Part shown: positions 1 through 64,000 of the stretch, one piece after another | How the letters are laid out: every line of letters begins with the position of its first letter | Position numbering within the stretch: position 1 is the first letter of the stretch | Source of the DNA: Dimorphilus gyrociliatus | Taxonomy: Eukaryota > Animalia > Annelida | Direction of reading: 5' to 3' | Assembly (NCBI GenBank): GCA_904063045.1 | Contig: CAJFCJ010000025.1 | Span: forward strand, 124,001 to 188,000 | Length of the DNA: 64,000 nucleotides | The notes under the pieces: generated by a model | Databases searched by the model: none | Told to the model about the DNA's origin: nothing | What the model saw: only the letters and a program-made list of their open reading frames with translations | Made by a program: the position numbers and the translations under genes

Positions 1-520
1 AAAGTCACTTCTTATGGATTACGCTGCGCGTGGAACCCATGTTATGTTACTATTTTATGTTATGTGCTAATCCAGAAGCCCAGGCGAATTAAGAAGAAAC
101 ACAATTCAGAAAAATTCAAAATATTGTATATGTACAAAACAAACTTACTATATGCGATTTTACCTTCATAAGTTTTCTTGTTAATGTAAGACAAACAATG
201 TAAAAGATTTTGCGTCGTTACCTGCAATATACAATTAAAGGTAAATTAATTGTATATAAATAATGGCAGCTACAATCTAGTACGTCATTTATCCATAGCA
301 GATAAAAACAGTAGTGATAAACGGTAATAATGCGGCAGATATTTTTCATTGAATAATCTAAAAACAAAACAAACACACAGCTAAAATGTAAACAAAATTT
401 TTTGTCAGTACTGGAAGTCAACTTTATTGATTTTATGTAATTTTTATCAATATTATTTTGGTTTGTTTAATATGCTAATTGTTTTTTTTCTCATATTTTA
501 AGTCCTTATTATTACTCTTA

Positions 521-585
521 ACTAGTACTACAGCGACAACTACTATTACTACTACTACAACCACTACTACTACTATTATTATTAT
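521..585. repeat. Imperfect (ACT)n/(ATT)n trinucleotide microsatellite
   Basis: actagtactacagcgacaactactattactactactacaaccactactactactattattatt. Confidence 0.8.
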
Positions 586-1257
586 AATTATTGATGATAT
601 TAAATTATTAAATTATCACTATTATTTGCATATTCAAATTATGTAAGACTATTACGCAAAAAAGGGCAAAAAAAGTGAAAATTTTACCTTAAAATATGAA
701 AAAAAAGGAAACGAAAAATTCTTTTTCTTTCAATGTTGTTTGTAAATTACTTTTTAATTGAATATATACAGAATATATACTGTATATATTTTCGTTTTCC
801 TGTTTTGTCAAGTTGGAAGTTTTACGTCGTAGTAACGTTTGTCATCCGTGTTTGCGAATATCATACGAATTACAAGTGTTTTAATCGTAATTTTAAAACA
901 AATTCAATGTTTGATAAAACTTAAAAAATGTTTAATTATAAAAGAAATATGAAAGTAAATATTATAATAAATGTTGTGTTTTTCTTCATATATAAATCTA
1001 TATATAAAGGGAAAATGCAATAAATACAAAGTCCTTTAAACTGACGTTATTCTTCAGTTTTAAGGAAACAAAAAAAAACTTATTTCTTCTTTCGCTTTTC
1101 GTCAAATATTTTACGAAGATATTCCAATCTTTACCCTGATTACGGGGAAAAAACAGTCATTTTATTGGAGATAAACAAATTGAAACCGAAGAAGGAGAAA
1201 GGATATAGATAATTTGTAAGTTGAAGAAAGCTTGTTCTAAACACTTTTAATTGTTAT

Positions 1258-3332
1258 TTAAAGAAGGACGAAATCTTCAAAATGATTGTCCCGAGAATTT
1301 CGATTTATTGATAATGCCTGTGCTGGTGTTGATTCTTTATCAATTATTGAAAAAACGGGATATTTCATCGGCGGTGTTGAGTCATTCCGTCTTTCTTTAG
1401 TGATACAATACTAAAAGTATAAAAATTATTCATAATTAATAATAATAAACAAACATGAAGAATTTAAATTCTTTTACAAACCTTTTGAATATTCTCCCGT
1501 AACTCGCTTAGGTGCTGTCGACTTTTGCAGATAAAACATATTGTACAACTTGGATCTAGTTTTCCGAAAGACATTTTTCTGGGCTCCCGGCAATGAAAAG
1601 TTTCAATAGATGTCATTTCATCTTTTAAATTAACTGATTCTTGACATAAATGAGGATCCAAATATATAAATTCATCTTCTTGACTACCACAAACCCAAAC
1701 GGAATGTCTAGGCTTTCCACCTAACACACCAGCACATCCGTCAAATGACAATATACCTTTTAAACATTCTGCATAGTCTCTATTTAATTTTTCACCCCCT
1801 AATCGAACAGGAATTAGAATTAAAACACTTTTCCAATTTCCCTCTCCATCCATTGCTAATTTCTCAACATCTTTCATAAAAACTGTTAAAATATAAAGTT
1901 GTTTATATTATATATTTAATGATTTACATAATAAACAACTGCAAAGCCTATTTTACTATATGCCAGAAAATATAAAACAAAGGTAAATATCGTCCGATGT
2001 TTAACCTATTAACCGTATCTATCAAACTTCATTCTCAGCGAACTCGGCCGCTTTCATTAGGCCTATTGGACTAACATAGCCATCAGAATTACAATTAATT
2101 TCCAACGGGAAATGTAACTTGAATAAAGACTAATCGTTATGCCTAAAACCATCATTTAGAAAGACCTTATAAATACACATTAACTGTTTTTAGTTCAATT
2201 GGTGGTCTAAATCAGTAGTTTACTTCTTTATATGTTATTTATAGTAATATATATAGTATATATATATGCGTGTGAAAACAAACCTGTACAGTTTTCAGCA
2301 ATATACACACAAAATCTTGATAAAGGATTCACTGAAGAGTACTCCAAAATACATTTTTTCTTTTTTCTATTAGTATTCATATCTTCTATACAATCCTTAA
2401 TAATGCAGGCCATAGTTGCTGGACCAAACCAATCTTTAGCTTTTTTACCATAATTCCTTGCAATTTCAATCATTGCGTGTATTGAAAGAGGACCTAACGG
2501 TTCCGAATAATCGTTAAATAGTTCAATTATTGATCTATGAGTTGATAGCTCGCAGGAATTTTGTTGTAATCTCCAACTTCTATTTAATAAATGTTGAGAT
2601 ATGGCAAAGCCTAACATCATTTGACCAACTCTTAACATACAACCCCAACCTAAGTCTGTTTTAAGATTGTCTGAATTTGGTAATGGATGCATATTTTGGC
2701 GGTAGGTAAAGCGTATTCGAGTGTATATATCCCTTTTAAATTCTTCCATTCCTAGTTTACCTTCTGCAATTAGACTTCTACGAAAATCATGAGGTATTGC
2801 TGCGGGAAAACAAAAATAAATAGATATGTAAGAATAACTTTGCTAAATTGTAGAATATTAAAAAATATCTATGTTTATTACTTAGAGGCATAGATGAAGA
2901 CTTTCGATGATATAAATTTCCTAATAATATTATGGGATGATCGTAGCTAAATTGAGTTTTAGTTTTTAATATGAAACCATGTCTGAAATTATTCAACTTG
3001 GCGAATAGTTCAGTTTTTATGTCTCTTTTCTCTTCAGTTTTGTTCGATGAGTTATCCATATCCGGTAAATTATTTCGCACTGACAACGCTTTAAATCTAT
3101 CATTCATATTCTCTTCAGGCGGGGCATTATACATACTGCTACACATGTCCCATGACGCTGGTCCATCAACATGAACTTCTGAGCAACTGTCAAGAAGATC
3201 ATGTTCAACATGCTCAAACGACCTGCTTCTCCTTAGGCTGGATCTGATATCATCGATATCTGACCAGGATTGAAAAGATTCGATGTCATTCACGGGAGGA
3301 TTGCATGCGTTTGCACCAGTGCAATTATTCAT
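1258..3332 (-). CDS. ATG4: Autophagy cysteine protease ATG4 (ATG4C/D-like), about 494 aa, 4 coding exons (3332-2882, 2763-2284, 1882-1482, 1410-1258)
   Basis: Catalytic Cys in GWGCMLR and catalytic Asp/His in IYLDPH. ATG4 motifs LIPVRLGG and GGKPRHS. All three introns are GT-AG and phase-consistent. The C-terminus EDFVLL* is the ATG4C/D-type LIR motif. The long N-terminal extension is typical of C/D. Confidence 0.93.
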
Positions 3333-3685
3333 ATTCTAAAAGAGATAATTAATCGAGATTTGTTATGTTTATGTCGCCATCTTGAAAGTTAGTTAGACTT
3401 CTTTAACTCCACACTAAAATGATCGAATAATTTTTGGAAGGCCTCAGGATACCAGACTACGAGACTGGTTACACCCGTACTTCCTGTGTACGAGAGTCTT
3501 ATGAGTTTGTTTGAAGAGTTTTTTTGCCCTAACTTTGCTATAAATATTCTAGAAACGCTGTTAAACGACTAAAGAATATAAAGAGTAATTATTTAAATCA
3601 ATGTAATAATTTATTTTTTATTTCTACTTTCTGTAGAGTTACCATCAAGATTCATCCTCTTCTGTTCGGTTCTTTTTAATTCGAT
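3333..3685. promoter_or_regulatory. Putative bidirectional promoter ATG4/PHF14
   Basis: Head-to-head start codons 353 bp apart. A YY1-like CGCCATCTT lies at about 3375-3383. Confidence 0.6.
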
Positions 3686-4316
3686 ATGGCCGACGACGCA
3701 GTCATTCCCGTGGATGTTGATTTTCTCTATAAAGAACGAGAGGCAGGAAAAAGAAGGGTAAAACCTGTAGCAGCAAAGTATACTCAACTGTTTGCGAATC
3801 TAGAGAATGATGAAAGTGATGTCGAATTTGAATGTCCCGATTCAAATTCAGCCTATACAGATAGTTCTGAGGACGGTAGACCAACAACTTCTGCTGAATC
3901 GAGTGACGAAGAAATAACGAATACACCTATTGAAAATAATGTCTCCTTAGAAAATGAAGAATTTTTCGATATGAATTTAACTCCAATTATGAATAGTTTA
4001 AAAATTTGTAGCGTTTGTTTAAAAACGGATAATTCAGATGAAAATGAAATCATACAATGCGATAATTGCGCTATTCAGGTTAGTTTCTCATAATATAGCG
4101 TTTTCTCTACTTATATACAGTATTGAATGAATAGTATCTAACTTATAACATGATTATGCCTGTTCCAGTTTTAGGACAGCCCTGTTGATTGATTAATTAA
4201 ATTAAAAATAAAAAAAAACGTGATAATTTACTATCATTTGAACTATTTAGGAAAAGAGAGATGACTAAGAAAAGAATTAGTAATAACTAAATACGCATAT
4301 AATCAAGTATATTTCT

Positions 4317-4370
<54 letters not shown>

Positions 4371-6194
4371 GAAATCTTAGATTAGGATAGTTAATACGTG
4401 TACCTTAATTAATCATTCACTAATGGTTTTCTTTTCCAAATGGCTTATATTTAAAAATTATAAAGGAGATGTGAAAAAGACTTAAATGTAGACAGCTATT
4501 TCGTTATTCATAATTTCCTATTTTAAACTCTTATAAATGACAAAATAAGGCTAACAGAACATTCTTAACCAGACTTTTAGCGTTTAACAAAGTTCATATT
4601 AAAAATAATCTATATCTTTATTTTTATAATTAGGTTCACGAAATGTGCTATGGTGTTCCTGATACTTCTAGTTTAGACTCTGATGCTTCGTCAGCCTCTA
4701 CTGAGCCTTGGTTTTGCGATGCTTGTAAGGCGGGGGTCGAACCGCATTGTGAACTATGTCCAAATGAATTTGGAATATTTAAGAAAGCAGAAAATGGAAA
4801 ATTAGTACACTTAATATGTGCTTTTTACGTTAAAGGTGTACAATTTCGAAATACTGACACGTTCAGTCCAGTCGTTCTGAGTGGAGTACAAAATTCTAGA
4901 TTTGGTGCCAGAAATTGCGGTTTATGCGAAGATAAAAGACTAGCTAGATCCGGTATTTGCGTAACTTGCGAAGCAGGTAAAAATATAACTATTTGTGTAA
5001 AGCATATACTTGAGCTTTCTTTTAAATCAAAAACCTCTTGCAAATTTTTCCTTTTAAGGTATGTGTAAGAGAAGCTATCACGTGACCTGTGCTCAAAGAG
5101 AGGGTCTGTTGTTGGAAGATAATTCCGTAAACGATTCAAAGCACGATCCATTTTACCTATACTGTTTTCAACACAATAAAAACGAAGATAGATACTCTCA
5201 AAAGAAGAACTTTACGTTATCGCTGACTTTGTTAAAATCAGATAAGAAAAAACTAATTGAAGTTGATGAAAATTCAAAACAGAGAATGATTAAGTACCTT
5301 CAAGCCCATCGCGAAAAATTTGATAGTGATGAAAAAATTCGTCTTGATTTAGACAGAGAAAGTTATAAATTAGAGAATAGTAAAAGCGCACCAAAGGGGA
5401 GTCGTTCTGTCACAACATGTCCTTACGCTGTAAAAATGTTACTCAAAAAGGCTAGGGCATCTGGATGGGAAACTTCAGGTAATGAATTGCGTGAAGCGAA
5501 CGCTCCTAAACAACTTTCCGTAACGCCAGCCTTAACGGGACACTTTGCTTCTTACTTCTTCGATAGAGAAACGGTTATAGCTAATTTAAAGAGTGATAAA
5601 ACAAAAAATGAGAAGAAATGTCTTCGCTTGGAGAAGGAGGTTACCCGTTTAGAAGGTGAAAGAGAGGAATTAAAACTTATTAAAGAGCAAATTATAAACG
5701 ATTTAGTAAATATTAAAAACAATGGATATATGCTATACTCCTGCCTCCAGAAATTGCAACCGCAAATACATATACCCTACTACCTTCAGCCAACGATTGC
5801 CGCACCTAGGATTACAAATGGAAGTCCTTCAAAGAAGCTGGGTGTACATTCAAAAATATCTGCTTATGCTGACGAAGTTAGTCCAAAAAAAGGTAGACCT
5901 CAAAAGGATTCAAAGATCTCGTACGATGAGTGTCGAGTTTGCAAGAAGAAGGCAAACAAGCCCAGTAGTGTTAAATGCGATAGGTGTCTTTATATTTATC
6001 ATTTAAAATGTTTAGATCCGCCATTGAAAAGATCTCCTAAACAACCTGGATACGGTTGGCATTGTACTCACTGCGATTCTTCTGATAGTGAAGAGGAAAA
6101 TGAAAATTCCAGGAAAAAAAGAAAAGTAACAATGAGAGCTTCAAAATATCCTAGTGATGACTTTGTAACGTGTCTATGGGGAGAGGACGATTAG
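3686..6194 (+). CDS. PHF14: PHD finger protein 14 (PZP module + coiled coil + C-terminal PHD), 3 exons (3686-4078, 4634-4976, 5059-6194)
   Basis: PHD1 CSVC...IIQCDNCAIQ|VHEMCYG, STEPWFCDAC, Zn knuckle CELCPNEFGIFK, VHLICAFY, ePHD GICVTCEA|GMCKRSYHVTCAQREGLL, coiled coil, then PHD CRVC...CDRCLYIYHLKCLDPPL...WHCTHC. Splice phases are consistent. Confidence 0.88.
4323..4366. repeat. (TA)n microsatellite in PHF14 intron 1
   Basis: Uninterrupted run of about 22 TA units. Confidence 0.95.
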
Positions 6195-6926
6195 CTTTTT
6201 TAATTTTTACTCTCCTTATCGTTATTGTTTCTTCCTCAAAATAAAAGAAAGAACATTTCACGTATGTTCCAAACGGTGCTAGTAACAACTAGATATTCTC
6301 CTGTAAATTTTTTCTTTTACATTTAACATTGTTCTATCAACTGTCATCCATGTAAAACTGATAACACAAAAGTATATACGATAATACATGATAACTCATT
6401 ATGTGTTCATGTTCATATGATTTATGGCAATAATCAGATGAATATATTGATAAGCATGTTATCGACAATAGACACATTAATAAAACCTTTATATATTATT
6501 ATTAGATATGCTTTATTGTTTTTTTTTTGTTTTCCCGCCAAAGGCAAGGCATTTCTCTCTTTATTGCACTAATTAAGTTTTGACACATGAGTACTTAAAC
6601 TTGAATTTTTTTTGTTTTAATAATCACTTTAGCAATTTGCCTAACTTTTAGTGTATGTTACCTTTTTTAAAAGCTTTCTTTAAGCTTCAAACACGTTGGG
6701 AAAGCCTGTTTTATTAAAAAACAAATTATACCTTTCGGTGCTTTCTGATTTTAGAAGATATACAATATCTCACAAATACGTCTGTTTTTTTCAAGTTATG
6801 CATTTGCATTAAAAATCTTAGTTTTATACTATAACCGGTAAAATCAATGACCTCTTTAACACACGTAACCGTTCGAACGTAGTAAGTATTAATAATATGT
6901 AAAGCCGCGTAAAAAAATCTTTAAAA

Positions 6927-11337
<4,411 letters not shown>

Positions 11338-12655
11338 TTATAGCGCCACCTATAATAGCGCGGGAAATAGTTAATAGAAGCTTTTTTTAGAAATGTATAA
11401 TTCTATTTAAAGAAAAATTTGAATATTTTAAAACACTATAAAGTAAATATTACACTTAAAGACAAATGTTTTTGTAAGGAATAAACATTTAAAGAGCGAA
11501 AATAGGATATATTTATACGATAGAACTATAAAGAAACATCTGACAAATTCTATTTATAACTAATACATCATTATCATTATTATTACAGAGATAAAAATAT
11601 TTAATCTCCTAATGGAACACCTTACTATATAAACTCTTTTGATTGGACAAAGTGACAATAACAAGAAAAACGTTTATGATAAATCTACTATTTTCCGCTA
11701 GCTCGCAATATTTTAACAACTAGTAGTTGATAGATTAAGTAAGAGACTAAGAAAGAGCAAAAAAAGAGAGATCAACAAAGCTTAATTCCCTTAACAATTT
11801 ATCGCTTTAAATCAAAACTTTTTAACAAGATATTGATTAGTGCCAAATAGTTTTTATACGCTTCAAAAAAATCGAATTTTCTTAAGTAAATGAAGACAAT
11901 TTGATATTATATTGTATATATATATAAGAGAAAAAATGATTTATTACTATTACATTGCCAACTCTTGGAATCATTGTATTCATATATTAAAATTATATAA
12001 ATATTCGTAATCATTACGCCTGGATTAATTATCATTTTATATTTTTCCTTTTTAATTTCTTTTTCTAATCGGATACATTATTACAAAATAAATAATTGGA
12101 ATAAGTAGTATATAAATGTTTATATGATCATTTATTTATTCAATTATTAACAGCAATTACAGGTGTAAACTTTGAAAAGGATAACGTCAGCATAGTTGTT
12201 TTTTTTTTGTTTTTTATGAAAATAATAAATAGTAAACAAAATCTATCAAGCAGTAAATATTAACAAGAATCGATTATCACGTAAGATCTATGACCAATCA
12301 CTTTATTGAAATCGCCAACCGTTCAGGCCATTAGTCAATAATCTCTCAAGCAAAGGCCCCTTTCTTCTGTCTCTCTCTCTCTCTCTTCCTGTGTATTACC
12401 CCCTTCCTCTCCCCCCACCCCCCGTCGGATACCCCCTTACTCTGTCTTTCTTTCTCAATTTTCATATCTTTGTCTGAAGGATTTGTAGACACTTATACGT
12501 GTATGAAGAAGAGTTACAAGAAGAATAAGATACTCTTAGTGTAGTGTGGAGAGTAGAGAACAGGAAAAATTTGGAAAAAGAAAAGTTTATCGATCTGTTT
12601 GATATTTATTTAAGGATAATATCGGAATTATTGAAGATTATATAACGTTTTTATA

Positions 12656-14664
12656 ATGGAACGCTTATTGGCTAGTGTAGCCATATCTATAGGAACTGTT
12701 GTTCAACCGAGAAATGATGATGATATAATGGCACGTTTAAGTCACCGATATACGACATTTTTACTCGCTCTCTGCTCAATTGTGGTAACAACCAAACACT
12801 ACGTTGGTGAGCCTATTAACTGTTGGGTACCAGCTCAATTCACAGATAACCATGAAGATTACGCAAACAAAGTATGTTGGGTATCAAATACTTATTACAT
12901 TCCTTTTAAGCAAAGAATACCAAACGTCGATGCTCCGAGAGAAATGATTGGGTATTATCAATGGGTTCCTTTAATAATGTTGTTGCAAGCTGCAGCCTAC
13001 TATTTGCCAGTTATGATATGGAGATGGCTTAGTTTTGGTTCAGGAATTGACTGCCATGACATCATTTATACAGCAAAATCTTTACAGAATGTTTGCTATG
13101 AACAGGATAGAGAAAAAACCATGAGATATCTAACAGGGCAAATTGGGAGGTAAAAATAAGACATTTGTTTATGTTTATAATGACCAATATTGCCATAGTA
13201 TCTCTCTTTGTACTCAAGTTATACCTTTTACTTGCGGTTAGTCGCTGGTGGTAGTTTTGACAACATTAAAGCATTTCTTTTGCTTATTTAATTATATTTT
13301 TCATTCTTCTCTCTGCTTCTGACGTCTATCAACCGTTTTTATTTCATATTTCATTCATTTAAATTTTCTTCAATTACTCTTAATAATTCTCTTAGGAGTA
13401 TATATAACCCTAAGGCTATAGGCAGGTATTCACAGAAGATCAATATCCTCGAATTTCAGATCCAAGTTAGAAATTGATCCATATAGAGAAATTTTTTTGA
13501 TTCCTTTTCTTATAGGGGGAATGAAGGGGGGGGGGATTAAATCTGTGTATTTTCACTAATTATTTATACTTCTTCTTAAATATTCTTTAAAATATCGATT
13601 AAATAGAGACAGTTAACATTTTTTATATATGATTATGAAAATAAATATATATTACTTTTTCAAGAATTTCCCTCTCATATTTCATATGCGAAGGAGGGGA
13701 ATTTTGTATACATAAACTCTACAGTGTTTTCATATGATTCATTAAATAAATCTCCCTTATATTCTTTAATGATTACTGAAATTCTAGTAGTCGTAGACAT
13801 AATAATAATATGTAGGCCTGTTTTTTCTATATATTTACACTGTAGTAGTAAATAAATCTTTCCATTTGATACAAATAGATACTCAATTTGTTAATTAAAG
13901 CATTTAATTTTACTAATTAGTTTTTACTTGGCAGATTTTTACAACAGCACCGAATAATACACTACTATAATCGAAAACCGGAGAATATATGTATAAGATT
14001 GCGTAATTTCCTATCAAGAAGGTTGTTTTGTGGAAAGGCTTATGGCAATTATTTAGTATTCTGTTATATTCTTGTTAAGTTCTTTTACGGCTTAAATGCC
14101 TGTGCCCAGTTATTCATATTGGATATATTTATAGGCAATGATTATTATCTATACGGTTTTCAAGTAATTAAAGGTCTCCTTAAAAATGAAAATTGGGAGA
14201 GTTCACCAAAATTTCCAAGGGTTACTCTATGCGATTTTGAAGTAAGACACCTTGGTGGAAACTTACATAGACATACCGTTCAATGTGTATTACCTATAAA
14301 TCTGTTTCATGAGAAAATTTACATTTTAATATGGTTCTGGTTTACTTTACTTGCCCTAATTAGCGTACTATCTATGATTACTTGGACATGGAGATGCTTT
14401 AGCCTTTGGGATGGTACGGAATACATTCACACAAAATTAGTCAACTTTCAAAAGGTCTCCAAAAAAGATAAGGAAAGAGTAAGCAATTTTGTGACGAGAT
14501 ATTTAAGGCACGATGGAATTTTTGTTATAAGACTTATAGAGATAAACGTAAATAGTCTAACGGCTGGAGAAATAACAAGTGGTATGTGGGAAATTTTCAC
14601 AATAAGTCCGAAAGCTGCTTACTATTATAACAAGAACAGAAGTTCTACTGCATTAGATGTTTAA
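12656..14664 (+). CDS. inx: Innexin gap-junction protein, about 407 aa, 2 exons (12656-13149, 13935-14664)
   Basis: Signature YYQWVP. Extracellular cysteines in INCWVP, KVCWV, FPRVTLCDF and VQCVLPINLFHEKIY. Four hydrophobic segments. The phase-2 intron (AG|gtaaaa ... ttggcag|A) joins the two ORFs. Confidence 0.95.
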
Positions 14665-15242
14665 GTTGTATTGTATCATTTGACAGAACATTAGACTTTC
14701 ACTTTATCTATTGGTGTGGGAAGTTCTTTTCAATAAACTTCAAATATTCATTCCCTTTTAGATTATATATGGTAATAACTCTCTTTTTTCACTCTTCGCC
14801 CTTTTCCCTCTTCCTAGGATCATCGTTCTTGATTTTATTAACAATTAGGTCCACTATAATCTTAGCTTGGAATTCTTGGTCGTAAAATAATTCATCTTTT
14901 TCAACAAACTTTACTATTTATTCTTCAAGTATTTGATTGCGGTATTTTCTTAATTCTCTGATAAAATACAAATATATTACATTGTACAATATAAATGACA
15001 TACGATGTAAAAATTACCTTTTATGTTCTTACGAATTAAAAGACGCAGTTGAAACGTTTACTCTTTTCATTATTTTATTAAGATAATTATTTCATTTATC
15101 GTCAAAATGTTCAACATTTCTATTTGCATTTACTTTTAAAAAGTACCAAATAGTCAACATAATACCAAAAATAACGCAAATATTCCAAATTAGATAGAAA
15201 TTTATTCTCATGTTTTAGCCGACAATATTGCAGCTCTTCAAG

Positions 15243-15255
15243 AGCGCCATCTAGC
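15243..15255. promoter_or_regulatory. CTCF-like motif AGCGCCATCTAGC upstream of the PP2C gene
   Basis: Identical 13-mer at 35335-35347. Resembles the CTCF core GCGCC(A/C)(T/C)CTAG. Confidence 0.4.
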
Positions 15256-15284
15256 ATTTTAAAGAGTCATAGTAATGTAGGCCT

Positions 15285-16544
15285 ATGGATTTCCAAAAAA
15301 CTTGTTTACAGCAACTAGGCCATTGGAATACAGTACCAATAACTGCAAAGTGTAGTTACCGCCTTGTGGAAAAAAGAATGGTTTTTATGGATTGTTGTAG
15401 TTATTTATTTGACCTAAGAACGTTAACATGGGGATTTGGTGTTTTGGTAACTTATTATCTATTTAAAAAGAGATCAGGAAAGGAAGATAAGTCAGGAAAA
15501 GTTTGTTGGCGTATGAGTAAGGGTCTTGTAGCGTGCGTTGCCTATCAAGGTCAACGTCAAACTATGGAAGATCGTATGAATATAATAAGATCAGGAAAAG
15601 TAGGAGATATTTATTCGGTTTTTGATGGACATGGTGGTGAATTTGCTGTTGAATTTGTTGAAAAAATGCTCATTTCAAGACTTTTAACAAGACTTTATAA
15701 ACCATTTTCGAATGGTTTAAAAGGGTAAGAAACAATCTCTTTCCATCACTGACGTAAACTAAATTCGAAGAAAACAACCGATTAGAAACAGGTGCTAAGG
15801 AAGAAAAAAAAAGTTTACAAAAACAAAAGAGAGAGAGAGAGAGAGAGAAAGAAAAAGAACGAATTCTATTCATTGTTGATTAATAGTTTTAGAATAAGAT
15901 AATTTTGAGTTACCCATTTTCTGACCTCTCCATATCAATAATTTTCCATATAATAATCTCTTTATTAAATTTTCTACAGACGTTATTTACAGTCTATGAT
16001 ACGTCAAGAGATTGCTTACGTTGCTAATCTTCTTAATAAGATTGAAGATGAAAGTGGTGAAAAATCTGGCACTACAGTGTGTGTAACACTAAAAAAGAAT
16101 GATAAAATATACATTGCGAATGTTGGAGATAGCAGGGCATTGGTTTGTACAAATGATAACAAAATTATTCAGATAACCAGGGACCATAAACCAAATGATA
16201 AACTTGAGAGAAAACGTATTGAAAAATCTGGAAGTTATGTTAAATTTGTTCAAACAATCTGTAGGTTAGAAGGTATTCTTAGCGTCTCAAGAACTTTGGG
16301 TGATAGGCAAGTTGGTGGAGTATCAAACGAACCTGATATATTTGTTAGGAATACCCAAGATTGTAAATTTCTACTCATGGCAACTGATGGTTTCTGGGAT
16401 GCTTTTACAAATGAAGAAGCAGTTGAAACAATATTACAAAGAAGGAAACAATTCTCATTAAAAAACACTTGCGAATTTTTAACAAAAATGGCCGAAGTTT
16501 ACGGAAGTATGGATAATATAACCGTTTTAATAGCAGAATTTTAA
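15285..16544 (+). CDS. PP2C-family Ser/Thr phosphatase with N-terminal membrane anchor (PPM1L-like), 2 exons (15285-15724, 15980-16544); the start could be 15378
   Basis: PP2C motifs QGQRQTMEDR, VFDGHGG, ANVGDSRA, RDHKP, LSVSRTLGD, LMATDGFWD and GSMDNITV, with all metal-binding Asp present. Hydrophobic LTWGFGVLVTYYLF near the N-terminus. Confidence 0.87.
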
Positions 16545-17094
16545 TTTATAGAATTATATTACGCGATTTAACTTTCTTATTTGTTTTATTCTTCTTTTCT
16601 CATTAATATTCATTAATTTCTTTTATGTAATTGTGTTTATACTTAATTTTATTTAAATAATACTTAAAAACTGTTACAAATAAAATAAGAAACTGCAACC
16701 TAGATAATGCCACTTTTGATGTTTGATTTTTCCTCCGCAATTTGTACGAGACGATATTATAATCACTTGAATCAATCAGAAAATATCACTTAATGAGATG
16801 GTGACTAAGTTAGTAATTAGCTATTATAAACTCTGGTTTTAAAATAGGACAGATCTAGAATTGATAAAAATAGAAAATATCTTATAAAACAATTAATATT
16901 CTTTTCAGATAAAGAGATGCTTCTTTATTCCTCACTCTCTCTCTCTCTTTCTCTCTTTCTCTTCTTCAATAGATTATCTAGCTTCACTAAATAATGCGCC
17001 GTTAAAGATCATTCTATCCCATTTATAATTACGTAATGGAAAGTCTTTACTTAAGATATAGAACGGGTAATCTTGTTTAAATATTTGTATAATG

Positions 17095-17108
17095 GTAACT
17101 AAGGTAAC
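17095..17108. promoter_or_regulatory. Possible RFX X-box GTAACTAAGGTAAC upstream of the orphan 7TM gene
   Basis: 13/14 match to RTHNYYWTRRNRAC. It could instead be a 5'UTR splice donor (aag|gtaaca). Confidence 0.3.
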
Positions 17109-17156
17109 AAAAATATAGAGATAAGGATAAAAGCTTCTCGCTTTCATTCAGCCGTC

Positions 17157-18143
17157 ATGGATGTATTCTATTACAATTTTGATTCAGTTTATTACGGAGG
17201 AACACTAATTGTTGGAATAGTACTAAACATTTGGGTAAGTTTATATTATATAGGTATATCTATTAATTATACTTAATACTTGCAATTTTGCGTTATATAT
17301 CGGATTGTTTTTTAGATATTAATAGTAACTTTTGGAACGAAACGGCGGCGAAGGGATCCCCTCTTACTATACCAACTAATTATAATGTGTTATATGTCTA
17401 TAATTCATATATATTGCTTAATAAGATGGGTTTACTTTTTAAGAGGTGACGATGGAACAAAGTGGTCAGAAAGTAGAGATTGCCATATTTCTGGAATGTT
17501 GTTCACAGCTTCATTAATAGGATTGAATGTTTCTTATACTGTTGATCTTACATTGTTATATTTTATCTTAAAAAATTCCTTAAAAACGCAATTAAATATT
17601 ACAAATTATAAACTTCTGATAATTTTTGTGGTCGTATCGTCTCTATCAGTAGGAATAGCCCTGGTTGGATTTATTCCAGGGTTATATTCGAAAAATCCAA
17701 TTTGTCTACCATTCAATTATCCTGAAAATAATTATAAAACTTTTCAAATTGTCTTTACCTTAACTGTTGTTTTGCTTACTTTTATATGTTTTATAGTAAC
17801 GATGGTTGAGATTATTCATACGAAAGTGGTTATATTAAAAGGACCTTCAAATGATTCAAGACATCCTCCGAAGATATCATTGAAGACTAGCCTCTTTTAT
17901 TGCTGTTTAAATTTTACATTCTATACATCACAAATAGTAATTTTAATGATTACATTATTGTCAAAAAGTCAAAAATCAGCTTTGGAATGGAAAATTCGAA
18001 TACTATTACCAATATTAGTAATATCAGCATTTTGTAGAGGAAGAATGCATAGAAAACAATTCCATAGAGAAACACGTGAAATAGTTCATTCAGTATTTAA
18101 AAAGTCAACAAAAGTTAGCGTCATAACTGAATCAATCACTTAA
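17157..18143 (+). CDS. Orphan 7-transmembrane GPCR-like protein, about 301 aa, 2 exons (17157-17234, 17316-18143); TM core resembles LGR/RXFP receptors
   Basis: Seven hydrophobic segments. ECL1/TM3 WSESRDCHISGML, ECL2 NPICLP, TM7 LLPI. The strong donor TGG|gtaagt and acceptor ttttag| join in phase 0. Confidence 0.7.
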
Positions 18144-18595
18144 TTTAAAAATAAAAAACTGCTGAAATAAATATTCTGTTGCTTTTAATGTTGTTATTAT
18201 ACAAAGTAATTAAAAGTAATTTACTAAGAAAAGTCGAATTACATGAATCGAATAATTTTCATATCTTTCTTTCTATTTTTGTGTTGAACTATTTCTGTTG
18301 GTATTGTATTAAAATGTAGCAAGTATATAATGGCAAATCAAGTGTTAAAGCATATTAGATATTACTAATATATATTAATATTTGTATATACTGTATATAT
18401 ACATATGTAGTCAGGTATATAGTGTATTCTATATCACAGAAGAATGTTTTTTGAAAAGACCTTTACTTTGCATAACTATATATATATATATATACTGTAT
18501 ATATACTAATATATGTAAAATATCTTCTTGAATGAATGCAATAGCTTTTGTTCTGGAAGTGCTACCATTCAATTGTCTCGTTGTTTTCAGTAGTT

Positions 18596-19814
18596 TTAAA
18601 CGCGAATACGGAATGAGCTGTTAATATTAATAGAACGTTATTTTCAATATTAAAAACACTTAAAAATTTGTTTATATATTTACTTGACGAAATCTGGTGC
18701 CTTGGATATAACATGTTCAAATTCGGCAAAGGATAAAGCTCCATCGTTGTCAAGATCGGCTTCTTCTAGTATCTATAGATAAAAAAAAATATTTGCATAG
18801 TTACAAAATAGTAATAAATATTTGATATATTATAATAGGTAGATATAGTAGAAAACAGGCTTTAATCCTAAATAGATCGATTCTGTTTAGAATAAGCTTT
18901 TAATATTCGCAAAATAGAAGAAAAAACACAATTAATGGACAGATATTCGTCGCAATTCAAACTTTAGTTCTTAAACACGATCAGGTTATTTATAAACAAA
19001 AATTTATAGTTGCTCCTATCTTTAAGTGTACATAAAATTTGATAAGACTTTAAAAGTACTAACGTTGGAAATTAATTGTTCTAGGTCGTCTGCTTCCAAT
19101 ACCTCATTACCAGTTAGGTGATTCACGACGTTTTTCAAATCACCTCTAGAAAGTACATCGTCATCATCAAAATCTGTTTGTTTTGGATAAAGAGAATAAG
19201 ATGTTAAATAGGGTCTCTTTAAAAGTTAATTTTTCGTTTTAAGAATATAATTTAATTACCGTAAATGCGAAATGCGTATTCAACTTTGACATGCTTTGGT
19301 GCAGCTTCTGAAAAAACGCTCATCATATCTAGGAAGTCTTCGAACGACATATCTCCACTTGATGTCGAGGAAAACACTTTACAGATCCTTTCATTAAAAG
19401 GATTAGCCTTTAATTCTGGCAAACTCATGATAACATCCATATCGAGGCGTCCGTCTCGATTCGCATCAACGAATGACGGATTAAGTTGTCGAAACTTCTT
19501 ATAGACACTAAACAAAAGTTTGATTTTAAAAATAATTTATTTATATCCAATATACAATAATAAATTGATGAACTTACTGTAAAATTTCTTTTTTCGTGAA
19601 ATATGTCAATTCCTGTTATCAATAAAGTACGTCAAATCGTGACTTAGATTACGGAACTAATTTAACGCGAAATTGAGAATAAGTGAAAATTGGTCACTTT
19701 AACTCATTTCTTAGAGATACAAATTTTTAATTTTAATGATAGTAGAATGAAAATGTTACTAACTTGGTATTCTTCAAGTTGTCTGTCATCAAACACACTG
19801 CCTTGGTTTCCCAT
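18596..19814 (-). CDS. CIB1: Calcium- and integrin-binding EF-hand protein (CIB1-like), 6 exons
   Basis: Myristoylation N-terminus MGNQGS, LEEYQ|[50 protein letters not shown]|[21 protein letters not shown] and C-terminus APDFVNSFRIRV*. Confidence 0.9.
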
Positions 19815-19997
19815 TGTATAAATTCTGGAGATAAATAAATGCTGTTTACAAAAACGTTCGATGAAAAGCAACAAAAGCAACCGGTCACTCACTCCTATTC
19901 ACCGGTTATTGATATGTACACTAAAATGGTGGATATAGGAGGCGCGCTATGACGTGTGGTTTTTCTTTTTCCAATATTACCGAAAACTCTTATTAAA
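19815..19997. promoter_or_regulatory. Putative bidirectional promoter CIB1/MFSD14
   Basis: Head-to-head ATGs 183 bp apart, with a GC-rich GGCGCGCTATGACGT core. Confidence 0.6.
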
Positions 19998-22631
19998 ATG
20001 AGAATCAAAAAGCCTAAAAGGCTATTAAATAGTCTGAACCCTTTCAACATATTTAAGAAACACGGAAATGGTGGGAGTAAGGATACAAACTCTGTAAGTA
20101 TTGATGAAATCTTCAATATTAATATTCAGAATTTTACTCACTATTTCTTAAAATTATTTTAATTTTATGTTACAGTCGTCCGACGCTATACCTGCAAGTG
20201 TCTACCATGCTCTAGTTATAATTTTCTTGGAATTTTTTAGTTGGGGTCTTCTTACCTTGCCGATTATTACAGTAAGGGTAGAGTTGATTCTTTCCAGAGC
20301 TACTAACAACATGTTAATTTTTGCTTTAGGTGCTTAAAAAAACATTTGACACCCATACACTGTTGATGAACGGTATTATTCAAGGCATAAAGGTTTGTTT
20401 ATAAGATGGTCAAGAGCGTCGTAATTAATAATATTTATTTGTTTCAGGGCTTTTTATCCTTTTTATCAGCTCCACTAATAGGTGCCTTATCCGATATATG
20501 GGGAAGAAAACCTTTTTTATTATTAACTGTTACTTTTACTTGTGCTCCTATACCTCTTATGAAATTTAGTCCATGGTGAGTAACAACAAAACTGTTTCCC
20601 ATCTTCAAACAGGGTCTAAGATGAATAATACATGGAAAAGAGCATTAACAATCTCAAACGTTCTTTATGTTAACTACCTATTTTAGAATATTATAAATCA
20701 TTTACCCTATTTAATTATTTATAATATCTGTACAAATTTTTTTCTTTTATAGGTGGTATTTCGCCGTTATTTCCATTTCCGGTATATTCACAGTAACTTT
20801 CAGCGTTGTTTTTGCTTACGTCTCTGATGTAACAACTGGGGAAGAAAGAAATTTTGCCTATGGTTTAGTTTCAGCCACTTTTGCTGGTAAGAGGCTTATT
20901 TAAATAACTATTATTTCTATAAAGGTGTAATTAGAAGGTATTAATGTATCGTTATATTCAAGTGTAAAATAGAAAACTCCTGCCTTTCCTTTTCTTAATT
21001 TATTAGAATTTTAGGAGAGTATATTTTTTTTGATAAATCCCATAAAGAAATAATATATTCATCTTAGCAGATAAATAAATATTTAAGAAACGTCAATAAT
21101 GTAGTATTCTACAAATGTTATCTCTATTTTTTTTCTTATTGATTTTAATAGATTAAAGAAAAAAAAATAGATGACAATTACTTATATTATAAAAAAAGAA
21201 GTATATTATTAAAACTATATAGGAACAGCATATTTATGGAATAAGACAATTTTTCATTTCAAGCTGTTGTTCAATTAGATATTGTTTCAATTTTATCACG
21301 TCATTTTGCTATAATTATGTATATAAATTATAATGGGAAAAAAAACATGAGCTTTACGTCATTAGATTTTACATGTATGAGAATTAAATAATGGAATATC
21401 TATCCTTTTTAAGATTAAGTTAATGAATATCTTATACTTAAGGCTATAGTAGAGATATATACATAATCTATGTATCAATTTGTTTATTCTTGTTTTATTT
21501 GTTACAGCTAGTTTAGTAACGTCTCCAGCAATAGGTGCTCACTTGTCTCGGGTTTACAGCGATAATTTTGTTGTGGCCTTGGCGACATCTATAGCAATAC
21601 TGGATATAATTTTTATTCTAGTCTTTGTTCCGGAATCCTTACCGGAGAAATTGAGACCCAGTTCATGGGGTTCGCAAATCTCTTGGGAGAAGGCTGATCC
21701 TTTCGGTGCTCTACGGAAAATTGGTCATGACCCACTGATATTGATATTGTGCATAACAGTTTTCCTATCATATCTACCGGAAGCCGGCGAATATTCTTCA
21801 TTCTTTGTCTATTTAAAGTTAGTTATGGGCTTTGATGAGGAGAGCGTTGCATTATATATGGCAGTTGTAGGAGTTTTAAGTGTCATAGCTCAAACAGCTG
21901 TATTATCCATGCTTATGCATCATTTTGGGGCCAAGCATTCGATTATTATAGGCCTGACTTTTGAGATGCTTCAGTTAGCCATATTTGGTTTTGGGAGTCA
22001 AACTTGGCTAATGTGGATGGCTGGTGGCGTTGCGGCGCTTGGTTCTATAACCTATCCAGCCATATCAGCCTTTGTTAGTTCGCATGCCGAAGCTGATCAA
22101 CAAGGCGTCGCTCAGGGTATGATAACTGGTATTAGGGGCTTATGTAACGGCTTAGGTCCAGCCGTTTTCGGGTTAATTTTCTATTTGTTCGACGTCAACT
22201 TGAATGAAACAAATAATAATGAAGATGACAACTCTGTGCCTAACGCCACAACATCAACAACACCTCGATCTAGAAATGTAAGAATTGAATTACTTTTTTA
22301 ACCTCTCCCTTTTCCTCAAATAAATTTTTTTCGGAAATTTAATTTTAGCTCTCAATAATTTCTTTTTTTTTCACAGGGAATACTAACTGGGCCACCATTT
22401 GCCTTTGGTGCCATTCTTGTAATTTTGGCTATTATTGTTGCAATGTATATAAATAAATCTTCATCTCCTCAATCCAGTAGTAGAAGAGTTTCTGGTTCAG
22501 GAGAGAGTGGATCTAGTAAGTCTAATTCTTGTTTAAATTTAGAAACAACGTAATAAATTGAATTTTTCTTTTATTCAGAACCGTATAGTTATGAAATCCA
22601 GCCTCTAATTTCTGAAGAAGAGGTGTTATAA
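19998..22631 (+). CDS. MFSD14: MFS transporter MFSD14/HIAT1, multi-exon
   Basis: ASVYHALVIIFLEFFSWGLLT, IGALSDIWGRKPFLLLTV, FAYVSDVT, FVPESLPEKLRP, YLPEAGEYSSFFVYL, QQGVAQGMITGIRGLCNGLGPA, GPPFAFGA. Ends EEEVL*. Confidence 0.93.
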
Positions 22632-24522
22632 ACTAAATATTTAAGAAAAACAAAAAAGGACAAGAGAAAAAAGTTTCTTTTCAAAAAGATTTCAAATACT
22701 CTCCTATTCCATTAAAAAAAGACTATATATATATTTACGTGCATACATACATACATACATACATACAAACAAAAAAACTGCTTGATTTTAAGTTGAATAC
22801 GGCAAAAGAAATTGAAATTTAAGCTTCGTCGCTTGATATTTTTTTTTAATCTAATGAAGAGCGGTGTTGGAAAAAGCTGCCTGTAGCTGTCTTATAAATT
22901 ATAGTTCGTAACTTTGTAGAAAGGATAAATACAAACAGCAACAAAAACTAAAAAATAAACTAATAAATAAATAAATACAAATTTTCTCACTCAAATTCAT
23001 AAAATGAATCTTTTATATAGGTAATGTTTCTTATGTGGAAATTCATATGTAAGTATATATACAATATTGGCTTGTATATATACTGTATATATAAATATTC
23101 TTTCCTATTTCAAAAAAATACGAATATTACAATTATGAATAAATGTTACTAATGTGAATGATGTATTATTGTACTACTAAATTTATTAACTAACATTTTA
23201 ATGAGCAATTAGAGGAAGATGCTCGACTTCGAAGAGTCAGTCGTTCTTTCAACTTATTAAATTAAAAAAGAGAATTTAGTGTTTCATTACTTCAACATGA
23301 CAAATTAACAGACAAATTGACTGATAGATTCTTTTACAGTTACGCTACAATGAAAATAGGGAAAGTGAAGAAGATAACTAATTAATTTTAATGATAAGAC
23401 TATTTATTTAGATTTATGCTGTTTAGAAAAATATAATCACCAGATTTTTTAGGCCATATGTTTCATTTGTTTTATTTAAATATATAAATATATATAATTA
23501 TATAATTATTGTATATTAAATATTATTAATTAATCTTTGGCTGAGAAATAATCAATAGATGGATTGGAGAAATACTTTTCTCAAATATGATTATAGATAT
23601 TGAATAGTATTTATATGTCTATTAATATATATATATATATAGATATATACAGTATTTACTGCATGTAAAAAATCAATAGTAAACTTATGCACTTTATTTT
23701 TGTTGCAATAGAACAAATGACTTATATTTTTATCTCTCTCTATACATTTAATGCTGAATATATCGTATTTATCTAACTTACAGTCATTTCATTAAACTTA
23801 CTATGTTGGTAATACTTTACTTTTTCTTCTCTCTTACTTTATACAACATTATTATAATAGTTGAAGAGGAACGTTAAATTTACCTTAATATCTTAAATTA
23901 AATTTACATAGTAAAAAAATCAGGTTCTTTTTAAGCTACTTGATTTTTTTTTTTTAAAAAAACAACATTAACTTTTTTTTCTAAATTTCTATATAGTTTT
24001 ACTCTGATGAATATTTCTTTATTATTTAAATTTGTTTAGGCCTAGTTTAAAAAAATATATATAATCATGGAAATTTCTTTTTTATCTGCATGCATATAAT
24101 ACAATTGTATATTGTATATTATATTTATGATACTATATTTAATATCTATTTAAAAGTTAAGAGATTTATTATACTCTAAATTTTAGATTATGTTACTCAA
24201 GGTATTAATATATCATATATCTTTTAAGATATTTAATTTCTTCATAGATCACGCAATTTATATTCCACATTCGTTAATCTATTGATCATCCACTTTTATA
24301 AATTTTTGACTTTCTTATTGTCAGATTTATAAGCTTAATGGCCCTAAAATAGGCCCTTTTATTTTCTCTTCTTCTTTTTGGCATTAAATCTGTACCGAAA
24401 AGTATAGGACTATAAGAGGAAAAAAACCTCAAAACTCTATAAAACCTTCACTTTTCTCTTACTCTATCTAATGCCAGAGTTTTCTCCTAACTTACTGCAA
24501 ACCAAATTAAGGTAGGCCTAAA

Positions 24523-24534
24523 CACGTGACCAAT
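24523..24534 (+). promoter_or_regulatory. E-box (CACGTG) plus CCAAT, possible upstream promoter of the SDR gene (with 5'UTR exons)
   Basis: CACGTGACCAAT, followed by donor-like sites (about 24727, 25112) and the acceptor ttttttag at about 25217 before the ATG at 25273. Confidence 0.35.
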
Positions 24535-25272
24535 TCTTATAAATATACGTTACAGCTTTGGCAATACGCCAGTTTCATGTATAACGCAGAATCGTTTTTT
24601 TCTCTATGCGATATCGTGAATTTTATATTGTTGATTTCAGTCGAATAAATTCATAATTTTTTGAAAATTAACTGGTAAAAAGTAGAATAGTTTGTGAATT
24701 TGAACTGAAATTGAAACAACAAATCAGTAAGATGAGCTTCTTTTCTTATTTTATCTTTTATAATCGTTACATTAACAGATTAGTATAGAACGAAGTCTAA
24801 AATTTTTCAAAGGAACATATGATAAATACTGAATCAATAATTTACTATCAGACTATCGAAAGAGTTTAAAAACGATTGATTTAGGAAGAAAACTCCATAG
24901 ACAAGATTTTACTATTGAATTCAATATCTCATCATTATAAAACAACTTGTATATCTTTTTTCTTATTTTTTTTCTCTTTTACTCTCTCTCTCTCTCTCTC
25001 ACTCACTCTCCTTTCTCTCTCGCTCTCTCTCTCTCTCACTCTTCACTATCTCTTTATATACAATAAATTTTTTTTATAGATATACAGAACATTAAAGACT
25101 TTATTGAACCTGGTAAGGATAAACAATTTATAAGGTTAAATACTAAAAATCCAACAATTAAGGCTTTTATATAAACTATGGGTAAGAGTTTTAACAGTTT
25201 TTTTCACCTTTTTTAGAAGAGGGAATACAAAGTTTTTGACAACATCTAGAAAATCAGAGATAAATTGTTAAC

Positions 25273-26176
25273 ATGAAGAAATTTATTGCTTTAGCCGTTC
25301 TTGTATACGCTATTTATTCTTTTTGGGAACCTTTTGACCCTGAAAATGTTAATGGAAAGAATGTTGTTCTGACTGGGGCAACTAGTGGCATAGGAGAGCA
25401 GATGGCTTATGAATTCGCTAAATTAGGGGCTAATCTAATCATTACTGCTAGAAGGGAGAACAGATTACGTGAGGTTATTGCAAAATGTAAAGAGCTTAAT
25501 CCAAATGCCCAGTATCACTATTTTCCTGCCGATATGAGTAACATGGAAGATATAAATGGCCTTATAAAGGTAAGTGTATTTCCTTTATATATTAATATAT
25601 ATTAGTATATACATATATATATATACAGTATATATCAGTATATATATAAATAGAAGAATCTTTCCTATGTAAATAAATTCGCCGCAGATGCATACATACA
25701 TACGAATACATATTAGTATATACATTTACTGTACATCTATATATATTTATGCATAGAGATGTTCATAAATTCGTCTATCTTTTCATCACTACCATAGTTA
25801 ATCATTGGATTTGACAAGATTTATAGTGTTTCGCCCCCTTTCCCCCACGCCTCGTTCCCTTCCCCCTTATCCCCTTAACGTAGGCATGTAAAATTGTCTA
25901 TATTATGCCCTAAACTATTGTTTCTCTCTATTTTTTTTATGTAGGATAAATAATAAAGTATTATTTATTTCTATGGAAACATAAGAGTATCAGATATTGT
26001 TTTTATTAAAAAAAGTCATATGTACCATATGTTTAAATTGTGCATGCTCGGAAAATGTACTCTTGGATAACTCTTTAATTATTAAAAGTAGTCCATCGCA
26101 TCAATAGTATGTCTCTCTTTCTATACAATAAAAAGTAAATTAACATATATATACAGTATATACTTTCGCACTCTCA

Positions 26177-26216
<40 letters not shown>

Positions 26217-27852
26217 GCTCTTCCATCTCAATCTTTTAGCTAATATTCACTCACGATTACATATTTACAACCTTCTTCCACCTTTCACCTCTTCTCTTTA
26301 TCATCTTTCAACCTCTCCTCCTCCTTTTCCTCTTTCTCTACATCTAGCTACCCCAATTCTACTATTCTTATATTAGGTTAACTACGCTCGTCTCTTTTTC
26401 CTTTTTTCTCTTTTTTACGTCGTCTTTTTTATTGATTGTTTTTATTGAAATTATTTAAAGATAACTTTAAGCCTATATTTCCACATCGAACGATGGGAAA
26501 CTGTCCTACTTTAACGCTATTTTGATGTTTATAGGCTTTTCTAATTGTATTATTATAGAAAATATGCACCGTTTAACTTTAATATCTAATGTCTTCCCTT
26601 ACTCATCATGCTCTTCATATGCTTAGAATTGATTCACTTAAACTCTTCTTATTCTCTTAAGACCATATAGAGTAGATTTTAAGTAATTTTTTATTATTCG
26701 TGTAAGCCTATATGACCTATAAGTTACTACTTGTTTTAGAGGATAAGAAATGAGGGAAAAGAGAGAGCTAGTGTGTGTGTTTGAGCGTGTGTGAAGAGGG
26801 GGAAGGGGAGGGGGAAGGGGAGAGTATATATATAAAAAGTGTAAGCTTTTGTTCACAACATAGTTTTTATAAAATAAACGAAATTCGTATTGAATGATAT
26901 TTTAAACGTCAATGTGATTATAATCTCGTTCGGTTTATCAAGCATCCCATCCAGCAACTTTTATTAATATAAAAGAGGCTAATTTATTGACCCTAATTAT
27001 CAATACAAGCAAATGTAACGAGATTTTGATGAGTCTAAGTGGTTAATATTCGTATTTGAATGTGCATATTTTGTTTGCCTTAATACCGAATACGACTAAT
27101 TTATAGAATTATAAGCAAGTTTATACCACTCATGTATTTGAAACCTTAATGAATAAATATGATTTTCATTCAAATAGTAATAATAATAATAATAATAATG
27201 AGCAAAACAACAGTTATTTCTTTAATGAAACAATTATGATCATAAATCATTCATAGTCATTTTGTTTTTTTTTTAGTTTACAAAGACCCAATGGGAAAGC
27301 CTTGATTATCTTGTGTTAAATCACATTCTTGTGCACAATCTTGGCTGGTGGATTGGATCGAATACCAATGCTACTCTTCTAAATACGATTATGGATACAA
27401 ATTTCAAGGCCTATGTTACCTTGTCATCTGGGCTTATGTCTTTAGTGGAGAAAGCCAGTGGAAGATTAGTTGTTATGAACTCCGTTGCTGGCAAGATAGG
27501 CCAACCCTATTTAGCGGCCTACAGCGCTTCTAAATTTGCTTTGAACGGTTTCTTTCAAGCTCTAGGAGCTGAACTAAAGTTGAAAGAAGCAAAAGCAACC
27601 ATTACCAATTGTATAATTGGTTTAATTAATACCGAAAATGCTGTAAATAATTTAAAAAATTTTGGTCTGGGAAAAATAGTGAAGGCTTTTTCTCCGGCGA
27701 CACCGCAAGATTGTGCGTACCACGTGATTAAAGGAGCATCGAATAAAAGAGAGACTGTTTATTTCCCCCTAACTACACCTTTTCTTCTTCATTTTGATTA
27801 CTTTTTTCATTCATTATCGGAGAAGCTCCTCTTTTATTTTTATCAACTATGA
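25273..27852 (+). CDS. HSD11B1L: Short-chain dehydrogenase, 11-beta-hydroxysteroid dehydrogenase 1-like, about 290 aa, 2 exons (25273-25569, 27277-27852)
   Basis: N-terminal anchor, TGATSGIG Rossmann motif, ARR (NADP preference), LDYLVLNHI typical of the 11beta-HSD1 family, catalytic Ser in NSVAG and YSASK. The phase-0 intron AAG|gtaagt ... ttttag| joins the ORFs. Confidence 0.87.
26182..26212. repeat. (CT)n microsatellite in the SDR intron
   Basis: About 15 CT units. Confidence 0.9.
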
Positions 27853-28533
27853 AATTGATAATAATCGTTCTACTAATAACGACATCTTCTTATTGTTGTT
27901 GTCAAGCTCATAGATGCTTGAAAGGGTACGCTCGATGGCCTGGAACATCGCTTTGCAGTTGGTATTTTAAATTTTATATTCAAGTAAATAAATATTGAAT
28001 TAAAAAAAATCGTATTTTTCGTTTTCTCTCATTTAGTTTGTCATTAATAATAAATTTCTTTAAGTAATAAGTTAGAGCAGAGTGAAAATTTTCAGGAATG
28101 TAGAATAGAATTTATCGTATCTTTCTTTTATTTGTTTCGCAACTCGTAAAATAAAATTCGAAAATAAATACAAATAAAAAAAGATACTAACATATGATAT
28201 AGGCCTATGGTTATCGTAACTGTCTTTTAGTATTCTTTCATACACCTCCTCCTTTAAATAATAACATATCAAGTACATGTAATAATATGTCTATGTACAC
28301 TATATGCAATTATGAAATTGTGTTTCATATACATTTTATATTTTGTAAAAGGGCCGTGCTATCCTGGAACATACGCCGATACTAACGAGCATGATGAAGG
28401 TTTTTGTCGACCTTGCCCTAGAGGATTTTATCAACCCTATTACACTAGAGACTACTGCCTCCCCTGCTATTATAATATGTTTCAACTCGGAGCTAAATAT
28501 TGCGCATCTCCTCCTGCAAAGAAGTTCTTTTAG
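27849..28533 (+). CDS. Small secreted Cys/Tyr-rich protein, 96 aa, 2 exons (27849-27957, 28352-28533), with ephrin-receptor-like/TNFR-like CxxC repeats
   Basis: Signal peptide MKLIIIVLLITTSSYCCCQA. The phase-1 intron A|gttggt ... gtaaaag|GG creates SLCRPCYPGTY, which parallels the next repeat FCRPCPRGFYQ. Eight Cys lie in the mature part. AATAAA is at 28568. Confidence 0.75.
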
Positions 28534-28907
28534 TAAGCGAAAAACAAAGGATGATATTATTACATACAATAAACATACCTTCTCTTATATCTCGAAGTCT
28601 TTATCTCAATATTTGTTTTCTTTTAAGATATAAAAGTATAAATAAGAGACTGAGAAATGTTACGCCCAATTTAGCATCCTTTAGAAATGTTCCTCTAACC
28701 TCCAAAAAAAACATACGTACAAACAAAAGGTCAAAGAGAAAGTATAAAATACGATAATGACGCTTTTCTAACAAAATAAGAGATAAGATATTGACAGGAA
28801 TGTCGGTGGTCTTAGGCTTAGCTTTTTTGTTTTTTCATCCTATTCACTTATTGCATTAAAAATAAACAAGGAATAAATATTTAAATATATTTAAATTATT
28901 GCAAAAT

Positions 28908-31900
28908 ATGGAAATTAAGAGAAAGAAACCTCTATTTATTTATTCGTTTTGGATATTATTTAATAAAAATGGTAAACATCACCTTAGACAGCCATACCTT
29001 TATACACTACTACAAATCTTTCTACCTATAATCTTAGCATTAATTATTGGATTGTCTAAAGTTTAAATACTACTTTTGCATTGAATTATATATATTTTAA
29101 CCTTTAACCTTTACGTTATGACTAAATATAGCTTATGGATAAAAATTACGGAAGCTTATATCATTTTGAATACAGTGATGAATACAATGTTAATATTGAT
29201 AATAATAATAGCAATGTCGATTGGATAAATGGAAGGATTAGTTATTATTTGATTGATTATAAGTAAGAGTAATTTGATTATCTATTGAAGATTCTTCTTG
29301 TTCTTTACATTTAAAAGGAAAAAAACAATACCAATAGACCTAAGAATTCACTCACTAAGAAATTAATGAATATTTACATTGACGAATTGAATATGACTCA
29401 AGGTTAATATTAATGATAATATAGCTAATTGATTGACAATTAATAAGGATCTGTAAATATATAGATTCCAAAAATATCACAAAGTACGAAAATCATAATT
29501 ATATTACACTATTATTCCATTTTAATGAAAGGTTTAATAAGCCATTGAATATTTCATATACAATTAAGTATATTTACTGATATTAATACAAGAATTTCAA
29601 TTTAAATGTGTACATTTATATATACATTTATACGTAATTGAATTTAGCATAGAAAGCAAAGTTAAAGAACCTTCTAATTGGCTATTTGGTCAGATTTTCA
29701 GTAATAATAAAATTATAGAATTATTAAATTTTCAAGATGACAAAAGTCAATTGAAAAAGGTCTATAAAGAATTCAAGAAACAGTTAATTGAGAAATAATT
29801 TAATTACTTATTCAATAGATGGAAGATAAAGAATACTTTGTCCTTCAACTTCAATCATTCGTTGATAAAGCTATAATAAAGCATGTCTTTAACGGTTCTA
29901 AAGATTCTAGATCTATTGTCTTAAAGCCTATACCAACTTTAATAAGTCAATCAACATCCTTAGAAAATATTAAATATATTCTTCCCATGATTTTTATTAT
30001 AACGGTTCTACCTTTTCTATCTTCTTTTATTCGCTTTCCAAATATGGATAAGAAAGTTTTAAAAAGGTAAAAATAAGCAAACTAACCGTATTTTTACTAG
30101 TAAAAGTGTATAATCTTCTTATAAAATCACAGTTTTAGATCGAATCAGATTGTCTATCCGTATTGGACGTCTTGGTTTGCGTACATGTTTTTCGTGCTGA
30201 TGGTAGTACTTGTTACAGTACTATTGTTTTTCTTTTTGGATTTCGGATACGGTGCAATAATAAGTAAATCTTCTCCAACTATAGTTTTTTGTCTATTGAC
30301 AATTTATGTGTGTGATGTTGTTCTTTTTTGCTCTGTTATGTCTTCGTTAATTACTTCGCCGAATATTGCTGTAGCAGTAGCCGATATACTTTTCATTTTG
30401 TCTGCTCTTCCTTATTTTTACTTAAAGAGAGCATATAGGGGATTTATTTCAACTTATTTACCTTGTCTCTTACTTTTTAACGTTGCTTTATTTGATGGAT
30501 TTTACGATATTCTTAGTTGGGAAGAAAAAGGCGGTTCTTCATGGTCTAATATACATCTAGCAGCTCACTCTAATAGTTTGATATCAGTGAAAATTTGCTT
30601 AATTTGCCTTTCGGCATGGTTTCTTATCTTTCTAGTAGTTGCTTTTATCGTTAAACTACTCTATTCTGTACTTAAAGGAGATATGTCTTCACTAAAGGCT
30701 GTTATAACTCTTCTTAGCTGTCAGCACCATATTAACGAATTGAACAGAAGGTATCATCGGATAAATTTCGCCTTAAACTATTCCCTTATGCTCGTTGTTC
30801 ACTTTTCAATTTATACAACACAGATACGCTTCATTTTTAATGATGGAAACGGTTGATACTAGCGAAGTTAGCTCCGTAACATCAGTTATGGGCGAAAGAA
30901 ATATACCAGAACGCGATGTAATTTATTTTAAAAATGTCTTTAAAGAGAAGTTTTACAACGGTGTACCGTCCGGTTTAATTCTTCATGGGATTAATTTGAA
31001 ATGCTACCGTGGAGAATTAACATCCCTAATCGGTTTAGGAGATAATTCTGGACTCGAAGAAATCTTGGAACTGATCGCTGGCTCCTCGAAACCGTTAGAA
31101 GGAACAATCAGCGTTCTAGGTGTGAGAGCCGATTTACCCCTTTGTAGTTGGAATGTTTTTCATTGCCCTTCGAGAAATATTCTTTTTCAGAGATTGACTG
31201 TAAAAGAAAATATTATAAATTTCGCCAAGTTGAAGGGTATTACTAAAGATTCGATGGAAAAATATATAAAACTGGTGTTTGATACCACGCAATTAATAGA
31301 ATTTCAGCATCATTTATTATGCTTGATACCCTACTCATTACAACGGAGATTATTTATTTGTATGATAATCTATACACCTATTCCAGTTGTTAGCATTACC
31401 TAATATTTTTGTAATTATTATCAATAATCTTTATTTTTTTTCTTGTCAATTAATTAATAAGATACTTTTAGAGGAACCAATGAAAGGGCTAGACTATAAT
31501 GAATCGTTAATAATATGGGAAGTTCTAAAGGAAGCCAAATTTAATAGATCAATAATAATTACCTGTAAAAATTTTGATGAAATTGAAGGAAATGCTGATA
31601 GAGTTATTGTTTTAGAAGCTGGCGTGGTTAGATGTTGCGAAGATGTTTCTGATTTAACTTTTAAAAATGGTATTGGTTATGAAATTACTATTTATGGTAA
31701 CGACGACTTTTCATTAAGAATAGATAAAATAGACGAACTCTTTAGTAAAAACTATCCTGATGCAATCATTGTCAATAAGAAGTAATTGATAACATTTAAT
31801 AAGTTTTCACTTTTAAATTATATAGATACTTGTAAAAATAAATAGCTATCTTGAACATCGTATAGTCGTTCCAAACTTAAATGGTCTAGAGATGGCGAAT

Positions 31901-34900
31901 ATTTGTAAAACCTTGGAAAAAACTCCTGAATATAATATAAAATCTTTTGACATATCGTTCAAAGGTATTGAAGAAGTTATTAAAGAGCGTAAAGAATCTT
32001 TAAGTGAATATAGGGGTTCATTGTCCTTAGAGCGTTTCCAATTGAACAACAATTTTCAAAGTATTTTTATAGCGTTATAATTTTTTTAATACGAAATTAA
32101 ATATTCTATTAAATATGTCTAAATATACATTTTATTGAAGTCAGTTTATTGTTCATATTTACTCTGATAGGCGAAGAAAAATATCAGAAGAGTTTTCGAG
32201 TTATTAAAGGATTTATTCTTAAAGAATGGATAGAACTAAAACGTCATTTTTTATATTACCTGTTTTTGTTAATAACCTGTTATATACTATTACTGGCTCC
32301 TATTTTCGAAACTGACTTTATCAAAGAAAAAAACTTTAATGCGACTATTGATAAAACAATTAAATCTTTAAAATCAAATAGGATATTGATTGTACCTACC
32401 TACTTAAACAATAACTCTGTAATTCATCAATCTTCATTAGCGTTTGAACAATTTCAAAGTAAAAAGTTAAAAAAAGAAATAAGGAAAACGTTTCAAAAAG
32501 AACGCTTACCTACTTATTCATATGCATTTGTTTTTACAGAAAATACGCAAAATGGTATTAAAACTATATTATTTTCTTTACAAAACTTAAATTTACCTCT
32601 TATTTTTCTAACCTTTAAGGTTATTATAATACCTATCAACCTTACGCTTCCTCAGTTTGCCTTAATATTATAAATGAAGGCTATTTAAAGAATTTTTGCC
32701 CTAATTGTAGTCTAAGTACATTTATTTCGGAGGAAAAGCTTCTGCGGACGAACTACTATTACTTATCCTTTTCAATAACATTTGTTCTCTCATTTGGAAT
32801 TGTAATGATTACTACACGAGTTGTTAGTCAAAATCAAAAATCAATTAAACATATCCAGGTTGCTTTTTATGTTGATATTAATATATTGCATAATTAATAC
32901 TTTTGTTGTAGGTACTATCCTGTAGAAATCCAATTTTGTATTGGTTAAGTAATTTTATTAAGGACTTTGCTTACATTGCATTATTGAGTATTATTACAAC
33001 ATTTACATTGGCTTTTTCAAAAACCTTAGATGGAGATACATCAAAAACTTCGATCATATGGTCAAAATTAATAATTATTATGCTTACCTTTAGTTGCGCA
33101 GCTATTTTACATAGTTATGCTTGGAGTTTCACATTTAAAAAGTCATTAATCTATGCCTCTTTCTATTTCATAAGAATAATGTCTAATTTCTTGCTGTGCG
33201 CAATTGGGACGGCTTTATTAAAACCTGAAAAATATGATTCAATCAATCAACTATTTTTGTTATTAAGTCTTGAATTTTCATGCATATCTGCAATTATGGT
33301 AAACATAAATAGATAAAATATATATAAAACATGTAAGCAACACAAACTATGTTCTTTTTAGGAGTTATTCAATGAACAACAAATGCATTCACAAAATATG
33401 AATAAATTTGGTATTGGATATATTTTCTTATGGATTTCAATAATTATATCTATATCTTTAATATGTATATTTGAATTTTATGGTTCAAAAATTATAAGAA
33501 GATTTGTGAGATATTCGTATAAAATACCAATAAATACATCAAACAATATAAATAAAAATACGAATAAACATGAGAAAGAGTTATTAATTATAAATAATGT
33601 ATCTAAAATTTTTTATCCATCTACAAAGAAAATTCTAAATTGTATTAATATCAAAATAAAAAAGGGAGATTGCATTGGAATATTATGTAAACCTGGTGCT
33701 GGTGTGACAACACTTTTCAGAATGTTGACTGGTAAATACTGTATTACTCATGGTGACATTACTTTAGGTAATTTTAAAACTACTATTTATTCATGATTAG
33801 TACTCGTAATAAGATTTTATAATGTTAAATTAGGAAATTATAATATTACAAATGAAATTATCAAAGCTAGAGAATTAATTGGGTACTGTCCTCAAGGAAA
33901 CTGCCTATTTTCCTTTTTAACCGTTGAAGAGCATTTAACTATGTATTATACTTTAAGAGGTTTGTGCCACGACCATACGGTTACTGAAGTTAAGGGTATA
34001 CTTCACGGGCTTGGATTAGAGTTATTAAAAAAAGAAAGAATTGGCTATTTAAATGAGGAGGATAAAAGAAAAATATCCGTTGCTATATCAGTCATCGGAA
34101 AGCCAGCTCTCTTATTATTAGATGATCCATTTCAAAACATGTCCAATTTAAGTAAAAGAAAGGTTATGGAGTATCTTCGAGCACTTAGAAAATCTGGGAT
34201 GGCCATTCTTATGTCGACAAAAAGGTGAGTTTTCTAACATTATTTCTAATCAGTTTAGTAAAAATGACACGGATTTCTTTCGAAATCTTACAATAAAAGC
34301 TTTGAAGAGTATGAATTTTTATGTACAAAACTAGCAATACTAGTAAATGGTTCTTTCAAGATTATCGACTCAACTGAAGATGCTAAAAAAATGTTTGGGA
34401 AAGGATATCATATTGAGATTGATATGGCTAATAATGAGAATTTATCATCTCCCCCCTTAGACGTTAGAACCCACAGTCTTTTGACAGAGTTAAGGACAAT
34501 ATATCCACATTGTGTCTCTAGAGAGATAGGCAAAGGTTATATTCATTATCATATTGGAAATGATCCAATAAAATCCAAGCTTTTTTTAAATATGGATTCT
34601 TTTACGAAGCAATTTCATATTCATAAATATAAAATCTATAAATCCTCTTTTAAGAAAATCCTCCGAGGTTTGTTTTTACAAATTACTAGGTCTAATATAA
34701 AATTGTACTGTATAATAATATTCTACAAAAATAATGTCTTAGGTATAACTAAGGCTCAGCAGCATTACAAGACTTCTAAACCTAAAATATTTAATCTCAT
34801 AAAACATGTATTGAGTTATATTTTAAGCATTTATAAAAAAGAGACTAACTTTGATAATACATACCAATCATCTCCATATAATATCTCTTTTATAAAAGAC

Positions 34901-35074
34901 ACTAATTCTACATCAAGTGAATCAAATGGCGAAGAATTCTCCGAAGGGGAAAATTCTCAGAACTATAGCTCTACTAATCTCTATACGTTAAAAGATACTA
35001 TAACCTTTAATCATTCAGTAGACCCTTCTAATTATTACGAAACTACTCTACCTTTTCTCACTCATGATGTTTGA
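28908..35074 (+). CDS. Highly divergent ABCA-subfamily full transporter (TMD-NBD-TMD-NBD) with degenerate ATPase motifs, many exons
   Basis: N-terminal LFNKNGKHHLRQPYLYTLLQIFLPIIL resembles the ABCA LLWKN...ELLxP start. Both NBD scaffolds are recognisable (FQRLTVKENI, ILLEEPMKGLD; GYCPQ, LTVEEHL, KRKISVA, LLLDDP). Second-half LLKEWIELKR and YWLSNFIKD, and C-terminal FGKGY. Introns checked (30751-30823 and the one before 31462) are in frame. Confidence 0.85.
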
Positions 35075-35334
35075 AAGGAAAACAAAAACAACAATAAAAA
35101 AGGAATGTTTAGTTTTTTAAAATAGTAAAAAAAAACGTTCTATTCTTTTTTTGGATAGAGTATCATGTGATTCATAAATGGAATGTATCCTTTTGTAAAC
35201 TTTTTATAAATACCAACATATTTTAAGCTTTTTCTTCTTATTATTATGATTTGACAATAAATTACCAAAGTAATGTTGTTTGATTTTAGTGTCAAAAGGT
35301 GTAGAGTTCGATTGTATGACATTCGAACATATGA

Positions 35335-35347
35335 AGCGCCATCTAGC
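35335..35347. promoter_or_regulatory. CTCF-like motif AGCGCCATCTAGC between ABCA and R3HDM4
   Basis: Identical to 15243-15255. Confidence 0.4.
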
Positions 35348-35701
35348 GTTTGCGTAATATGTCTAGGTGTAGGATGTAGTATTTTTAAGTTTTTTATTTT
35401 TTTAACGTTATACACGGAATACTATTCGATTGTAGAATTTCCAATATGTATCGTATATTGTATTATGCTAAATAAATACTGATACAAAGTAGTTTATATG
35501 TCTTATTCTAAGTAGATTACCAAAATGAAATTGTATTTATTATTTTTGGCGCTAGAGGAAGTGACGTTAATCCTTGACCGAGGTATTTCATCAGTGCTGT
35601 GCAAGTGATTCTCTTTAGAATTCCTGAACGCCAATCGCTTATTTTAAACAATAACTCTTCGTTTTTATCTCTGAGAGTAGAACTATCAATCTTGGCTGAA
35701 A

Positions 35702-37957
35702 ATGGGTACTACAGTTAATGAAACTAAAGACACAAATACAGAGATGAAAAGTAAACCAGATGACATCTTGTAAGTAGGTCGAATTATTTAAAATGTAATT
35801 TTATCCCATTTTACTGTTACTTTTCTCCGAAATTTTACGACACAAGCTCCTCTTTTGAATAATAAACAATAAATCCAAGCGTATTTGGGAATACAACTAT
35901 CGTTTTAGCATTTATGGTATATTGCAACCTGATTTTGCAATATCTTAACATTAGAATCGTAAACAAACAAATTCATATGTGTATTTAACTAATTAACAAA
36001 TTCGTTTATAAAATAGTGTTATGGAGGATAATGAAGTAAATTCTACTGAAATTGATGCTACACAAATCAAAAAAAAGTCAAAAGGGAAAAGGTATGTCCC
36101 ACAACGCCATCTTGAGCCATCAAGAAGACAGAAAGCTGGCGTTCGAAAAATGAGAAGAAATGAAAATAGTATGTTAAAAACAAAATAATAATACTTTAAA
36201 GCAAGTTCAATAGATATCATTTTCCCTTTTCACCTTTCCTAGCTAACTTTTTGCTTAATGGGGGTAGCAATGGCGAATTAGATTCAGACATAGATGTTAT
36301 GGACAACTTGATTGAGCCAGGCACATCACCATTGGACTGCCTAATGCTGGACAAAGATAAAATGCAGGTTACGATAAATGTCCTAAATAGTTACGAAAGA
36401 GATTTATTAAGTAGCTTTAGAAGACACCTAGTAAATACAAGTTACGTAACGAGATAGCTTTAGGATGATAATGAACAAGTGCTAAAGTTCCCAAAAAAAG
36501 AAGAATTAGAGATAATGTTTTTTCTTCTTAGAGTACTAAAACTATTTTATAAAATCAAGGATACGCGGCCTATACAAAGTATTCATTTTTCTATTGAATT
36601 CCATATACAGTATAGACAAATATGTGTAAAAATAGAAACATAAAGTTCACGCCTTTTTCAAACCAGGCAACTGTTCAACTATTGAATATGATACATTATT
36701 TTGCCCCTACAATAGGTAAATCATGAAAATATACTAGGATAAAAATGATTTGGTTAGATGTTGTTTCAAATAAATTTCATTAAAGCTTATTAAATTTCAA
36801 CATTTTTTTCTCACAGAAATATTAAAAAATTTGCAGTGTAGGCTTATTTACAGAAGTGCACCTCTGAAGAAAATTTTAGTATATCTTCAAGTGCTTCTTG
36901 TACATTAAACTCTTAGCCACGTCTGCAATTGGGGTCGGGAAGATGTGGATTCTTTAAAAAAAAAACTCTTCGAGTCTTGTTTTAAAACATGATTTTACAG
37001 GCATGGAACGATTTTATTAATTGTTCAGAGGAGGATCAACAACAATTCCTTGAAGAGAATTTTGAAAAGAGTTCAGACGACGCTGATTGGGAGTTTGTTG
37101 AATCTGAAGCCGATCAAAGAGAAGGTTATATATTTTAAAAGATAATTGAAAAATCTGTCCAACTCTCATATTATTTGTTATCAGTTCATCCTGCTTATAC
37201 TTCGGAAGAATGTTTTAATAGAATTGATAAGAGATTGAAAAATTTTTTGAGACGTCGTCATGTACCGCTCGGAAGATTGGATTATTTGGAGCGATACATA
37301 ATAGACTACTTTAAAATTTGTCCTATATCCGTTCTCGTTATGCAACTAGATAACGGATTCGAGAGAATGTTGTGCCACGCTTTGTGCCAGTATCACCTCC
37401 TACACTGCTACAGTAAGTTACTTGTAAACTTGCTTGTCTTGAAGGTAGATTTATGTAGTACTTGAACATAATCAGTGCGACATATGTAGACATAATATCT
37501 ACACTAGGCAAAAAAGTATTGATTAAATCTAAATTCCGATAAACAGTGTTTATCAAAAAAGGTCTAGAGTGAACAGCCTATGAAATTTTAAATTTAGATC
37601 TTGAAAGCATAGTCCTACTGAAAAGACCAGGACACTGACACTATTAAATTTCCAAATTTTGACCTTGATTTTGAAGAGAACCTGAATTGTTCTTGTTGTT
37701 CATAAAATTCTGTAAATAGACAATTGAGTGATGACACGTTGCAAACAATTGTACTTTTAATGAAATTTGAACGTATAAGTCATAATGGCAAATTTCCACT
37801 CCTTCTGTCTTATCAAATGATAAATATTCTTATTGTTTATTTTTTTTACACAGGTATGGATGATGATCGGGGTTGCAGAAATACGCATGTTGAAAACAAA
37901 CGAGAAAAGTTTATTGGAGCTCCGAGTTCTCTTTATGAATTTATTGTGTCAGCATAG
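35702..37957 (+). CDS. R3HDM4: R3H domain-containing protein 4, multi-exon
   Basis: GVRKMRRNEN, AWNDFINCSEEDQQQFL, HPAYTSEECFNRIDKRLK, and R3H-like DNGFERMLCHALCQY. Confidence 0.85.
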
Positions 37958-38515
37958 AAGACAAGAAAGAAAATAATATTGTTGAAGATGTTGTGAGCTT
38001 ATTGTCTTATTTTTCTGTTGTTTATTACTCATTTAATTAGGATTTTTCGTCTAGTTAGATTAATTTATATAATTATATTTATTGCTGAATTAAAAAGCAA
38101 ACAGGTTAAGCAATTAATTAATTATATTTTCTAACTGATGAATATATTAAAAATAAACAAATAGAAGAAATATTGAAATATATATAATAAAACTCATAAC
38201 TCATAGAACGCTCTACGCATAGCACGTAAACGGTAGCATTAAAAAACAAATAATTATTTTTTATGTAAAGTTTCAAGCCCAATAACTTTTTATTGTCCAA
38301 GCAAGTCCAAACACTCGAGCATTTGAGAGCTTATATTGAAAATTTTTTGAGAAATCCTATCTCTTCAAGATACTTTCTCTTTTAATGCAATATCAATTAT
38401 TTTCAGCTTGGTGATAACAAGCCAATTGTGATCCGTTACTTTCGCATCCCTATAATTTTTATGTATTATATTAGTTTTAATGATTATAATTTGAGAAAAA
38501 AAAACTTTTATTCAA

Positions 38516-40458
38516 TTAGCCTACCTGTTCGCTAAATTTGGTCCTCTGTCCGTATTTACTCCAAAACGTTACTTTTACTTTGTTTTGTCTTCCGCTTCTC
38601 TGGTCAAAAGTTTTGCACATTTCAAAAGCTGGAATGTACAAATGTAATGAAACACATGTATCGGAGTGAGATGGATTTTCCATTCGATGTAGGCCCATAG
38701 AATCTGAATTGGGAGATAATAAAATATATCAAGTATTACATAAGAAGGATAAAAAACACACAGACATACAGGCACAAAAAAACGTAATTAATGGTATTTC
38801 TATAAATACTATTATCAATAGGTTCTGATTGAATTATTGATGGTTCCAGTTTCCAGCCACCCTCTTAAACAACAACAAGTACTAACCATTTATGTAAGTA
38901 ACACCATCTTTTTCATAAGTAACAGAGCTTCTTTCAACCATTGGTTCACCTTCCTTCTCTGGCCAATTGTACATGGTTTCTTTTAAACATCCATCCAATA
39001 TTTTAACAAAACAGTGTGCATCACTATTGTAAGGGAAACGAAAAAGGCAAAATAGTTATTCATCTTTTTTTTTAAAAAAAAAATATATATATATATTTTA
39101 TAGTATTCAGTCAAAAGACCTAAATTATAACTCTTCTTCTTGAACATAAAAAAATATTAAGAGAGATAGATTGATAAAGAAGATATTGTTTATCAGTCAA
39201 AGTTAATTGAAGTTTTGTTTTTTCACTTTATCCATTATATGAGATTGCTAACCTTAGTTTTTTTTATTCGATATTTTCAAGATCAAAACGTGACGTGAGA
39301 GTTTTACTAGGCCTATATACCTTTCGTGTGCATAATATTCACAAGTCATAATTGTTATAGAATTTCGTTGTTGTTCGTGAATGCTCATTAATCTAGGAAA
39401 ATTGTATATAATATATATACTATATACTATACAATACTGTATGTATAAAAACCTCTATGGTAAAAATCAATAGAATGATTTATAAATGACAGATTGTGTT
39501 TATCTAACATATAAAAATGTAACTATTTATATGCATATATGTACATATTTAAACAATCTATCAATTCTACAATATCCTTATCTAATAAGGTTTTTTAGAA
39601 CTTTATATATATATATTTGTGGTACACACAGTCGTATAATCAACGAAAATCTTATCGATGTAATAAAAATATCAGAACATTTTAATAATATTTAATAGTT
39701 TTTTTTCGAATACTTTTGGTCAATAAGTAACACATTTTGATTACAAAAAAATGGACTTCTTGAAAAATATTGATCTACTTTTTTTTTAATAAAAACAAAA
39801 TGTTCTAAAAAGATAATTTTAAACTATTTTCATATACTTATTACTGTCTATGAGAATAATATTTGGCTCAGGCTCAATCAAGCAGCACCTTATTTCTTTA
39901 TACTTTTTACAATAGGAATAAAAATAGTACTAAATATATTTTATAAAGACGCATAGTACAACAATGTTGCAATAGATCCGCTTTAACCAAAGTAACATAA
40001 GTCGGTCAACAAATAGTAGACCTAGAGAAAGTGAAACAATAATCTATGACTGTTCAACCTACCTATGATCGTGAATGGACGAACCATGACCTTCTCCCCA
40101 GCATAGGGCAATTAGGTTAAATTTTCCATTACCTCCATCAATAAGATTTCTTGTATATCTTTTAAATAGAATTAAAAAACAATGAGTTATTGATCAGTTA
40201 GGGACAAATTTTTTAATCGAAGGTCAAAAATTCGGTAATTTCGTACCTGTGTTGATCAAACTTTGCGTATTTTTTCCAATCTTTAGGATTACTTTTATAT
40301 GATGCAAGAACAGCTTTGACATATTCGACATTCACAGTGTCTTCAGCAAAAACGTCGTAAAGTTTACGAATCATGTCGTCCAAAGTCGTGATTTCACCAA
40401 TTTCCTTTTCATCCCAGTATTTACTATCATAGTTATTAAAAGTTAAAACATTCTCCAT
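38516..40458 (-). CDS. CDO1: Cysteine dioxygenase type 1, 4 exons (a further 3' exon after CAG|gtaggc is possible)
   Basis: [14 protein letters not shown] (Arg60), [14 protein letters not shown] (His86/88), AHCF (Cys93), GLHRMEN (His140), SLHLY (Ser153/His155/Tyr157), TFWSKYG. Confidence 0.95.
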
Positions 40459-40651
40459 GTTTAAAAGTCTGTTAGAGATAAACAGTTCTTGAGCTGATGG
40501 CCGGTCTTCAGTACAATATCGAATGATCCACGAGGTTCATCTACGTATTTCCGCCTTTCGACCTTCACCTTGTTTACCAATCACTAGGGAAGTTGTGAGC
40601 AAGCGCTATTAAGCTTAGAATTCATAAAGCACAGAACTAATCATTACGAGA
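40459..40651. promoter_or_regulatory. Putative bidirectional promoter CDO1/FAM221A
   Basis: Head-to-head ATGs 193 bp apart. Confidence 0.55.
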
Positions 40652-42012
40652 ATGGAACCTAAATTCCCAGCGGAAATAATCAGAGTTGGTGCTGGAGCTC
40701 AACAACACGTTGATGCGTATCTGGAATATCACAGGTGGAATATATTAATCATTAACTAGTATTAACATAATTGCGCAATTTTCTTACAGAATTGTTAGAG
40801 ATGATGATGGCGGAACACCGTTTAGCGAAGCTGATTTTGAAAGATACAAGAGAAGAGTTGGTCCAATGGTATAATTAATTAATTAACTTAATAAATTCAT
40901 TAAGTTAAAGCATTGAGCACGTGATAATATTCTTTCATAGAGAATTAAAAATCGTATATACCTAAGTTGGGCAAATAGTAAAGGCATGGAATGTAAGCAA
41001 ATTGGACCAGAAACCAAATGCTTTTGCGGCCATCTGTATGTTCATTTACTATTAACACTATTCCAGATATAAGAAAATATTTTTAAAGAAAATGAATAAT
41101 CTCTCTACAGATATCATCAACATCAAGTTGATTTTAGAACTCTTCCCTCCGAAAGGCCTATTCAGCAGCCGTGTGAAATACGGGGTTGTGGATGTTTGAC
41201 CTACACTTATTGTCCAACTGCTATGGGAGGTTCCCACCCTAAATGCACTTGTAAGCATTCCGGAGAACAACATAGTACCAGAAAACCGTTTAAATGCAAG
41301 CAAGGTTTTAAAGATCATTTACCTTCTTTTACTTCAATACTGTATGTACCTTTTTTAATAGTAAGCTGCAAATGTTTCGGCTATAAATCAGCTTATAATT
41401 GTGGATGCGGCGAACCTATGTATAATCATTCTATGCAGTCTGAAAGTAAGGAGGAAAGAATCGCCAAAGGAAAACCTATTGGTCAAGAAGTGATATACAA
41501 AGCTATGGGTGGTTTAACTGGATTTTCCTCGCTTATGGATGGATACATGAGATATGATAATACGGGAATAGGAGCTCTTCCAGAAGAAGTACTCAATAGT
41601 CCAATTACAATGAATGATCATCCATTTTTGCGGGGAAATTTAGCTTCTGTTGTAGCTCATAGAAGGGCTAATAAAAGTTTGTATTCTCTTTTTATATTTT
41701 TCAGCTTAAAAATGTATATATAAGCTGTTTCTCCAGTCGAATGTTATTTTTGTCTGTAGTGCCTATTGATGAAAGGGAAATCAGAGAACTTGAATCTCAA
41801 CAACGTCGTCCAGGAGAAAGTGAATTGGACTACTACGAAAGACGCTATCAGGAACGGGTACGAACATAATTCATAATTGTACTAAAATAAAATTTAAACA
41901 AAATGTTTTACAGCAAAAACAATCGAAAATTTACAAAGGACCAAAGAAACCTGCTATATCAAATGAACGTTCAAATTTCTCAATAACTGGTTCTTCTGTA
42001 AAACGTCGCTGA
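40652..42012 (+). CDS. FAM221A: FAM221A (DUF4475) Cys/His-rich protein, multi-exon
   Basis: VDAYLEYHR|IVRDDDGG, IGPETKCFCGH, CTCKH...H, CGCGEP...H, ERIAKGKPIG, AMGGLTGFSSLMDGY, YYERRYQER. Confidence 0.88.
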
Positions 42013-42059
42013 TCTCGCTTTACAATGCTTGAAATATAACTCAAAATAAATTCCTAGCT

Positions 42060-44308
42060 TTAGTCATCAGCATTCCTTGAATTATAAGAAAATATTTTTA
42101 GGGTATTATCTGATGATCCACTAGCAATAGTTGTCTCAACATTCCAATCAACGCACAAAACTTTATCTTCGTGACCTTCCAAATTAAACAATTCTAGTTT
42201 TGGGCTGAAATTTAAAAGAAAATTATTGTAACTTTTATTCTACTATCCTTTATCTCATATCACTTAAGAATAGACTAATCTCTAACTATTCGAAAATAAA
42301 TAGTCAATAGATTAGTGTTTCGATACTTTGTAGTATTGTGTTTCATAACAACAATAAAAATTACCTACCTTCTCATGTCCCACATTTTTATCAAATTATC
42401 ATACGAGCCAGAAACAAAAAGATATTCATTATTCGAGCACCATGATATTGACGATACCCAACCAGTGTGAGAAGAATAAGAGTTTTGAACTTTAGTACCA
42501 TCTGCTTTCCATTAGAACACATTTAATTGTAAACATTACAAAGCAAAGCAGAAAATTACTTACCTTCTGCCCTTATATCATAAAGTCGTATATGTCTATC
42601 GGCAGATGCTGTTAATATTTGCCACTGATTAATTTTAGATATAGAAAAATCAAAAATGGCTTTCGTTGAGTTTAAATTTCTTTTTTCGGACGCTTTCTCA
42701 AGATCCCAAAACTTTAGCATATGATCCCATGAAGAAGTGATAATTTGGGAATCCTCGTTCCAAGTACAACGAGAAATGCCTTCCGCATGTCCTGCTAATG
42801 TCATCATTGGTAACTGGAATAAAAAAAATGTGTGCTAAAAATAAATTTGACCTCTGAGATTTAAGAAAAGCAAACCCTAGTTGGTAGTTTATTTTCTACT
42901 TTCTTTTTTTTTGAAGGCTCATCATCTTCGTCGTTTGTACTTTCGATTTCTTTAACTGCTGACCAAATTTTGAGCAAATTGTCCCACGAACCTGAACAAA
43001 ACTGTAAGAAAAATAAAATACTTGCAATTATCAAACACAAATACTCCTGTCAAAAAAGTAAATAATCTGTAAATGTAAAGCCTATATGTACAAAATATTG
43101 AAAATTATTAGTCATATATAATTCTACAGTTATGCAAATGCGTCAGTAGCAAAAAATTACTTTATCTCCAGTTGGGTTACTGTCAACAGTGTCTACGCTA
43201 GCAGCGTGTCCCTTACAAACGCCTAAACAAGCTAGGGTTTTATCTTCTATCCGCCATAGTAAAGCAGTCTCATCATGTGAACCACTAACAAACAATTTGT
43301 CGTTTATCCAACTTATACTCTTAACAGGAGCTATATGTCTCGAAGAGGAGAATAATCGTTTTTTTGTATCAATATCCCAAACATGGACTGAATTGTCGTA
43401 ACAACCGCTAACAATCCTGTTTTGAAAAAAATTTACAACTTATTTTTATCAAGTAATTAAAAATAAATAATACGTAACAGTTTAAAGATAAGATCAATTA
43501 AAATGTATATCTATTTAATTTATAATTTTTGCTTATAATTAGAAAAAAACATTCGGGTTTAAGTTGTTTTTTTATGGCTTCTAACGCGGTCTCGTTTCTA
43601 ATTATAGCTGGCCAGGTATTATTCATCTCGTCTTTAACATTAAGAACTTAATATTTTAATAATATTAATAATTACAAGTTATTTCGGCAATTAATACAGG
43701 ATACCCAATCATTATGTTGTAAACTATCCTCTGGAGATGGAGCAGCTGTACTTTCAATGTACTCGATTTCAATTACACCTTCCTAAAGTGGAATAAACAA
43801 AAGATATATATAGAATGGTTTAATTTATTTATACTTACACGAGAAAGACCTCGGGTTTGAATAACCGTGGCTAAATTTGATCGAAATATTTCTCCATTGA
43901 TTAAAAAATCAAAGTTGACGGAACTTTTAGCTTCTGATTTCACATAGAAAAAAGATGTATAAATATATCGTCAGTTACACAAAATGAAAACATTATTTTA
44001 GCTAATTAGCAAATTATTACCAAGTAAATTTCTAACTAATTCATTTAATTCGTCCTCTCCAAACTTATCAGGTAAGGAAACTGATGAATCTGGTACAGAA
44101 TATCTGCAATTATGGAATAAATTTGAAGGTACTATATTATCGTTCAAACCATTAGTAAATCTTAGTCTTATTTCACAAAAGTATGAAAAATTGCTAAGAT
44201 ATTATATTCAAAAAGTCAAAATCAGCTTAAATCCTTAGATTGAAAACAAATTACTCACTGTAGCTGCTTTGTAAACAGTTTTATTTCCACGTGACTATCG
44301 TCCGCCAT
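42060..44308 (-). CDS. WDR12: Ribosome biogenesis protein WDR12/Ytm1 (NLE/UBL domain + WD40), multi-exon
   Basis: N-terminal HVEIKLFTKQ, TLAGHAEGISRCTW...ITSSWDHMLKFWDLE, ASADRHIRLYDIR, SGSYDNLIKMWD, LEGHEDKVLCVDW. Confidence 0.9.
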
Positions 44309-44446
44309 TTCAGCTTCTTTGGATAAACTGGTAATGCATGAATTTGCTTTAAGGAAGCATTGACCTTGAACTTAGGAAAAGCAACGAGGATCGCCGATAC
44401 TATATACTGTATATACATCTAATTGACGATATATTTTCTTTAGAAT
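44309..44446. promoter_or_regulatory. Shared, possibly overlapping promoter/5'UTR region WDR12/MRPL13
   Basis: ATGs 138 bp apart. Putative MRPL13 5'UTR intron at 44331-44443. CACGTG E-box at 44288-44293. Confidence 0.55.
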
Positions 44447-45288
44447 ATGGCACATTACCGTGTCCAAGTAAGAACGCTTCGCTCTATCTTTAATTCTTTC
44501 AATCGTACTATTTTTAGAAATATTTGTAAACTTTTTTTAATTATCACTCACTTAACAGCAATGGTCAACCTTTGCTAGAACTTGGTGGCTATTTGACGCT
44601 AGATGGCAATGCCCTTGGATATCAGCCCGCACCATTATACCATATTTGCAAGGCACGAAAAAACCGATTTATCATCCATTAAGTTAGTATCCTTGGACAT
44701 AGTCCTATATCTACTACGAAAAGCATGTGCTTAATTTAGAACTTGTCCTTGTATTTAGATTTTCAGTGCAATAATTAAGCTGTTTTGCATTTTACTTTCT
44801 AGGTGATACAGGAGATCATGTAATTGTTATTAATACACGTTTAATTGCGATGAAGAACGAAAGATGGATAACTTTTAAGCATATACACGATTCAAGGTAG
44901 AGAAGTTAAATTTCTATGTGTAAATTTACCTTAGTACGTTTTTTCAAGGTATCGACCAAAGGGAGTCATTGAAAAACGTGCTTGGCAAATACACGCAGAA
45001 GAACCAACTAAAATTTTCGAAAAAGCTGTATATTATTCAATGGATAAAAATTTATTACGAAGAAACCTTATGGCAAGACTACATTTATTCCCGGATGAAA
45101 GTGTTCCAGAAGATTTATTAAAAAATGTTAGCGATTGCATCAGACAGCCTATGTTAGCACCAAAGAGATTGGATGAATATACAGAAGAAGATAGGCGAAA
45201 CTTTCCCAAACTGTTCGATTGGCCGAAGGATTTTGTTTTGGATGATGGTTTTAGGACAAAAAAACAAATTGAATTTCAAGAACCTTAA
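44447..45288 (+). CDS. MRPL13: Mitochondrial ribosomal protein uL13m, 4 coding exons
   Basis: RVQ|QWSTFARTWWLFDA, LQGTKKPIYHPL|SDTGDHVIVIN, MDKNLLRRNLMARLHLFPD, PKRLDEYTEEDRRNFPKLF. Confidence 0.92.
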
Positions 45289-45510
45289 TAGTTCATATAT
45301 TTGTATAATTTCATTAAAGACAACAAACTAAGCAATACATTAAATTTATTACTAATAATGTATTAAGCACTTTTGAAGTGATCTTTTTTATTAACAGTAC
45401 ATCTTCTCCCTCTCAATTTATCTTAAGTGCCTTTCTCGGTAATTTTTATGATATACTCATTATCGTTCCTGAATGATTTTATTTTCTATTATATGGAAGG
45501 AATTTAGTAA

Positions 45511-46075
45511 TTAGGTGGGCAGCTGGTCTCCTGAAAGGGTTTTATATCCAGATTTAGCTACTCTTTCTTAAAGTAACAAGCAGATTCGTTTAACTACCAT
45601 ACTTTTAGGCTTATTACTTTATAATGCATTTAGATTATTACATATTGATTCACTAATTGAATTCTAAATCTCGGACTGTTTAATGTACTTAAGAACTGTC
45701 ATCGCTACCCTTTTAAGAGTTAGACTAAATGCTTGATAATTTCAATTGTAGTTAATAGTTTCAGTAGCTAAGCCTAAAACTATGTGTTTGTTATAAAGTG
45801 AAAAGATTAGAAGATAGAAAGAATTTAGATTGTTTGATGATTAATTCTAACAACATTAGTCATAGAATATTACTTTTTTTTGGTTTTATAAAAGCTACTC
45901 TTAAGGGAATCTTTCCATAGACAAATAAAACTCGAAGGATCTTTTCTATTTTTAACACTTCGATGATAAATTCTTTACAATAGCTTTATTAATAATAGTT
46001 TAATATACGTCATTTGGAAGCTTTTACCTTTTGCTTTTAGCACTTTATCGCCGGAATTCCGTTTAGTTTATTCTT
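45511..46075 (-). pseudogene. Possible decayed multi-exon gene of unknown identity
   Basis: Three consecutive GT-AG introns (46027-45973, 45873-45774, 45641-45567), all phase 1, join protein-like segments interrupted by isolated in-frame stops. Confidence 0.35.
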
Positions 46076-47338
46076 TATGGAGTGTTGTCAAAAATTTAGA
46101 TGAGTTTCAATAATGTTTTTTTTAGATAAAATAGAGAATAATTGCATATTCTCAATTATAAAACGTCTGTTTTAAACAAAATCGAGTTTAATATTACCAA
46201 GTTTATTAAGGTATATTCCATACCGACTAATTTGGCCTATATAAGCAATATTGAATGTTAATTGAAAGAAGGAATTATTTTGTACTTTTTTTTAATAGTT
46301 ATAAAAAGTACATATCTATTCTAAGTTCATACTATTTTCTCCTTTGATGATGATGTCATATACTTAATAGAAGACATTCTTTGGATAGTATTCTCTTTTA
46401 AAAATCTGGGAGTATTTTCAATGCCAAGGATCCTATACTTTACAGGGCATCCATTTTAGATTTTTAAAAGAATAACAAAGAGCTTATCTTCGTTCGAAAA
46501 GATTTAAATAAGCCACAGACTATTCTTATATATAACCCATATATTAAAAGTTTTTAAAGAAGATGTAAGAAAATTTTTAAATTGCTAGTTCAAATAACGT
46601 TTCTTTAAAAAATTCAGTTCTGATGTTTTAAAGAAATATCAACGCTTGTGTCTTCTTTTTGAAGAATAAAATTTCGAAATGTATACCAGTTTTTATTAGC
46701 GCGAAATTTGGCAAACGTATCCCGCGAATGGCATAATAGGAAGAGGTGAAATACACTTTAAGGTTAGTAAATCTTAGTAATCAATTATTTTCCATATCCG
46801 TCTTACAGTAAATTATTATGTAAATTAATTGCGACCATCTTCATGTTGTTAAAATCACCATAATAGTTGTTTTTAGTTACATTTCATTATAACTCTTTTT
46901 TCTGAATTTTTAGTATATTATCGCTCAATATGAATCTTCACAATTTCTACTCCGCTTGCTTCATTTTTTAAAATTTTGTTAACGATATATCAAACTATTG
47001 TGAAGAGTTGCACTAATAGGGCTCAAGTTTTTTTTTACAAAGTCAGGTTTTACTCAAATATTTTCCCACTTTCCAGCTAATCATTGATTTGTACTTATTT
47101 GAGTAGTATTTAATAGAGTAGTGCATAAAAACATCCAATACTAGTCTTATAACAAATCAGTTATCTGTTTACTTCAGTTTATATTGGAAAACCGTCGATA
47201 ATCAAATTCAGAGGGTACATTCGAGGTTTTCAAATATGGATGCAATGGTAGTTTCTTAAACTATCCGTTGATTCGTTTTAAACACTAAATATCGGAAACC
47301 GTCAATTCTAGTTTTAAATTTTTTGATTCGATCCTTAG

Positions 47339-50300
47339 ATGCCTAAAAGACAGCGTGTAGAAGTGGATTCGTCTTCCGATGCTGAAGAAAGACCCAAGAG
47401 ACATCGACTAGAGGTAAAGATAAATTAAACTGATATTTTTTTAATACAGCATAACTGCACATGTTTTTTATCAGAGTACTTCTAAAGCTACCCGTAGTGG
47501 GATTATTAATTCGATTGCGATTAAGAACTTCATGTGCCATGACAATTTCGCCATTAACAACTTCAGTGATAGTGTCAATTTTATAGTTGGAAGAAACGGT
47601 AGTGGTAAATCTGCTATCATTACGGCGTTAGTAGTTGGATTGGGCGGTAAAGCTAATGCTACTAATAGGGGAAACAGTGTTAAATCTTTAGTTAAAACAG
47701 GAAAACAGTTAGTTGCAATTTTCTTATTTTTTGAGAGTGAATGTTAAATTTCTTGAACGTTTAACAGACAAGCCAAAGTTGAAATATCGCTAGCAAATTG
47801 TGGTCCTAATGCGTATTGCCCTGACACTTACGGGGAAGAAATTATTGTTGAACGGATAATTTCGTGTAAAGGTGGTGGAAGCTACAAACTAATGAATAGT
47901 GATCGTTAGTATTATATTCTCTCATTTAATGTAATGCCACATTTTTCATTCAAATTACAGGTCAGTTAGTATCGAAGAAAAGAGATGAACTAGAAAAAAT
48001 ATTATTTAAATTTAGGGTCCTTGTAGAAAATCCTCTAGTGGTCTTGAATCAAGATGCATCTCGAAATTTTTTGCATTCAAGTCATCCTGCAGATCGTTAT
48101 AGGGTAGATCTTGTACTCTAAAATTACTCTAATAATTACACTGTTCATGATATAGTTATTCTACAAAGCCTCCTTACTTGAATCAATTGAAGAGCACTAT
48201 GAAAAAGCTGAGGAGTGGATACGAAAATCCAGAAAAACTCAAGATGAGAAAACTGAAGTAGATATTTACTCTTTTTTTATTTTATATCCTGCAATCTTTG
48301 TAATTCCGGTTATTAGTTTTTTCAAGAGCTTGCAAAAAAATTAGATGTGGCAACCACGAAATGGGAAGCTGTTAGTTCAATTGATAGTAAGTTCTTTTTT
48401 CTGTGAAGATATATTTTAAATGAAAAAATTTTGTTAGATTTGAAGGCTACAGAATTTGAATTAAAGAGAAAACTTGCTTGGTCACATGTTCACTCAAGAG
48501 CACAAGTAAGAAATTTAATTTGTTTTAAATGAATTTAATTATATAAATTTATTAATAAATTATTTAAGGAAACTAATCCATGGAGGAAGCAAATTGAGAA
48601 AGACGAAATTGCTTTGGAAAAGTTAGAAAAAAGAGAAAAGAGCTCAAAGGTAAATATGTCAACATATTTATCATCTCTATTTTTTATGAACATATGTTCC
48701 AGAAAGTAATAGCGGATGCTCTAGCCAAAAGAAATAATATAATGAAGGAAATGGAGGACCATTCTCGACAGATGACAAGCTGTCGACAAGAAAGAGATTT
48801 ACAACGAAATAAGGTAATGGAAAAACGAAGAGAAGCGAAACAAGTAGAAAGAGAACTGAGAGAAGCTGAAAAGCTGGAAAATGAAGCAAAGTTAGAATAT
48901 CGAGCTTTCAGGGGACAGAAGGAGAAAATTATGCAAGAGTTTGTTTTTAAAATAATTTAGGTTCTCGTTTAATAATTTCTCTTCCTAGGAGCGAAAGAAA
49001 TGTTGAAGGAGAGAAAAAGGCTCGAATGGATAAAATTGCTGAGTTGGAAGAGCAAAAAGAAAAACTTAATAGTGAGTTAAAGATAAGACAAAATGACAAT
49101 GAACAGTTTAGAAATGCTGTTGAAAAATGCCGTGAATTAGTTGCTCAACGGAGAATGGATGAGAATGCTGTAAAGTCTGAAATAACAACCCTGCATAATC
49201 GAATGAAAGATTTAAAATCCTCTGGTTCAAATTCAATTCAAAGATACGGATCGAATATTAGAGATCTTGTTATTGAAATTGATCGTTTGAATAATCTGGG
49301 AAAATTCACTCGAAAGCCACTTGGCCCTTTAGGTTCTTATATTTCATTGCCAGATATGAAGTATGCACTTGCCATTGAAAATTGCCTTGGAGGATTGTTG
49401 AGAGCTTTCGTTTGTAATAGTCATCAAGATGAGGTTTTAGTCCACAGACTGATGAAAAAGCATAATGTTAAAACAATGGTGATCACTGGAAAATTTCTGG
49501 TATTTGTTTTGGTTGTTATTTTTTTTCGACGAAAATTAATAATTTTCTTTTTTTGTTGTAGAGCCAAGTTCATGATGTCAGTAGAAATGTAAGTATTCTT
49601 TTAATGTTGAACATTAGACATTAAAGAGTTATTTGTTCTTAAATTTTAGAAACCTTCTTCGCCTTATCCAACCGTTTATGACGTTATCGAGTGCAAAGAA
49701 CCCGTAGTCATGAATTGTTTCATCGATCAGAGTCGTATTGAGTCAGTTATCTTGATTGAAACAAATGAGGAAGCTAGAAATTACATGAAGAGACCCAATC
49801 GGGGTGTACTTGTGGGATATTCTTGCCAAAGTGGGGATCAACTGTATCCTTCTCCTAACTATAAATATTATGCAAATAGAAATGAAAATGTCCATTTTCT
49901 TGTAAAGGATGTTTCAACTCTAATTCAACAAACTGAACAAGATATAAATCGATTTACCAGGAAATACGAACAAATAAGAAGAGAGCGGATTATGAAGGAT
50001 GAGGAACTCAAAAAACAGCAATCAGAACTGGAAAAAGCAAGAAAGCAGCAGGATGAAACTCAAAAATATTTGAGACGTTGTCAAAATTCCCTGAACGAAC
50101 TAAACATGACTGAAGAGCAAGACATTCCTAATATTGATGAAATTGAAGCAGCTCTTACCGAAGCAGCAAAAGCTTTAGAACATTCCGCCCGAGAGAAGTC
50201 ACGTAAGCAAGAGATTTTTGACGAATTAGTTCGTCAAGAAGAGAGACTATCGAAAGTTCTTCTTGCCATGGAAGAAAAATTAAAATCTGATGGAGTCCAT

Positions 50301-51291
50301 TCAAAACAGGTAAATATGTTGGAAAAGCTATCTCCAAAGTATTATAATTTGATATTGTTTTATTGTTCATTAGAGAATACTGCAAGAACTGAGTGAGACA
50401 TACGAAAATAATGAAGATCAAGTTAAAAAAATTCAGGGACTTTTAAAGGAGAAGAAAAAGGATATTGACAATTGTAAAAAGCAGATCAAGAATATAGAAA
50501 ATGAAGTGGACGTAAGTTGAACTTTTTTTAAACTGTTCCTTGTTTGATTATTTGTAATTAAAAAAGAATATAAGTTGGTCTTTTTTTAGCAAATGAGGCG
50601 ACAAACCTTAGAAGTTTTTGAAGGAGAAGAAATTGAAACCAGAAGGAAGCCGTCAGACATAGAGGAAGAGATAAAAAAAACAGCAAAGAAAATTGACTTG
50701 ATTGAAAAGGAGCACGGGAATAGAAATATGGTTGAAAAAGAATATTTTAGACTTAAGAAAAAGTATGAGAAAATTAAAACAGAGCTTTCAGAATTGGACT
50801 TAACCCTTAAATCACTCAGTAATGGAGTAGAAATTGGGAAAATAGCAATAAATAATGGACAATTGAGAGCGTCAACAGTCTGCAAGAATGCATTTTTAGA
50901 GATGTCTCACAAACGTTTCAAAGACCCGAATATCACAATTGACCATTCGAATAAAACTATTGAAATATTTGTGGATGGTAAACCAGTTCGAAGTATGTCC
51001 GGAGGAGAAAGATCTTTTACAACTGTCTGCTTTGCGATAGGTCTGTGGGAAATAGTTCAATCTCCATTTCGTTGTTTAGACGAATTTGATGTATTTATGG
51101 ATATGATAAACAGAAAGACATCATTACAACTGCTTTTAGATGCTTATAAAAGAAAACCGTGCCAGTATATATTTTTAACACCATTAGCCGTTCAGGAGAT
51201 TTTGCCCAATGGCTTTCAGCCTAAAGTATATGAGATGAAAGCACCCGAAAGGGGTCATGACGATGACGATAAAGAAAATCGAGAAAATTAA
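47339..51291 (+). CDS. SMC6: Structural maintenance of chromosomes protein 6, multi-exon
   Basis: GIINSIAIKNFMCH, Walker A GRNGSGKS, coiled coils, hinge KPLGPLGSYI...AIENCLG, signature MSGGERS, and SMC6-type Walker B CLDEFDVFMD. Confidence 0.93.
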
Positions 51292-51703
51292 AAAGAAAAC
51301 CAATATACAAAGCAGCAGTTTAAAGTTGATGATTGCATGCGTTCATTCATATGTAAACAGTACATATCATTCTTTTCATTAGGATATTTGTTTATTGATT
51401 GATGCGATGTTACACATTTTTCATTTCCAAATTTGTTATATTAGTTAATTATTTTTTTAAGATCGACGTTTTGAGAATCTGATAAAGGCTAGATAATTGA
51501 TAACTCCCAAATAAATTATTAGTTTGATTGACAAATGGAGGAAAAAGGAATAAATGACCAACTTGAATTGTTTTTTATATAAATATTAATATCAATATGC
51601 CAACAACTGTATAAATCATAAGTGGGTATTGGATATTGATGGAATGCTCTCATTCCAGTATTGGCATGTCAAATGATTAGTGCCATTTTTATCAATTTCT
51701 TTC

Positions 51704-52161
51704 TTACATCTTGCTGAGTGGTTTATTTTTCGCTTTTTTTCTCTTAATCCTCTAGATGGACAAAAAAAATATAACCATGTATTATAAAGCTTTCAGGAAG
51801 AAAGAGTCGTAAGTACCTTAAATAAAAGTCTATTCCTAAGGGAATTCACTTCTTCTTCAATTCTCTTGTTCCCTAAATCGTCTTCATCCGGGAGGGATAT
51901 TGTTGCATTCACATTGGGTATACCTTTAAGTAGGTTTAATCTTTCCGTCTCCGCCTTTTCAAACGCAATTTTTGACGCTAAGTCAAATAAACGATTCTTA
52001 AATGCCGAAAAATCGGACGTTTCCGTGTCAGAAACGGCCATAGACGTAACAGACTTCCAATTAAGCTTATTTTTTGTCTGATTTATAGCAGAGTTCTCAT
52101 TGATGAAACTATGATTTTTCTCGAAGAAATTATCATTATCATACAGATATTTAACTAACAT
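51704..52161 (-). CDS. Small orphan protein, about 130 aa, 2 exons (52161-51817, 51751-51704)
   Basis: 115-codon open exon with natural-looking helical composition. The phase-0 intron AAG|gtactt ... ccatctag| adds the basic tail RIKRKKAKNKPLSKM*. Confidence 0.55.
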
Positions 52162-52216
52162 TTTATTGGTCAATATCTCAAAATATTATAGGTTATTCTA
52201 ATTATTTAAATAGATA

Positions 52217-52224
52217 TGACGTCA
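52217..52224. promoter_or_regulatory. Perfect CRE palindrome TGACGTCA upstream of the small orphan gene
   Basis: TGACGTCA lies 56 bp upstream of the ATG at 52161, followed on the minus strand by TATTTAAATA. Confidence 0.45.
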
Positions 52225-52321
52225 GTCCCTTTACTATAATAGAACATTGAGTTAGAGAGTGTATTGAAATTTAAGAAATAGAGAGAGAAGATAGATTTCC
52301 TTTAAATTGTTACAGCTAATT

Positions 52322-55017
52322 TTATTTCAACGCTTCAGCTTGGCTTTCGTGTTGTTCTTGTCTCGTTCTTCTAGATCTTCTAGCTCGAAGTTTTTCCTCG
52401 AGACCTGACTGCATTCTAGCTTTATTTATGTCCTGGGCTTGCTGTAATTCTTTCATTTCTCTTTCGTGCTGTTCTTTAAGGCGTTCAACATCACCAAACA
52501 ATAATTCCATATTTGGCGCTGGAGCTAAATCTTTGGTAGACATTTCTTTTGGATCGTTTGACTTGTCGTCAACTGATGGTGCTAAATTATCAGCGTCAAT
52601 TGTTCCACCAGGTAGGTCGACAACAGACACATTATCAGCTTCAGCCGAATGCGCATTAATCTCTTTCTTATCCTCATCTATAAAGTCGTCATCTGCAATG
52701 ATTTAAAAGAGAAATATTATATTCCATTAAAGTTATGAATATGAAAAACAGTAAAGTTAATTTATCTAGTTCTGACGGCAGAGAATTTGGTATGTTAATC
52801 AAAGAAGAATTTGTCAAAAGATAGTTAACATTGAAAATAAAAGCCCAGAAGCTATTAGTCAAAAAGTTTGTCAATTATAGTTTGTTAACGCTACTTACTA
52901 TTTGAACCTGAAAAATACAGGGATTGTATAATGTGCTTCCTAGGAAATATCTTGCCATAAGGCCTATATTTATATCTTATATTTATATATGAGGAAATAC
53001 TGACCATCAAAATCAAAATCATCGTCAACGTCTTCTCCTGCTACTTCCTTAACTTTCAGTTTAATAAGAAAAATTCTCTCCTTTCTTAACGCTCTCTGTC
53101 TATCATTGAAATATTCGGTTTGTCTTGTTAAATCCTTACAGATGATATTATCAATGACGTGGTTAAACCATTGTAGTAATGCAGCCGCCTTATTATGAGT
53201 ATTACTATAACACTGCAATGCTGCTAGATGTCTTTGAGGATTATATGCATCATAGTATACATTATTAGCAACACCGGTCAATTCAGACATCTCTTTTTCA
53301 GTACAATAGGGAAATTTAATAGTTTGCAAATAGTTTCTTGCATTTGTGATATTTTGATTAGCAGCAATAACATGGTTTCTAACTTCTGTTACCATATTAA
53401 ACTTAACGTTGTGTGGTAAATTATATAATTGTTGCCATCTACTAACGGCATGACCTAATTGAGGAACAGCGTGTTTCAATAATTCCCTTGCATTTTTCCA
53501 CTTGTATAGTGCAATTGATATTCTTTGCTTCTGCTCCATAGCCAGGTCTACTTGCGTTTCCAATTCGTATTCCCTATCCGAACCGTACTTTCCGTTGAAT
53601 ATTCCAGCCAATAGTTCATCCATTTCTGTATAGATAAGCTGAAGTCTTTCAGCTTCGACTTTTATTTCTGATAGTTCCTCTTCAATAATTTCTTGTTGTT
53701 TATTTGCATTGTTTAAATCTTTTCTAGCGATTTCTTGTTTATTTAATGCTTCGAGATATTCTCCTTCCTCCTTCGATAATTGATTTTCAAAGTGATCTTG
53801 ATTTTGGAAGAACGAACGAACAGATGGATTTTGCATTTTTTCCACATCAGCCTTTTCTTTAGCCCTATCGTATAAATATTCACAATTATATCTCCTTAAA
53901 TGAATAATGGGAGATAGATTTGACGTAATCCATAAGGATTTTACATTGATGAATTTCGAGGAAAATGCATGATAAAAGTAATTAAAAGTAACTTACGTAT
54001 TCCTAATGGATTTATCATATTCGGCTCTTAAGGCTTTAATTTCCTCTTGTTTTCTTTGATATTCGCTGTTCTTTTCCTATAAGACAAAATATTAACTTGT
54101 AGTAATACAATCTATCTGTTTATTATCTATTAAGGCGATCAGTTAAGTCTCTAGCTTTACCTGGTAAGATTTGAGTACATTCCTGGCCTCCAGTTTTGTG
54201 CACTCCTTATCTAGAGCGGCGTATCTTTCTAAAATGTTTCTATTTATGGCAACGGGTTTAATCTGCATATTAAAAACAATATATATTATATTATTAGGAG
54301 ATTATGAATCATAAGCAGGAAACTGTATTTTATAGTATCAATAGGTTTTGTAAGGAATAGAGAAGAGGATAACAAATCGTACAATCTAGTTATAATGTGA
54401 ATAGTTGTCATAATCTTTAGGTATTCATAAAAAGAACAAAATATAAATATCACTTACCTCTATATCTGTTTGCTCTTCCGAATAGTTTGTCCTTGATTGG
54501 TGTGAGTTGTTTGCCTAAGTTTTAGAGAAAATAATTAATATATTTAGTATATTAATATATTTGAAGCAGACGCTAACGTATTGTAATATCATACATGATG
54601 AATAATTATAGGCCAAATACAAATAATAGACATAGGTATGAACGGAGTTTAAACTAAGTTTACTTTATAAGTAATGCTTCTATATGGAAGAAAGTCACCT
54701 TATGCTCAAAAGGTACTAATATATTTTAAGATGAAAAGATAACAATTGCGTTACTATGCTTCTCTTCAAGATGAATTTAACAAAATTATGAATATATAGA
54801 AATAGTATAAGCAATTTTATTGCATGCATGCATCATAGCATGTTATTCTTCTGTATGATAAGAGATAGAGCGCTATTCAACACCCATATAATCTTTGTAT
54901 ATAATTGCGATGTTTAGGATATTAGATCATAACGATTGGTGAAAAATGAATATTTACCGCTGGTTTAGTGGAATGGTAGGTTGTTGTTCCTGTATCTGTA
55001 CTTGATCCGCAACCCAT
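52322..55017 (-). CDS. Uncharacterised coiled-coil protein with N-terminal MGCGSS acylation motif, about 509 aa, 6 exons (55017-54958, 54514-54458, 54262-54161, 54076-53997, 53864-53005, 52692-52322)
   Basis: All five introns are GT-AG and phase-consistent, 1530 nt in total. Long heptad-rich segments, acidic linker, C-terminal LEEKLRARRSRR. Confidence 0.8.
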
Positions 55018-55124
55018 ATCGTTCAATTTCAATTTCAAGGTGCTATTTTAAAATATAAAAAGATAAATGCCAAATAAACCTGGTTGGTTTCTGTTTACTA
55101 GGTTTTCAACCGACGTCAACACAG

Positions 55125-55137
55125 GTTGCTAAGTGAC
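55125..55137. promoter_or_regulatory. RFX X-box-like element GTTGCTAAGTGAC
   Basis: Imperfect GTTGC...GTGAC palindrome about 110 bp upstream of the coiled-coil gene ATG. Confidence 0.45.
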
Positions 55138-56096
55138 GCTTCAACAAACAATACACTAGGCTTAATTCTCTTTACAAGATCCAGCTATTTTATTATTCGT
55201 ACTTTTTAGTAACCTAATAGACAAACTGAATAAATTATTACGAGTGTGATGTTTGTTTAGATAAAAAATTTATTGTTGAGGTAACCGTTAACATTAGCAT
55301 ATTATCTCATGTACTAATTTCCTTAGTAAACTGGACTAAGGGGAGTAATAGCAACAAAACAGATATTAAACTTCCGGTTAATACCTGAAAAGGGGAATTT
55401 TGCAATTACGATATGTAATATAATCATAATTGTATAAAAAATATAACTCTATCGTCATATGGCTAAAATGACTAAAAAGGGAATATATTAATATATAGAT
55501 CCTCTTTACCATTTTTATCTCAAGCTAAAGAAGGTGACGTTTTAATATCAATCAGTTTTAACAACATTACATTTTATTAATGTTATGAAAGGATAAAATT
55601 GGAAACATTTCTTTAAATAGCTTCTATATATACGGAATAAAAGTATGAAAATAGACTATCTCTAGAATATTATTGTAATATAGTTTGTTAATAAACGACA
55701 AACCTTCTTTTCTTTTTCAATCATTGTTAATGAAATATAGGCTATATATATATATATATTGTTTGTTTATAGTTTTGTCAGTTTTGCCAAAGAAATAGAA
55801 TTTTTATCTCGTAAATAATAATTATATTTACTATAATATGACATTGGATGATTGTTTCTTGAAAAAAGTCACTATTTTCCAATCAATCAAATGATATTTT
55901 ATACTCGGAGGAAATTTTTTTCTCTAATTAAATCAATTGGTGGGAAGAGGACAAGATAGAGAAAGAGAGAGAGGGAGAGAGAGAGAGAGGCGAACTTTTC
56001 TTTTTATTTTATTAGTTTGAACTCATAATGAATGGTTTATTTATAAGAAGATTATGCTCTTTTTTCATCATAAAAGTACACTTGTCTCTATTTATC

Positions 56097-56100
<4 letters not shown>

Positions 56101-56128
<28 letters not shown>
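56101..56128. repeat. (TA)n microsatellite
   Basis: About 14 TA units. Confidence 0.9.
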
Positions 56129-56134
<6 letters not shown>

Positions 56135-58299
56135 ACATTTAATCTACTTTCTATTTGCCTTGATTCAAAGTAAGAGTAATGTACTCGTTAAAAAATACTT
56201 CACTCTCTTGACTCCTTTAACATTGCCAAAAAAAACACTACTATTTTCCGATAGAATGAATAATTGAATGACTTTCTTTCATTTACGCATCTTAAATTTG
56301 GGAAAATAGTTAAGATATTGCGTAAATAGTGCAAAAAGAAGAAAAAATAGACAAAACTTAAGCCTATAAAATAATTCTATTAGTTTTGATTTCTAACGTT
56401 ATTCCATTCCCACTTAACATTCAGTCATACTCTCTCATTACGTATATTGCAATATAAAACTTTTTCTAAGAAATTACTTTTTTATTTCAAGCACGATAGA
56501 TGGCAGTAGTTTTTTTTTCAAAACTGATAAGTTCTAAGTAATAGATACAACTTTTTCCTAGTTTGTATATGTATATATATATATATATATATAGATAAGA
56601 AAACAAAAATAAGAGAGATTTTCTATATTTATACTAGTACTCTACTACGAAATTAAATGAATGAATATTTTTCTAAGAGATAAAACAGTTGTGACAAAAC
56701 CTTAGCTGATATAGAAATTTTCTATTCATAAAAAAATAAAATTTTTATCAGAGAGAGAGAGAAGTGGAGACGAACAGACAGAGAAAGAAAAAAAGAAAGA
56801 AAGGCAAGAGAATTGGCAACCATTCAATGAATTTTTTAACTACATTTGAATTGTATTGTAGTAAATTTTTCAACATATTTTACAAGGAATATTAATTAGG
56901 TTAAAAAAAAATAAAGATTCTAGTAATTTAATTAAAAAACTAAGAAAATATTAAATCTAACCATTTGTAGGTGAACTATTAAAAAATATGGAATAATGAA
57001 TATGCAAATACTTTCTTTTTATCTCTTTTTGAAAGTTTTATTGCCAAGAGTAGAATGATCTCCTGTAATAAATCAATATACTGTATATAAGTTAAGTATT
57101 TTTATACTTTATAAAGACATTAAAATTCATTATTCCGCTTATGGGAAAAGAGACTAAAGAAATGTATATATCTACTTTAAAACAAAATTAATTTGACAGA
57201 AAGCTTATGTATACATTTAAAGAGAGAAAATAAAAGTTTGTTACTTTTTCCCGCCTTCCCCCTCTTCCATCCCCTCGCTCCCAAAAGAGTCCAATATTTC
57301 ATCGTATTTATTAAACTTTCGACAGATTCATAAAAAGAAAAGGAGAGAAAAAAAAACAGTATGGCAAAAGAGTCTTAGTCGGAGCCTAAATATGTCTCTT
57401 GAGAATAAAGGAAAACATTGATTAATTATGTCGTCTAATAGCATTCCTCCATCTTAAACAATCGAAGTTTTATTGATGAATATATACATATATAAACAGT
57501 ACAAATTTATGTATATACATCTTTACTGAATACACCAATATATAGAATATTCACTGTGTAGCTATACATAAGTAAATGAAAAAAGCAAATATACTATTCC
57601 ATATATTAAGAATAAACTAATACTTAGTATATATAATCTACTGTAATCTCTCCCGACTATAATATAGTCTCTTCTCAGCTCCTCAACCTAAATATAGATA
57701 AGAGGAGGAATATTAGTTTTTCCTGAGTAAAACGTCAATTAAACGATTCTTATTCATGAATTAATTAACTTTTGATAAAATTGCAATTAATTAAAGCAAT
57801 TATTTAAACAACTAGGGAAAAGTTGTTAATTCCTATTCATAGATTTACAACTTGAAGGTCAAATTCACTAAACTAAAAGTCAATAAACGCTGATACTATA
57901 CGATAGATTATTACATTGGGCTAAAAGATGAAGAATATCAGTCTACTCGAGAATTTGTTACCTAGCAAAAGGAATAGTCAGATAAGGAAAGTCACTTTTT
58001 CTAATGAATTGGAATAAGAATTGCTTTTAAATGAGGGATAAGCTAGTTTAAAGAATTCGTGTTGGGCAGGGAGGAAAGAGAATAAGGTAAAATGAAGCGC
58101 CCCCTATTGACTTCGTTGTATCGTATTTTTAAGGTTATTAAATTAAGGAACTAGGAACTTGTCTTACTGTTAATTCAAACGTGACTGTAATAAGAAGAAA
58201 AATAACGAGATAATAAAATTACAATCTGCATGTATTATTGAACATGTTGTTTCTCTTTTTTTTTGTTATTTGTTTCTTGAAAATACAATTGGAATTAAT

Positions 58300-60485
58300 T
58301 TACGTTTTTAATGCTCTGTAATAGGATATTACACCGACAATAATTAACAAGGATATTAAGCATCCGATTATCACTAAGATTACGTAGATTGGTATAGTGG
58401 AACTGTAGGAAAGTCTAACGTCTGTATGAACGTGTAAAACTGTTTTCTTTTGAGTATCTTTTGATGTAGACGTTCTCCATAGATCTTTCCCTTCTAAGTT
58501 CAGCTTCTTTCCAGGACATTTCCAATCTTCAATTATGGGTAGTGATTTCTTATTTGCTATTTTAATGAAAAACGAAATTAAGGAATTAGTTTGTAACAAA
58601 GTGGAAAAAGAAAAGAATGTTTATTATTCATTTACCAAAAACTGCAACATAGGAATAGTGTCGGCAAGCGTGGCGACCTCTAGCTGTATGAAATTTAAAT
58701 GATCTCCCAAGTCTTAGCTGCTTCTTATCCTTGATCCTTAAATATTTGTACTTTTGTTCTTCCGTTGCGCATGGTACGGAATCCCATCCAATGGGATTTC
58801 CACCTGAGAAGAATAATCCTAGTATATCGCCTTTCACTATAGTATCATTTTGTCTGACGTCAATGGTTTGTAATCTCAAGTCCAGACGGTCGAAAGGCAC
58901 AAAAGTATCGGAAACTAATTTATATATTCCGGCCTTTTGGGGCCGCCATATTTGAAGATGGAGGGACTGTTGACTGGATGTTGTCTTCACGTAAATCTTC
59001 CACGAATCTAGTTGAGAAGATTCCGCTAATGATTCCTGCGAGGGATCAGTTAGTAAAATAGTCTTTTGCGATTCCTCGTCGGCATGCGCCCTTAAACGGG
59101 CTTCATATCCCAATTGTGGAAGATCTGAAAAGGAGGAAATTAGCGCGTTTTCAACACAATCCTCGTCTTGACGGCTATAAATATTTGCAATATAGATTGG
59201 TTATTTAGATGTTTCATTCCTCCAATTCCGGTGGGATCTTAGGAGATAAAATAGACGTACCTTCCTCTTTCGTTTTTTTTTTTAAAGCTACACAAATGAC
59301 TTTTAGTCTGTTTGTATTCAATTTGTGGTCTATAAACAAAATTCCTTCTAGAAAAATCACGATAAGAGCTATGAAGTCATTAACTAGACAAATAGGGGGA
59401 CAGTATTTCTTCCTATTTTTTCCAGAATTCTTTTTAAATAGCCTAATCCTACAGGATATTATTAAGTATGGGTCTAAATTAATTTCTATTATTATCTTAC
59501 CTTTGGGCTTCTTACATTCACCTATTCTTATATAGGCGTGGTAATAGTCTCCTAGGAAAGTTATCGAACTTGGTATTGGAGCAGGATTACATTTATCGTG
59601 ATCGTTGCTAATATCGATACCAATCGTTTTTACAAAACTTCTTCTGGATTGATTGAAGTGAGGTAGACCAGCAGAATTGCAGCTATTTTTACGAACTCGA
59701 CCAGTACAATAGATATTCTGCTTATCGTCAGATAATTTTACAACTGTAACTTTACTAGGTAAGCAATTTCGATAGGGTCGAAAAAATATAGAATCATCCG
59801 TCTGAAAAAGAAACAAATTACAGTATAATTTATAGGTGAAACATCAATGGACGTCGTTACTTCTTTTTCCTCTACTGACTGTGTATCAGAGGGAATAGGA
59901 AGAAAGGGTCGGGTGTTAGGGGTCAAATAAATTTTTGACACTTGCCTTACTTATGACATCTATCACTTTAATGTAGCTCTTTATCTTGGAAACAGTAAAA
60001 ATAAGTGAAAATTGGATATCACTGATAACACAAGAATCCGAAAAATTCGTCGTAAGAATCGCATTTGTCTGGTCATTGCTAATCATTTGAAGTAGTCGTT
60101 TTCCATGAGTTAGATTATGTAAGGAGTAGTCACCATGACCTTCACTTCCAGTACGAAGCCATAATCCACCATCTCGAGTTCTCGAGATATAGAATGGGAC
60201 ATCGTTATATTTAAGAGGCCCACTTCCCCTTTCGCACCATTCTGCGTCTGGAAAACGTATTAATTGCTGATTAGGTTTATTGATCAAATTTCTTTTCGGG
60301 TTCTACTCGTTTTTATTGAATTTTATTCTTATTAGATTCTTTGCGGGTCATCTGGGGAGGTTTGCGTTTAAATTGGAGAAATTTATCGTTCTTTATTATA
60401 TATAAACTAGAGATTTAGTGATTGTCCTTGAATTCAATAGAATAAGAAGCAAACTACTGAAGAGAAAGAGAATATCTCCATACAT
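58300..60485 (-). CDS. Orphan type-I membrane protein (signal peptide, Cys-containing ectodomain, C-terminal TM, very short tail); 5' and 3' ends uncertain
   Basis: Four long ORFs on one strand are joinable by introns (e.g. phase-1 AAAG|gtaaga to ttttcag|ATCTT and TTTG|gtaaat to aaaatag|CA). Signal-like MYGDILFLFSSLLLILLNS and TM IPIYVILVIIGCLISLLIIVGVISYY. Confidence 0.7.
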
Positions 60486-61401
60486 TTTCTTATAGTAATA
60501 TACTTATATTAAAGGGGGAGAGTGAAAGAAAGAAAGAGAAGAAGAGAGAGAGAAAGAGAGATGGATAGAAAGATTTTTTTTCTATAGTAAATGAATAAAA
60601 TAGTTTATTTACTTTAAAACATAAAAAAAGAAATTAAAATGATTGGTTTGAAATTAAACAATCAAACATTTATAGGATTTTATTATACATGTCAAATATA
60701 AAATGGAACTTTCTTATTGCTTAGTTTTCACCATAATAAATAAGAAACTTTTAATTAAAGAGAGAATAGTATAAAAAAAACTTTGGCTCTATTCTCTGTT
60801 TTTGTCTTTTTTATCTTCTTTATAAATGTAAATTATATTGATAGAGCAGAAAAGATGAGGTAGTGGAAGATACTTAAGTTTCATTTGGACTATGGTTGGC
60901 CAGCTTGTGAAATATACAATTTAATATCTTTTAACAAAACTAATAATAACTATAAAGTTTATTTTATTTTAGGAATATCTCTCTCTCTCTCTCTCATTCC
61001 CTCTTTCATTCTCTCTTGCTATATATAAAGATACAATTGAAAGGAAAAAGCTATGCATAGCTAGGGCAACTACTATATGATTATCACATAGGCGTACAAA
61101 TAGTATTCATTCCACGGTAATAATAACTATGGATAATTCTGTTTTTAGTCCGTATATACTAAAGGAACGCGACGATCCGCGAATAAAAGGTCTAATGGGA
61201 TATGGAAAGTTGTTATATTTTTCCTTTTATTTCCCCCTTAACCAATTATTCTTTTCGATATTTATACAGGAATACAGTAATTATCTTGACTATCAAGCTT
61301 ATGAATGACAACCAGGCTAATAGAGTATTAAGATTTATTTATTTATTTTTTTGATTCCTATTCTAAAGTAGAATATACTGTAAATTGCATAAATGTCTAT
61401 A

Positions 61402-61404
<3 letters not shown>

Positions 61405-61439
<35 letters not shown>
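61405..61439. repeat. (TA)n microsatellite
   Basis: About 17 TA units. Confidence 0.9.
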
Positions 61440-61445
<6 letters not shown>

Positions 61446-64000
61446 TGCATGTATACCTTTCCTCTTTTTCAACACAAAACCTGCATATTAATGTGAGTGG
61501 AATTATCGGAATTCGGTTGAATAACTTTTGATCAGCGAAAGCAGAAACATGCTAAAGTTTGTCTTTAAATATTCATAATAAACTATCGTAATAATTTATT
61601 ATCGACCTAAAACATGACTTTCATATTGGGAGACTTTCTTTTTTGCTTTTGTTAAAAATATACAAAGGAAGATAATTATTTGATCTCATCTATTTCTATG
61701 CAAGATATAGTTTATACACAATATACGTAGATATGTTTAATATACAGAATATATACATTTATATACGGTATACGTACATGTAAAAAACTAATACTCTGGA
61801 ATAGAACGATTAAGTCTAACAAAGCCTTGAGGAACGTGACGGTCAACGAAATGAAATTTTTCCTTCGACTGCTGTTTATCAAAGGGAAAGGAAGGGAAGG
61901 ATTTATTATAGAACGTCAGTTTCTTCTTCTTTATCTTTACTCCTAGTTTTTTGCTTTTTTCCTCTATATTTATCTATGTTACAATGCAGTAAATTCGTTT
62001 AAGCGTTAACTGCGAAATTTACTGTATAGATATAAAGGGAGAAGATAAAGAGTGAAAGAAGAAATTAAGTGATGAATGAAGAAAAAAAGAAGTTTTCAAT
62101 CATCAATCTTTTTTCCATTCTTTCTTGTTCTTTCTCTTTAGTTTCCCTTTCTCTTTGACAATTGTCCCTTTTAGGATTCCCTTTTTATAGCATTTAATAA
62201 TTAAAAAAACTTGCAATTATAAATAAAACTATTGATTATGTTTGTTTTGGTCTATTCATTAATGTAGAAAAAAGTGATTACATGTGCGTAGAATCTCTCT
62301 CTCTCTCTCTCTCTATCATATGTATATTATTCTCTCTTTCGGTGTTTGTTGGACAGAGGATTACCAATTTTTAATTAAAAGAAAAGACCAAAGTCGGAAA
62401 GAGACTAAATTATAGACATCTACAGCAAAAATAGAAGTCAGGGAAGTAGATTAAAAAATAGAGAGATAGAGAGAGAGAGAGAGATTATTTTATATTTTGT
62501 TGAAAGTTTTTTTTTATAAAAAAAAAGAAATGGAATAAATAGAATTATTAAAAGTTGTGTTGTACGTATAATATTTGTAAACTACTTGACAGGAACAGGA
62601 CCAAAACTAGTTTATTATGTATGAGGATTCTATCGTAGTATTTTTAGAACTATTTTTTTTATCTATCTCTCTCTCTCCCCTCTCCCACTGTCTGTCTCTT
62701 CCTCTATGTCCAAACTATATATTCATCTATCCTTCCATCAACTGATTTTCTCTCTTTCCCAATTTTTTTATTTCACTTTTTTATTTTGCTAAATCGATCT
62801 AACTAGGAGATTTTGTAGCTTATTCAAGGTATATTACTAGTTATATAATAAAGCTTGGATTGACCCATTCATTAATAATATTTACATAGTACTAAAGAAA
62901 CGGATTGGACAAACTTGGCCTCGATTCTAGACAGAAGTGAGCCATATCTGATTAGGGGTTGGTCTTTGAAGGGTTGACGACGTTTATATGTTACCCTCGA
63001 TGGTTATTCAATAGATACAAAGGTGAGGGTCAAAATGGGAATTACACTTAGATATATACAAATCTAAGAATTCAAAGATACTTAGACTAAAACTCTACAA
63101 TCAAGAGTAAAAAAAAAGAGCACAATCATAAATCAAAATTTTTATCAACCTATAGGTAATATTTAAAAAGAATTTTCATCATTGTTAAATTGAATAAGCT
63201 TAATATACGTTTTTTAAGTCCTATTCCATACTTAGTCGTGACATGGTTCGATCTTTTTTCTACGTCATTTCTTTGGATCCCAACTTGATTTAAGTTTGCA
63301 TTATCTAGGGATTTTTTTTATTTGAAGAAAGAATATACGATTGAGCAAGTTGTAACACGTTAATATAGTTTATATATATTACACATTAACTTCTAAATAG
63401 ATAAAAATTGCTGTAAAGTAGATTTTTTTCTTTCTTTTTGTTGGATAAAAAAAACAGTCGTTTATTTTATTCATTCCGCTTTTTTTTCGAATTTTCTCTT
63501 TTTTTTTTCTCTCTCTCTCTCCCTTTCTCACTCTCTCACTATACCAGAAATATTCTATGCATTACAATCAAAGTACAGGCCTATATAATTATGACAAGAG
63601 AAGTAAGAAGTTTGTATGTCACAGAGAATGTTCTTAAAGAAATGTCTATATATAGAGACGCTGTATAATGTCCAGATGTCTGAAAATGTTACTAAGTGTA
63701 TATTGTATATTTAAATATACTGAGTACTGGACTATATTTAAGTTTAATTGCTTTATGAATATTCATTATGTTAAAATATCTATGAAAAATTAGATATAAT
63801 GAGAACAAAACAAGCAATACAATGATATCCAGGTTTGGAAATTTGAGATAGCGGTACTTGTTTATTTTTATTACAGTATTGAAAAGTTGTTTTAGAAAGA
63901 TAGCAAAGGGAGAAAGAGAATATAAGAGGGAAAAGGTTGGAGTAGGATTAAGAGTGGTATGATAACAATAACGATTAATTAGCGTAAAGAATTGATAATT

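Follow-up and report, generated by a model that had tools for sequence, protein, structure and literature searches.

The 64-kb window analysed here (64,000 nucleotides of contig CAJFCJ010000025.1, from position 124,001 to position 188,000; all coordinates below are counted from its first base) comes from Dimorphilus gyrociliatus, a miniature annelid with a 73.8-Mb genome. On its plus strand it encodes a 290-residue dehydrogenase of the SDR type, which is assembled from two coding exons at 25273-25569 (99 codons) and 27277-27852 (191 codons followed by TGA) separated by a long intron of 1707 nt (25570-27276). The N-terminus of the protein, MKKFIALAVLVYAIYSFW, is hydrophobic; the first coding exon, which starts with the ATG at 25273 and forms with the end of the 5'UTR a single exon spanning 25216-25569, carries the TGxxxGxG cofactor motif (LTGATSGIG), and the protein further displays LNHI, NSVAG and YSASK, with the catalytic N, S and YxxxK encoded by the second exon. 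The SDR exon is recognized by the Pfam adh_short model. In profile searches the protein groups with sequences named hydroxysteroid 11-beta-dehydrogenase 1-like (HSD11B1L) by NCBI from molluscs, other annelids and vertebrates, and its best named matches are the mollusc and vertebrate HSD11B1L proteins. These affinities identify the SDR as an HSD11B1L orthologue, an 11-beta-HSD1-like enzyme. An alignment of orthologues further indicates that the position of its stop codon corresponds to the ancestral C-terminus of the family.

The 3' end of the SDR reads ...CAA CTA TGA (27844-27852), and its stop codon (TGA, 27850-27852) shares bases with an ATG at 27849-27851 that has an A at position -3 (27846), thus creating an ATGA stop/start overlap at 27849-27852. 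This ATG opens a second ORF that begins with the signal-peptide-like sequence MKLIIIVLLITTSSY and encodes a precursor of 96 codons, whose coding region is split by an intron. The first exon of this peptide gene (27849-27957) supplies the signal peptide and a first Cys unit. It is followed by a GT..AG intron at 27958-28351 (donor GT at 27958-59, acceptor AG at 28350-51), across which A27957 and GG28352-53 combine into an in-frame AGG codon. The frame then continues in the second exon (28352-28533) as PCYPGTY...CRPCPRGFY...KKFF and ends at the TAG at 28531-33. The C-x2-G-x-Y...C repeat pattern begins in the first exon and runs on across the junction, which provides independent support for both the splice and the frame. 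In this configuration the SDR stop codon lies about 105 nt upstream of the peptide exon junction. Three AATAAA sites are present, two of them within the peptide intron (27987 and 28049) and one past the peptide stop (28568). An initial annotation of this stretch, made from the sequence alone, had described the overlap with its A at -3, the signal-peptide ORF, the in-frame splice from 27957 to 28352 into a Cys-repeat exon and the three AATAAA sites, and as an observation it is correct in every detail.

A scan of the entire 64-kb window recovered three candidate stop/start overlaps joining long ORFs, against an average of 0.64 in shuffled sequence. The candidate at 19428 on the minus strand proved to be an internal Met of an EF-hand exon and is not a real overlap, and the third is a TAATG at 63666 on the plus strand. 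The ATGA arrangement itself is not a chance occurrence, given that the same overlap with the same downstream ORF is found in two other species (see below).

The second peptide exon scores 21.1 bits against the Pfam Ephrin_rec_like model (PF07699), for which the gathering cut-off is 23.1. A profile of this exon searched against 1.8 billion representative sequences recovered one true orthologue, while all other matches were large multi-repeat proteins; of the latter, those that we checked were nearly all Ephrin_rec_like repeat proteins, with E-values down to 1e-20. An AlphaFold model of the 59 residues of this exon (mean pLDDT of 79) superposes on the Cys-rich modules of CaSR, EphA4, EphB2, 4-1BB and ELAPOR1 with a TM-score of about 0.7 and deviations of 2-3 Å. 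The corresponding Foldseek E-values are weak (0.03-0.3), as is to be expected for a model of only 59 residues. Hence, the peptide is predicted to adopt a fold resembling the cysteine-rich domains of Eph receptors and TNFRs.

To examine how the two ORFs are transcribed, RNA contigs from one public D. gyrociliatus run (X1) were placed on the segment 24600-30200. A single contig of 1750 nt, with a depth of 508 and no mismatches, contains 5'UTR exons, both SDR exons, the overlap and the second peptide exon, in the pieces 24699-24726, 24779-24948, 25080-25111, 25216-25567, 27275-27957 and 28352-28836. All its reported joints are of the GT..AG type and include 25567>27275 and 27957>28352. Since the introns have been removed, the run represents cDNA. 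The piece 27275-27957 is unbroken, which means that in RNA the final exon of the SDR and the first exon of the peptide are a single, uninterrupted exon. Upstream, the 5'UTR exon at 24699-24726, whose true start lies beyond the contig edge, is joined to the next one (24726>24779, GT..AG). The latter exon (24779-24948) shows unusually high nucleotide conservation, with 82% identity over 143 nt to an RNA contig of a related species (L002, described below; E = 1e-35). The following 5'UTR exon, 25080-25111 (positions 1521-1552 of the contig record), is joined to the first SDR exon (25111>25216). The intron between these two, 24949-25079, is inferred from the coordinates of the contig record and ends in GT (24949-50) and AG (25078-79); its position next to a repeat led to its omission from the joint table. 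A still earlier segment, 24476-24511, is by homology probably the end of the first 5'UTR exon, as it matches L002:66-100 at 89% and is followed by a GT at 24512-13 (...ATTAAG/GTAGGC). At the other end, the 3'UTR (28534-28836) runs past the AATAAA at 28568 to the end of the contig; no conservation was found in this 3'UTR. No Rfam family matched anywhere over 24300-29000. The peptide intron has a depth of 0 across 27966-28339 in this sole D. gyrociliatus run, and the long SDR intron is covered by RNA contigs at a depth of 1-19, increasing toward its 3' part. No loose ends were seen on the RNA contigs of this run over 24600-30200, and there is thus no sign of a spliced leader. The spanning contig agrees with the spliced bicistronic mRNA proposed in the initial annotation to the extent that SDR and peptide lie on one assembled RNA; such contigs carry no 5' ends, 3' ends or strand and may merge overlapping transcripts, so that a spanning contig is not proof of one molecule.

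The public gene model for this locus, DgyrCDS13385, presents a different picture. It is 100% identical to our SDR exon, follows the SDR up to ...SPATPQD, then jumps from 27712 to 28352 and reads the second peptide exon as a tail, yielding a fusion protein of 304 aa. This model is present in both NCBI and UniProt, and the GT at 27713-14 that would serve as its donor, after an exon ending at 27712, would indeed be in frame with the acceptor. However, the RNA contig runs unbroken through 27275-27957 and the joint 27712>28352 is not reported in it, the model removes the conserved C-terminus of the SDR in favor of a tail that aligns with no orthologue, the donor is missing in the second of the two relatives described below, which has GC there, and the conserved signal-peptide exon would be left without purpose. 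We accordingly regard a genuine fusion protein as highly improbable; DgyrCDS13385 probably joins two genes into a chimera, a prediction artefact that forces one ORF through a two-ORF transcript.

To assess the conservation of the arrangement, which the initial annotation had proposed as a check, contigs of relatives were retrieved from other samples by searching with the second peptide exon and the SDR exon. The first relative is represented by L002 (SRR31837527), an RNA contig in which the SDR exons are joined and which encodes a complete SDR of 290 residues, 72% identical to that of D. gyrociliatus. The second is represented by genomic contigs, L003-L006 and L001 (SRR23372216/228/229/231), of which L001 contains the second peptide exon followed by the first ABCA exon, an order of genes identical to that found in the window. 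We term both relatives "dinophilid-like", a label that rests only on synteny and similarity. In both of them the SDR ends in ...HVYTV with the sequence GTATGA at the same aligned column, and the ATGA is retained (L002:1331-1334 and L003:1567-1570). The overlapping ATG opens MKLIFLILLLLISSYATQTRKCYLGYVRWPGSGVC in one relative and MKLILLVQLIAILLHTSQTRKCYIGYVRWPGSDIC in the other (MKLIFLILLL... and MKLILLVQLI..., respectively). The peptide donor is likewise conserved in both (TTTGCAGTTKGTATTT), with the shared donor context TTTGCAGTTTGTATTT. The retention of the ATGA is partly forced, because the peptide starts at its ATG and the A after it is the first base of a conserved Lys codon. The peptide intron contains no conserved elements in comparison with the relatives, and neither its sequence nor the positions of its AATAAA sites are conserved.

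Synonymous sites have reached saturation between D. gyrociliatus and each of the two relatives (pS 0.72-0.76), and dS between the two relatives is about 0.95. Against this background dN/dS is 0.06-0.08 for the second SDR exon, 0.07 for the second peptide exon and 0.15-0.41 for the first peptide exon, which encodes the signal peptide. Across the three species the eight Cys of the peptide are conserved and the sole indel is of 3 nt and in frame. These substitution patterns indicate that both ORFs are under purifying selection across the three species. Given the low dN/dS, the in-frame indel and the conservation of the Cys residues despite saturation, the peptide appears to be a real protein-coding gene that starts at the overlapping AUG, and the overlap appears to be old; the conservation and dN/dS rule out a chance ORF. 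Beyond these species, the HSD11B1L proteins of the chiton Liolophura and of the annelids Paralvinella and Owenia end at the same aligned C-terminal position, and in these three genomes we found neither an ATGA at the end of HSD11B1L nor a homologue of the peptide within 10 kb downstream. The shared C-terminal end implies that the SDR stop is ancestral and that the lineage leading to the three species acquired the peptide downstream of it. By these comparisons the overlap arrangement arose within the Dinophilidae-like lineage.

The above findings raise the question of how the peptide AUG is reached by ribosomes. Between the SDR AUG and the peptide AUG there are 18 intervening AUGs, which exclude leaky scanning. 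A -1 frameshift fusion is also excluded, since the peptide frame is closed by a TGA at 27795-97, 18 codons upstream of the overlap; such a fusion would moreover bury the signal peptide. The paper describing the D. gyrociliatus genome reported no spliced leaders in 5'UTRs and concluded that operons and trans-splicing are absent (PMC7854359), which along with the absence of loose ends on the RNA contig argues against a spliced-leader operon. On the other hand, overlaps of the AUGA or UAAUG type are a signature of reinitiation after long ORFs, as seen in caliciviruses, influenza B, victoriviruses, hypoviruses and the SART1 element (PMC10275272). Our best, albeit tentative, reading of the locus is hence a conserved dicistronic mRNA from which the peptide is translated by termination-reinitiation. 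In this scheme one transcription unit of D. gyrociliatus would give rise to one spliced mRNA with two unrelated conserved coding regions; some of the ribosomes finishing the SDR at the UGA would remain attached to the mRNA and begin again at the overlapping AUG, so that the output of peptide would be lower than that of the enzyme and in fixed proportion to it. The analogy with HSD11B1 suggests that the SDR has an N-terminal membrane anchor, with its catalytic domain in the ER lumen. Both products would then be made at the ER, the SDR by way of this anchor and the peptide by way of its signal peptide, so that a restarting ribosome would already be at the membrane.

Reinitiation after an ORF of 290 codons normally requires a helper element. 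The overlap falls within the spacing known for TURBS-dependent systems, where stop and restart overlap or lie within about 20-30 nt of each other. However, the UGGGA (TGGGA) motif was not found in the last 100 nt of the SDR in any of the three species, RNAalifold predicted no conserved structure upstream of the overlap (covariation term of +2.12, with a fold z-score of -0.97), and the last 200 nt of the SDR show no raised synonymous or nucleotide conservation except for TATGAAATT. Taken together, these three results imply that reinitiation, if it operates here, is not of the TURBS type. Somewhat more tentatively, we propose a specific form of this mechanism, namely that ribosomes routinely restart at the AUGA after translating a 290-codon ER-lumen SDR, with no TURBS-like element, to produce a secreted Cys-rich peptide, and that three deeply diverged dinophilid-like annelids have all retained this coupling from their common ancestor. 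The AUGA coupling may also protect the SDR mRNA from the decay that an intron 105 nt past its stop codon would otherwise trigger.

Given that contigs merge overlapping transcripts, we also considered, as the main alternative, two overlapping transcription units, in which a promoter located either within the final SDR exon or in the long intron before it would produce a capped monocistronic peptide mRNA, while the SDR mRNA would run through the peptide gene or end within it. The ATGA would then have arisen as a side effect of the compaction of the genome and persist because the peptide requires its start codon. We consider this possible but on the doubtful side. The intergenic space is tiny, as the ATG of the ABCA gene at 28908 lies about 70 nt past the end of the mRNA contig at 28836, and promoters in this region must therefore closely adjoin upstream genes. 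The 1707-nt SDR intron is itself unusually long, with RNA at a depth of 11-19 that rises toward its 3' part and a conserved block of 60 nt (26426-26487), and the genome paper ties unusually large introns in this species to regulatory ATAC-seq peaks (PMC7854359). Most Drosophila dicistronic loci likewise also give monocistronic transcripts (PMC4528330). A start within that intron, however, would leave many AUGs before the peptide. As to a start in the last SDR exon, the 212 nt before the peptide AUG contain no AUG (142 nt in both relatives), and transcription beginning there would make the peptide AUG the first one; but Paralvinella, which lacks the downstream peptide, has 218 AUG-free nt before its stop, and on the strength of this control the AUG-free stretch was dropped as evidence for an internal start. 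Nor do the final 200 nt of the SDR show raised conservation, apart from the one segment noted above, and there is no separate contig or loose end, although the contigs could not have shown one. Internal entry on the dicistronic mRNA, by which cap-independent initiation or shunting would bring ribosomes to the peptide independently of SDR termination, draws on the same single-RNA contig as reinitiation does, and FlyBase curators think it likely for many fly dicistronic pairs (PMC4528330). It nevertheless seems quite improbable here, as no conserved structure or sequence element is seen upstream of the peptide AUG and the exact stop/start overlap would be unnecessary.

A further layer, compatible with any of these readings, would be a switch between intronic polyadenylation, which would yield an mRNA for the SDR alone, terminating within the peptide intron, and splicing, which would yield the two-ORF mRNA. 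The initial annotation had suggested such a monocistronic SDR mRNA from the AATAAA sites at 27987 and 28049 within the intron. AATAAA is common by chance in AT-rich DNA, and in this case neither the intron sequence nor the AATAAA positions are conserved; the only run from D. gyrociliatus has a depth of 0 over 27966-28339, which also speaks against the switch. The one contig L002 of the first relative, which has all its upstream introns removed, keeps the peptide intron and ends 30 nt past an AATAAA; it fits an SDR-only isoform, albeit as a single contig from another species, and we judge the switch possible but unlikely overall. The interpretation offered in the initial annotation is partly supported: both ORFs are real, the in-frame junction 27957>28352 is used in RNA, one assembled RNA contig carries both the SDR and the peptide, and the overlap is conserved.

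To our knowledge, reinitiation after long ORFs has been well worked out only for viruses, and the cellular cases are few and mostly without evidence that the second product matters. In the present locus both products are under purifying selection and the 4-base overlap survives saturating synonymous divergence, making it a clean natural test case, whether of termination-reinitiation that needs no element or of promoters lying within coding exons. It adds a candidate annelid example from a genome described as operon-free, with the overlap retained across three deeply diverged species, a long AUG-rich upstream ORF, and an intron-split downstream ORF that places the SDR stop 105 nt before an exon junction. 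Other pairs of this kind may lie concealed in compact animal genomes where gene models are fused or absent.

Among known systems, the spliced-leader operons of nematodes, flatworms and tunicates resemble the locus in having two co-transcribed genes on the same strand with essentially no intergenic space; they differ in that the D. gyrociliatus RNA shows no leader-bearing loose ends and that, outside the coding sequence of the SDR, no space is left for a trans-splice acceptor. Mechanistic parallels come from viruses, namely termination-reinitiation with TURBS at an AUGA in feline calicivirus and a UAAUG in influenza B (PMC10275272, PMC2793014). As in these viruses, the stop of a long upstream ORF and the AUG that follows have bases in common and a lower downstream yield would be expected, whereas the D. 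gyrociliatus mRNA is cellular and spliced and lacks both the UGGGA motif complementary to 18S rRNA and a conserved upstream structure. Coupling through a stop/start overlap (UAAUG) in animal cells is also described for the non-LTR retrotransposon SART1 of Bombyx (Kojima et al. 2005, as cited in PMC10275272); in the account given there SART1, which is a mobile element, needs a downstream RNA structure, and none was detected at the D. gyrociliatus locus.

The initial annotation had regarded coupled expression of this kind as rare in animal nuclear genes, which overstates the case, as dicistronic nuclear mRNAs are no oddity among animals: in Drosophila, FlyBase records 159 dicistronic pairs; for 45 of these the dicistronic transcript seems to be the sole source of both proteins, and a small out-of-frame coding overlap is present in 13 pairs on polycistronic transcripts (PMC4528330). 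Like the present locus, which is known here from a contig, the Drosophila cases are animal nuclear loci in which a single processed mRNA carries two conserved ORFs unrelated to each other, without resolution by spliced leaders, with tiny coding overlaps and with a mechanism of second-ORF translation that is mostly unknown. In contrast to them, the D. gyrociliatus locus occurs in an annelid without reported operons, its upstream ORF is long and AUG-rich, and its downstream ORF is split by an intron. Finally, Gould et al. (2014) described a few human mRNAs with overlapping second ORFs that appear to be translated by coupled termination-reinitiation for which an RNA element is not required (PMC3923131). 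These are likewise cellular mRNAs in which the second ORF overlaps the end of the main ORF and extends into the '3'UTR'. The aspartate-rich C-terminal motif described in that study is absent from the SDR end (...LLFYFYQL), and the human second ORFs are mostly without evidence of a conserved function (PMC3923131), whereas that of D. gyrociliatus is, in the comparison of three species, under purifying selection comparable to that acting on the enzyme itself.

The small secreted Cys-rich peptide whose ATG overlaps the TGA of the HSD11B1L-type dehydrogenase (SDR) gene at 27849-27852 lacks a separate gene model in the public annotation, where the model DgyrCDS13385 instead joins the dehydrogenase directly to the second peptide exon (27712/28352). 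The peptide exon of a relative, on genomic contig L001, is also misread: the public gene call takes the TGA stop at L001:679-681 as Trp and reads through it for a further 20 residues. This read-through is an artefact of the genetic code used by the caller, and under the standard code the C-terminal end of the relative's peptide is ...PPAKKIVKK.

Besides this overlap, two further ATGA/TAATG-type matches link long open frames in the window, namely one at 19428 on the minus strand and a TAATG at 63666 on the plus strand. The match at 19428 was rejected as a gene overlap because its ATG encodes a Met that lies within an exon (ORF 19252-19515) of an EF-hand protein.

Downstream of the peptide, the high-depth mRNA contig stops at 28836, and the ABCA-type transporter gene has its ATG at 28908; hence, the promoter of the transporter gene must overlap the 3'UTR of the peptide. 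A separate RNA contig, of depth 3, begins at 28825. Within the transporter gene itself, a joint at 29402-30131 (depth 7.5) leaves out 728 nt that have GT..AC ends, and it carries 8 extra letters, TTTTAAAA; an unusual splice and an artefact of assembly are the two explanations considered.

Turning to the SDR gene, a conserved block is embedded in its 1707-nt intron: positions 26426-26487 match L003:304-363, a genomic contig of the same relative, with 79% identity over 63 nt (E 2e-8) and a core of TTTCCAC.TC...CTGTCCTA. The low-depth RNA contigs climb to depth 19 here, and the block could have a regulatory role, mark an alternative start or belong to an intronic RNA. Despite the saturation of synonymous sites in the coding sequence, the non-coding 5'UTR exon at 24779-24948 is strongly alike in the other relative, being 82% identical over 143 nt to the 5'UTR in its RNA contig (L002:214-356; E 1e-35). 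The two versions share no uORF, the ATG at 24819 being GTG in the relative; the exon has no Rfam match, and the consensus fold of the pair is only weak. Homology to the relative's RNA contig over 24476-24511 also suggests an additional upstream 5'UTR exon whose end is at 24511, followed by a GT at 24512-13. This candidate exon would bring the 5'UTR introns of the SDR mRNA to at least four, an unusual number for so compact a genome.

What the first reader, a model, noticed from the sequence alone, without database searches (positions are those of the whole stretch)
28908..35074. ABCA transporter with both ATPase domains catalytically degenerate (pseudo-ATPase)
Seen in NBD1: Walker A GLGDNSGLE (31032-31058, no GKT Lys), Q-loop CPSRN (Q to S), signature IPYSL in place of LSGGM, Walker B LLEEP (D to E), H-loop ITCKN (no His). 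Seen in NBD2: Walker A CKPGAGVTT (33686-33712, Lys to Val), signature LNEED, Walker B LDDP (catalytic Glu to Asp), H-loop MSTK. Even so, the full four-domain layout is retained over about 6 kb and the introns checked are in frame. Established: asymmetric ABC exporters lose one site, but transport needs at least one competent site. Inference: a maintained non-hydrolysing ABCA acting as a lipid sensor, channel, scaffold or regulator, or else a young unprocessed pseudogene.
Basis: partly seen in the sequence, partly recalled or inferred. Interest (0 to 1): 0.75.

Follow-up and report, generated by a model that had tools for sequence, protein, structure and literature searches.

The report
Conserved ABCA transporter lacking working ATPase sites
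The small marine worm Dimorphilus gyrociliatus and a related species keep an intact lipid-pump-type (ABCA) gene whose two ATP-burning sites have both lost their key residues, so the protein probably does something other than ATP-driven pumping; no RNA or biochemical evidence could be obtained.

Summary
Every motif string is at the stated coordinates, and HMMER alignments to ABCA4/ABCA1/ABCA3 put them at the Walker A, Q-loop, signature, Walker B and H-loop positions of NBD1 and NBD2.

The locus yields a 16-exon, all GT-AG model of 1,662 aa with no internal stop. Exons 1-5 are provisional.

The pseudogene alternative is rejected. A syntenic orthologue from an unnamed relative (Logan SRR23372228) keeps exons 6-16 open, with the same intron positions and the same dead motifs. 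Over 1,393 codons dN is 0.21 and dS about 1.8 (saturated), so omega is about 0.12 (TMD1 0.05, NBD1 0.06). The dead motif windows are more conserved (84%) than the rest of the NBDs (70%).

The gene is single-copy. Its nearest paralogues are 27-29% identical, and HMMER found no other close relative among 1.84 billion representative proteins. It sits on a very long stem among the ABCA1/3/13-type sequences; exact placement is unresolved.

Weaker degenerate ABCAs exist in Lingula, a springtail, a mite and a spider, probably independently.

Loss of hydrolysis is inferred from motifs only. Site 1 looks unable to bind ATP; site 2 might still bind it.

The scan earlier noted a similar double-dead ABCC gene elsewhere in this genome (s1-081070, not checked here).

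The parts
28908..29060 (+). Exon 1: start ATG, N-terminus and TM1
   Evidence: model. Weak Pfam ABC2_membrane hit (E 0.0097). TM at residues 31-49. Provisional: no orthologue coverage.
29132..29759 (+). Exons 2-4 (29132-29262, 29448-29567, 29648-29759): short, Asn/Ile/Lys-rich extracellular domain 1
   Evidence: Only frame and GT-AG logic support them. GC is barely above that of the introns. These are the least certain exons.
29819..30066 (+). Exon 5: end of ECD1 and TM2
   Evidence: TM at residues 225-243. The resemblance of its start to an ABCA ECD1-end motif is my reading from memory; no alignment covering this exon was inspected here.
30133..30750 (+). Exon 6: TM3-TM6 of TMD1 with the re-entrant external helices
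   Evidence: 86% identical to the orthologue, omega 0.05. 27-28% identity to TMD1 of other ABCAs in this genome, E 4e-12.
30824..31388 (+). Exon 7: NBD1 first part, holding dead Walker A (31032-31058), Q-loop (31164-31178) and signature (31326-31352). The donor may instead lie at 31385/31386.
   Evidence: The orthologue P0001 is 75% identical with the same motifs.
31462..31781 (+). Exon 8: NBD1 Walker B ILLEEP (31462-31479), D-loop, H-loop ITCKN (31558-31572), start of R1 domain (GIGYEI)
31846..32060 (+). Exon 9: R1 domain and linker
   Evidence: The intron 8 junction matches the public model DgyrCDS13386.
32171..32858 (+). Exons 10-11 (32171-32554, 32620-32858): TM7, short ECD2, TM8
   Evidence: The phase-1 intron is conserved in the orthologue.
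32912..33298 (+). Exon 12: TM9-TM11 and external helices of TMD2
33362..33767 (+). Exon 13: TM12 and NBD2 start with Walker A CKPGAGVTT (33686-33712; Lys replaced by Val)
   Evidence: The orthologue has CKPGTGVTT.
33834..34224 (+). Exon 14: NBD2 Q-loop CPQ (intact), signature LNEEDKRKI (34049-34075), Walker B LLLLDDP (34109-34129), H-loop MSTK (34211-34222)
   Evidence: Junctions are identical to DgyrCDS13387.
34300..34667 (+). Exon 15: end of NBD2 and R2 domain (GKGYHIEI)
   Evidence: (R2 omega 0.08).
34743..35074 (+). Exon 16: lineage-specific C-terminal extension (first ~50 residues conserved) and TGA stop

Best explanation
This is a real, single-copy, selectively maintained gene of Dimorphilus gyrociliatus. 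It encodes a 1,662-aa ABCA-type protein (TMD1-NBD1-R1-TMD2-NBD2-R2) that descends from an ABCA1/3/13-type lipid transporter. It has lost the residues needed for canonical ATP hydrolysis in both composite sites.

Site 1 (NBD1 Walker A/B, Q-loop and H-loop plus the NBD2 signature):
- Walker A has no Lys or Thr and no glycine-rich pattern.
- The Q-loop Gln and the H-loop His are gone.
- The opposing signature SGG has become NEE.
- This site is most likely unable even to bind ATP.

Site 2 (NBD2 Walker A/B plus the NBD1 signature):
- It keeps a GAG-x-TT loop, the Walker B Asp, the Q-loop Gln and an A-loop aromatic residue.
- It lacks the Walker A Lys (Val), the catalytic Glu (Asp), the H-loop His (Lys) and the partner signature (PYS).
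- It is predicted to be hydrolysis-dead but could still bind nucleotide weakly.

Inferred mechanism: the protein works without ATP turnover. The strongly conserved membrane domains would serve as the functional core, for lipid binding, passive lipid movement or sensing. The two NBDs would be kept as a structural or regulatory clamp, because their former ATP-site surfaces are still under selection.

Shown here: gene integrity, conservation, motif states. Inferred: loss of hydrolysis and the ATP-independent role.
For: - Motif states at canonical columns.
- Intact 16-exon GT-AG model.
- Syntenic orthologue L001 with the same 10 intron positions and phases, and exons 6-16 open.
- Selection: dN 0.207, dS 1.77, omega about 0.12 over 1,393 codons; TMD1 0.05, NBD1 0.064, NBD2 0.139.
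- Exon identity 72% against intron identity 54% with many gaps; differences by codon position 0.23/0.14/0.48; all exon length differences are multiples of three.
- Neighbouring genes show a similar dS.
- Dead-motif windows are 84% identical against 70% for the rest of the NBDs, Fisher p 0.002.
- Single copy, with paralogues at 27-29% identity.
- Canonical ABC domains elsewhere in the genome score 108-134 bits on Pfam ABC_tran, against 19-27 bits here.
- One canonical ABCA paralogue, inspected at C6, has all motifs.
- Public models DgyrCDS13386 and DgyrCDS13387 use the same junctions for introns 8, 13, 14 and 15.
- Established ABC enzymology (my knowledge): the Walker A Lys, the catalytic Glu after Walker B, the H-loop His and the signature Ser-Gly-Gly are each needed for normal hydrolysis.
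Against: - No RNA or protein evidence was obtainable.
- The public annotation splits the locus into fragments rather than one gene.
- Exons 1-5 have no orthologue support and little compositional contrast with their introns.
- Loss of hydrolysis is inferred from sequence only.
- In other ABC proteins, Walker A Lys mutants can often still bind ATP (my knowledge), so site 2 may act as a nucleotide sensor.
- dS is saturated, so omega is approximate.
- Only two species are available.
Confidence: 0.68

Rival explanations
1. A young, unprocessed pseudogene: a decaying ABCA copy whose open frames are residual.
For: Both NBDs have lost their catalytic motifs. The public annotation has no full-length model. 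No RNA contig was found.
Against: An orthologue at saturated synonymous divergence keeps 1,393 codons open with omega about 0.12. Intron positions are conserved and exon indels are only multiples of three. The motif windows are more conserved than their surroundings. The motif changes are shared by both species, so they are old, not recent.
Confidence: 0.03
2. Still a nucleotide-dependent ABC protein. Site 2 would bind, and perhaps slowly hydrolyse, ATP using non-canonical residues: the Lys at position 2 of CKPGAGVTT, Asp as the base, and Lys in place of the H-loop His. The protein would then be an extreme asymmetric ABCA or an ATP-gated sensor, not a true pseudo-ATPase.
For: NBD2 keeps the GAG-x-TT backbone of the P-loop, the Walker B Asp, the Q-loop Gln and an aromatic residue at the A-loop position. 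These elements are conserved in the orthologue. Strong constraint on the site windows fits continued ligand binding.
Against: Four catalytic elements of site 2 are missing together: the Walker A Lys, the catalytic Glu, the H-loop His and the partner signature. To my knowledge, no ABC protein is known to hydrolyse ATP with all four missing. I also did not find one in the paper searches.
Confidence: 0.15
3. A member of an old clade of catalytically dead ABCAs in lophotrochozoans or protostomes, shared with Lingula XP_013413257 and perhaps others, rather than a dinophilid-specific innovation.
For: The LG+G4 tree groups it with the degenerate ABCAs of Lingula, Orchesella and Dinothrombium (SH-aLRT 95). 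A C20-PMSF tree with named references pairs it with Lingula (SH-aLRT 94). It shares with Lingula the NBD1 signature pattern P-x-S-L-[QK]-R-R-L and the DD Walker B of NBD2.
Against: A second C20-PMSF tree does not recover the grouping. Long branches meet in these trees, with a stem of 3.0-3.5 changes per site. An AU test does not reject placing the pair with canonical ABCA3 proteins instead (p 0.33). A word search with the Lingula protein found nothing closer than 30% identity.
Confidence: 0.2

Closest known systems
ABCA3 / ABCA1 / ABCA4 (canonical ABCA lipid transporters; solved structures 7w01, 7tbw, 7lkz)
   Same: One-polypeptide TMD-NBD-TMD-NBD layout. Extracellular domains after TM1 and TM7. 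A GxGY-type R domain after each NBD. Best PDB hits for both NBD pieces. Length (1,662 aa) and short ECDs resemble ABCA3 (my knowledge of ABCA3's size).
   Different: Both ATP sites lack the Walker A Lys, the signature SGG and the H-loop His. NBD2 also lacks the catalytic Glu, and NBD1 lacks the Walker B Asp and the Q-loop Gln. Only 27-29% identical to any other ABCA. Pfam TMD and R-domain models do not detect it. It has a conserved extra C-terminal segment.
Asymmetric ABC proteins with one degenerate site (CFTR, SUR1/2, TAP1/2, ABCG5/G8, Pdr5/Cdr1, TmrAB; e.g. PMC7544095, PMC7205462)
   Same: Loss of the catalytic Glu, H-loop His or signature in a composite site. In CFTR and SUR, the ABC fold has been re-used for a non-pumping role.
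   Different: Those proteins keep one fully competent site, and their degenerate site still binds ATP through an intact Walker A. Here neither site is competent, and neither Walker A has its Lys.
Unstudied degenerate ABCA paralogues of other invertebrates found here: Lingula anatina XP_013413257.1, Orchesella dallaii CAL8137103.1, Dinothrombium tinctorium RWS12061.1, Argiope bruennichi KAF8766507.1, and a Logan protein (P0016)
   Same: ABCA-type full transporters (the ABCA3-like grouping) with signature, H-loop and/or catalytic-Glu losses in both NBDs.
   Different: Most keep at least one Walker A Lys, and several keep DE in Walker B. The D. gyrociliatus gene is the most extreme. Common ancestry is not supported robustly. 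None has been characterised, as far as the paper searches show.
ABCC4-type double-dead gene of the same genome (earlier scan note s1-081070)
   Same: An intact ABC full transporter of D. gyrociliatus, reported with both ATP sites dismantled and its frame kept in a second species.
   Different: A different subfamily (ABCC) on a different contig.

Membership tests
ABC subfamily A (ABCA), by descent | Single polypeptide with TMD1-NBD1-TMD2-NBD2 | tested here: met
   16-exon model. NBD pieces align to ABCA4 residues 947-1074 and 1933-1999. Hydropathy shows a 6+6 pattern, with TM9 below threshold.
ABC subfamily A (ABCA), by descent | ABCA-type membrane domain homologous to other ABCA TMDs | tested here: met
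   Exon 6 hits TMD1 of six other ABCA loci in the same genome at 23-28% identity, E down to 4e-12. No Pfam membrane-domain model reached E 0.1 on this exon.
ABC subfamily A (ABCA), by descent | Extracellular domains between TM1-TM2 and TM7-TM8 | tested here: met
   About 175 aa and about 130 aa between the predicted helices. Both are short, and ECD1 rests on provisional exons.
ABC subfamily A (ABCA), by descent | R domain with a GxGY motif after each NBD | tested here: met
   GIGYEI and GKGYHI align with GTGYHL of canonical ABCAs. Pfam models do not detect the domains.
ABC ATPase (functional class) | Walker A GxxGxGK[ST] in at least one NBD | tested here: not met
   GLGDNSGLE and CKPGAGVTT: there is no Lys at the conserved position in either NBD. 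The same holds in the orthologue.
ABC ATPase (functional class) | Signature LSGGQ, catalytic Glu after Walker B, and H-loop His forming at least one competent composite site | tested here: not met
   Signatures are IPYSL and LNEED. Walker B is LLEEP and LLDDP. The H-loop positions hold Lys and Lys. Actual ATPase activity cannot be tested with these tools.
Asymmetric ABC transporter with one degenerate site | One consensus, hydrolysis-competent site retained | tested here: not met
   Both composite sites lack three or more catalytic elements.
Pseudogene | Stops or frameshifts, or neutral evolution (omega near 1) | tested here: not met
   There is no stop in the 1,662 codons. Omega is about 0.12 against the orthologue, and exon indels are multiples of three only.
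Expressed gene | Spliced transcripts | not testable with these tools
   No RNA-derived protein or contig could be retrieved. Records of this genome appear to be withheld from the contig look-up.

The most novel reading that the evidence does not exclude
The ABC ATP sites have been re-purposed rather than merely lost. Relative to the consensus, site 1 has lost its Lys and gained six acidic side chains (Asp, Glu, Glu in Walker A; Glu, Glu, Asp in the opposing signature), next to Walker B LLEEP. It could therefore be a divalent-cation site or a built-in phosphate-mimicking contact that controls NBD dimerisation without ATP. Site 2 may remain a non-hydrolytic nucleotide sensor. The protein would then be an ATP-turnover-independent ABCA, acting as a gated lipid conduit, scramblase or sensor. 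It may be the extreme member of a recurrent, unrecognised class of pseudo-ABCAs in protostomes.
Probability: 0.15. Interest if true: 0.8.

Novelty: new variant of a known kind. Interest (0 to 1): 0.6.

Why it matters
ABC transporters are textbook ATP-driven machines. The known exceptions (CFTR, SUR, heterodimers with one degenerate site) all keep one working site. This is a full-length ABCA under clear purifying selection that has no working site, and its dead motifs are conserved better than their surroundings. It would be a natural experiment on what the ABCA fold can do without ATP turnover, whether passive lipid handling, sensing or scaffolding. It also offers a natural counterpart to the engineered hydrolysis-deficient mutants used in structural work. 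Milder cases in a brachiopod, a springtail, a mite and a spider, plus a reported ABCC case in the same worm, suggest that pseudo-ATPase ABC proteins are under-recognised because automatic annotation names them as ordinary transporters.

Tried and rejected
- **RNA evidence.** Exon-wise word searches returned only the orthologue fragment and two public fragment models. Exact-product look-ups found nothing. Expression is therefore open.
- **Common origin with other degenerate ABCAs.** This was suggested by an LG+G4 tree. It was not recovered with the C20 mixture model and is not required by an AU test. I treat it as likely long-branch attraction.
- **Relatives of the Lingula protein.** A word search found nothing closer than 30% identity.
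- **Pfam on the TMD and R-domain exons.** No hits; homology had to be shown through paralogues.
- **A first script that located exon junctions by typed strings.** I redid it with coordinates only.
- **MAFFT --auto on 51 full-length proteins.** It timed out, so faster settings were used.
- **Crude neighbour-gene dN/dS.** Only two of five blocks gave clean frames.
- **The 353-nt 'intron' (31118-31470) in DgyrCDS13386.** I reject it as constitutive. The skipped stretch is conserved as coding sequence, and its acceptor AG is absent in the orthologue.
- **Structure prediction.** Not run.


Full report
**Source and identity.** The window is G000:C25:124001-188000 of a 77.9-Mb, roughly 30% GC eukaryotic assembly. 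Earlier scan notes named the organism Dimorphilus gyrociliatus. I checked this. Two public proteins, DgyrCDS13386 (P0002) and DgyrCDS13387 (P0227), are letter-for-letter translations of exons of this locus. It is not human DNA.

**The observation.** ORF pieces of 28908-35074 hit the ABCA4, ABCA1, ABCA3 and ABCA7 structures. The NBD1 piece scores E 2e-12, aligned to ABCA4 947-1074. The NBD2 piece scores E 7.5e-11, aligned to ABCA4 1933-1999. Pfam ABC_tran scores are only 19-27 bits, around or below the 25-bit cut-off. Other ABC domains of the genome score 108-134 bits.

I aligned the NBDs with canonical ABCAs, including an intronless paralogue of the same genome (L002 1471-6330).
- NBD1: Walker A GLGDNSGLE (consensus G-x-N-G-A-G-K-T-T), Q-loop CPS (CPQ), signature IPYSL (LSGGM/Q), Walker B LLEEP (ILDEP), H-loop T-C-K-N (S-T-H).
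- NBD2: Walker A CKPGAGVTT, Q-loop CPQ intact, signature LNEED (YSGGN), Walker B LLDDP (LLDEP), D-loop QNMS (SGMD), H-loop S-T-K (T-S-H).

**Gene model.** I built the model from coordinates only: 16 exons, all with GT-AG borders, 4,989 nt, 1,662 aa and no internal stop. Introns are 53-185 nt long. That leaves no room for hidden alternative exons carrying canonical motifs.
- Hydropathy gives TM1, five further helices, NBD1, TM7, about five further helices, then NBD2.
- Exons 1-5 rest only on frame and splice logic. Their GC (0.25) barely exceeds that of their introns (0.22). Over the whole gene the figures are 0.30 for exons and 0.21 for introns. I mark exons 1-5 as provisional.
- The joined model was used only inside local scripts, for translation, alignment, dN/dS and trees. 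It was not sent to any database search or structure predictor. All searches were made exon by exon, by reference.

**Public annotation.** The locus is split. DgyrCDS13386 starts at an internal Met, removes 31118-31470 (Q-loop and signature) as an intron, and ends by reading into intron 9. DgyrCDS13387 starts at the Met at 33722. Both agree with my junctions for introns 8, 13, 14 and 15. The annotation pipeline combined AUGUSTUS, exonerate, PASA and EVM. These fragments therefore do not prove transcription.

**Orthologue and selection.** The exon 7 query found P0001, at 75% identity, on a 10-kb Logan contig (SRR23372228, L001). An identical protein is also seen in SRR31984834.
- L001 is colinear with window 30131-39101, including the downstream genes.
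- Exons align and introns do not. Exon identity is 72%; intron identity is 54%, with 146 gap columns.
- Exons 6-16 are open in L001 and have the same ten intron positions and phases.
- Exon lengths differ only by 3, 27, 3 and 12 nt.
- Over 1,393 codons, amino-acid identity is 68%, dN 0.207 and dS 1.77 (NG86; the ML estimate is higher, so dS is saturated). Omega is about 0.12.
- Differences by codon position are 0.23, 0.14 and 0.48.
- By region, omega is 0.05 for TMD1, 0.064 for NBD1, 0.139 for NBD2 and 0.08 for R2.
- Clean exons of neighbouring genes give dS of about 0.8-1.9 and omega of 0.02-0.05. The divergence level is therefore genome-wide for this species pair.
- The orthologue carries the same dead motifs: GLGDNSGLE, CPSRN, LPYALQRRL, LLEEP, ITSKN; CKPGTGVTT, LNEEDKRKV, LLLLDDP, MSTK.
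- The ten motif windows are 84% identical, against 70% for the rest of the NBDs (Fisher p 0.002).

The pseudogene reading is therefore rejected. The former ATP-site surfaces are still constrained.

**Relatives.**
- In its own genome the gene is single-copy. The nearest paralogues, six other ABCA loci, are 23-30% identical.
- HMMER with exon 7 against 1.84 billion representative proteins found only P0001 below 1e-30. The next hit scored 93 bits at 28% identity.
- Among the top 150 hits, a few ABCAs have degenerate motifs in both NBDs: Lingula anatina XP_013413257.1, Orchesella dallaii CAL8137103.1, Dinothrombium tinctorium RWS12061.1, Argiope bruennichi KAF8766507.1 and a Logan protein. Most of them keep at least one Walker A Lys.
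- An LG+G4 tree grouped the worm gene with three of these.
- A C20-PMSF tree did not. It placed the pair on a stem of 3.05 changes per site, inside a group that contains ABCA3-named proteins (SH-aLRT 99 against six unnamed rows used as outgroup).
- A tree with named references paired it with Lingula (SH-aLRT 94, stem 3.5). That tree placed it outside ABCA5, in a polytomy with the ABCA1/13 and ABCA3 groups.
- An AU test does not reject moving the pair to the canonical ABCA3 group (p 0.33).

I conclude that the gene derives from the ABCA1/3/13 radiation. Its length and short ECDs are ABCA3-like. It evolved very fast and then became constrained. Whether it shares its degeneration with Lingula is open.

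**How it most likely works.** The following rests on established ABC enzymology (my knowledge). The Walker A Lys and Ser/Thr hold the beta- and gamma-phosphates and Mg2+. The Glu after Walker B is the catalytic base. The H-loop His and the partner signature stabilise the transition state.
- Site 1 lacks all of these. It has also gained six acidic residues across Walker A and the opposing signature, so it probably cannot bind ATP.
- Site 2 keeps the P-loop backbone (GAG-x-TT), the Walker B Asp, the Q-loop Gln and an A-loop aromatic residue. It lacks the Lys, the Glu, the His and the signature. Hydrolysis is very unlikely; weak binding cannot be excluded.
- The most conserved parts are TMD1, including the re-entrant helices and the TM6-to-NBD1 connector, and NBD1.

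My best reading is an ATP-turnover-independent membrane protein. Its ABCA membrane domains would bind, pass or sense lipid, and its NBDs would act as a fixed or ligand-regulated clamp. This mechanism is inference, and nothing here tests it.

**Literature.** Full-text searches found papers on single degenerate sites (for example PMC7544095 and PMC7205462). They found none describing an ABC full transporter with both sites dead, and none on D. gyrociliatus ABC genes. An earlier scan note (s1-081070) reports an ABCC4-type gene of this genome with both sites dismantled. I did not check it.

**Verdict.** I rate the gene a new variant of a known kind. The main gaps are expression, the 5' exons and any biochemical test.

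Noticed in passing
window 30838-32086 and 33722-35074: The public annotation splits this single ABCA locus into fragment models, DgyrCDS13386 (273 aa) and DgyrCDS13387 (378 aa). DgyrCDS13386 removes 31118-31470 as an intron, deleting the NBD1 Q-loop and signature, and ends inside intron 9.
   Followed up: partly
window 34668-34742: Intron 15 is 75 nt long, in frame and free of stops in D. gyrociliatus. Retaining it would insert 25 residues without breaking the frame. The orthologue's intron (78 nt) has a stop.
   Followed up: partly
window 34743-34900: A C-terminal extension beyond the R2 domain is about 80% identical between the two species over its first ~50 residues and includes a hydrophobic helix-like stretch. 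I recall nothing similar in canonical ABCAs. Its function is unknown.
   Followed up: no
L002 1471-6330 (G000:C6:775970-780829): A canonical ABCA paralogue with all motifs intact is encoded by one uninterrupted 1,619-aa ORF, while the ABCA gene studied here has 15 introns. It is possibly a retrogene.
   Followed up: no
G000:C7:1116536-1124660 and G000:C1:2200337-2206716: Pairs of ABC domains about 6 kb apart give identical Pfam scores. They look like recent tandem duplicates of ABC transporter genes.
   Followed up: no
P0149, P0041, P0067, P0141, P0016: ABCA proteins of Lingula anatina, Orchesella dallaii, Dinothrombium tinctorium, Argiope bruennichi and an unnamed Logan sample have degenerate signature, H-loop or Walker motifs in both NBDs. 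Those that carry a specific name are annotated as ordinary ABCA1- or ABCA2-like transporters.
   Followed up: partly
window introns 6-15 compared with L001: Seven of the ten intron length differences between the two species are multiples of three. About a third would be expected by chance. AT-rich triplet repeats may explain it; it remains unexplained.
   Followed up: no
window 35545-39101 and L001 5458-9506: The downstream genes are syntenic in the relative. One short exon (36069-36171) is 97% identical at the protein level.
   Followed up: partly
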